Assembly: GCF_000150275.1 (NCBI RefSeq)
Contig: NW_002060944.1
Span: 5,741,102 to 5,805,101 of the forward strand
Direction of reading: 5' to 3'
DNA: 64,000 nucleotides
DNA from: Trichoplax adhaerens
Taxonomy: Eukaryota > Animalia > Placozoa
The notes beneath the pieces are model-generated. The model had not been told where the DNA came from. It saw only the letters and a list, made by a program, of their open reading frames with translations, and searched no databases. This document shows, piece by piece, positions 1 to 64,000 of this stretch. Every line of letters starts with the position of its first letter. Position 1 is the stretch's first letter. A program made the translations under genes and the position numbers.

Positions 1-54
1 ACGACCTATATGCATCATATCTCATCAAATTTTAATAATTTATTCTATGGGTAG

Positions 55-1591
55 GCTGTTAAGTATTTAACTACGGAATTTTATAAAACCAATTACAGTT
101 TACAGCAACGTTTGGATATATTAGAGGTGTTTATCAAAACAAAATTGAAAAAATGATTTATTCTAAAATATTGATTTTATTTTATTGTCTGATCCAGGCT
201 TGATGTTACAAATTATTAAAAACTTTATGACAACATTTAGATTATTGCGAAATCTGCTCAAGAATTATCTTCCCCACACACGACTGATAGTGAAAGTAAG
301 AAAGAGGCGATACCCAGTGACAATTATGGCACTGGACCCCAACATAGGTCAAAGACTCCGAATTGGCAGCAAATTGTCAATGAAAGAATTAAATTGAAAA
401 CTCGTCGTTTTGCGAAAGTTAGTAATAGCACCTAAAATTTTGATGTCAAATAGGTTAAATTCTTGTTATTTTATCAGCTTCATATTTCGTGTATATAATC
501 GTGATTATTTATTCGCATAGGGTCGGCCAAAGTCACGAGTAAAGAGTATAGCTAATCGCTTTGCACCAGTCGCAGGCCTTTTCTTTTTCCCGCTACTGCA
601 GCACTTTGACAGGTTGTATACGTCTTAGCGCTTAAGCTAATAACAATTTTAATAAATAAGTTCAACAAATTACTTATTGGTATTTCTCGCTACTAACTAG
701 ACCATTAAACACCATGGATCTACTTGGAGATGACTCCTTCGTATTAGGTCGATTAATTTATACGTTAGGTGTCGTCTTGTATGCTGCTATTAATACTACG
801 GTTAGTATAAATGGATAGCTTAGACTAACTAGCCACCAACCCAAATGTGAACATACTGTCAGATAGTAAGTATTAACTTGATATTTATCGATGTAGATTG
901 TTGACAGTATGGGTAAATCTTTATTAGAATTTTTATGGGCCGTAAGATTTCATGAAGAAGCGTAAGAGACTACAAAAAGCTTTTAAAAATAAATTTAATC
1001 TCTATCTGTTAACAAAAATTTTTCAATTCCTCATATATCCAATCTAACTTGCAGGTACATTCGCCAGTCGATCATTTTCAGCTTCACGATGATCATCTTA
1101 AGTTTACCTTCATATGTTTTAATCGGGAATGCAGATATCTATGAATTTCAAGCTTGGATGCAAGGTTTATACATTTTGACATTAAAATAAATCTGAGTAT
1201 GTTTTAAAAAAGTAAATACTAGATATTTATATGCACAAAATGTTTGGATAGTAGTGCTAGACAGTATAAAGTTATCAATGATAGTATAGCCTTGGTAGAA
1301 TAATTTTTTAATAAATTATCATTCTGGTATGCTTATCGAGACTAGATTTAATTCACAAAGATCCCAATAGTGAGTGTCGAAAACTAGCTGCACAATCGTT
1401 ATCCTTACTGCAAGATACTTTCAAAAAGGTTAGTATAGAATGAATTTGCTACCTATTTCAACATGTACGACTACAGTATATTCTATCCATAGTGGAAAAA
1501 TTTTTTGGATCTACTTCTATAACTAATTTATACAATTACGTACTATCTATATCACTTCTAAAATTAGGAATTGTTACCGGAAGAAAAATAA
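55..1591 (+). CDS. TELO2: Telomere length regulation protein TEL2 homolog, 3' exons only (gene starts left of the window)
   Basis: Spliced GT-AG exons give AVKYLTTEFYKTNYSLQQRLDILE, KTRRFAK/GRPKSRVKSIANRFAPVAGLFFFPLL, LDLLGDDSFVLGRLIYTLG, LLEFLWAVRFHEEAYIRQS, DPNSECRKLA and ELLPEEK*. These match TEL2 C-terminal motifs. Confidence 0.9.
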
Positions 1592-1837
1592 TTAGCTGTA
1601 TACTGAAGCAGAACTATAAATTAATTAATTACAGTGTATATGCGCGTATATATACGTGAGTGGAAGGATAGTGAAAAAAGATTGATTAAATATCATTTCG
1701 ATGGTTGATTCTATACGCTTAATTTGAAATTTTCTATTTTGCACGGTAAATGATGTCAACTAGTAAGTACTGTGTGTACAATTGTAGTACTGTAATGGTC
1801 AATAATATACAGTATGAATCTATGTTACTGCATTCAA

Positions 1838-2924
1838 TTAGATATCATCCATTTCTTTGATTTCTTCATATCCAATAACTTGTAAAAATCTCGGATGATC
1901 ATATATTTTTCCATATGGAATACTGTAATAAAAGTCTTCTTTTGCTCCATTAATCTCTAAATATTGAATGATTTCATCATTGAGAAATCGAGCGGCCATT
2001 CTTCCGTCGCTCCATGAGACAACTGATTCGACAGGATAATGTCTACAAATTTAGCAGATATTAAATGAGTGATGAAATTATTATCTATTTCTTAAAGTTA
2101 TTCCAGCATACTATCATGTAATCTTCAAAAGAAGTTATTTTTATGCGTATAGCTAGCTTTACCAGCGGAGCATAGTAAATGGACGAGGATTACATCATTA
2201 CTGACTGTAAGCTGATCGCCTTAAGTTAATAATGCAACTACTACCGATTATCTGCGAAAATGAATTCAGTCTTGCCTGCTAATGTAGATATAAGCATGGA
2301 TAAGAAACGTTACCTATTACGTCTATTTCCCCAAAACGTCAAAGTTGATAGGATTATTTCTTGATCATCATCAGAAATCCATAATTCGCCAATAATTCGA
2401 CGGAAAAAATAACTGAAAACAAACAAAGCGACTGTTGTACTGGTTGCAGTACTAATTGTAGTCCAAAAAACCAGGTTGGATATCATTTGATGTGTATACC
2501 AGTAGCACGAAGGAATGCTAAGACTTAACATGAATCCAACTTGGAATAATTTAAATCGCGACGCAAATCGAAACCAATGCATTCGAGGTAATTTATAAAG
2601 TAACTGATAGCCACTAAATTGGTTACGCGATTGTCTTGTCGATTGAACATCCTTGCACTTGTTCTCATCTGTGCAATAAAGATTAGCTGTAGTCGTCCAT
2701 TTACGTAAGGAGTTTGGTATCTTTTGTCTTGCAATCCAACGATCCATCGTCATCATTCTAACCGTAGTTGTAGGACGAGTGTAATCCCAGAGGAATCTTC
2801 TACAGTGTAACTGAATATTGGCTTGATAGTTGAGGAAATGCCTACCTTGGATACCCCAACGGCTGGCATTGCAACAGCTCTGATAAACAGAGCATATTGT
2901 CCGAGGTATGGCCCATTGATTCAT
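1838..2924 (-). CDS. TMEM186: Transmembrane protein 186 (mitochondrial complex I assembly factor), 2 coding exons (2314-2924, 1838-2042)
   Basis: LYKLPRMHWFRFASRFKLFQ...FSYFFRRIIGELWI...LTFWGNR|RHYPVESV...FYYSIPYGKIYDHPRFLQVIG matches the TMEM186 pattern, with two TM segments. The start ATG at 2924 is tentative because the ORF-track start at 2933 is GTG. Confidence 0.85.
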
Positions 2925-3461
2925 CTTTTCCACTTTAATCTTGATTCATTTCTTATTCCTAGTTTCTACTGTAAAAATCAACTTTACTGCAGGCTATTCC
3001 AGGCTCAAAATACTCCACAGTTCTAATGATGTTCCATCGTCAGTAGCAATTGCGAGATCAATTTCCACCAATGGTTGCAGCAACGATTGAGCAATGAGCA
3101 CTTGAGCAGCCTTCTGCAACAAGATGGGTTGGCCAGTACTGTATATAGTATAGTTTTTAAACAGTCCAGAACAAGTGATAACGTACATGATTCTGTATGG
3201 CAATACTGGAGCAACACGGTTAGCATCATTCTTCAATCGGTACATTCGTAATATGCGAGTTTGACGTACTATAAAAGTCGAAGATAAGAACACGCTCCAA
3301 CTTTCTCTATATAAATACTGTAGTGCCATCACTTGAAAGAGCAGTAACTAGCACTGCATTTTACGTCCGATTGTCTGTCTGTACAGCACTAGAATCTCAA
3401 GACTCGACAAGCGGATAAGTGCTAGTTCAGTTCAAATTAAATATTTTGTATTGGTTCTCGG

Positions 3462-3552
3462 CTACAGTTACCGGTACTGTACTGTCTACTCTTACAGTAC
3501 TGTCACACTGTCTAGATTGTACCGTACGTACTGTACACTGTACAGAACTGTA
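3462..3552. promoter_or_regulatory. TACAGTA/TACTGTA-type cluster in the divergent TMEM186/SIRT7 intergenic region
   Basis: ctacagttaccggtactgtactgt...tacagtactgtc...gtaccgtacgtactgtacactgtacag lies between two head-to-head genes. A regulatory role is inferred. Confidence 0.45.
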
Positions 3553-4154
3553 TCGTAGTAACCAGGCGGAAGGACCGTTCGAATATTCATCTAATAACGA
3601 GATCTTGATCTTTGTGCTCTAGCATTAAAGACTGGATCGCTAATGATATGATTATTACTACCATTTACAACCATTATTATCGTCAGTAGAAAGCTCTAAT
3701 ACTGTCCATGTATAATTCGGATACATTCAATATGAAAGTTAAGTGTTCCATGGATATTCTATGATAACATCACTGATAAAAACTAGTTGAAAACGAATGC
3801 ACGATGGATAGCCTGAAAGCGTTTCGTCGATAGCCATCATCTCAGAATTGACTGCTACCAATAAAGGGAAGTTACCGTGATGATTATTTCCTCGATCTTG
3901 CATACCATGTTAGTAAACTACAAATACACCTACAGGCTAGAGCGATTATAATAACGAGGATTTGATTTTCGCCGCTAGATCATAGATTTGATTTGCTAAC
4001 CCTCATTATATATTACTGTAAGTGGATATGTTGCATACCTAATCAGCAATACTGCCAATCCATTCTTGTTTTCAACTCTTGAATAGCTCAAGTTAAAACC
4101 AAGATACGTAAAAAGGAAACAGAATTATCAATATTATAAATATCGGTGTGAAAC

Positions 4155-7100
4155 ATGAATGAAAGCACATCAAGTGACGGTATGAATCAGGCGGTCATCA
4201 AGATTTCAAGAGAAGATCGCAAGAGGAAACAAGCCGAGGACGCTTCATTAAAGGCTGAATATCACCAACGTTATAAAAACATTCGCAAAATTCTATTACG
4301 CAAAGCTGAAGACAGAAGCAGTGATGAAAGCGCATTACTAGCTAATTTTCCTGAAATTACAGGGGATATTCAGCGCTCATTACAAAAATATTTAACGTTA
4401 AAATCGAGAAAAGAGGAGGTCAGTTATAGCATCTATCTACCCTTCCAATATCACTGTTTTCTTGTACTTTACTATAAGATATAATGCTGTTAATTACGGT
4501 GCAGAGTAGTACCGTAATAACGCTTTGGTTTCTACCAGTGTTGAGCGGTTTACCGATAGTTTTTTGTTAATCAGGATACGTATGTTAACAGTAAGTACAT
4601 CGTGATATGTATGACTTTAGCGCTACACTTTGCCCTTGTCTTGGGTTTTCTTGCAGATCTATCAACTGCAGTTTTCTACTTTGTGTTATTTGTGCAAATT
4701 GTTGCTGTTTTCTATTAATTATTCGTCGGGTTGATAAATTCACATACAACCATACTGCACGTATACGAGTACACAGTGATAATATTGCCTATTGAATTCT
4801 TAAATTTCTTAACAGCATTCGTTGCACCATCATTTTGCTTTCCTACTTTAGCCTCGAAAAGTGAATGAAAGATAGGCGTTACATATTAGCTATTCCATAT
4901 AAATCTTACACGATCACTACAACGATATAGCACACCATTGGCACCGTATGAGTACTTTTATCGTTATGCAACCCTAATGTGTCGATGTGCGTGTTTGCAA
5001 ATTACAGCTGGAAAAGGATACAGGATTTCTTCTGATGAGTGATAGAAAGACTTTTAAATTTGATTGACCACCCTTGAAATAAATTGACTACATACAGTAT
5101 TTAAATGAATAGTTCCTGTTTACTTTATTAAAATTATTCGTAGCTGCCTTACAGGATTGATTATATATATCTTGGAAACAATTTACATGTAGACATATCA
5201 ACAACAGGAAATCGCTACTTTGAATATTTAATCTCATCAAAATACAACACATGAATTGATACTTGCACCGCTTTGAGCTTATAATCCTGATAGTACTACC
5301 TTAGTACAGTATAAGATTATTATACTACGCGTATATATCACTCTTAAAAAATATCTTGTTTTACTTAATTTAAACAATAGAGTGATACGCGATTTGCACG
5401 TTTACGCACTCGGAATTACACAAACTAAGTACGAGATACTTACTCTGATAGCTTTTAATTTCTTCGCCCATACGACTTATTAAATGAACTCAAGTTAACA
5501 GCCTACTTGCGCACGTATAGAATTATAATATTTTATAGTAGGATAGTGTACATACCTCGTATGTACAGTTTTTAGGAATGAGACAAGCGTAAACTATATT
5601 TACCTCGATTCAAATGTAACGAGGCTCTATAATCCTCAACACAAGCGAAGAATTTAATTCAATAGAGTACTAAATTAAACCATCTATGATGTATCTTGAT
5701 TGAATTTAACATCTTGTTAAAAATACGTTTATTTCAGATTATTGACGACTCTGAAGTTATTAGCATAAAAATTGATCAATTAGCGGAGGCTGTTCGTTGT
5801 GCTAAATGCTTGGTCATCTATACAGGAGCTGGAATAAGCACGGTACAACAGACATTTTTCTTCAGTACTTTACCTTGGCGAAGATTACATTTCACCTAAA
5901 CTCTTTCTTATCACTACCAATAAATTAATTGAAGTGTCCAATATCAAATATTGTATGTTTCTAAGCTATTCTTATTTTTTATATTCCATATCATAGGCTG
6001 CTCAAATTCCTGATTATCGGTAAGTTACAAGTTATTTAATCATATCGTCCATTTGAAAATTCGGACTTGTAAACTTCTAGAAATAAACGTTATTATTAAT
6101 TATCTTGTTTATGCTTGCTTTTATTTCATCAAATATGAAAGGGGTCCAAATGGTGTCTGGACGCAATTAGCTCGTGGTAGAAGAGCAACGTAAGTTACTA
6201 CAAAGGCTATAAAAGAACTAAGTCGTAGTCGGTTTCGTAAAATTGAAATATTCATATGAGTTTACTGTATAAGTACTGAATTTATCAACCTGTTACGCTA
6301 ATTGATAACAATTCTTTCCGAAGGGGACGAGATATGATAGAAGCCGAGCCAACATTTACTCACATGGCTATCGTTGAACTATATAAAGCGAACCTAGTAA
6401 ATATTTTCCATTTGCTAATTCGTAATTTTAATATATGACTATTGATGAGACACGCTACTGTAAATACTGATAGCTATAATATGTTCTTCCAGGCGAATTA
6501 TGTTGTTTCACAAAACTGTGATGGTTTGCATCTGAGAAGTGGATTACCAAGATCTGCCTTATCGGAAGTCCATGGCAACATGTACATGGAGGTAAATCGA
6601 CTCTTATTACACTTTTAAATATACTTTTAACTCTTTTCATGCTTTTCTTTTATTATCAAAGGTTTGCAGTAATTGCCAACCTCAACGAGAATATTTTAGA
6701 TTATTTGATGTAACGCAGGATACGGCATTAAGGCGACACACAACTCGAAGAACTTGTGACGTCTGTGGAAATAACCTCGTTGATACAATTGTTCACTTTG
6801 GAGAAAGGAGTAGATTAGTAGAGCCCCATAACTGGCAAACTGCAATTGATTGGGCAAACAAAACGGACATGATACTCTGTTTAGGCTCCAGCCTAAAAGT
6901 ATGCCAGTTCTAAATTTAACTTATCTTCTTTTAAAAAAATTTATCATTGGATAGTACCACTAATTCATCTTTTACAGGTTTTGAAGCACTATCACCCGCT
7001 ATGGGGAAGTAAAAGGGCTAAATCAAAGAGACCTAAAATTTTCATTGTGAACTTACAGGTATTACTTTTAAACTGACATAGAGACATCCTAGAACAGTTC

Positions 7101-7782
7101 ATTATTTAGTCCACCTTTAGAAATTAGAATTAATAACTTTTTAAAAATGTTATTATGCTTTAATACCTAATTTACTTAGAAAAAATCTATCAGAGGTGTA
7201 TTTTGATAATATGATTTATTGTACGCGCTATAGTGGACTCCTAAAGATAGCTATTCAACTCTGAAGATAAATGGTAATATGGTATAAGCAGAGATTTATT
7301 TCCGTTGCTATCGACTGTAGAAAGTAATTTGCGCATTGCTAATCATTTTCTGAATTGACGTAGCTCCCTGTGATATTGTCATGAAGTCGCTAATGCGAAA
7401 GCTGGATATTTGTGTGCCTCCGTATAACTCGTACGTTCATATATGTTGCACGGACTATACTACTGTTGTTGTATTTTTATACACTTAATATAAAGTTATT
7501 CCCTAAGCAAGCTAAATGTTGTAGTTAAAATTTTGTAGGTATTGCGATCCGTTGCAAGCATTGAGCACATCTGTGAAAGAAATGGAAATAGATACTATCA
7601 ATTCTAAGCAGATCTTTAAGAAAGATATGACGACTTCCTGCCTTGATGGCGATATCTTAAATAAAGAATTTCAAGCTATAGTTGATGGTAATGATAGAAA
7701 AATTGACATTAAGATACAAACAGTAACTGCTGGTTGGTATGGAAAAGGTTATTGCAAGAAAAGAAAATATAAAAGAAGATGA
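4155..7782 (+). CDS. SIRT7: NAD-dependent deacetylase sirtuin-7, multi-exon
   Basis: Motifs YTGAGIST|AAQIPDYR|[28 protein letters not shown], Zn-binding [23 protein letters not shown] and VNLQWTPKD. The C-terminus [16 protein letters not shown] and helical N-terminal extension are typical of SIRT7. Confidence 0.93.
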
Positions 7783-8537
7783 TCGCAAAATTTTTGGCCT
7801 TCAGTTACGTTTCCTCTACTAGAATTCTAAGAATTAAAATTGAAAGGATTTAGGTTGCAATTTTAACGGCAACAGTCTGAAGATAATTATAGGTGTTCTC
7901 TATTGACTTAGAAACGAAATTGATAGTCTACTGGTAAAAACTTTTAGTTTGTAAATGCAAAAGTGGTATAAAATAGCCATGAAAACCGAGCTTGCATCGA
8001 TTAATCTTAATAACGCAAAAAAATCATATGGTGACCGTTTTATTATAAGGAGAGACTTTGGCAATCGTTCTACAGTTAAGCAATGAAGTACTTGTAAAGG
8101 TCAAGTATCGTTGACTTACACGTAATCATTTTAAAATAGTCGCAGTTAGATAAACATTTAGTAATGCTTAACATTGTTTATGGTTAACAGACCGAACTTG
8201 CCAAAAAAACGTTACTTAAAATCACAACAAATATAATCGAATACACCACCACGAATAAGATATGAATGTTATTATTGCAATTGAGTTATTGTCATTTTTG
8301 CAATAACGATGTAAAATAAGAAATATAATCTACTAAATTAAATTACGATCGAACGACCGTCTGCAAAATAGAAAAGAATTATTTGCAGGTCTGTACGTTG
8401 AAGCCCTTTGCTAAACTGGACAATAAAATATTCCAGGCAATATTCTTCTATCACATCAAATGAGTGAGCGTACTTCTTCCTTGAAATTTCAACCAGACTT
8501 ACAGTATAATAGGATCCAACGTAACATTAAGGGTCTC

Positions 8538-11500
8538 TTACGCTGGCAAGGTTAAATTCTTACCTTTCATGACTATAAAATATCAATGATAATTATGATA
8601 ATAAATTAGTAATTATAATGGTCACATTTAAAGATATACTATACGTATGCATGCAAGCATATCTAAAAAGTATAAACAATATTGCTTAATTATCAACGAC
8701 GTATTTTCTGAAGTAAAATCCTATCAATTTACCTCTGGTTATATACAGATAAAAGAAATCACAGTAAAGTCCTGTTTGTACAATTCCAGATAATACTGCT
8801 ATCCAATCCAAGTGCCCTTCTACGTAGTATCTGTAAATCCAATTCAAAATATAAAGCCCCCGATAGGATCCCAAAGCAAACAGATAGTGACTAGTGATCG
8901 ATTCCGCTTCTCCTGTTTTCGTAATCATAAACAATTGTGGTAGAATAGCGACTGCTTCCAAGTAAATGGAAAAGGTCCATAAAATCTAAATATTTTTGGC
9001 CAATTAAAATCATATCATTAACACTACATTATACATACTTGTGCATGAGTAAAATCTCCAAATTCGCTTTCAAGAAATTTAATTTTTTAATTAACTTTTT
9101 TTTCATTTATTAGTTATTCTAAAGTGACACTAGTATTACTGTATTTCTACATTATAGATAAAATTTTTTTCCTCTACTGTACCTCGGTCGCAGAGAATTC
9201 ATGATTAATTAACAGAGCCAGTATTACTGAAACAACAATCAATAGTTCAAATCTGAAAGTGTCATGATTTCTATTGTAAGTTGCTTTAAATTTCATGAAA
9301 ATCAAGTAAATGGTAGCATAGGATGATGCCAGAAAAAATATTTTCATAGTGGTATTATAAATAGAAACGAAATTGGTGAACAAGTCCAGGTATCTGCAGG
9401 TGAATACAGCAGTAAAGAGTAGCTGACTTTTACCAGATATGCCTAAAGGAAGACAAGTAGCCGATTTTCAAATTAGTAAGCAGTCATTCTTGTTTGTTAA
9501 TACTCGAATGTTAGTATTAATTTTACAATCAAATTGCGAATAATAGTGTGGCAAGACGTATTGTTACATAATGAGCGGAAAAAGCGTGCCATATTATTAT
9601 AATTTGTAAGAATTAATGCTAACAAATAATATGCCAGCAAACCATTAAATCAATGACGATCGCCAGATGGGTCGTTATCATCGGATAAAATATTTCGTAC
9701 TATTACAGTATACCGAGAACGATTTTCAGTCTACTATTTTCGCTAATGTCTGGCATTATAATAATTAGAAATCGCCATGTCATCCATATCTATACGCGAT
9801 GTTGGTAAAATAGTTCAGAAATGAGACAACATATCCTACGGGGGTAATGCAGGATATGAATGTGATGATAATGCAATCTGGATAGAATGCTTCAAATTTA
9901 TAGGTGAGTTTGTGAGATTGCTGTACCAATATCATTAGTAATAGCACTACTAATAAAGTAACTGAGGGATTATTGTGAATGTCAATGTACTGCATCAAAC
10001 TGTGAGCAGTGCCAACATTAATGATCCTAATCCGTACCGCCTAAGGTGCATGAAAGAGAATGAAGGTCATTATACTGTAGATAACACCACAGTAATAATT
10101 ATTACTATTCGTGCTAACAGGGTACATCGGTCCATGTCATAACGCACTGACTGCACTTGGTTTACTGCATCACCAAAAGTACCATACAATCGTTTTGATA
10201 ACCTCTCCAAGACGAAGGAGCTCAAAACTAATAATTAGGACTAATCCCATCCATAGCTTGCATTATAATTCTATAGTATGAAGGCTTAGCAGCAATAAAG
10301 AACTAGCAAAAATATCTACTAAGAATAATAGACTTCTAAGCGAGTGTCGTATCGAAAATTTCATCTTTTTGTGTCCCCGAGGCCACAAGATGCAAACTGC
10401 CTAGACCAGTTATGAGGCTGAATGCTTTCCGACATTGATGCAACTTACGGTATACGCGCAATTGATTGCGACCGACTCAAAAATATTCTCAATGATAGTA
10501 GATATCGCAAGGTGCTACAGAAAAGTTTATGCGTACATCCCGTAGAGTATCTGCACTCGTATATCGACCGTCTGACCGTGAATAAAATATATATTAACTG
10601 CTGGTAACATAAATACGCGTATAAGATATATAAAAATTACGATATTTACTGCCTAACAAATACAAAGTAACGAGTAGTTGGTAACACTAACTGCTACAGA
10701 CCCATTCATTAAAGTTCAGGAAGACATTGTTATATCAACGTGTCCATTTGTGCTTTTGCTTATACTGTATGCTATTAAAAGGTACAAGAGTCAATTTTCT
10801 ATAAACGAACATTACACAAAAAGCGTACTCAGTTACAGTAAATAAGTAATACTTTATGATAAGGTGATTACGATCAAACTGATATGGCATTGCAAGTCTT
10901 CTATTAGACTTTGTATATAGCAGTGTAAGGAAATTTGACTTGCTCTTCTCGACATCTTTAGTCTACTTTGATACTACAGTGGTGTACAGTAGAGCATAGT
11001 AACACATACACATTCACAATGGAACGTAGTGGGCATGTACAGTACAGTAGTGCCAGAATTCTACAGAACTTCTTTGAATATAAAAAAAATGACCGTAGAT
11101 AAATTTTGATTTCAATATCTTCAATTGATTTTGTCGACGAATTGGTAAATCATGTTTCATGACAGAAATTTTCAAAGAATGACTCAACCAAAAGCTTTCA
11201 TATCCATATATAAACGTTTATACGTACACTGTATTACAGAGTAATGAATTAGCAGGCACACTGCGAACTGCGAAGTAATGCACCCCTGTTGGATAGCATC
11301 GCCAGTGGTCATTATTTCTCAATCCCACTTACTAGTACGAAGGTAAGCAACATTATGAAGGATAATTTCACTGGTTTAGTAATGTAGAAAAGATCTTCAA
11401 TTGATTCTACACTTACTTTGACTTTGAATTCACTGTAAAAACGATTAAAAACTAGCTATGGCACTTAAACCTCAGGTAGTTTCGAAGGAAAGACTACTTT

Positions 11501-11873
11501 TCATCTGTACGATAACAATCATTGTAAATCTCTGCATTATGTATTGCTATACTGTATTATGCGTTTATCGCCAACGATACCAGAAATAAGGTGAATACAA
11601 CATTCAAGTAAAAGATAAGTTAATAACTTAGCATGATCGAATGGCCAACGAAGACGATGTGAAATCGACATGGCCTACGACAAGCGAAAATATCTTGTCA
11701 AAAGGCAGCGAGAACACCCCGCGTCTGTCCGATACTGTAGTGTGTCCACTGGACACTAGAGTAGACTAGTTGCTGAATTTACCTGAACAGGATCTCGATC
11801 TCCAAATTTTGATCAGCAGGATGATAATTGCTGCCAAGTGAGACATATCGCCTATCAATCGAAAGACATTCAT
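8538..11873 (-). CDS. KDELR: ER lumen protein-retaining (KDEL) receptor, 4 exons with a ~2.3 kb first intron
   Basis: [31 protein letters not shown]|[21 protein letters not shown]...[34 protein letters not shown]...[13 protein letters not shown]...KGKNLTLPA*. Confidence 0.96.
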
Positions 11874-12019
11874 CTTTTCCAATGTTCACTGTGGTCTATC
11901 GACTCTAAAATAGAATATTAATAACTAAATGCTCTCCTCTTTCTCAACAACCACAACCCACAACTTCTTGCTAGAGTGATCGTCTTCACCACTTATTGGA
12001 CTGACACAGAGACACAGGC

Positions 12020-12405
12020 ACTACGGTACTTTCAGTACAGTACGTACTGTCTGTATCGTACAGTACTGTAAATTCAGAGTCTTTACTCGTCTCTCTTTAC
12101 ACTGTACAGTATAGTACAGTACTGTACAGTACTGTACACAGTGTACAGTACAGTATAACGTACAGTACGTACTGTACTGTACTGTACTGGACTCTCACTA
12201 CTCACGACGACGGCCAGGTGTACTGTACGTACAGTGTCCAGTACAGTACAGTACTGTACAGTACATGTACTGTACAGTATGTCTACCGGCAATACTGTAC
12301 AGTACTGTACTGTACTGTACAATTTCAGCGTCAGGCCGTCAGCTGATCATAATATACTGTACTGTACAGTATAGTGAGTGGACTGTGTACACTATACAGA
12401 CAGTA
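12020..12405. repeat. Dense self-complementary (CAGTA/TACTG)n low-complexity cluster upstream of KDELR
   Basis: Dozens of interleaved tacagta/tactgta/gtac units, e.g. tacagtactgtacagtactgta, about 150-530 bp upstream of the KDELR ATG. Confidence 0.85.
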
Positions 12406-12944
12406 TCATGGACAAACAGCAGTCTACAGCTGATAGGATTTTCTAATAGAAGAGAAAATTCTTCTAAGAAATCCCTGCTCAAGCGAGAGATAGCACTGCC
12501 TTTATTTACTGTACTTTCTCAGCCAGTTCGTCTATTAATTTTGCAAAGACTTTCGACCAACTTTATTTACTGCATGCACAGTAAATGCTACGGATAATAC
12601 ACTATAGAATAGTTGTAAGTACTTTCATTATTTCCACCGACTCCAGTTTTAATTTCTCACTCTGTACAGTAAATGGTAGTCTCCTGGAAACTTCTGTCGC
12701 TTAGCACAGGCAGTTAGCGACTTACAAAAATTTCTTCCTCAGTAAATGTAGTTTAATTTATTGTCATTTTATTCGATCACCAATTCCAAACACAATTATA
12801 AACCTCATCTGATTAAGGTTAAGACAGACTTTTACTATACTGGATGGACAGATCAACTGTCGACGATGCGCGATGCCTAGAATCTGCCAAACAGAAATTG
12901 CCACGTCAGTATTCAGAAAAGCCTTTTGTAGAACTTTCTTTAAA

Positions 12945-13120
12945 CAGTACAGTACAGTATTAAGGGTCTCTACTGTACGGTGTACAATACTGTACTAGGA
13001 CCATTTAGCCATACTGTAAAACAGAATGCATCGAATTCGTTGCACCGTACAGTGTACAGTACACTCAGTGCACAGCATACTGTACGTACTGGACTGTACA
13101 TTGTATAATAGTGCTGTACT
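12945..13120. repeat. Second TACWGTA cluster in the KDELR/SPMAP1 divergent intergenic region
   Basis: acagtacagtacagta...tactgtac...gtacagtgtacagtac...tactgtacgtactggactgtac. Confidence 0.65.
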
Positions 13121-13274
13121 TGGTAAGTAGCAAATCGATCAAAACACCGTTGAATTAGAAATTCAGAAACTTTATTTTATTTTATTAATTCGAAATTACG
13201 ATTGGATTGCACATCTCGTTGCAATAACTAGAAAATGAACGTTAACCACATTAGAAAGTTGCATAAATTACGAT

Positions 13275-13321
13275 ATAGAAATTGAATAGAGAAATTTAAC
13301 ATAGAAATTGAATAGAGAAAT
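13275..13321. repeat. 26-bp-period tandem duplication
   Basis: atagaaattgaatagagaaat occurs at 13275 and 13301. Confidence 0.8.
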
Positions 13322-15037
13322 CTATTATTACCAATACGTAGATCACTCCGATAAAATGAAATACCGTACAAAAATGTAATTTTAATTACTTCAATAGCGT
13401 ACTCGTATACTGTATATTCTTATACAACTGTAATGTAAGTGTTGCTGCGAGTATGATACACAGCTCATCTATAATTCATCGTCAATTTGCTTCTTACGCT
13501 TAGCTTTTACTGTAAGCGCACTGATGGCAGCGCGAATTTTCGATAAACCATTCCATGCATTAACTTATTGTAAACCTTCGGTCGAACAATATTTATTACA
13601 TACTCTACCTATACTGTACAACGAGTTCGATGCATTCCGTATATTGTCAATGGGCTCCCTCGGGCTCTCCTGTGGTATAATTCCAATGAATAACCAATAA
13701 CATTTGCTATTACACAATTTGTCCTTACACAATTTTTTTAATAAACTATTGTGTCTTCCTTTCTAAGATGATGCGATTTATATGAATATGTAGTACTCAG
13801 TATAAAGGGATTATCATACTTACTCGCGCATATCTGAGCAACATGAGTTAAACGAAGATAATTCTCTTTCCTCAGATTTTCATTCCAATTTATGGAAGAA
13901 GCTATATACTAAACAGCCTTGCTGGTAGTGAATAAAATTCATACTAGCTAATGTAACCATAACCACCATCTAATCACTGATTCTATAAAATCTTAATCAT
14001 AATATAATTAGACAATATAACTATAGGATTGCGATATTATTGTTATACCATAGCAATATAATAATACAAAAATTCTGAAATATTATCTTTAAGTCAACCA
14101 ATCACGTAATAACTCATATGCATTGTCGATACTACAGTAAGCGCAATACAAGCAGACAGTGCCTTGTAATAGCGATATAGCGTACGAGTGTAAATGCTAC
14201 ATATATAGTAATACGTATGTGATAGTTTTGTAAAACTCTCTTCAAACATCTAGCATTCTCTATGTGTAATAAGACTTCTATTGTACTATGTAGTATAATC
14301 GAATCATGCCTTTTCTATAGTTCAAACCTAAAACGACAATATTCCACCATGATTACTGTCACTGGTCAGCACAGTATGCCTAACTCGTACGTAAACTACT
14401 AAAATGACTAGATAATACTACACTGTAGGTCATATAGCTCCGAATCATCTAACAAATACACATACTACTGAGACTCAACAATGATCCTGATCCACATTTA
14501 TTCATAAGAAGCAGTCACAGTGCTATATTTGCGGAGAAGTTGGATCAGGTAATTTCGATCATTACCTCACCTGGATCCATAAAATGGGATACCTATATTA
14601 CTCATTTTATGAGCTCTTTATAATAATTAAAGTGCAATGCCACGAAGGTAAATGTCCTATCTGACGTAAGTAATTCCAGATCAGACAACAGTGAGAACGT
14701 GAGAAGACGGCTATACAGTAGAATCGTATGGGCGTGCAAATTTAAAATATAGCCTTCAGTCATCCTTTTCAATACGGCTTACAATGATATATTATGTTTA
14801 CTTGAAGCTATTGTTTCAATTCCTACGTAAATCATAGGACTATGGTTTTATGTTCACAAATTACACTGTTGTTTACGCTACCTTCATCCTAAATTATTGA
14901 GCATAATAAATAATCTAACAAGTAGTTAATTACTACAGTAATTATCGACTATATAAGTCATAGACGTAATTCAGTCATACTGGATGCATTATCATAAATT
15001 TATCAATCTCCAGGTAGAGTAATAAACGATCTTCATA

Positions 15038-15998
15038 ATGCCGAGAAAACCTTGTTATCCATATTGGCTTGAAGAAAAGCCGCAAAATGAATTGGAAAGT
15101 CTAGAAAAAAGATTTACTTTAGATTGTGTTTCTGTCAGCTCTTTATCAAGTGGGACAAGTAAAATCTATCCCAAACCATTCTCTGTAATACCACCATATA
15201 ACGCACAAAAGGACAAACATGCCAAAACCTACTTCCGATCCAAAGGGACTCAAAAGATTATTAGAAATAGCGATCAAGTAAGGCTCATGTATATGATACA
15301 ATAATACACATCAATAACGGTTGAAAATAGTTGATCTAATACAACAAATTTCTAAGAAAACCTCGTAATCACGAATATCACTTTCTGCTAACATTTACGG
15401 TATAACCACTTTGCATTATTTCGTCTCAATACGGCATAGGACTTCATTCACGATATTACTTGTCAGTCTACGGTATGCTTTTTAATCAATCCTATCCTAT
15501 AATGTGTATTATAGATAAATGGTGGCTGTTCAATCAACGGCAAAATTGCAGATCGGTTGAACGAAACAAGCTTACCAGCTATATATATCAAAACTCGTAA
15601 CAAAGCTGGATGCGGTAAGAAATAACAATTACAGAAGTATGTATTTATAATTCTTGGCATAATTAAACTTATATTATTAACACAGGTTATTCAAGAGAAA
15701 CAGTAAGTGGTCATGCAAGATTCATGAGTAATGTCCCTCCAATTGTTGGTTGGAACGGCGAATTCGGATTTCGTAGAAATACTCCAGATCTCCTGAAGCA
15801 TCCATCAGTTTTTGGTAAGTAGCCGCAAATCTAGTTCGACAATTTAAAGCTAGTAAAGTTTAGATTCAAGGCAAATTTTATTTTATTTCATGCCAAATAA
15901 AATTTACACTAGATACAGTATATGCCAAATTAATGCCTGTTTTCTTAAATACCCTAATTACAGATCACGTAACTCGCCCCGGCACAACACCATTCTAA
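15038..15998 (+). CDS. SPMAP1: Sperm microtubule-associated protein 1 (C17orf98) homolog, 4 exons
   Basis: LEKRFTLDCVSVS...PKPFSVIPPYNAQKDKHAKTYF...RNKAGCG|YSRETVSGH...GWNGEFGFRRNTPDLLKHPSVF matches recalled C17orf98 motifs (LEKGFILDGVAV, IPPYNAQQDYHA, GFNGRFGYRRNTP). Confidence 0.85.
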
Positions 15999-16711
15999 AA
16001 TTATAAATCGAATTAAAAAGCAGCTGATTGATAACTATTTTATTCGCTGCACTGCACTGTTTATATGAATTGAATCTTTATAGCCATGTTCTAAAGCTTA
16101 TTGTGAGCCATATTTTTAGTACCTGTTGATACATCGTGGTAAAAATAGTTGACAAACATTTATCTCATCTTCTAGGTAACTCGTGAAACATTATTTTATA
16201 ATATTTACTACTGATAGAAGTGTCAGTATGCACCTGATCATTCTGATAGCTCTATAATTTTTAATTAGTTGTGCAGTATAGAAATTGAGAATTTCATTTG
16301 ATGCTATACCTAGGACAATGACTTCTCTAGAGTTTTTTCTCTTAGAAGCCCCTGCCTTGGACAGTAAAATATATCAATCATCTTCTACCAGTACAGTATG
16401 AATTAATCCTACGAATTTATTTTGTCATACTCTTTACTGAATATAAGATCATCTTTGATTTGAACCTTGCTTGACTACCGACTAATCAATTACAATTTCT
16501 TGTCCTTGTTATTGATAGTGATATATTCAAACAATAAACTAAGTTATTGCAATCAAGCCTTATAAAGGCAGGTATATTTAACTTTGCTATCTGTAGCATT
16601 GTAGCTTATAGATTTTCAGTTTTATTGCTCATTATCATCCAGAAACATCAAATATCATCAACATACTTTATAATTTACAAGTTATTCTTTAATTAATGGA
16701 CCGTGCAGAGA

Positions 16712-16965
16712 TGAGTCACAAGCTGGCTGCTTGTCAACTATGAAGCGTGGTGCCCTTGGCAACGCGATGAACGCTCATACTAATGTACTGGAATAAGTTG
16801 ACATTGGACTTGTGTAGTGTTACTTATAATACTGTACAGTACTATATAATACTGTACTGTATAGTATAATTATATTATTGTACGGTACTGTACCCGAAAG
16901 CTAACGAACTTATCGTACCATATACTGTAGAGCAGTGTACCCACCACAGTACAGTACAGTACGGT
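16712..16965. promoter_or_regulatory. Candidate cis-regulatory module: AP-1 site, X-box-like site and TACWGTA cluster
   Basis: TGAGTCA at 16712-16718, GTGCCCTTGGCAAC at 16750-16763 (one perfect RFX half-site), then a tactgtacagtact cluster at ~16828-16965. Confidence 0.35.
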
Positions 16966-18339
16966 ATATTGTATGAACCAGGGATTATCCTGAAAGCCAT
17001 AGAGGCAAACAGTCCGTTTGTGATTTTTGACATAATATTTAAATAAAGTAAATACGATAGTATGAAGAGCTAATTCTTTTACTTAGCTGTAAATTTGAGG
17101 GAAAAGACGACTATTACTGAATAGAAGGGCTTGATTCTTAACATAATATTTTCCCCCTCCGCGTCCTCGTAATAAACGAGGTATAAAATCTTTGCAGTTT
17201 TTCATGGAATCATGTTTAAAACTTGCGTCGACAGCCGCCGGTTTACATATAGTAATAATATACTATCACGCATCGATCTTATAGTAAAGATATTGTGTAT
17301 ACCTATGAAAGAACCATAATTATTTAGGGTTACGGGCATTTATAAGCTTGCTCCAATAAAATAATATATAATTAATTGATTACTCACAGTAGGTAGGTTT
17401 CAGTAAAAGTGTGGGATCATGCAGTTTTTATTACTATATTCTTATAAAGACATACAGTGCATACTTATTAAATATAATTATCTAAACAGAAACTGAGTAC
17501 TGTACTAACTAGTACTAACTGTACAATCTACGCTTACAGTACTATACCTACCATGGACACTACACTAAAATTCGTAATCTAGGCGATGATAATTATAATA
17601 ATTATGAAAGGTACAGAGTACTGTAGATAATTTGTATTACTGTAATATTATACAGTAATTATTAGTAAAATACGAAAGTTTAACTCAAGACTACGATAAA
17701 AAAACGACTTCCATACTTTTAATCGTTTCCATTTATCTATGTATCGTTATGTCATGGACCACTAAACTCACCTGTGAATTTAGTAGTCCATAGTTACGTA
17801 CATTGATTTATGTACGATTATTATGCATGCACCATCACACAATCAAATATATCTCCCTTAGGCTTGAGTATAACGTGCTCTTTATTTCATGCATATTATT
17901 CTTCTCGCCCAGCTAATGATAGAATCGTATTTTAAAGCAGCCAATTAGATAGATATAGATAGATTTAATTATCTAAATAAAAACAGGCTACAATACTGTA
18001 CAGTACTGAACAATGTAATGGAGCATGACTGCAGATATTATATACTGCACTACGTTATATTTGTTAGATTGTACGATGTAATACTATATATAAATTCACT
18101 GTTATACAAACTTGTAATTATAACGCGTTGTAAGTGTGAACGGCGTACGTATATAAGCCGCCGCTTTTCAATACAATAAAGAGAGAATAGGAGTTAGTAG
18201 TTAGCAGTTAGTTTTGCAATAACTTCAACTACTCGTACAATCTCTTGTCTCCCATGCTAATCGAGAGTAGTACGAAGAGCTTCAATACGGTTGACAACTA
18301 GTATTAACTGTAGATAGTCTCACCGTCTCTAAGGTCTTT

Positions 18340-18535
18340 ACTGTACAGTACAGGGTGTGTGGAAAGTCATTTGAGATTTCTAAGTGTAATATCAGGATAT
18401 TTTCCAATGATTTTCCACACATTTTTGTTGTAATCGCAAAGAGTAAAGCTTATCATTTTTCATAGTAATAGCTGTGTACAGTACGTAGAGCATACTGTGC
18501 ACTGCGTACTGTACACTGTACACTGTACAGTAGAC
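18340..18535. promoter_or_regulatory. TACWGTA cluster upstream of ATPSCKMT
   Basis: tactgtacagtacag at ~18340 and gtacagtac...gtactgtacactgtacactgtacagtag at ~18476-18532, ending ~130 bp before the ATG. Confidence 0.5.
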
Positions 18536-18658
18536 CATCAGGCCATACATGGATCCGACTACTGCTTAGTGGAGGCTACATCATTTACAGTAAGCTCGTG
18601 CAGTTATTATTTTCGGTCATTTCAGTCAGTTCTGTACCAGGAAATCCAGAATGTAGCG

Positions 18659-19738
18659 ATGGAAACTGATCGAAGAACACGCAATCGAAAAATTTTCGGT
18701 TATATAGCTGTAGGTACATGCGGCGCCATAGCTACAGCTGTCTGCATGATAAGCTGGCCTTTTATAACACCAGCTTTCCGCCGATACTGTTTGCCTTACG
18801 TTCCAGCAACAACTGAGCAGGTCTCTATCGTACTCAAGTTATGTCGTCCCGGTCGCCTAGTAGACCTTGGTAGTGGCGATGGCCGAATTGTAAGCTCTAA
18901 TGTTAATTGTTCAGTTTACAGTAGTTTACCAATTTTTAAGCGGCTTAAACTTCAGTGACCAATAAGCAATTAAGCATTTATCCTACATCTAAACGAGAAT
19001 CAAATCATATCGATAACGAACTAAATTGGCGTTGCAGGTTATAGCAGCAGCTCGCGAAGGACACCAAGCATTTGGATATGAGTTAAACCGGTGGCTAGTG
19101 TTATATTCTAAAATTAAAGCGAGAATGGAGGGTATGCACACTAAAACCTTATTTCGTACTGCAGATTTATGGAAGGTAAATGTTTATACTGCATTCTGCT
19201 CCGTTATCGTTTCGTTACCTACCTGGATTAAATTTTCATTGTTATGATTATGATCTGTAATGTTTGCAACTCTTTATTTTGAATTCAGATAGATTTATCG
19301 ACATACGACAACATTGTCATATTTGGCGTTCCCAGTATGGTAGGAATCACTACGAAAAATTCTAGTATCCATAAACTAATATATGTACCAAGTTGTGCAA
19401 TCATTTACTTGCTTATCATTATAGATTTCCAACAATTTGCTTTTATACTTAATACAAGACAGCGAAATCATCTTACTATATTATTAAATATTACATGTGA
19501 TATCACTACTCTATAATTTCTTATTTAATTTTGGTAGATGAAAGATTTAGAGAAAAAAATCAAGTCTGAGATGCACCCTAGAAGCCATGTAATAGCATGT
19601 AGATTCTGTTTTCCCTCGTGGGATCCGGTAGATATTATAGAAGGGGATAGCTGCACAGCTTGGTTATACAAAAGTAAAAGATGTAAAGATGATGTAAAAA
19701 GTAAAGTAAAAGATGATAGCAAAAAATTATGTGATTGA
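18659..19738 (+). CDS. ATPSCKMT: ATP synthase subunit c lysine N-methyltransferase (FAM173B-like), 4 exons
   Basis: N-terminal TM segment, then [34 protein letters not shown]|[22 protein letters not shown]|[17 protein letters not shown]|MKDLEKK and [11 protein letters not shown]. Confidence 0.88.
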
Positions 19739-21792
19739 GAATATTTTTGCCGTTTGGTATAGTGCAGTACTAAGATTATTGCAACTCACTCTAACAAAAT
19801 TGTCTGACTATACAAATCTGATATAAATAATGCATTTAGGTCGGTAGATATTATCCGAAGATCGAATTTATGAAATATGGTCAGAACTAAATGTGATTCG
19901 CCTTAATAATATCTATATAATTATCTTACTCCTATAATAGTCGGCTATCAGAACTGAAGTATGTGGTAGTTCTGGCTGCTACGTATTTTGGTAAAAGTGT
20001 CAGCAAACATTGCTACAACTAAATATTTCATGCTGTAGATAACTTTTTCGTATACAGTATTGCCGTACTCGAAATTATAACATACGCAAAAATTACGCAT
20101 CCATGTCAATTGCATCACTAAAATTAGAGATTCTTGCCATATCTTAATAATTAACTGTACACTAAATTAATTAATATTTAAATTTTGAGTAAGTACAGGA
20201 CATCAATACGTATAATTGAAATAAAATTGATACGACCCTATTGATGTCTTAAATTTTACTATTGCCTCTAAAATATGATCGTAATTGTTATCAAAAATAC
20301 ATAATCCAGCATACTAATCTTATTTTACTATGTTGTACAATACGTATATGAATATCATATGATTGGTTAATCGCAAGATACAAATTACTTGTCGAAAGAA
20401 GTTACCTATTCTTTATTAACGTATCTACAGAATGAATCCTATGCGACTAGATTAAAATGTTGTATACCAAAAAATGTTTGATAATAATCTGGCAATGGCT
20501 GGCTACATATACTATTAATCAAGAACTGTCATCAGCGAATAAGAATAACGCATCCAGTGAAGCCAACTTAAATACAAAAATTGTGCATAAAAATATTACT
20601 TAAGACCTTTAAATTCAAGCTGTCTCAAATTATTCTTATTTAGTTGAAGCCTCATTCTTTCAGTTCTACCCTTTATAGTTAATAAAGCCTATTCATTGCT
20701 ACTCTTATCTTAGACTAACGTACTATTACCAGCCAATTAAATGTCAACAAATTTTCAGCTGGATCATTCGATGGCCATACATTATTCAGTATATAAAACA
20801 TATCATTCGTGCCTTAATACGTACATTACTTAGTAATTAAATTATACGCCTATGTGAAAATAGGACTTGGGTATCCAATTTTATATTTTTGTATACAGTA
20901 CTGCATTGATCGCGGTTGCTGTACCTATTAAAAATAGCTATATTCTTAACATCTCAAACGCTGCTAAGTCTAAATATGATCAATTAAACTCGTACGTTTT
21001 CACTACTATAGTGCGCTTCCATAGTATTCTCTCCCTGACGGCCATCAATTTTAAATGTCAGACATGCTCTATGTAAGCAAAATATATAATTTACAAGTAT
21101 ATTATATAATGCATAATGGACGCATATTTATGTGTATACTAGCTATTCTTTATTAATATCGCTTGGTACAGTAATTCCTTTGCCCACAAAGAGGAACCAC
21201 GCGTTCTAAATAAACCAATTAATCTTCAATAACTGACTTATTTAGCAGTATATGATTATATTGATCATTAACCGTTGTCAATATACTGCAACAAGTACTC
21301 TGTAATAAGTATTCCTGTGTCGATAAGAATACTTTCTGACCTCTATCAGTTTCAGCTTCGAAAGACTTTTAACAGCAGCATAATCGGTTCTAATTGCTGT
21401 ACCCGCCGCCGGCAATTGAATGTGGTGATTCCCGTCGTTCCATTCGGTCTTTAGTGTAAAAGCTATTCCGGGAGGACGCTTGCGCAATCATTGCTTTCAT
21501 AGGCATTTTTTAACCGTATCTTAGAGATAACTTACAGTTAGTAGCCATAATCGGTTGGTTATATGTTCATAGTTATATCATAATTCAGAGAAGATCATAG
21601 AGTAATTCTATATCATACTTTACACTATATCCCTTCGATAATAGAAAAAATTCATCAATTTTACTTTACTTAATTCTATCAATAAGGGATAAATTGGATA
21701 TTTTTCCTCCTTTCGTTAACGTTGTTTAACACAAACTACGGTATTCCATCATTATACGAGATACAAGCATTATTACTCGCAATTCAAAAAAT

Positions 21793-24700
21793 ATGGTAAG
21801 TTGAATCATTTTCTTTCCTTCTTTACGATTAACTATTGAAGTATTTCGATTGATTGGCTAGCTTACCGCAAATCTTATATCAATGTAGCTCAGTACAGTA
21901 TGATGTTAAAGCCAATACAAATATGTTGCGTTGTCGATGACACAATTATACCTACAATTTTGACGATTCTGGACGTTTATGCACTAGATGAATCCATTAG
22001 ATTATACTCTAAATTGTATTATTTTGACACGATTGTAAATCTAGTATGGCTAAAATGCCTTTATTTGCATCTAATGTATAAAATAGCGCTATAATTAATT
22101 TTTATACTAGCTATGAGAAGCATGAAATGTGAGTTTGCAGTCATGAAAAATTCAACTCGATTAGCATTATTCAATTAAAGCAACAGAAGCGGATTATTTT
22201 GACCGTTACAAAGTAAATATCTAGACGCATTGATATTATTTACTAGGTTTAAAGCATCGACGAATGCAGTATATCGGTTTCCTTACCTAAGATGAATATT
22301 TAACAATTACGTGTTATATTGATAGCCGCAAACAAGCCATTTTCTAAAAACTCATTTTTATGTCTATCTACAGTATCCATCGCACTCATCGCTGTCATCG
22401 ATCATTGTCATTTTAACTAGATATTTACAGTACTCACTTTTTTATCAAGAGTATAGTGGATACGGTGAAGAACAATATGTGGTATGCTGTATCGATACTC
22501 TAGATAAAAATTGTTTTATGAATCAGCTCTGAATAAAATATTACCGATCGACGAATGATTGCGTTAAGCGTGTTAAAATATTATCGCATGTTTTTATTAT
22601 CAACATTACTGATAAATATTAAGTTCAAGCAGTCTATTCCATCGCATCCATACAATCCCTATTTCATCGTACCTATACTATTTCTATTACAGCCTAATAC
22701 AAGTATCATTCAAAATCCTTTTTTTATTTGTAACTCAATTTAATACCATACGCCTGCATGAAATGAATGTTTCGCCACTTACATATTCTGGGAAGCTACG
22801 TAAATTTTACTTCTATTACAGTTTAACGTATCTATGGACTATAAATAAAAGTTAATTATGGCATACTTGAATGAATTGTTTCTTATAGGCTTCTGATACC
22901 GGCTTAAATGAAATTCATCAACAAACAATTGTTAATTACTTACGATTTGCAAAATTCAAGCGTTCTCAGCAGTTACGTGCAGTAGATGCTTGCGTAAACG
23001 ATTTAAAAGATAGCAGGTATGATCTAATGAATTGTAAGTACGAAAGAGTTCTACACCATTAACTATCCTGTAGGCCAAGATTAAAATATATTACAATAAA
23101 ATTTTTAACGATTGAAATACGATAGACTCAATGAAGATACCTATACCAACGATGAAGTCAGCGAAATTATGGATGAATTACGATCGGTTTTGAAAGGTGA
23201 TGTTGAAACCGAACTCCTCAATGTATCTCATACCAACGCTCTACTACTACAACAACTCTTTCATCAAGCGGAAAAGTGGCACTTGAAATTACAGGCTGAT
23301 ATATCACAATTAGAAAATAGGTGCAGATAATTAACACTAAGATATCTGTGCGATTAATGCATTGCATAAGCCGGTTTTTATAAATCTATTTTAATAACTA
23401 TGCTCATGACTAGAGAGCTTCTAGAAGAAATTGCTAGGTTTGAAGAGGAAGAAGCTGCTAGCAACATGTCCAAGCAGGTGATTAGGATAAATAAGACTTT
23501 AAAATAAAAATAGCTAGAAAATAAACATTTTTACTGTTATGATGGCGGTATACTCGAATATTATCGCCTGTCTAGGGTATGTCTGGATCATTATCAGGAA
23601 AGACCTCAAAGTTACAACCTTTAAATGAAGGTGGTGGAGCAGCTTTGCTGCATATGGTTAGATTTACGCATTTGTATAACTACTTATTCTCTTTTCTTCG
23701 GTAAATTTTTATTGGGACATTCAATTCTCATAAAATGTGACTAACCTTCCTTCTAAAGGAGATTAGTCGATTAAAAGAAGAAAATGAAACGTTGAGGGGC
23801 CGATTTAAGATGCTTGAAGCTAAGGTATAAGATTATATCAGTAGCTTAGCCTCAATACTGTATTAGTTCTTTTATCGCTAAATTAAACAAATTTTACTCA
23901 TGTCACAAGGCGACAGATGCCATACGAGAGAAAGAAATGTTAAAGAAAAGCTTAGCTGAAACACAAAAGCAATTGGAAGCAACAATAGATGACATTAAAG
24001 TTAGCAAACCTCAAAATTAATTTTGCACTATTGCCCGTTACAATTTTTTAACGAATATTTAATTATTCTGTCCTGGCCAGTCCGGTAAGGCTTCGGTGCA
24101 AATAATCAAAGATATGGAAAAGAAAATGGCTGAAATGAAAATTAACCTTGATGAGGTAGCTAAATGCTTTATTGTATTTCCTCGGCGTAAATAATTAGAC
24201 ACCAACATCTAGTATAACTAATTAACATTGGATAAGACTAGAAGGGTATAGCCTATTTCTGACATACAAAATTTCGTTATATTTTTATTAGAATTCAAGC
24301 CAACTTGAGAAAGATAATGCAGCAGTTATGGGCGATCTTACAGAATCTAAGGTTAGTTAAGTTAAAGGTATAACTTTCCTTGACTACTTTATTAACAAGG
24401 AGTACAGTAAGCTATCATACCATTTTTACCTCATACCAATACCTACTTACATGAATAAGTTAAGTTCATTCTAATCTGAATGGTACCTTATATTTTACCT
24501 TAGCATCAACTATTAGCTCTTCAAGCTGAGCTAGAACAAACGAAAAGTGTAAGTTAGCAAAGTAGTAAAATCTAAGATAAAATACCATTTTATGTGATCT
24601 TGTTGTATACCATTTCTTATTTACCAACATAGTATAAACAATCAATAACCATGCTATCTTAATGATCTCTTATAGGAATTAGAAAAGAAATTTGGCGAAA

Positions 24701-24927
24701 CATCGCAGTATAACAATATGAAAAAGATGCTTACAAATAAAAATAATCAGATAAAAGAGCTTAGAAGTCGTCTCCGCAAGTAAGTTTGTGTGATAACACA
24801 ACCATAATTGCAATATTCAAAGGCATAGTTCTGTTACATTGTTTTGGCTAATAATATTTCAATATTATTTGCTTTCTGTTTATAACAATGGGTTATGGTC
24901 AATAGCTACGAGCCGGATACTGATTAG
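21793..24927 (+). CDS. LZTFL1: Leucine zipper transcription factor-like 1 (BBS17), BBSome trafficking regulator; first coding exon is the ATG alone
   Basis: ATG|GTAAG at 21793, then ASDTGLNEIHQQTIVNYLRFAKFKRSQQLRAVDAC, LNEDTYTNDEV, VETELLNVSHTNALLLQQLFHQAEKWHLKLQADISQLENR, KLQPLNEGG and ELEKKFGETSQYNNMKKML...YEPDTD*. Confidence 0.93.
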
Positions 24928-26969
24928 AAGAAAATTTTTCTCGATATATTTTACGAATTGTTTTATGATTTACTCTTGAAATTGGAATTGCTTAGTACTG
25001 CCGTTTCAGGTTATTTTTTGTTACGAATAATATCATTCTATGCTTGCGCCTAGTTATAAAATTATAAATTTTTAATTAACTTAGTATATTTCCTTTAATC
25101 TTCCTAACATATATATATATATATACTATATCTCGTTCGCTATCGAATAATACAATTAAACAGGAGATTGTCTTTTAACAGATTGGTACAAATTACTATG
25201 TATAATCTTATTTGTGACTGATTCATCTTCAAGTCGACAATTAGAGTGATTACTTGACCTTTATTAATTCTAATTCTATAACTATACCTTGTTATTCCCG
25301 AAAGCTAATATGAGAAAGTTTACATGTGCTCTGCATCATTTATTGAAGTTGATTGATTATATAAATTAAAAATAAAGTCGTTAGGGCTACATATCAACTT
25401 TTTGTACATCTGTGGCTTCACTTTTCAGATGAACTTAATTGCAACTTATCAAAGCTTATCACCTAACCTAAAAGAGTAAAATTAAGGGTCTTGCTAATTG
25501 GTGATACTTATTAAATTATATTTATATCCAGTATTATCTTTATGGGAAGTAACAAAGTGCCAAGTTGCTATCTCAGATATAGAATTGCAATTTGTCTTTT
25601 GATTACAACTGATTCAGTGTATTGAATTCCACCTCTCATCTCAGTTATCATGATTTGCGGAACTTTACGCATATTTGAACAATTTCTTATATATAAATAC
25701 ACATATAGGCCTCTATTTGCAGTTTGACAAACACTTTCTTATCGTAAAAAAGATTTAGAAATTGGGTATTACTTTAGTTTTGATAATAAAGTAAAATTGA
25801 TATCAGTAGCATTAATTATTAGCCAGGATCGCTAATTGTTTACGCAATCTAAACGTTGTAATGTGTTCTTGTAGTAGCTCAGATAGGAATCTTAAAAAAT
25901 TATGGAGACCGTCTTTATGATTTCTAAAGTAAAAGATGTTAGTAGACATAATACATGGTATTGGGTTAATGATATCCATGAGGGCTTACTTCGTTCTGCT
26001 GAATACACAGCAACAATTTTTTGATCCATTAAACGTTTCATAGATAAAATAAATTTAAAAAATAATCTTGGGAGATAAAACTTGTAAAACAGGGCTCCAA
26101 GCAAACGATAGATATTGTAATATCAAAGTTTATTAGTATGGTAGCAAAAGGAATCATCAAGTATTATAATCGATAAACAGTAGGACTACTATTGAATGTG
26201 CATCTGTCTTAAATATGATAAACATCACCTGGTATACTAATCATATAGCATACTTTTAACATTCCTTATATATTAATATATGAGCAATAATGGCTTTGTA
26301 CAGTATATGATATCGTATTACTATATTATGAAATTTGTGTGGTTAAATATAATCGTAAACACGATCGTAAATACGTTTTAATACGATACTCAGTCGATAA
26401 ATATGGATATGCCATACGAGTAAACGTCTATTTAATTATACTCAATAAATTTGGAATAAACATAATATACAATTTATAATTAGCCGTAATTGCGGATAAC
26501 GAATAAGTAAAATTTATAGCTGATATTATAGCATAGACTATAGCGATATATTACCAATTCAATACCATTATAATCATTTAAATACAAAAAGGTTAATTGT
26601 TATCTCTATCGTAACCCTATTTTCCGTCGCTAGGGTATGAAATAAAATACATAAGGTTTGTTGTCAAATATGATCTAAATAATTCTATAATCAAACTTGC
26701 AATATAATTATAATGGTACGCTATGCCGCTGTATAGTCTATGACGGCATACAATAATAGAATCCTTGTATAGTGTATACGACTATATAGCAATATTCTTT
26801 GGTCCATAGGTAAAAGATACGTCAAAAGAAAAAGTAATTTATAGTAGTATATTCATCCAACTAGTATATAAAGCGAATAAAATTATCCAACAGTTATAAA
26901 GAATATATTAATTGGCTACACTAATTATTATCATAGCAAGATAGATATTACTGTATACTTTTATGCTAA

Positions 26970-28403
26970 TTATAAATTTTGACAGATTGGAATAATTTTA
27001 GGATTATGTGGATGCTTCTTCATATACAAATCAACTATCCACTGCTGGAAATTACCACCACCAATAGTAATTAAGATGTCAGCATGACTTAATATTTGCA
27101 TTTCGACAATAGCCGTCGCTCCATTATCTCTTAATATAGCATGGTCATTTTTATCCACGAGACTAGCGTTGAAAACATGGGGCTGACTCAATTCAGCTAT
27201 AGCCATATGGTATAATTCTTTCTTCTTTTCCAATTTTCTTTCCTGTTCATAATATTTATTATAAATAGTATCTGAACCAGAATCAGCAAGATCAGTGGAT
27301 AAAAAGGAACGATCAATGTTATGTTGTTGACGTAGGTAAAATAAATTACGATTTAATACTTGCATACAACTTCGTAGATATCGTATTCCAGCTTGAGAAG
27401 TTTTACCAATTAATAAGCGTTCAATTCTTCCATGAACAGCAATATATCTTGGAGAGAGATAACGTTTGATATATGTCTTAGCAATACTGATCAATTTTTT
27501 ATTATGTGGGAATAGCGATGGTTTAATGCGTTGATTGCGTGTCAAATTAAACAAAGCACGATTAGTACCAATCCCTTTCCACTGTACAAAACCAATACAC
27601 TTTGTATCTTTTAGAACTTGTCTTTTAAATTTTTCAACTGATTGAAATTTAGTTGGATCAACACAGATATAACGTTTAATATTAAAATCTCCTAGTTGTT
27701 GAGCAATATTAGCATTGGCAATAAATGGACAGAATGTCCAACCCTTTTTCGTTTTAGCTAGCCGATCTTTAACCTGTTGGAAAATTCTGTTATTAATTTT
27801 GTACCATTTCTTAGCATCTTTAGTATTGCCTTGAAAGATGAAATGGATTAAGACATCTAACGTTTTATTGCATCGACTAGTTAAGTAATCATAGGATACC
27901 AAGGGTGAATAACGATGTTGTTGCAAGACTTGGTTAACACCTTTAAGATCGAAATAAAGTGACATATTAAAATAGCGAATATCATGCAATTTTCGATTGC
28001 GACCGATTCCTTGTGGTACACCAGACATTCGTGAATGGTGGACATAAGGAATGACTGCACTACCGTCGAGTAAAGTAGCCAAGCTAGCTAAAGATATAAA
28101 GTTAGTTGTTGCCATTGCAAGTTGTTCAAAATAACGATAACTAAAAATAAGACGAACGCAATCTTGTGAATGTGGAGCAATGTGGTGTTGCTGTTGTTGT
28201 TGCTTTGGTGTTGTTGATTGGATAACATGTTGCAATTGGCAAGATAACATTTTATTCACGTTGTCGTTGTCGCATTCTAGACCTGTTGGCTCGATGTCAA
28301 CGAAAATGGAGGAATTTAAATAGATGAAAACGACCCAAAGTGCTGTAGCTATTGTTGCGATGAATAATAGCAATGTAGCTACTTTCTTCATTCTAGTAGC
28401 CAT
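26970..28403 (-). CDS. Type II membrane glycosyltransferase of the O-fucosyltransferase (POFUT/O-FucT, GT-B) clan, 477 aa, intronless CDS
   Basis: N-terminal TM anchor and Gln/His stem. Motifs YIAVHGRIE (HxR), FLSTD and AIVEMQILSHADILITIGGGNFQQWI fit the GDP-fucose-binding motifs of the family. Confidence 0.75.
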   Translation of the reverse strand: MATRMKKVATLLLFIATIATALWVVFIYLNSSIFVDIEPTGLECDNDNVNKMLSCQLQHVIQSTTPKQQQQQHHIAPHSQDCVRLIFSYRYFEQLAMATTNFISLASLATLLDGSAVIPYVHHSRMSGVPQGIGRNRKLHDIRYFNMSLYFDLKGVNQVLQQHRYSPLVSYDYLTSRCNKTLDVLIHFIFQGNTKDAKKWYKINNRIFQQVKDRLAKTKKGWTFCPFIANANIAQQLGDFNIKRYICVDPTKFQSVEKFKRQVLKDTKCIGFVQWKGIGTNRALFNLTRNQRIKPSLFPHNKKLISIAKTYIKRYLSPRYIAVHGRIERLLIGKTSQAGIRYLRSCMQVLNRNLFYLRQQHNIDRSFLSTDLADSGSDTIYNKYYEQERKLEKKKELYHMAIAELSQPHVFNASLVDKNDHAILRDNGATAIVEMQILSHADILITIGGGNFQQWIVDLYMKKHPHNPKIIPICQNL

Positions 28404-30059
28404 CGTCTAAAAGTAGGAATGATTGCAACATCAATGTTAGAGTCAACTGCTAGGACCAACAGATAACTGTTAATTTATTATCACTTGGCTCATATGCTGT
28501 AAGTATAGGACGATAGCGTGGAGTAACAAAGTAAATTGTTTTCACACAGTTAAAACAACAATACCAATTTAATTTGACATCAAAATGAAATGACGTTTGT
28601 GTAGAGTTTTGTTTGAAAAATTTTTTTTCTTCCACTTTTCTTACTTGGCTGGAAAATCGATGATGAAGGTATCGTCAATTTGTTGTCGTGGTCGAAAATG
28701 GATCAATAAGCGTGAAAAGAATGATGAAGAAGGGGATGAGCGTTTTAATGAACTTGATCGATGGATCGCAAGTAGAAAATAACGTTTCATTATCCAAACA
28801 TGCAAAGCCAGTATATCTTAATTTCTATCGTTTAAATGAATAATAGGTAGAGATAAGGCAGTTGTTGAATAGTTGTATTATTTCACTAGCATTAAACTGT
28901 AAATTATTAATTACCCTTTAAATGAGAATCATTAGGAACTAATTGACGTGGGTCATGATGGTCAACTAGAATAATCTTTTAATATCGATCAAGTTGTATT
29001 ATTTTCAAATGGACATTCCGTACCAAATACAAGGTAGAACTGACATAATAGACATTTCTCGATGACTGACTAGCAATGCTAGACAGTTTAAACTTCAATC
29101 ACTTTTAAAGGGGTGGCAGTCCTCCGATCATCCAAGGTTGATTTCAACATTCACTCTCTCTCCAATGGGTTTGTGTTTGAAGCTCAACGCTCTTCTACCA
29201 AGTATAGCGTATTCCTAGCACGGCTCTTCATGGAGTAAATGGCATATCGGTCTAGGATTGAGCTATTGTAAATTAAAATCAGCTATTATTGTCTTCATCT
29301 TTATTCATTTTTATTTTATTTGTTTTGTTTACATTTTTTTCTCTCCCTCCCTTCTCTCCCTCGTCTATGGTCCAGTAGAGACCGTAATAAGAGAGAAAGG
29401 GTCCTCGGTCCAGCTCTCACCGCTTTCTTTTGTTTACAAGGTTGACACGATTGCATATTTCCTTATGGTACTATAGAGAAGGGACTGACGCACAGCGGGG
29501 CTTCATCCGAGTACAGTCGTGCCGACGCTATTGTCCTCTTCTATTGTCTTCATTGCCTATAAAGAAAGTAAGGATGGACTTGACGACGGATACTATGCTG
29601 AGGAATGTATCGTGTCACGCTATTGTGGAGGTCAATGGCACTAGTAACACCTAACCCATACAGCCATTGAATGCGATCCACTTGTATTATACCATAAGTT
29701 GCAACTGCAAGTTCAGGATAATACTGGAGGAGTGTGCTGTAATGTACGTTTGGGGGGATGTGTTAACGGTATCCACCTGACCAGTGAGACCACCCACCCT
29801 TCCACTTCCATCGCTGTCAAGAATTTTTTTTTTTATTTTCTTCTTTCTTTACTTTCAACTCCACAATTATTCGATCTAGACAATAAAATCAATCAATCTA
29901 CCCACTACATCAATTGTCCTCCAATTTTTGTTAGGATTATAGCTTGGTTCGTATTCTACACAATCGTTGTGAACTTTTTACCAACAATACTATTGGACTT
30001 GCAACACCGATCCATCATTCTACAATTGGAAGGCAATATCCAACCTTTGCCAAGTGACA

Positions 30060-30395
30060 GGTGTACACTGTATAGTACAGTACTGTTTTTCCCACCATCG
30101 ATACCAGTCGACTACAGTACTGTACAATAACTGGACATCATGAATACAGTATTGACAATGCTGTTGGCTCATGTTAGTTTTTAGTCATGAAATATTGTAT
30201 TGACAATGTTGTTGGCTCATGTTTGTTTTTAGTCCTGAAATACTTTACATTCTTGAGTTGGAGCCAAAAGAGAGGTATTGTATGTACTGTACTGTACAGT
30301 ATGCGCATACTTTTCAGTTATTACAAATTTACAATGGACAAAGACATGATGTCATGGGTACTGTACTACACTGTACGCTTGTACAGTACAGTACG
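30060..30395. repeat. TACWGTA cluster ~1.7 kb upstream of the glycosyltransferase CDS
   Basis: gtacactgtatagtacagtactg, ctacagtactgtac, gtactgtactgtacagta and gtacagtacagtac. Confidence 0.6.
30138..30243. repeat. 47-48 bp tandem repeat (2 copies plus a partial third)
   Basis: tcatgaa...gtattgacaatgYtgttggctcatgtt...gtttttag at 30138 and 30185, with a partial copy at 30233. Confidence 0.85.
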
Positions 30396-32226
30396 CATGC
30401 ATACCTTTCTAAACCTTGGTTAACCTTTGATACAGTGTCATAATAAATAAATGGAAAATGGATGCCTAATTTTGTATAATAAGGATGTGAAATATCAAAT
30501 GACTTTCCCAACACCCTCAACACAGTACAGTACAGTAAAAATCGATCATTTCACATACAGTATGCTTACTGTACTCTACGCTATGAATATTTTCACCGGC
30601 GCAGTTGGCGGGTTCAAAACTCGTAATAATAATAGAGACAAGTCTAACGTGAACTTCAATTCAATTTTCAAGTTTAAATTGAAATTTGATTTTTTATATA
30701 CCCCAGCACACGTGAACATTTGGAACATGTGAACTATGCATTAGACAAAATGTAGAATGTACGTAGATAAGCCGTACAGTACTGTATAATGCAAGCCACC
30801 AAGCTACAGACTGTTCAGTATACACAGTACCACAGTACAATCACAGCCAAACGGAGAGTGGATAGTCAGATTACTCAGATAGATATTTTGAGGTGCAGTA
30901 ATAGATTTACACGCTAAGTGCCGAAAGTCCGGCCGGATTGACACTGGCTAGTACCGTATAAAGTAGTTATGAAACTTACTATAATACTGTACATTACACT
31001 ACTGTACTCCTCCGAAGTATGGAAGAAAATACGTACAGTACATTGTTATCCTCGTTTTTCATTTCTTGAAGTTAATTAATTAATAATCGATCGTTTCTCG
31101 TTGATAGTACTAAATTGTCAAGAAAAATGAAGAACTCATCTGAGCATATGAAAATAGATAGTCAACTGACACCTTTGTTGATGACTACAAAGCTCATTTC
31201 ATATTACAGTACTATTATGAGATAGTTCAATTTCTCCACTGAACATATTACATACTGTACTGTACAAGTCTACATATTCTCATTCGTTCTCATAGATCAG
31301 GCCGCAATTCACTGGGATACTCCTGCTATACAGTCACGACTTTGACGTGAAAGAGCAGAAACCCCTTTTACACTGGAATAGCTGGAAACTCTACTTCATA
31401 CAGTGACGATTTTTATGCCAAAAGACCTCATTTTACACACGAATTCGAGCATTAAGTATCAGTACAGTAACAGGCTAAATTTAACGTAATGAAAGAAGAA
31501 CACAAAAAGTTCTGCAAAAAAGTACAGTACTACGTTTTAGGACGAATATACTGTACTGTACACTGCACACTGCACAGTATTGTCTGATAGTTATTGTACG
31601 GCGGATATACTCTATACTAAAGCTGACAGCCTAATCTGATTATTGTTCCTCAATGAGACCAATTAAGCTCATCATATCTGAGATTTCCTGTAAAACTTGA
31701 TAGGATATTATTAATGATCTATAGTTTGTAAGATCACGCTGGCTATTAAGTTAAAGGCAGTTAGCATGCACGATTATGGACTCAGAGGATAAAACACTTT
31801 ATCATTACATCATACCATTACATTATATAAGCGCTTGTTTGGACTGTATGGCATGTAGTATATTTACATTTACAAGAACGTCTAAAACAAACTTAATGCA
31901 TTATAAAATTGCAGCAAGTTAGAAGCAAAAAGTCCCTTAAACCGAATGTAGACTATATCCAATATTAATTATACATTACATCAGGTATAAAGTCATGCTA
32001 ACGAGAGAATCGCAAATGTATAAATTTCTCTGTATTTACGGTACTTTAAAGTTCCAACAGACATTTCAGTTGTACTTTTCGTTCTGTTGATAACATAATT
32101 ACAATTGCTCCACTATGTAAAAATAATTATACAGTGCTATCCAAAGCAAGCTTGTTACAGGCGTAAAATCGTATACAACAAGTTTTCAATATTAGTTGAT
32201 CTACGGTACAGGAATTTCATATCATT

Positions 32227-34958
32227 TCAGAATTGCCATCCGCAGTCTTCATCGATGCTATCTCGTCTCTCTGATACTATGCCTATATCTGCTGAAAAAT
32301 TTTATCACGGATGTGTGAGCAAAATTTATAAATATGCCCTATTATTACAAAGTTGAACACGGGTATAATTATAAAATATTTTCATCTACAGTATTTAGTA
32401 AATTTATTAACAAAATAGAGGATCTACTGTACTGTATGGTCTTATCAGTTAGTAATCACCTTCAGACACTTTAAATTCACTAATGGGCTTGGCTAAGTGT
32501 AGAAATTCCTGTAGGATATCTTCATTAGTTATTTTAATCTATAAATCAATAACAAATAATGTCAGTTGCATCCCAAATAGCAAAAGTCCATTGTAGTACG
32601 AAGATTGTGTACTGCAGTATTGGCTACTGTAGGCAATACAATCGTATATAGCAGCTACTTCGTCATTACCCGCTTAAAGAATGGATGTGTTGCTAGCTGG
32701 ACTGCCGACCATCTATGATATCCGAAATTTAAAAAAATTATTATAGTTATTCGATAGAGCGATAGTAAAGAAATATTACAAAATATTTTATGACACAAAC
32801 TAACCTATCTGAGTCTGACTTGAAGCAGCTATCAAGGAGCTAATTTTTAGGAATTATGCATTTAATTTAAAAATGGATTTGGTCTACTTCAAATGAATGA
32901 GTTATCCCATTCTTAAATCTATTAATACGATTACAAGAGGCGATATATTCATACCTGATAGAAAGAGTTCGAAAATACTACATCCGTTGTGTTCTGAATA
33001 AAACTGTGAATTCTAGCGTGGGAAATACCATTTAATTTTTCTAATAAAATCTTAGATAGTAATAAGATACTTGAGTAACATTTTATTTATTATTTAATAT
33101 AAAAATTGACACTTAATGTATTTGTCTAATTGTATCTACCTGAGTTACTGGCATATCATCAAAGGGAATCCTACCATAGGCCAGTTCTACAGCAGTCATA
33201 CCAAGACTATAAATATCAACTTTACAATTGTAGCCATGTATATCCTACAAGCAAGAAATAAGCAAGATTCATCAAACTGATCAAGAATCTCCTTCCATAT
33301 CCACAAGTCATTCTTCGCCTTTTAGTATCATAACAGTAATCAACTTATTACAATAAATATCGACAAAAATCAAAGCATAGTAGAATCGTACATACTTGAG
33401 CAAGAAGTTCAGGAGCAGCCCATACAACGCTATCAGCTGCTCTTTCAATGAATTCATGAGCAACCCAGTCTTGTTTAAAGGTGGACTTCTTAGTAGCTTT
33501 ATCCATTCCGCTTAAACATACGTTTCCATTAGCTGAGATTAAAATATTCTTACCTTTGATATCCCTTTGTAAAATATATGAGCAGATAATAGCCTTTAAT
33601 TTTCAGTAGTGAGCAACAGTAATCAACTTGTATTAAGTAGAGAAGCATAATGAAGTATGAAGCTTTCCTTATTAACCACGATATTATTAAGTACCTATGT
33701 GCATAACCGAGTTCGTGTAAATAGATTAGCGCGTTCAATACTGAGCGCAAGACATGCATCAGTAATAATTCCTTTTGATTGGGTAGAATATCCATTGCAA
33801 ATAGATTTACAGACGATCCTATAACAAACAAGATAAATATCTCATTACCAGATCTACAAGTATTGATGGATGGACCATTCTTGTAAAACAATTTTTGAAA
33901 TAGTATTTCCGACAAAAATAAATTTAGCAGTCTTACCATATGAATAGTAAGGCATTGATAACCAAGTTTCGTTCCCAACGGTAGCAGCATCGTAATAGCA
34001 AATAATATTAGGATGTTTAAACGATCTGACAGCAGCAATTTCATTCTAATGCCATAAACAATTCAATATTTTGTAATTTAGGTTGGGTACGAGTAGATTA
34101 CGTTGTGATAATAGTCATGGTTAGGTGAAAGATAAGATAGTGGATGATGACTATTCACTGCACAAATGTTTATTAGAATTTGAACCGCTAAAGTGAGGTA
34201 TAGCTATCCTTATACCCGTAAAATTTCAAGGTCCTTAATGCATTTATTTTCCAAATTGATTCTCTTGATGGCTATCATATTGCCAGATTTGGAATCTTCA
34301 GCAGTCCAAACTGTCGTAGAATTATTGGAATTATCCTTGCCATCTTGAGAATAAGAGTAGTACGTACATCAATAGCTAGCACTAAATTACCGAAGTGTAA
34401 AAAATAACTATCTAATTAAGAATTGTTCTCATATATTAATCACATTATGCTTCGTTGTAATTTTCAGCATGTTTATAACTCATAGTATAACAGTAACCTG
34501 CGATCCAAAGTCAAGATGACTAGTAATTTAAAATTAACGACCATAATCTCTATTGAATGTGAATAATACTAACTTTACTGTTACAATTGGTGAATAACAG
34601 AGTTAACTCAAGTGACTGTTAACCACTACTGTTAACAGTCTATTATCAGTAAGCAATCACATTAGAATCAATTCTATATTGGCTTTCTCGTCCAACATAA
34701 GTCGTAGTATTTAAATAAATATACCGCATTAAAAGTCAGGATGCTATGATACGTTATAAGATCCATTTCTTAAAGAATATACAAGGTATTACTAGTGGTA
34801 TAAGTTGGTCTAGTTGTGTACAGTATGTGTAGCCTACTGTGGACAATTCGTGATATCCGATGAATTAGACCACAATATTATTCATGAGCGTTTACGCCTG
34901 TACAGAAGGATTACTTACCAATTCTTTCTAAGAATTTGTATCTCTTAGCATCAGTCAT
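32227..34958 (-). CDS. STRAD: STE20-related kinase adaptor (STRAD), ~10 exons
   Basis: IAIKRINLE, FKHPNII, LIYLHELGYAHR|DIKGKNILISANGNVCLSGMD, VAHEF...WAAPELLAQ|DIHGYNCKVDIYSLGMTAVELAYGRIPFDDMPVTQ|ILLEKLNG and HPFFKR|IK. The C-terminal WQF* corresponds to the MO25-binding WEF motif. The start codon is tentative. Confidence 0.9.
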
Positions 34959-35477
34959 GATGATATAAGTACACGCCACTCTTCTGTGATGATGGTCTTG
35001 TTAATGTTGTATACGTATATATAGTAAAGGTTTAGGCAAACTATTTGTCGAATTCCTTGTCGTTTACAGGTCAGTACATTCGATATACTAAAGCAAATTA
35101 TATTATCAACACAGTTATTCAGCTTAGTGTACTGTACAAGAGTACATCTGTTACTTACTAAAATTTATCTAGAACTAATCAAAGCGTTGAAAAGTGAACT
35201 GGACAAGCTCTATTCAATACTATTTCGCACATAACTATATCAGTGTCGAATCGAGAGTAGAATTGAACACTAGAAATCGGCATAAAAGGATCGTTAACGA
35301 GCTTCTTATGGATTGCTTGTAACTACTAGGATCTCCTGCAAACTACTCATAGGTTTCGTACCGAGCTTGTAATGTAGTGTGTGTTGTTGGTTGTTGTAGC
35401 CAAACTACAGCCCTGTTCTAGTTTCAACATAAACGTTGTTGGGATTACGGCTGCGCAGACTACTGGAATCAGTACTG

Positions 35478-36425
35478 CACAAATTCTGTGTCCAGTTTTA
35501 GTCTTGTCGCCATGGACTAGGCAACCCCGGTGTCACGGAGTCGCGGGTATACTACTGTGAACTACTATTACTACCACCAGAAGGTCATCCGTCCGTACAG
35601 TCGTCACACAAATTCTGTGTCCAATTTTAGTGTTGTTGCCATAGACTAGGCAACTACCTGTGCCACACACTCACGAGTACACTACTGGGGTCTACTATTA
35701 CAGACCACCCGAAGGTTGTCCGGACGTACAGTCGTCGCACAAATTTTGTGTCCAGTTTTAGTGTTGTTGCCATAGACTAGGCAACTCCCGGTGTCACGGA
35801 GTCGCGAGTATACTACTGTGAACTACTATTACTACCACCAGAAGGTCATCCGTCCGTACAGTCGTCACACAAATACTGTGTCCAATTTTAGTGTTGTTGC
35901 CATAGACTAGGCAACTCCCGGTGTCACGGAGTCGCGAGTATACTACTGTACGTGAACTACTATTACTACAACCAGAAGGTCATCCGTCCGTACAGTCGTC
36001 ACACAAATTCTGTGTTCAATTTTAGTGTTGTTGCCATAGACTAGGCAACCTACCGGTGCCACGCACTCACGAGTACACACTACTGGGGTCTACAATACTA
36101 TTCTTACAGACCACCAGAAGGTCATCCGTCCGTACAGTCGTCACACAAATTCTGTGTCCGATTTTAGTGTTGTGGCCATAGACTAGGCAACTACCGGTGT
36201 CAAGAACTCACAAGTAGTGTACACTACTGTACTGTTAACGACCGTTAATAATACGGACCACTAGAAGGTCATCCGTCTGTACAGTCGTCGCACAAATTCT
36301 GTGTCCAGTTGTAGTGTTATTGTTACCATGGGCTAGGCAACTACCGGTGCCATGAGTCACGAGGACACTACTCTTAACTATTTTGACGGACTACCAGAAG
36401 GACGCCCGTAGTCCAGCTGTCGTCA
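35478..36425. repeat. Tandem array of 7 units (129-147 bp) between the divergent STRAD and PH-RCC1 genes
   Basis: Units start at cacaaatt(c)tgtg near 35478, 35607, 35738, 35868, 36002, 36144 and 36291. Conserved core: ccagaaggtcatccgtccgtacagtcgtcacacaaattctgtgtccaattttagtgttgttgccatagactaggcaac. Confidence 0.95.
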
Positions 36426-36761
36426 TAGGGATTAGCGATTGCGCCATTTGAAGTCTTTTACTCGGACTAATTTCTAAATACATTTCTTTATCCTATTAAA
36501 TCAATAAATTAAATATAGTTGATTAATTTGCTACTGTACTTGAAAAGTTCTAACAGCTACAGGCGTGAATATGAACTATCCTTAAAACAACAAAACGTGT
36601 TTGCCAGAAGGAAAGACGGATGATCTGCCTCTGGACAGGCCAATCGAAGGTGGAGGGATTCGTTAAAGTCAATCACACAAGTGGTCTTATGCTAAGTTAT
36701 GCATAGTAACTACTGTTAGTAGAGTGGACTTAAATTAATGTAGGAGTTAGCGACCTAAACT

Positions 36762-36777
36762 CTGACGTCAGGAAATC
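36762..36777 (+). promoter_or_regulatory. CRE palindrome overlapping an ETS-like core, ~180 bp upstream of the PH-RCC1 ATG
   Basis: cTGACGTCAggaaat; motif match only. Confidence 0.3.
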
Positions 36778-36949
36778 AACATTTTTTAGCCCTGTCAGGG
36801 GTCTCTATTTTACGGCTCTACCTAACAACGATAGCTCATGCTAGCGTATTGAATCTATTCCTAGCAGTCTAGACTAAATAAGGGAATCGATATTGATAAT
36901 ACTGTATAAACAGTATTAATGCCCTGCCTTGCCGTTTAATGATTCCAAA

Positions 36950-39900
36950 ATGACAACTGAAAACCAAGTTGTCCATGCCTTGAAAGAGATGATAGGAGGA
37001 AACTCCTTGCTTAAAGTGGGAAGAAATGTAAGTGATTGTCATCATACCGGGTTACTATAGTAAGGAAGTAATGCTATGATCGACTATGGTATCATTCTAA
37101 CTCTACTGTATGTGATAGAATAGCGGACTTGGATTAATTAACGGTCGACTGTGATAGTCATGTACCGTACATCTATTAATCTTATCTCTGGTGCTATCAA
37201 CCTTAAAAATTGAATGACTAGATTAAAGCATTGCCTCAAGCATCATGGTACAGTTATTTCAACCTTATCATGATATAAATTCAATCACCCCATTTATCGA
37301 CAAAGGCAAATACATCAGATAATCAATCATACTTTTATTTTATGCCAAGATATAAGATTTCGTTTTGTATTCTGTTACTTGTGTCATATACTGCAGATAA
37401 AGGCACCAAACCTAAACGAGGGTTGTAACCTTCAAATATAGCTACCGCCCTAGTCTGCTGTCAGATATGTCTTTCTCGATCCACTGACAAACAGTCGGAT
37501 TCCAGTACTGACTGACAATCTCTCATCGTCATGAGCTCATAGTAACTATAAGTCTTTTCTAGGCCAAACCACAAAATAGAAATCTTGCTGAAAACTCAAT
37601 CAATTTATGGCATAGCTACGTAAACATCAATACTTACATAATATTAGCTATTAAAACATACAGTACAACTGTCTAATATAAATTAGGGTCTGCTAATGGT
37701 GTAAATGCAGATAACGTCGATATCGCTAAAGTTTCAACATGTGTCACGACTATAATGTAAAATTTAATTTGCAATAATCTATAATCAAGGTTTCGCTTAC
37801 CTTGAAGGTATAGAGGAAAGATCAATTTCTACATTACTGTAGGCTACAGTACAATAGCATATGGCTAAACTTTATGCAATCTACAGTAAACAGTATGTGC
37901 TCGTACAAGGAAACAAATTAAGAATAAACGTTCAACTTCAAATGAATAAGTAAATAATTCCAATAGGAGTTATTTCCTTAGAAATCAAACCATTTTATTT
38001 CAAAAATAGAATCTAAAGTGATCTATTGGTTAAATAACCTGCTTATTGTACTAGATATCAATTAATCATCGATAAAGGAATAACTCTGACTTACTATACT
38101 GAAAATAGATATAGGTGTATGTTGCAATCTTGGTTTGGAAACATAAATTGTGATTGCTATCTATATAATCTATAGTAGTAGGCCCTATAACGTACGTACA
38201 TATTACTATTAGAATATGAGTATGCCTAAGTATGCCACCAAAAATAAACGAGTCTACAGAATTGCAAATTATCACATAGGAGTAACAAGAATATTCTAAT
38301 TCTGAAAACATCTATACTTTAAAACTTATATTGAAACGCAAATTAATCAGATCACCTTCAGCCCTAATTTCGGCTGTAACCAAATGACCTAATATTTGCA
38401 ATACCATTGCGTCTACCTACTATGGAATGAGATTACCATTTGAATAGGCGATGAAGACAAACCTTCTATATAATAGATTAAATCGTTTACACATTGTACA
38501 CAGTTATTCAATATGCACGCTCAGATTACGCACATGTACTGTATCTTATTGAAACCTCAGTCTAAATTTTCGTGTCATAGTTTCTATAACAAAAATTGAA
38601 AGTACTGTAGTCAATCTCCTGTGTGCTACTCACTATTTACATCAATTTAGTGCTTTATCATTTAATTTTCTGCAATTATTCAACCATCTTGATATTTATA
38701 TTCTATAAAATGTATACACTTATGTTTCTAGGGAAAAGCGCATTTTAGGCATTTTAGGCTAGCAAAAGGTAAGTTCAGAGTTCACGCAATTCATGTAATA
38801 CATAACAATGTAAGGAAATTAATTAATGTCAAGTAGTGCAAATTATAGAGAAATCTATAAGTGCAAAGTACGTACATCATCGAGAGAGTCGGTTTGACTT
38901 TTTTCTTATTTTCATACTGACTTTGATTTCTTAAATTTATAGACTTATCTGGCATCAGTTGGAGTTCTCCACGCAAAGATAAACAAGAAACTATAATCCT
39001 AGTTTCGCAAATGGATTCTCTATTATTAGGACAAAAAACAAAAGTTTTTCTAGCCAAACCAATGCCAGAATCAAAGGTTTCTTTCTTTTATTAATATATC
39101 AAAGTGATAACTCTACATCAAGATATAAACTAATTATTATTATTAATAAAACTATCGTCTTCTTTTTACGAGATAGACTCTGTCCTTCTCATTACTGTAT
39201 TCGGATAGTGAAGGCTTCCATCGTTCGCTAGATATAGTATGCCAAAAGCAACGAGAATTCGATATATGGATAATAGGATTACAACAATTAATCAATGGAA
39301 TCGACGATAAGTCAATTACAACAGAATTATTCCAAGATGCCAAGACAGAGTTAATAATTAATACAGAACAATCAGTAGACGATTTGGTAATACTTAGCTG
39401 ACCCTATATTGCATTTTCCATCATCCAGACATAATTTAGAAAATAAATAATTTAAAAATCTTCAAATTTTTTTAGGCCGAACTTGATCATTTAATCGTTC
39501 TTAATTCTGCACAAATTGATCAATCTGTCTTCGGTGTATACACCTGGGGAAGTGGAATAAACGGTGCATTAGGTCATGGAGAAGATATTGATATACCATC
39601 TCCTAGAGTTGTTGAGGCTTTGTTAGCATATAACATTAAAAGATTAGCTTGTGGCTTACATACAGTGTTCGCATTAAACGGTATATTTTGTAATAATGAT
39701 TTAACCTTATTGTACTTGATGTTTTACTACCTTTTGAAAATAATAATTAAGGCTTTACTTTCAAATATTCGAGCAGAAGATGGCAAGGTTTATTCCTGGG
39801 GCTTAGGGAAATATGGCATTTTAGGACAAGGAAATCTACGTAGTAGATTTGCACCCCTTAAGATAGCTAGTTTTAAAAGTAGTAACGTCATCGACATTTC

Positions 39901-41727
39901 CTGCCATGAATTACATGCCGCAGCTGTCACATGTTAGAAAGAGAGATTTTTACTTCGAATATATAAATATTCTTAAATATTATTCATGTTATTTTAACAA
40001 GGCTTGAGAAACTTATAAGCTGTCAAAAATTTTAGCTTCAGGTGAACTTTACACATGGGGTAAAGGTTCTGAAAATTTTAATCGCCTGGGATACTTATGC
40101 CAGAATAAGCAAACGAGTCCGGCTTTGGTTCATTCTCTTTCGGCATATACTATTTTCAGTGTTGCATGTGGATACAATCACACTTTGGGTTAGTACGTAT
40201 GAAAAATTTATTGTCCTTGAAACTATTGTGATCAACTGCAACGACATCCACATCATATCTGATCAAAACGTATATATACAATAATTACTAAATGAGTCTG
40301 TCTGCTAAGTTAGTCGTAATGTTAAATGTTAAGTACTTGTAGCTGTCGCACAACTAAAAATACTTATAGATACTATTACTAAAATTAATTAAAACACTTA
40401 TCAATTGCATCCTGATAGCTGTGACAAATACAGGTAGTGTATATTCGTTTGGCGATAACTCAAACTCACAATTAGGAGTTGGTGATACTGAGCCGTATGC
40501 CGAGCCTCAATTAGTCACTGTATTAAATGATGAAAACATTATCAAAGTTGCATGTGGTAAATATCATTCTGCTGCGCTATCAGGTATTGTATGATTAATT
40601 ATCGATGATAACGTAATACTATCAATACTATTTTAATTAAGCTACGTAAGCACTTATAACTTAAATTTAAATTTGGGTTTTACTTCAATTTCAATCTCTG
40701 TCCTAATTTTGTTTTAAATTACTTGATCAATCACAGCAAAAGGAAATTTATTTCTTTGGGGCCTTGGTGACGACGGCCAATTGGGTCTAGGTAATTATAA
40801 TCTTTCAACCGAACCCACTATACTTCATATAGGAGAAAAGAAAGCTAAAGTTATGGATGTTGCTTGCGGAGATCTCCATACATGCATACTGACAGGTATA
40901 CTTGTTACATTTAATATGCGAAACGAAATTTTTATGACAGCGATTTTCTGCAAAAATAGTATCTGTAAGCAACTGTAGTATAGACTTAAGCACCCAATCG
41001 TGTATCATCGTTCCTAAATAATGGAAATTTTTCTACATTCTTGTAGTCGGTGGCCTTGTCTACGCCTTCGGTAGTAATATTTATGGACAAATAGCTGCAC
41101 CGAGTATGAATAAATTTCACCTTCCTTACCGCATTAGTTTCAATACAAGTAAAAGATTTGTATCAGTGTCATGCGGATCTTTCCATTCCGCAGCTATTAC
41201 AGGTATTTTTATATTGCTAATAGACATAGACGTAATTTGACGTAATAATTTTAATCAAATACGCTTTCTGATCTATATGGAATTTCTAATGGAAATAGTT
41301 ACAAATAGTAAAATACTACTATTAGTTTAAAATTTCTCCATCCAATCTTACGTCGTTTCCTCGAAAATTTTTAATAATAGAAAACGGTAAATTATATGCA
41401 TGGGGACTGGAGACCGATGGAAGATTAGGCTTGGGGGATTGTAAACAAAGGTATAGTTATAAAGATACAGTTTTACTTAGCAGTCAGTTTTATATGTTCA
41501 AGGTAAACGTTTACTTTTATAAATACACAAGGAAACATTTTATAGCGCCACTTGTGATCATTAATTTTGATTATCCTATTTTGTGCAGATCTTCACCGAC
41601 GGAAGTGGAAGGATTTCGTGATAAGAAGATAGGTCGTATAGCCTGTGGTAGTAAACATACAGCAGCGCTGATAATTCTTTCAAGTTCTGCGGACAAAAAG
41701 TTCAAATCTAGTTGGCGAACTACATAA
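36950..41727 (+). CDS. PH domain + seven RCC1 repeat protein (plant PRAF/RLD-like N-terminal architecture), 12 exons, ~530 aa
   Basis: Exons 36950-37027, 38732-38768, 38943-39076 and 39177-39386 splice in frame to a PH domain. Seven RCC1 blades follow (VYTWG, VYSWG, LYTWG, VYSFG, LFLWG, VYAFG, LYAWG, each with an xCGxxH-like end). Stop at 41727. Confidence 0.85.
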
Positions 41728-42804
41728 AACGATACTTTATATATGAAACGAAATTAATTTTTTTACAATATAGTTTAAACTTTCATACTAAAACCGATTT
41801 TATCGAATATGATAGTAATATCATTTACACCTATATCTACTAACAAATTCATCACAAAGTACTCACACTTAGCAAAATTTATCTCTGTAAAGCTCTATAA
41901 TTAATGCCTTTCTTTATTTTAAGTATCTCAATCAAATTATCTACTCTGTGTTAGATATTATCGATATTTATCATTATTTGTACTAGTATTTATGAGCAAA
42001 TTTATTGCAAAGTACTAAAATCATTTCAGGTTTTTGAAAGCTAGAAGGAAAATTCTGGATTGAACACTATGCTTCATTGAGCAATTTTAATCAAACAATG
42101 AGATGAGCATATACTGTACATGCAATTGCAGTGTTGGCTAAACCAATTTCTTACTTCACTGTTTGCAGATACAGTAGTTTTGCTGTACATAAAATTTTAC
42201 TGTAAAATTCCAATTTTTGATCCATTACATTCAATAAATTTCAATGGGACAAAAGATAAATTACGTCGTATACCGTTTATATTTTTCGTACTATCTGTTT
42301 TATTATACATGTGGAATTAGTTTCGTTCGTTATTGACTCTTTTCAGGGAACAAAAGATTAACATGATATCACAGTCATACTGAGTAACAAAAGTTACATT
42401 ATACAGTAGTTTGATTCTCCAGCATCGATTGCAATCCATTCAAAACTTAAGACATGAACAAACGACGAACAATATTCGTCGTATAACTGTTATCGTACAT
42501 GTAAAATAAATCATGAAGACACCTGAATTTAAAGGTTATATGTCATCGTTTACTGTGTATAGAAATAATATTATCAAAGAACAGCACACATCAATTACGC
42601 CAAATATCCAGTTTGAATTTCCGGTAGTACAGCATATTAGTTTTTGCACAGTTCTTTGTAAATTAAATTTATTAATGATGAGCATTTGATTAGCGCATTT
42701 CCAATAAATTGAATTATATAGTACACTTTTAAAATGATAGCTCTAATGCAATATCATCTTATCACCAAATAAGTGTCACTACATTTATATTTCTTGCCCA
42801 TTAT

Positions 42805-45800
42805 TTACTCTTTTCTTTCATCATCTTCACCTTCACTTTCATCGCCGACCAAAGCCGCGAATTTACTTTCTTGACTAAATACCTACCCAATATTTAAGAT
42901 ACATGCTAACTTAGATGGCACTTCAAAATCTTAACGGTATACGAGTAAAATAATCATGTGTTACAATAATAAATATTAAAGAATTTGATATCTTCTAACC
43001 GGTTTCGGTGGTTCTTCGTACTTCTTAAGCTCCACAGGCCTATAGGGTTTCCTACCCCTACCACCTCCTCGACTTCCTCTGCCACGACCTCTACCACCAA
43101 ATCCTCTGGAGTTTCCATCACTGCTGAATCCATATCGTTTATCGCTACTTTTGTCATCTCGACTATTATCATCGTCCTGATCTTGATCTGCACTTGTTGT
43201 CTTATCAGCTGCTTCCTGATCATCGTCTTTACTCGTCTGATCTTTAGCAACAGCTAAGCGTTCTTCAATTTCTCGCTCTTTGGCTGCCGTATCAACCGGC
43301 CTGGCTGAACCAAAGATTGACGATGAACGGTTGACTTCTTCCTCTTTATTTTCTATAGGTTTTGATCGAGGTTTCAAATTGAGTGCCCGTCTTTGTGGTG
43401 CATCTAGAATTTTGTGATATTAACGGTTAAACAATTAAACAGTATTTACGGTTATTAGGTTAAATTGTAGCTGGTGACATCTATAGTAATACAGCAGATA
43501 TTCATATGAAGGCATAGTAGTCATATTAGGGTTATCCATTAACCTTTCTCTTTCTTTTCTTCGTAATCGCCCTGCTTAGTGTTATCGCTACTTTCAGCTC
43601 TTTCTGTATCTCTTCTCACAGAATCATTGTCCTCCCTTGATTGCCTACCACCATCTACATTATCAACATCATAATTACGTCTTTCGTCTCCATTTTCAAA
43701 TCTGGATGATCTAAAATTATCAAAGCCACGTCTTTTCCCGTCATCCCCATTATATCGTGAAGATCTACCTCCAAAACCACCTCTATCGTAGTTTCTTCTT
43801 CCGCGTCCGGAAGATTCAAAATCATTATATCTACGGTTTCCACTACCAAATCGATCTTCTCTTCCGCGAAAACTGCTCCCTCCATCATTGTATCGACTAC
43901 CAACACCAGCAAATCTGTCATCGTCACGATCATATTGTCTCCTATTCGATCGAAAGTCCTCTGTTGGTGGTCCGGCGCGTCTCCAATTATCGCTATCGGT
44001 GCTTCGTTCACCACGATCGTATCTATCATGATGTGATCCTCTACTCCCTCTGTCATTGAAATTATTTCTGTCATTATCACCTGTATGATTAGCGAAAAAC
44101 AAATGAATTACAAGGTCAATTTTTGACTTACCACATGAACTAACAAAACAACAAGACAAAGAGTACATACTAGATGGGAAAATACAAATATAGACAGTAT
44201 ATAAATAATAAATCGTTGTTAAGCATACGATGTTAAGATTTTTAAGACATAACTTTCGATATACAGTAATGATTTCATCAGTTAATGGATAAAAAAAATT
44301 TTATTTATTGTACTAATAATAATTAATCTTTTAATTAATTAGTCTATAAACCTTACCTCCAGCAATATCCACACGGATTTTACGATTTTTCAGTAACTAT
44401 ATGGGGTAAATGAATAGAAGATATAAGTTTTGTTTAGAGATATAGGATTACATATAGATTACTTTTTAATTAAAAATAATGAAAAAAATCATCAAGTTGT
44501 CAGTTATGATAACAACTATTTCCTTTGAATATGTCAAAACGGCATGACATACTGTATACGCGTTCAGTAATAGGGGAGAGTTATGTATTGTTAAGACCAC
44601 CATAATATACTGACGCGCGTATAGTTTAGTTAATGATCAGAAAGTCAAGTTGAAGGAATAAAGTACTTTAAAGATACAGTAGGTCTGTCAAATTAGCAAG
44701 ACGCCCATCATTTTGAATATTCGAATTCACCTGATCATTTAGTGACATCGCATTAACTAGTGATTCTAAATCTTCAAATTCGGTATATCCAAATCCTCTT
44801 GGTCTACCATCCGTTGTGCCTTTGGGTAAGCGAACAGAGTTTACCTACGTATAACGAAAATAGACAATCATTACTTGATTTATCACATCATTCCAATATC
44901 TACAAGTATCGTAAGAATCGATCTACAATGTCATTTATATTGAAGAGAAAGCATATATATTCCTCTTGTTAACAGAACATGACATTATATACGGTAGTCA
45001 ACGTTATACAATGTAATTAATTGGCTGCAAACTTCTATTCCCTATCACCATCACTACAGTAAGATGTTAACAAGATTACAAGTAAGGTAGTTGTGTATTT
45101 CAATCCATTATTTCTGATCAATGCGTAAGGTAATCAAGATGATGAAGTTCTACTTCACAGAATGTCAGATAGATACTGTAGTCGATCATTTGCAAAACAA
45201 GTAGAGTATATTGAACTGACCTTGCTATCCTTGAAGAATTGAGTAATATCTTCTTCAGTCACATCATAAGGAAGATTAGCAATGTAAGCAGTAAAAGGTG
45301 GCTTAGTAGGAAGTCTACTCCTATCGATACCAGCCAAGGCACGAGCAGCTTTTGGAGCTGTTGGTAGCATGGATGTATCAATGGTGGGCTGACTCCGCCT
45401 ATCTGTAAATGAACGATGATGACGACGATGGAAGATTAATTTTGTATCAAGATGTAGCCATTGAAATTGGTGAATAGTGTAGAAATGATGAATGTTAAAG
45501 AGTAGAGCACAATCGAGGGAGAAAAGTCCATTTCTAGCAGGTGCTAGAAGGATATGGATACTGTATAAGACTATTTTTTTCTATCTACCAAGTACGATAG
45601 ATAAGTATTTGAATATTTAATGCATAGCATCGCAATCCTAGATTATAAAGACTGCATCATGCCGTATCCAATTGATCGACATTGATGAGAAATTTGTAAT
45701 TGTACTGGTATGTATCTGAGTATAATAAATCAAGTTATTGTTGTACAACACAGTTTATAGGATAAAAATAGGCCTATCCACATGTCCAATCTAAGAAGGA

Positions 45801-46120
45801 AGTCGAACATGAAATGACCGGGTAGATAGAATCAAGTTTTGTCACCTTCATAACCACGGGAATCGTCTTTTTCAGACCAATCACTGGTTTTTCGTTGTGT
45901 TAGAATATTGGCAACTTTGCCATCATTTCCATCAGCAAGAAACTCGGTCAAATTGACCGTTTTGCCTTTCATTTTTTTGGATTTCTTGCCTATAAGATCA
46001 ATTTTTATGATTCATTACATATAATGTATCCAACAGACAAGGATAAAGTGAATTTATTAAATACAAGTCATTCATATTGATGAAATTGCTCGATCAACCT
46101 GATGCCGGTGTAGTAGCCAT
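42805..46120 (-). CDS. EIF4B: Eukaryotic translation initiation factor 4B
   Basis: MATTPASG|KKSKKMKGKTVNLTEFLAD, LPTAPKAAR...LPTKPPFTAYIANLPYDVTEEDI (RRM), a DRYG-rich region, RALNLKPRS...SSIFGSARPVDTAAKEREIEERL and SKFAAL. Confidence 0.94.
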
Positions 46121-46209
46121 CTTGACAATGTGCAGCGGAGAACAGTAGGGCGCCGTGGATTGTGGGTACTGCCACAGTGGATAGTGAGGGCATTCCAGTG
46201 GTCTTGGGG

Positions 46210-46870
46210 CAGTACAGTGCAAGTTGCAGTCCTGTACTGTGTACAAGACATTACAGTACAGTATACTGTAGGACAGTACAGTATACAGTACTGTAGTAAG
46301 TGTACTGTACACTGTACAGTATCGAAGTACAGCACACCATGGTCGATTCACCATGGTCGTCCGTGACCCAGCCTAGCGGACGAGGTTAGCCTTGACGGTG
46401 TTGGACTAGGGTATCGTATGGTATTTTACTACTGACTGAGTACTACAGTAGCATCAAGAGCTCTGACATGGTCCGCGCCAGTTTAGCATGGTTGATTGGA
46501 AACCGGATGCTGGTTGTATCCATCATTTTTGCAGCTATTTTCAAGGTTACTCCAATTGATTCAATAATATCCTATCATGATTACGTTATACAGAAATGAG
46601 ACTGTGATTGAATCCACTTTCACTTCAAATAATCCTCTTTTGCAACAAGCTGGTTAGAATCACAAGAAAGGTCTTGACATAGTCGAGAGCGCTGCCGCTG
46701 AGTATTTACAGTATACACTATGTGGCTAGGGCACTTGCTAGCGTGCCAATGCTGTTGGTTGGTCTGTCCAGGTTAAGGTTGACAGTGCCACCATGGGCTA
46801 CTACAACACCACGGTACTGTACCAGTGACGGTACCAGTGACGGTACCAGTACCGGTACTAGTACCGTTCC
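46210..46870. promoter_or_regulatory. GC-enriched bidirectional promoter region EIF4B/FYCO1-like with a TACWGTA/GTAC cluster next to each gene
   Basis: Cluster at 46210-46330 (90-210 bp before the EIF4B ATG), direct repeat caccatggtcg at ~46336/46349, and tandem ggtaccagtgac units at ~46813-46866 (~360 bp before the FYCO1-like ATG). Confidence 0.55.
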
Positions 46871-47224
46871 CGGTCCACCAAGGGACAGAACAGCGCCAAC
46901 CGTGTCGTCTGTACCTGCTGTACGTCTGTATCCAGGCCTGGCAATAAAAACACTTGCTGCCCATACAATACACTATCTTATGTATAGTACAGTAGCTAGA
47001 AGGGGCATACTTAAAAGACTATTCTTGCACAAAGGTCAATTGCGATAGTCAAAGTCCAACAATGTTGTCTAATTAATTAATTTTAAAAGCGTTGGCCAAC
47101 AACACCAACGACAAACATCGGAGAAATCTTGGCCATCGCTCTTCTACTCTTTGCAGTTTTCTTCTTTAGCCAGTGGCTGTACACGATATTGAAGTGTACA
47201 GCAGAACGATAGTACTATATTAAT

Positions 47225-52648
<5,424 letters not shown>

Positions 52649-54791
52649 AGTTCGACTCCTTAGACCTGCTTAGAGAATGCACAAAATCATGCTTAAACGT
52701 ATGGATGACTACAGTGTAATTTATTCATGAAAATGACGTGTTACTTTACTAATACATTTAGACAATACTGGATAGCAAATAAAATTTACTAATGATATTT
52801 CCGATATATATATATATATTGGCAAGAGATTGATCGATTTAAATTAATTGTATTGTATCCTTTCGGGTTGTAAGGGTATAGTAAAAATTTCTTATGTTGA
52901 ACAATTAAAATTTCGGAATATACGCGTATATGTATATACCTATAGATCTATATTTTGGATGTTACACGTTAAATTTCCCATGATCGCCTTATCTTGTACA
53001 ATCAAGGAGCAAATATCTATATTGATACTAACTGGATAAATTTAAATTTTAATATTACAAGGAATAGTGGAATGTTGCGTAAACATTCTTTTCATTTCAT
53101 TGGTAACAATAATAATCTGATGACAAAAAATTCAGCTGCATATGTATATTAGTAACTGCAACTTCTGCAATAGTATATATGTGTTCGTTGATCATAACAT
53201 AGTTGCTGTACTGCATTCTCTTTAATTTTTCCTATATATATATATATTTATTTAAAATTTTTTGTACCAAGCGGTCACAACATATATAATTCATCAAAAA
53301 CAATAAGTCTAAATCTGGTATCTTTCTACATGCTGAATCGTTTATAAAATATTCTAAATATAAACTCTAAGTGAAAATATAGCAACGACTGGTAACACTC
53401 AATTACTGCCTAACGTACCCCGTGCAGCTACAACGTACAATTCTTTTATATAATGTATAATTCTCTCAGCGATATTGGTATATTAAAGAGACGGTAGAAA
53501 ATCATTGGAAGTGGCATATTTAAATATGTGCTAGCTAACGATAAATACTTTATTAAACTATGCTACTAAGTATATCTCAAAATATGAGGTATCATTATTT
53601 AACTGATTATTACTCTTGTATTTTATAATTAATCGGAATAACGGGAAAAAGGTAAAACTTATACGTTTATTGTTCTACAATTGAAATCATGACTAAAAAT
53701 ATTCTGCTTGGACAGAAAAATTCAAGAATTTAATGCTTAGCTTTATTACATACAATTACTATGCGATACTTCCTCATTTTGGAGCTTAATGTCGATTGCA
53801 ACGTTAATTTTATGCTAATTATAATTTATCGTTTAAATAACAATTATATAAGTTTTACTATGATATATCATTTAATCGAGACAATGGGGACCTGAGTGAA
53901 GTCAAGGCGAACTATAACTAAGTTTTTCCTACTTATATGCTAGAACCTTGTAAGCAAATTCTATTCGATATCGTAGGTACAATAGTGAATATTCTTAGGC
54001 TCCAAAAAATTATAAGCTACTGCATTATGGACTAATATGGTACAGTATAATATATATTTTTAATTATATGAGCGAATTTTAATTTAATTTGATCCAGTAT
54101 CAAATTGCCTTGTTAGCGGAATTTAAAATACCGTCAAATTTCTCCGATTCTTTGCAATGGCTTATATTATATCCATAGTTGAGAATCTATATGTTAACAA
54201 GGTTTCCATTTCGAGATCAGTACATCCAAACGTAATATCTTAAAACTTAATTTGACCCAGTATTAAATTAATCACTTGCCCGAGGTAATACAGATAATAT
54301 TAATTTTCCCAAGCCTTAAGAGTAAAGTATGCGTGATGGCCTATGCTTACATTCACAGTTAATATAATTGGCAGCCCAAACGTCATAAAGATATATCAAT
54401 AATTACCCTAATTTAATACTAGTATATCCGACTTTATAACGAATTAGTATATGATCAAGCAATAAGCAATTAATATTTAATCAAGCTATTAATTGTTTGA
54501 ATAACCAATCAACAGTGATTGATAATATGATATCATCATCAATTACTGACATCTAGCGGCAATATGGCATGGAGAAAATGTTAAAAATAAAATAGAGTAG
54601 CATATGGTTGAAATTAACTAGTCTCTGACCAGTTGAACTAATCTGAATGTATTTGTTGTAAATCTATGCAGTAATTCGACTCGACTCTTCAGTTTAATAG
54701 TCGCCGTACTTTTAAGTACTTATCAGAAAAAAATTTATAAAATCAAGAGAATAACTGCAGTATTAGTGAAAAAGACGTAGAAAAAAGAAAT

Positions 54792-57700
54792 ATGGATATT
54801 ACCGTGACAGAACCTGAGAAAAGAGTGGTCAATACCGACATGCTAAAAGATACTTTTATGGTCTATCTAGTCCAAACAAAGTACAGTATATAATCTACAT
54901 ATGCAATATAGCTCCATCATCTAACTAGAATTATTATGAACTCGTGGTTCTACGCGTTCTATTTGACATAGAAAGAAAATTTTACTTTAATTAGAAAGTT
55001 TCGTGATCGTTTACCGCTACTATCGAAATTTCAATTCCCTTACATCAGCTTAATCTATCAACCGAGAAATAATTTAATGACACTATCTCTGCATTGCCAT
55101 TGCAGAACAAATTGTAGTCAATTACTAATGTAGTAAACGAATTAGCACGTATCTAGCGTATAATTTTAGTATAATACTTTGATTAGATGCACGGGCCATG
55201 GAGGACCTGACGATTTCGAGAAAGGAACTCACTCTGTTTGGAGACGTTATAGTGAATTCGATCTGTTGCGAAATTATTTTAACGTAACTTACCCATACGT
55301 AAGTTTATCATTTTTTCTACCTATTGATTGAATATAAATATATAGAAAATTGATAAATGCAATTTGTAAAGAGCAGACGAAACTATTACTCTAAATCTGC
55401 CTATAAGGATTCTCTTATAATTGTACTGACTTCTACTCAAATATAATTTAGATTATTATCCCACCTATACCGGAGAAGAAGGTAGGGCAATCAAGATTTA
55501 TCTTAATAAATGACTGACTACCATAAATTCAATTTAAATCGCCATTATACTAAAGTTGTATCATAACGTCGATAACTGTTTACGCGCGTCAAAGAAATAC
55601 ATATAATCTCTTTCTTGGCTTATTTTTATAACGTCTAAGTTACCATCGTTTCATATGAGCTGGAAAAATATCACTACAGACACATTCGATCAAGATTTTA
55701 TTGAGAGAAGGAGAAGCGGTCTTGAGGTAGCGTTTACTGTGATTCGAAAATAGCAACTTACCCCACTTTGTTACGATTCAAAAATGATAATTATCAAATC
55801 ATAACATCAAGATTTATCATTTTCATTTAATATCTAACCATGCTCCTCCTATACGAAGGCATTCCTTCATCGTGTAGCACAACATCCAACTCTATGTCAA
55901 GATAGAATTTTTCACTCTTTCTTACAAAAGGTCAGCGTTATTTTCTACATCAAAATCATATTCTATCAATCTTCGATTATCGTTACTGTAGCTGAATGAT
56001 TATTATTCCTTACTTGCATCATCACCTTGTTAATGTATTACAGGAAGAAGGCTGGAAAGAAGTCATTCAATCAACTAACTTTCAATCAAAAGTAAGTGCG
56101 AAAGCTACAATGATTTATGGAAACATTCGATAACCTTTTATTTTAAAGCTATGTTATACTAAACTAAATAATAAGTTCACTTTCTCAACTACTTAACAAA
56201 TCAATTTAATTTCATACAGGCTGATAGTCGCATTCATAAGTTAAATTCCTACTTCAGAGTACAACGAGTTGACAAGTAAGGATTGAAATATTGTTGAGTT
56301 TAAGTATTAACTACCTGTATAATTTCAAAGAATGGAAAGAAAAATTATTTGAATTTGTCTCTATAATCTCATAAATTGCATTGAACTATTGCGTTGTATT
56401 ATATAATTAATATCTTTTGAGTTGTTTAATATTGATTATATTCAATTAAACGGGTTAAACATGATCTAATATATCAAATATCTTGATATTAATTTATTGA
56501 AAAAGGAAACATTGTACTCAGCAGTTTATCTAGATTTTAATATATATTAGAAACTATATCATTTATTGTCTATCAAGCCTGGTAATATCTAACGTTAATC
56601 AGAATAGATTAGAACCGATCAATTATATCATATAATGTGCTGTAATATAAGATTGAAAGGAAGATTTTGTACTTGATGTTGGACTTTTCTATTACAGGCG
56701 ATTCGGTGATTTGAGGCATTATGCGGATAACCTTCATAATAATATTGCTGCAATCCTTCGAATTCGCCATGTAAATTGCGAATAATTATAATTAAAACAT
56801 GAGAATCAATAGAGCTCTAGTTATGCTAAGATTTAATAAGTTTAATGTATATTGGTTTTAACAACGAGTATTAATGTATGGTATCTTATGAATTTATCAT
56901 CGCTCAAAACTCTGTAGAGAATGGTCAATTCGGTATTTTTCATTTATAAAGGCCATCGTCATTATGGCTCTATGTTTAGGTAAAATACACAAATAGAGAA
57001 CTCTATAAAAGTTTTAATTTTAGCCAAAATCGTTATCGCATAACTGATTACTACTTGCTCTTACCTTTCCAGTGATTGGGCTTCCATGGAACCAGAAATG
57101 GTCTCATCTTTGCATACGGTGGCAAGAACGATGGCTAGGTTTCTTACTCTCGATATTTGATAAACTTGGACTTACTTTAGCTAGATTTATACTAATTTCA
57201 TAATCATACGCAAATTCCTTCCTATCAATATTATTTTGTTATAGAGAACAGATGACTAACTAATCACTCTATCATATTTTATATTTCGTAGCTTTTCTGA
57301 TTCAATTACCGGCGTTTTGGAGGACGAGGAGCTAAACTTCCATGATTTACTTAAGGAATATATGTTATATGCGGATTCGATCAGGTCTTTTTGTCGATCA
57401 TTATTGACTTGATCTACAAGTAAGATCACGTTATGACATTTAACATTTTTCATGCTATAATGACCAGGAGTATCACCAAAAAACATGAAATTCTCCAGTT
57501 TGAAATCGAACGTAGTGAAGAAGCATTAGTAAACAAAAGGAAATTAAGGGATGAAAGTGGCCTATCTGTATGTTGATAACATTAATCAGTATTATATCTT
57601 TTTTGTCAACTGCATTGTAATTATAAGAGTTTAAATTTTAAATATGGCTATAATATTCATCGATGGATATCATACAAGGCTGATAATAAAATATTGACTA

Positions 57701-58923
57701 ATTATCAATCATAGCAGTCAAAATCTTCATCTTCAACATCAGATAATGTAAGCCAACCTGATGAAGATGCCGAGCAACAAGATGAGCATTCAAGTGAAGA
57801 TAGCGAAGAGCAAAAGCAATCAACGGGCCCAGAAGATGAATCGTCCCAATCAGTTGCTGTAAGATTACTTAAAAAAATCACCAATAATTTTAATCGCTCA
57901 TCGTAATCTATATTTGCTCGCATAATTAAAATATTGACTTCATAGAGGCTAAAACTCAATAGCTTCATTAACACTTAGCTATGATTTAATTCTTTTACTG
58001 GTGTCTAACCCTTTTCATTGCGATCACTACTTGCACTAAGAATTACTTTATTTAGCTACATTACATTTTTATGCAGCATTTTTAATATTAGACCCGCAAA
58101 TCATCATATCCCATGATGTATAATAATGCTTAAATTTGTTACCGACGAGAGCTATTCCTTGTGCAATGTACTGCATATTCTAATCTTTTTTGCTCTCATA
58201 AAGCAGTTCATCAATTCTACCAATTTACCCATCCTTCTATCAGTCACTCATTATATCATTATTACTATTAGAATGTACATGCAGAAATTTCGACAATATA
58301 TTACATCTAAAAATTTTATATCTTTAATTAAAGCAAAAACCTCGGTCAGCCATGGTTAGTAATGTAGTTGGTGGAATTGGTAAAGTTAGCCGTGGTTTTG
58401 GCTCAGTTAGGCGTAAGGTTCAAAATAAAGTTTTCGGCGAAGACGCACCTGAGATTAAGGAAAATAAACTAAAGGCTATAGATGATAACATCAAAGAATT
58501 AGAAAAGACGCTAGATGAACGTCGACTAGAAGCCAAGTAATAAATTAATTTGATTCACAACTTTTTGAACCTTCGTAATGTCTGGAATTTTTTGGGATTT
58601 ATTGTCCAAAGTGTTTTATCCTTTCTACTTGGCATTAAATCTTAAGTTACTTTGTTGTTTTATAATAACTTCAATTATTAGAAATTTTGGCGAAAAAGCG
58701 AACGAAGATTTAGAAAGGTTTTATTTGCAGAGAGATAACGATATACGAGAACTTTTAATGAATTATGTCAGCATGCAAATTGATGTTTGCAAGAAGGCAA
58801 GTTAAATGGACAGTTACTTAGTCTTTTGACTCTTGATCTGCGTTATTTAATTTCCATTCTTTCCCTCTAAAATAGGGTCTTATAACATGGCAAGTCATGA
58901 AAGAATCATTTGGCTCTTTATAA
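54792..58923 (+). CDS. SNX4: Sorting nexin-4 (PX-BAR); the true N-terminus is probably further upstream
   Basis: ITVTEPEKR, SVWRRYSEFDLLRNYFNVTYPY|IIIPPIPEKK, DTFDQDFIERRRSGLE|AFLHRVAQHPTLC, QSK|ADSR, FGEDAPEIKENK and MQIDVCKK|GLITWQVMKESF. Confidence 0.92.
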
Positions 58924-59532
58924 ATCATATAAAGCTGTTAAAAATACGGAAGGAAATATAGTAAATGCAATTAGTTATCCTTATTATACTCGTATGATCG
59001 AAAAAATCTGTCTAGCGATTGATTACAATAATGGTATTTGTTGTTTTTTTATCAAGTTAGCAATTTTATTGAAATTGATATTAATCTAGCTAAGCAGTAG
59101 CTCAGTTTGAATCTATATACAGATGAGTTCGATAGATGAATTTTCCATAAATCGTATATTTTGTGTAAAACATCATCGTAATCTAAACGCACGCAATATA
59201 TCAAATGGTACACACTAAAAATGCTGCTTAAGGCTGAAGCTGTGAAGCCATTATAAATACTATAAATTGAAGGCAAATACGTTTGATGCCTACAAAATAA
59301 TCAGAATGGATGCCAACAGTATACAGATTCATTTAGAGACTTTCTAAGTATAAAACTACCAATTTAAACATTTGTTTATTATAGAACTTACTTTTATAAT
59401 CCATTCAATCTTACTAATTGTGACAAGAATAAAATTACTATTAGAAATTCGTCATCAGAAGCAGATTATTATTATACATTGTACATACGAATGCAATAAT
59501 TCAAAAATATACTGTTACTATTTAATTCCAGT

Positions 59533-62500
59533 TCAATCGTCATCATCACTATCTAATATTTGCCGTAATTTTTTCTTCCTTTTCATCATTATTCTCTCAT
59601 TGTCGGAGTCGTTACTTGCATCTCGCTTAATTGTATTTACATCATCTTCCATCTCTTCCTCGTTGCTACTTGAATCATCGCTCATAAATGATTTCGGGAA
59701 ATTTATTTCTTCAATGATTTCACGTTTCTCAATCGGGTTAATATTCTTTGAATTTATATTGTCTAATTCTTAATAACACAGTAACAAAGCAAAAAGTAAT
59801 AATTACAAAGATGTGATTCACTTTCCTTCTATCCAAATGGTAGATTATAGCTACTTATGGAGTAAAAGACAATATTTTACAATTAGGGCTTAGAAAACCT
59901 TGTATTATGGTAGACTTTAAAGACTCCAACTTCTTAGTTGAATAACTAGATGGAATATACCAAATAATATCCTAATAAAGATAACAACGCATTGGTTACT
60001 ATCAGTTTGTTACAACATATATGGCAAGATACAATGGAATATAATCGGTATAATTACATCTTCATCGAATCTGCTTAAGAATCCAATAAAATATAACAAT
60101 TCTTGGGTAACTGCGCTTTTAAATATTTCTTCGTTATTGGTAATAATTGATTCAAGATCAATTTCATCTTGATTTTCTATGATTCGACAATTGTTTTCAT
60201 AATAATATAATTATGCTGCAGAATCTAATAATTTGAAATACGAGTATATGTATGCATCCCGCACCTCCTTGTTTTCGTGTAGTAATTGCAAACTGAAGAC
60301 ACTGTACCACAGCATCGATGACTTCTTTATTTACTAAATCACCCAAAAATTATTTCATATATCAGCTGATGTTATTTAATTTGGCAACAAATTCTAGCAT
60401 TTCTCAAGTCGACGTATGTATGTTGCCTAACATAAAAATGTAGAACACCTTACCTGTTGTAATAACATCATTTATTAAATCATGCAACTCTTCTACGTCA
60501 ACATCTGCATCTTTATCAGTTTGTTGGTCTTCAATTTCGTATTCTTCCAATGATTCATGGTTAAACTAAAAAAAAACACTATCAGTTTGCTCACAAAGCC
60601 TATCAGTATCACATCGAGTGAATAGTAGGTATTGGTAAGCACGAACTTCTCGTCCAGGAACAGGTGCACTTTTCTTTCGTTTTCGAAGTCGGTCACGATC
60701 AGTAACAGTACCTGACGTTAACAATTTCCTTCGTATCTGTTTAAATGAGGTTACATACGCATATAAGTAGATCAAATTTGGTATATACAGTATGCAGTTC
60801 GGTGTAACAAGAACCAAAAGTCAGATGCTAATATTTTAAGCAAACATGTGACAGCTAACCTGAGCCCTGCCCTTGTCGCTAAATTCCACAAATTCGCTCA
60901 ATATATTACCGATAATATCTATAACGTGACAATAGCATTTACTACGTTAGTTTTACCTGCATTGGTTGAGAAACAATGCAGGTTTAATTGTATTAATCAG
61001 TAATTTTACTAACCGTCAGAATCTTCGTGTTTTCGATACAATTCGATTAATTTACTTTCTTCCTCTTCGGACCAAAAGCCTTTTGTTTTACGTTCCTCCT
61101 TCTCTTTACTACGATACACGAGAGTAACATACTGTATTACAAGATAATAAAAAAATCCATTTCAGTCATAACAAGTTACCTTAAACTTCCATAGCCTTCA
61201 GTAATTTCGTAACAATCGCCAGCACTTTTCCAAAACAAAGTCTCAACGTAAACGACGGGATTTGATTTTGTCGTTTCAAAAAACCGCGACAATATATAAT
61301 TTACGAAGGTAACCAGCTCCTATCACGAGAATATAAACAAAATACACATTAAGTACTCTTTGGATAATTTTTCGAAATTTAAAAATTTTGATAATTATAT
61401 TATTGACCTTATATCTGTCCAATGGTGGTTCACTTAATATTTTATTGAATATTAAGAAAAGTCTTAATTGGTATAGCATTGCATGCATGCGGAAATCATG
61501 CGCAATGCGGTAGAACCATTTTACGATATAATGATTTACTGAATCATCATTTTTATCATAGGTTGATAATAAATCGACATAATGCCTTAGGACCTTCGAA
61601 CTAGTGAACCTACAAAGAATTAGATTAAAAAATAAATGGGTGAATTTTTAGTCGAGCTAAGTCTACTAGATATGTTAATAGCTGTACTTTTTCAAATAGT
61701 TCATTAGGTTAAAATTTTTTTCGACTCCGTTTTGTAAAACAAAGTCTTCCTCTAAAATAAGTGGTAAAATCATAAAAGTTACATTAGACAAAGCATTATA
61801 ATCATTAGGTTTAGTACTGGTAACAACAGCAATACGAGTATACAACCTTCAGAGCTTGAAATATCTTTCGCCTTGTTTTCTATTGCATAGTCGAATGAAA
61901 ACGTTTTACAATTCAGTCAGTGTCGGTCTTTTAATAGACGATCGATTTCATAGTAATACTAATTTTGATTGAAAGTACAGTAATAGTATACCTTTTGCTA
62001 TATAAATATTTTTAAGGCATAATAATTCTTCTTCGTTATTTGCATTATTTTGTCCAAAGTCTTCAACTTTATCGGGTAGTTTATTTCTGCAAATTCTCAA
62101 AGTAGCTATAGCTTCACTATAGCGGCTTTCAACTAAACAGTTCCTGATTTCTTCCTTGGCAGCGCCACTAAATTAAAGAATGGCATGAGCACTCGTGTAA
62201 TAGCTTCCTAGTTTTTACAACAGCACTATACGGTACGTCCACAATCAAATTCAGTTATCCAGATAAAGCTTACGGTAATTCAGAAATAGGCACACCATCC
62301 AAGGCTGGAATGAATATTTCAAGATTCTCAAAAGTTGATAAGGTATGAGTGATCTCTTTCGATAGGTTTTCCCATTCAGCAGTCAACTGCTTAGAGGCTG
62401 TATTAATAGAGAGGACAGAATATTAACACTATAATAGGTTGATGATAGGGAAAATTTTTCTACCGGAATCTTTCTTTGACTTCTTTTTCATTTTTCTTTT

Positions 62501-63950
62501 TTTCTCCTGAGAATATGTGTGTTGTAATATGAGCAATATTATTAAAAATTTTATAAAATTTTTTTAGCCGCTTCCGGGCAAATAAACAAGGTATAAAAAG
62601 CGAACATAACGAAATTGCATTACAATTCGAATATACCTTAACCATTACTTGACCATTTTTAGAGCATTGTTTTTCAATCATCTTTAAATATATATGAGTG
62701 ACCGTAATAATTTCCATCAGATATGATCTGGGATAAAATAATCAAGATAAGTATTTAAATAATGGTGCCACGGTCTTCACTTCACCAATAGAGAAGTAAG
62801 ATATACACGTAGCAAACATACCTCGTTTGCCTAGTTGGATCATATTTTGTTAGCAGCATAAGTGGTATCTCTCGGAATTCAGGCATATATAATATATTGC
62901 CTAAAAATTTGAAGAGACACTATTATAGCACGTTTATAAAAAAATCAATCGCATTACTTTTTATTACTTTTTATAATTTTCGCATTCTCATTAAGACAAT
63001 GATCTTCAATTTGTTCCATAGCTATAACGTTAAGAAGCAACTCCTTGTAAGCACTGACGACATAGTGCATCCTGTTAGGAAGAGACGTAAATATTCATTA
63101 TGATATATACCAATATATATATATATATATTATTACACTTTAGCAACTGCTAAGTATGACATTCTTGTTATGCAATATGTAGTCTTACCGTCTAGCCCAT
63201 GGAATACTATCTTCCTTATTACTTATTAGCCCGTCATAGGCATTATAAATATTTTGGCAAGTAAAATGGAATATTGGCATTGATAACGTCTCACTAAGGT
63301 AAAAAAGGTAGATATAAGATTATCTTGGCCTATTTGCAACCTAAGGTGTTCTATATAACACAGAGCGTCAGATTGTCAACCTAATTAATGCCACTTGAAG
63401 TGATTTATGGCGATTAAATTCCATGAAAAACCTAAAATGTAACGATATTACGTTTCGGGATAAAATACCTATTTCAAACCTGATCAGAAATTGCTAAAAA
63501 AATCCTATAATAAATCCTACTTCATCATCTTAAAGTAATATGTTTCGTCATTTTGCTGGGATTTGTTATGCATCAATTTATTCTATTAAATTTAGTAGAA
63601 TATTAATGAAGAGTAGATGTGATATTAGATCCTAAAGTTCTTCTAATTCGAAAACAGACACAGAAGAACAAAAAATCATTCTACTTACACGAACGTTATT
63701 CATCAAGGAATTATAGCAATAATCCAAAAATTGAACGCAAAATGTTTTAAGGCTCAACCTATACAAATCCAGAAAATTTTTAAAGAAATTTATAATAAAG
63801 TGTGTAAATGTTTACCAAAAGCCTAAGGCTGGTTATAATACCTTATTACTAATGGTGATTCACGAACTCTCGCATGCTCCACGGCTGGAAGTTTCCTTTT
63901 AGGAACTCGAGGAATGCTCTTATTGCAATCAAATGACATCTTTTTGGCAT
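59533..63950 (-). CDS. TIMELESS: Protein timeless homolog (TIMELESS/Timeout), 5' part outside the window
   Basis: QQNDETYY, FFMEFNR, SETLSMPIFHF...WARR|MHYVVSAYKELL, NILYMPEFRE, VNHYIVKWFYRIAHDFRMHAMLYQLRLF and ETLFWKS...EITEGYGSL, then an HTH repeat, a PAB-like domain and an acidic tail. Confidence 0.93.
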
Positions 63951-64000
63951 CTATATCACAAATATGTTACTATGCATATGACATTGTCCTAGACATGTAG

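What the first reader, a model, noticed from the sequence alone, without database searches (positions are those of the whole stretch)
36950..41727. Animal gene with a plant PRAF/RLD-type PH + RCC1 architecture
Seen: four small exons not present in the ORF track splice in frame to MTTENQVVHALKEMIGGNSLLKVGRN-GKAHFRHFRLAK-DLSGISWSS...LLLGQKTKVF...SFSLLYS...RSLDIVCQKQREFDIWIIGLQQLI, followed by a complete 7-blade RCC1 propeller. Known: plant PRAF/RLD proteins begin with a PLC-type PH domain of the form LLKYGRxGKPKFCPFRLSxD...GQRTxVF...SFSLIY...LDLICKDKxExEVWIxGLKAL, directly followed by RCC1 repeats and then FYVE, coiled-coil and BRX domains. They act in polar membrane trafficking. This protein matches that PH signature motif by motif and stops where the plant FYVE domain would begin. 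I know of no human or fly protein with this architecture. Inference: an ancient eukaryotic lipid-binding trafficking or GEF-like scaffold kept in a basal animal and lost in bilaterians, or an old, now intron-rich, horizontal acquisition.
Basis: partly seen in the sequence, partly recalled or inferred. Interest (0 to 1): 0.8.

Follow-up and report, generated by a model that had tools for sequence, protein, structure and literature searches.

The report
Placozoan PH–RCC1 gene, FYVE lost
This is a real 12-exon Trichoplax gene for a lipid-binding PH domain fused to a 7-blade RCC1 propeller. It is the placozoan copy, minus its FYVE finger, of an uncharacterised PH–RCC1–FYVE family found in cnidarians, sponges, Capsaspora and some protists; that family shares its three-domain core with plant PRAF/RLD proteins, and I found no bilaterian member.

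Summary
Twelve exons (36950-41727, +) join in frame through 11 GT-AG introns to give 553 codons. Exons 1-4 tile one PLC-delta-type PH domain (Pfam PH_12) and exons 5-12 give seven RCC1 blades. The reading frame stops 17 codons after blade 7.

The gene is not a plant-like oddity. Its nearest relatives are ~600-aa PH_12–RCC1x7–FYVE proteins of Cnidaria, Porifera and Capsaspora (40-49% identity). Similar proteins occur in an amoebozoan (Endostelium) and a heterolobosean (Acrasis). Plant PRAF/RLD proteins share the same core at 31-33% identity.

Nine of the 11 Trichoplax introns sit at the same codon and phase as in the sea anemone Actinia, six as in the sponge Amphimedon, and none as in a plant. 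The propeller and PH trees both place Trichoplax inside a well-supported holozoan clade. This means vertical descent, not horizontal transfer. No bilaterian appeared among the family-level hits.

Trichoplax has lost the canonical FYVE finger that its relatives encode in the same last exon.

The same model is already public for Trichoplax sp. H2 (RDD45256.1, misnamed "UVR8"). The T. adhaerens reference model is a partial, RCC1-only protein. A role as a membrane-recruited GEF or scaffold is inferred, not shown.

I did not build or search the joined spliced protein.

The parts
36950..37027 (+). Exon 1 (26 codons, start ATG): N-terminus and first strand of the PH domain, ending ...LLKVGRN
   Evidence: It hits the ortholog PH profile at positions 2-21, ranking 3rd of 4088 segments. 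The intron after it is at the same codon and phase as in Actinia and Amphimedon.
38732..38768 (+). Exon 2 (37 nt, phase 0 to 1): PH strand 2, with the basic GKAHFRHFR stretch
   Evidence: PH profile positions 22-37, rank 4 of 4088. The intron after it is shared with Actinia.
38943..39076 (+). Exon 3 (134 nt): middle of the PH domain (W..SPRK, GQKTKVF)
   Evidence: 48.4 bits on PH profile positions 34-82. tblastn with the cnidarian proteins gives 43% identity. The intron after it is shared with Actinia and Amphimedon.
39177..39386 (+). Exon 4 (70 codons): last PH strands and C-terminal helix (to about 39296), then the linker
   Evidence: Pfam PH_12 19.1 bits at positions 95-131. phmmer finds cnidarian PH–RCC1–FYVE proteins at E 2e-5. 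48 bits on the PH profile.
39476..39680 (+). Exon 5: linker plus RCC1 blade 1
   Evidence: RCC1 PF00415 41.5 bits.
39681..39776 (+). Intron 5: 96 nt, in frame and free of stops, with a tandem NAGNAG acceptor. The H2 gene model reads through it (+32 aa); the T. adhaerens reference model splices it out.
   Evidence: ORF 39620-39937 spans it. P0057 versus P0125. Orthologs have no insert here.
39777..39932 (+). Exon 6: RCC1 blade 2
   Evidence: RCC1 55.5 bits. The intron after it is shared with Actinia and Amphimedon.
40036..40188 (+). Exon 7: RCC1 blade 3 (skipped in reference model XP_002109477.1)
   Evidence: RCC1 39.7 bits. Present in P0057 and absent from P0125. The intron after it is shared with Actinia.
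40419..40583 (+). Exon 8: RCC1 blade 4
   Evidence: RCC1 62.7 bits. Intron shared with Actinia and Amphimedon.
40737..40895 (+). Exon 9: RCC1 blade 5
   Evidence: RCC1 51.5 bits. Intron shared with Actinia and Amphimedon.
41047..41202 (+). Exon 10: RCC1 blade 6
   Evidence: RCC1 47.9 bits. Intron shared with Actinia.
41381..41450 (+). Exon 11 (70 nt, phase 1 to 2): first half of blade 7
   Evidence: The phase-2 intron after it is shared with Actinia and Amphimedon.
41589..41727 (+). Exon 12: second half of blade 7, a 17-codon tail and TAA. In orthologs the same exon runs on into the FYVE finger; here it does not.
   Evidence: RCC1 25.7 bits. FYVE-region alignment. Actinia exon structure. No FYVE remnant downstream.

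Best explanation
SHOWN. The window is from Trichoplax adhaerens. Bases 36950-41727 (+) hold one 12-exon gene of 553 codons. It encodes an N-terminal PLC-delta-type PH domain (Pfam PH_12), a roughly 45-residue linker and a closed seven-blade RCC1-like propeller (RLD). It is the placozoan ortholog of a ~600-aa PH_12–RLD–FYVE family present in Cnidaria, Porifera and the filasterean Capsaspora. Relatives with the same three-domain core occur in Amoebozoa, Heterolobosea, an unidentified marine protist and, extended by coiled-coil and BRX domains, in plant PRAF/RLD proteins. The gene was inherited vertically within animals, and I found no bilaterian member. The Trichoplax lineage has lost the C-terminal FYVE finger.

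INFERRED. The PH domain keeps counterparts of four basic residues that contact the inositol phosphate in PLC-delta1: K30, R40, R56 and K57 (roles recalled from memory). These are K22, R32, R50 and K51 of the public H2 protein P0057. It therefore most likely docks the protein on a phosphoinositide-bearing membrane. The propeller then acts there as a binding platform or exchange factor for a small GTPase of the trafficking machinery, as reported for the RLD of Arabidopsis PRAF1/RLD1 on Rab8a and for the functional link between PRAF and GNOM. Relatives with a canonical FYVE (WxxD, RRHHCR and RVC motifs) would be able to read PI3P as well as the PH ligand. The Trichoplax protein can only use its PH domain.
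For: - Gene structure and domains.
- Collinear tiling of the PH domain by exons 1-4, and ranks 1-4 of 4088 six-frame segments.
- Independent public model with the same exons 1-4 (RDD45256.1, Trichoplax sp. H2).
- Orthologs and their architecture.
- Propeller tree: holozoan clade 99/95, Trichoplax with Cnidaria 94/93.
- PH tree: holozoan clade including Trichoplax 98/98; PH–RLD–FYVE PH domains separated from the PLC-delta-type PH domains at 87/89.
- Intron positions: 9 of 11 shared with Actinia, 6 of 11 with Amphimedon, 0 with the plant Neltuma.
- Closest solved PH domain: PLC-delta1 (1MAI, E 1.9e-9), then PLC-gamma and ELMO1.
- The ESM Atlas model of P0057 residues 1-126 matches plant PRAF and PLC PH models at TM 0.69-0.71.
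- Canonical FYVE motifs in holozoan and protist relatives, variant motif in plants, no FYVE in Trichoplax.
- No FYVE between the stop and the next gene.
- Function of plant relatives: PMC6941992, PMC8748900, bioRxiv 10.1101/765594.
Against: - I had no RNA evidence for the junctions. The H2 protein's cluster has a single member, so no transcript-derived protein for this gene clustered with it.
- The function is inferred by analogy only. RLD propellers are versatile, and no member of the non-plant family has been studied in the literature I could search.
- K32 of PLC-delta1 is Gly in Trichoplax, although an Arg follows it. The lipid specificity is unknown.
- Support for uniting the holozoan, protist and plant propellers against other RCC1 families is weak (78/88), and one long-branched gregarine protein intrudes.
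- Absence from bilaterians rests on one word-seeded profile search.
Confidence: 0.8

Rival explanations
1. The PH_12–RLD–FYVE arrangement was assembled independently in Holozoa (or Amorphea) and in plants by domain shuffling. On this view the Trichoplax gene resembles PRAF/RLD but is not homologous to it along its whole length.
For: Support for one clade of all PH–RLD–FYVE propellers is weak (78/88) and a gregarine RCC1 protein without PH intrudes. No intron position is shared with the plant gene. The FYVE motif differs: canonical RRHHCR in holozoans and protists, R(K)HNCY in plants (PMC3017826). PRAF is reported absent from chlorophytes.
Against: The three domains have the same order and spacing in Holozoa, Amoebozoa, Heterolobosea and plants. 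The PH tree unites their PH domains against the PLC-delta type at 87/89. The AU test does not reject one clade of all 26 propellers (p 0.143). The plant PH profile scores holozoan PH domains at 69-86 bits, against 38 for the one full-length PLC-delta-like PH domain tested. The nearest large clusters by language-model features are all plant PRAF (0.95).
Confidence: 0.2
2. Horizontal transfer from a plant or alga into the placozoan lineage, with introns gained later.
For: On the surface, the architecture is best known from plants, and the literature calls it plant-specific.
Against: The closest relatives are cnidarian and sponge proteins at 40-49% identity, against 31-33% for plants compared with the Actinia ortholog. 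Trichoplax nests inside Holozoa in both trees. Nine of 11 introns are shared with Actinia, 6 of 11 with Amphimedon and none with a plant.
Confidence: 0.02
3. A gene-model artefact: a small PH-only gene (exons 1-4) next to a separate RCC1 gene (exons 5-12). The T. adhaerens reference annotation implies this by starting its partial model in blade 1.
For: XP_002109477.1 (TRIADDRAFT_21647) is RCC1-only and marked partial. No transcript evidence was available here.
Against: Exon 4 carries the end of the PH domain plus the linker, and exon 5 carries the linker plus blade 1. The two join in phase 0, within two alignment columns of a phase-0 Actinia intron in the variable linker. Every ortholog is a single PH–RLD chain. 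The H2 annotation joins them. The reference model also skips blade 3, so it is plainly incomplete.
Confidence: 0.03
4. A UVR8-type UV-B photoreceptor, as the database name of the H2 protein and of several cnidarian orthologs suggests.
For: Only the automatic names ('Ultraviolet-B receptor UVR8(-like)'), which reflect general similarity between RCC1 propellers.
Against: UVR8 is a bare propeller whose chromophore tryptophans sit in repeated GWRHT motifs (recalled from memory). No blade of this protein has that motif; the equivalent positions read CGLHT, CHELHA, CGYNHT, CGKYHS, CGDLHT, CGSFHS and CGSKHT. The protein also carries a PH domain, and its orthologs carry a FYVE.
Confidence: 0.01

Closest known systems
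Holozoan PH_12–RLD–FYVE proteins, uncharacterised (e.g. Actinia tenebrosa XP_031563851.1, Nematostella, Hydra, Amphimedon, Oscarella, Ephydatia, Capsaspora CAOG_00256)
   Same: PH_12 domain, linker and seven RCC1 blades are collinear. Identity is 40% overall to the Actinia protein (45% over the propeller, up to 49% over the PH). Nine of 11 intron positions are shared with Actinia. Trichoplax falls inside their clade.
   Different: The Trichoplax protein ends 17 residues after blade 7 and has no FYVE finger.
Trichoplax sp. H2 RDD45256.1 ('Ultraviolet-B receptor UVR8', 585 aa)
   Same: The same gene in the sister strain, with the same exons 1-4 and the same stop. I saw only two amino-acid differences in the PH and linker part.
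   Different: That model reads through the 96-nt in-frame intron 5, adding 32 residues that no ortholog has. Its name is misleading.
Plant PRAF/RLD proteins (Arabidopsis PRAF1/RLD1 and relatives; PH, RCC1 and FYVE domains-containing protein 1)
   Same: An N-terminal PH_12 domain directly followed by an RCC1 propeller. The PH domains group together against the PLC-delta type. Plant proteins align to the Actinia ortholog at 31-33% identity over 98% of its length.
   Different: The plant proteins are about 1000-1100 aa and add a variant FYVE (RKHNCY), a coiled coil and BRX domains that bind LAZY/BASL partners. None of these is present here. No intron positions are shared.
PLC-delta1 PH domain (PDB 1MAI)
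   Same: The closest solved structure by profile (E 1.9e-9). Counterparts of K30, R40, R56 and K57 are kept.
   Different: It sits in a phospholipase, not in front of a propeller. Trichoplax's own PLC-delta PH falls on the other side of the PH tree.

Membership tests
Plant PRAF/RLD (class V FYVE proteins) | N-terminal PLC-type PH domain (PH_12) | tested here: met
   PH_12 scores 28.8 bits (cut-off 27) on the H2 protein. Exons 1-4 tile the domain.
Plant PRAF/RLD (class V FYVE proteins) | Six or seven RCC1 repeats directly after the PH domain | tested here: met
   Seven RCC1 matches, exon by exon and on P0057.
Plant PRAF/RLD (class V FYVE proteins) | FYVE finger with the variant (K/R)(R/K)HNCY motif | tested here: not met
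   No FYVE in the protein or in the 1.2 kb downstream.
Plant PRAF/RLD (class V FYVE proteins) | C-terminal coiled coil and BRX domain | tested here: not met
   The protein ends after blade 7. No BRX or BRX_N hit. Holozoan orthologs lack them too.
Holozoan/pan-eukaryotic PH_12–RLD–FYVE family | PH_12 + seven-blade RLD, collinear with family members | tested here: met
Holozoan/pan-eukaryotic PH_12–RLD–FYVE family | Placement inside the family's clade in trees of both domains | tested here: met
   RLD tree 99/95. PH tree 98/98.
Holozoan/pan-eukaryotic PH_12–RLD–FYVE family | Shared intron positions with animal members | tested here: met
   9 of 11 with Actinia, 6 of 11 with Amphimedon.
Holozoan/pan-eukaryotic PH_12–RLD–FYVE family | Canonical C-terminal FYVE (WxxD, RRHHCR, RVC) | tested here: not met
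   Absent. I read this as secondary loss, because all sampled relatives have it and the Actinia gene encodes its first half in the same exon as blade 7.
UVR8 photoreceptors | GWRHT motifs carrying the chromophore tryptophans; a bare propeller | tested here: not met
   No such motif in any blade. A PH domain is present. The motif itself is recalled from memory.
Phosphoinositide-binding PH domains of the PLC-delta type | Basic residues of strands 1-2 and the 3-4 loop that contact the head group | tested here: inconclusive
   In the profile alignment to 1MAI the positions of K30, R40, R56 and K57 are basic in the family, and in Trichoplax. K32 is Gly. Binding itself cannot be tested here.

The most novel reading that the evidence does not exclude
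The PH–RLD–FYVE core of plant PRAF/RLD proteins is not plant-specific. It is a very old (possibly LECA-age) membrane-trafficking module that animals inherited, that survives in placozoans, cnidarians and sponges, and that was lost on the bilaterian stem. Trichoplax is a natural FYVE-less variant that relies on the PH domain alone.
Probability: 0.55. Interest if true: 0.5.

Novelty: new member of a known kind. Interest (0 to 1): 0.4.

Why it matters
Plant papers describe PRAF/RLD proteins, which regulate PIN and BASL polarity, as plant-specific (PMC8748900, bioRxiv 10.1101/765594, PMC3017826). This gene and its relatives show that the PH–propeller–FYVE core exists in non-bilaterian animals, Capsaspora, an amoebozoan and a heterolobosean.

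Three consequences follow:
- Only the BRX/coiled-coil extension and the variant FYVE seem to be plant inventions.
- Tractable non-plant systems such as Nematostella, Hydractinia and Capsaspora become available for asking which GTPase the propeller serves.
- The family joins the list of genes lost at the base of Bilateria.

On the practical side, the T. adhaerens reference model (XP_002109477.1) lacks the PH exons and blade 3. The H2 model retains an intron and carries a wrong name (UVR8).

Tried and rejected
Exons were used one by one by reference, and the public H2 protein P0057 served as the full-length stand-in.
- phmmer of exon 4 alone against PDB gave only chance hits.
- A word-seeded search with the PH region of the Actinia ortholog found only 4 close cnidarian proteins.
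- The other PH_12 hits in the genome are not second copies. C1404 is a PLC-delta-like PH exon. The weak C1411 hit has no RCC1 exon in the 11.5 kb searched, 10 kb of it downstream.
- The FYVE hit at window 51285-51593 (+) is not the missing finger. It follows same-strand ORFs 49193-50965 that I read as coiled-coil exons (no Pfam hit), and a minus-strand RRM/Arg-Gly-rich gene (about 42976-45370) lies between it and this gene.
- Exact-product look-ups failed for Nematostella, Capsaspora, Prosopis and the shorter Actinia isoform. Actinia isoform X1, Amphimedon and Neltuma were used instead.
- Literature searches for a description of non-plant PH–RCC1–FYVE proteins found nothing.
- Rfam and tRNA scans of 35000-43500 found nothing.
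Full report
**Where the window comes from.** The window is G000:C1413:5741102-5805101 of a 105.6-Mb, 1414-contig assembly with 33% GC. The GenBank protein XP_002109477.1 (TRIADDRAFT_21647, Trichoplax adhaerens) reads letter for letter like the translations of exons 5, 6 and 8-12. The window is therefore from Trichoplax adhaerens.

**Observation.**
- I reconstructed the exon chain from the sequence and checked it by script.
- There are 12 exons on the + strand: 36950-37027, 38732-38768, 38943-39076, 39177-39386, 39476-39680, 39777-39932, 40036-40188, 40419-40583, 40737-40895, 41047-41202, 41381-41450 and 41589-41727.
- All 11 introns are GT..AG and the phases are consistent. The total is 1662 nt, i.e. 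553 codons plus TAA.
- Every search of the window used single exons by reference.
- Pfam, exon by exon, gives RCC1 above the cut-off for exons 5-10 and 12. With exon 11 completing blade 7, that makes seven blades.
- Exon 4 gives a sub-threshold match (19.1 bits) to the last 37 positions of PH_12.

**Is the PH domain real?**
- phmmer of exon 4 against 1.8 billion representatives found only 11 proteins. The full-length ones are cnidarian ~600-aa proteins with PH_12, seven RCC1 repeats and a FYVE finger. Their N-termini visibly match exons 1-4.
- I built a PH profile from 13 cnidarian, sponge and Capsaspora proteins, without Trichoplax. It hits exons 1, 2, 3 and 4 at profile positions 2-20, 22-33, 35-77 and 80-122.
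- In a scan of all 4088 six-frame open segments of the window, these four exons are the four best hits. They are on one strand and in order. The exon-by-exon alignment A2 shows the tiling directly.
- The public protein RDD45256.1 of Trichoplax sp. H2 (P0057, 585 aa) uses exactly these exons. It scores PH_12 at 28.8 bits (cut-off 27) plus seven RCC1 repeats, and has no FYVE.
That intron is 96 nt, in frame and free of stops, and adds 32 residues that no ortholog has.
- The T. adhaerens reference model is partial. It starts in blade 1, skips blade 3 and uses the upstream AG of a NAGNAG acceptor.

**What kind of PH domain is it?**
- The closest solved structure by profile is PLC-delta1 PH (1MAI, E 1.9e-9), followed by PLC-gamma N-terminal PH and ELMO1 PH.
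- The ESM Atlas model of P0057 residues 1-126 matches plant PRAF and PLC PH models equally well, at TM 0.69-0.71.
- In a PH tree, all PH–RLD–FYVE PH domains (holozoan, protist, plant) are separated from the PLC-delta-like PH domains at 87/89. The PLC-delta-like side is Trichoplax's own PLC-delta exon (L001) plus one metagenomic protein.
- In the same tree, Trichoplax lies in a 98/98 holozoan clade. The outgroup is small, so I treat this as supportive rather than conclusive.

**The family.** A profile of seven cnidarian proteins (A1) retrieved the whole family within the length window (species names).

| Group | Members found |
|---|---|
| Cnidaria | Actinia, Exaiptasia, Nematostella, Hydra, Clytia, Hydractinia, Sanderia, Rhopilema, Oculina, Acropora |
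| Porifera | Oscarella, Amphimedon, Ephydatia |
| Filasterea | Capsaspora |
| Placozoa | Trichoplax sp. H2 |
| Amoebozoa | Endostelium |
| Heterolobosea | Acrasis (with an added RhoGEF-PH) |
| Unidentified | one MMETSP protist |
| Plants | PRAF proteins, at lower scores but 98% coverage |

- Pfam confirms PH_12 + RCC1x7 + FYVE in the representatives.
- Every named hit above about 500 bits is non-bilaterian.
- No bilaterian protein with PH_12 + RCC1 appears among the 120 best hits.
- The nearest large ESM Atlas clusters to the Actinia ortholog are all plant RCC1+FYVE clusters.

**Vertical descent or transfer?**
- The propeller tree gives a holozoan clade at 99/95, with Trichoplax beside Cnidaria at 94/93. 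Plants form their own clade.
- Union of all PH–RLD–FYVE propellers against BTB-RCC1, HECT-RCC1 and other RCC1 proteins is only weakly supported (78/88), and one long gregarine branch intrudes. The AU test does not reject their monophyly (p 0.143).
- I mapped exon structures from genomic loci of Amphimedon, Actinia and the legume Neltuma.
- Nine of the 11 Trichoplax introns lie at the same alignment column and phase as Actinia introns. These include all three inside the PH domain.
- The other two (introns 4 and 5) lie within a few columns of same-phase Actinia introns, in regions where the alignment is disturbed. Six introns are shared with Amphimedon and none with the plant.
- This rules out a plant-to-placozoan transfer.

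**The missing FYVE.**
- Holozoan and protist relatives carry canonical WxxD, RRHHCR and RVC motifs. Plants carry the known variant R(K)HNCY (PMC3017826; 10.1101/765594).
- In Actinia the exon that ends blade 7 runs on into the first half of the FYVE. In Trichoplax the same exon stops after 17 further codons.
- None of the three frames of 41700-43000 holds a Cys-rich remnant.
- The nearest FYVE in the genome (window 51285-51593, +) belongs to another gene. It follows same-strand ORFs that I read as coiled-coil exons, and it lies beyond a minus-strand RRM gene.
- Trichoplax has therefore lost the finger. A Capsaspora isoform without FYVE also exists (P0069).

**How it probably works (inference).**
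- In the alignment to 1MAI and the family alignment, the positions of PLC-delta1 K30, R40, R56 and K57 are basic in Trichoplax. K32 is Gly, followed by Arg. The contact roles of these residues are recalled from memory.
- I therefore expect phosphoinositide-dependent membrane docking.
- The propeller of Arabidopsis PRAF1/RLD1 was reported to exchange nucleotide on Rab8a. PRAF/RLD acts with the ARF-GEF GNOM in polar trafficking (PMC6941992; PMC8748900).
- By analogy, the Trichoplax protein is most likely a membrane-recruited platform or exchange factor for a trafficking GTPase. Unlike its FYVE-bearing relatives, it would have no PI3P reader.

**Comparison and novelty.**
- It is not a member of plant PRAF/RLD in the strict sense, because it has no FYVE, coiled coil or BRX.
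- It is not UVR8 despite the database name, because it has no GWRHT motifs.
- It is a FYVE-less member of the wider PH–RLD–FYVE kind.
- The protein is already public for strain H2, so the object is not new. What seems undescribed in the literature I could search is that the 'plant-specific' PRAF core exists in non-bilaterian animals and several protist groups.
- I rate interest as moderate (0.4).

Noticed in passing
window 35478-36401: A 130-bp unit is repeated 6.8 times in tandem (80% matches), about 550 bp upstream of this gene's ATG. Each unit carries a GTTGCC-N8-GGCAAC dyad. Another first-stage note reads these as RFX X-box-like sites. The 8-nt spacer is longer than in canonical X-boxes as I recall them. 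A strict X-box pattern search with 2 mismatches found nothing in this stretch; its 4 window-wide matches are no more than chance gives.
   Followed up: partly
window 39681-39776: Intron 5 is 96 nt, in frame and free of stops, with a tandem NAGNAG acceptor (AG at 39772-73 and at 39775-76). The H2 annotation reads through it, and the T. adhaerens reference uses the upstream AG. This is a likely source of annotation error, or of minor isoforms.
   Followed up: partly
window 49193-52100 (+): A separate downstream gene. It has ORFs that look like long coiled-coil exons (49193-49954, 50379-50666, 50786-50965; no Pfam hit), followed by a canonical FYVE finger split by an intron (51285-51593; PF01363 56.6 bits). 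From memory this resembles a FYCO1/EEA1-like FYVE–coiled-coil protein. I did not identify it further.
   Followed up: partly
window 42976-45370 (-): A minus-strand gene with an RRM exon (45158-45370) and long Arg/Gly/Asp-rich exons (42976-44168). It looks eIF4B/eIF4H-like. It separates the PH–RCC1 gene from the downstream FYVE gene.
   Followed up: no
G000:C1404:1056754-1056945 (L001): An exon encoding the C-terminal two thirds of a PLC-delta-type PH domain (PH_12 47.8 bits), presumably from the Trichoplax PLC-delta gene. I used it as the outgroup in the PH tree.
   Followed up: partly
P0068 (Acrasis kona) and P0066 (JGI metagenome): Heterolobosean-type relatives carry an extra N-terminal RhoGEF + PH module in front of PH_12–RLD–FYVE. 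This puts two putative GTPase-regulating modules in one chain.
   Followed up: no
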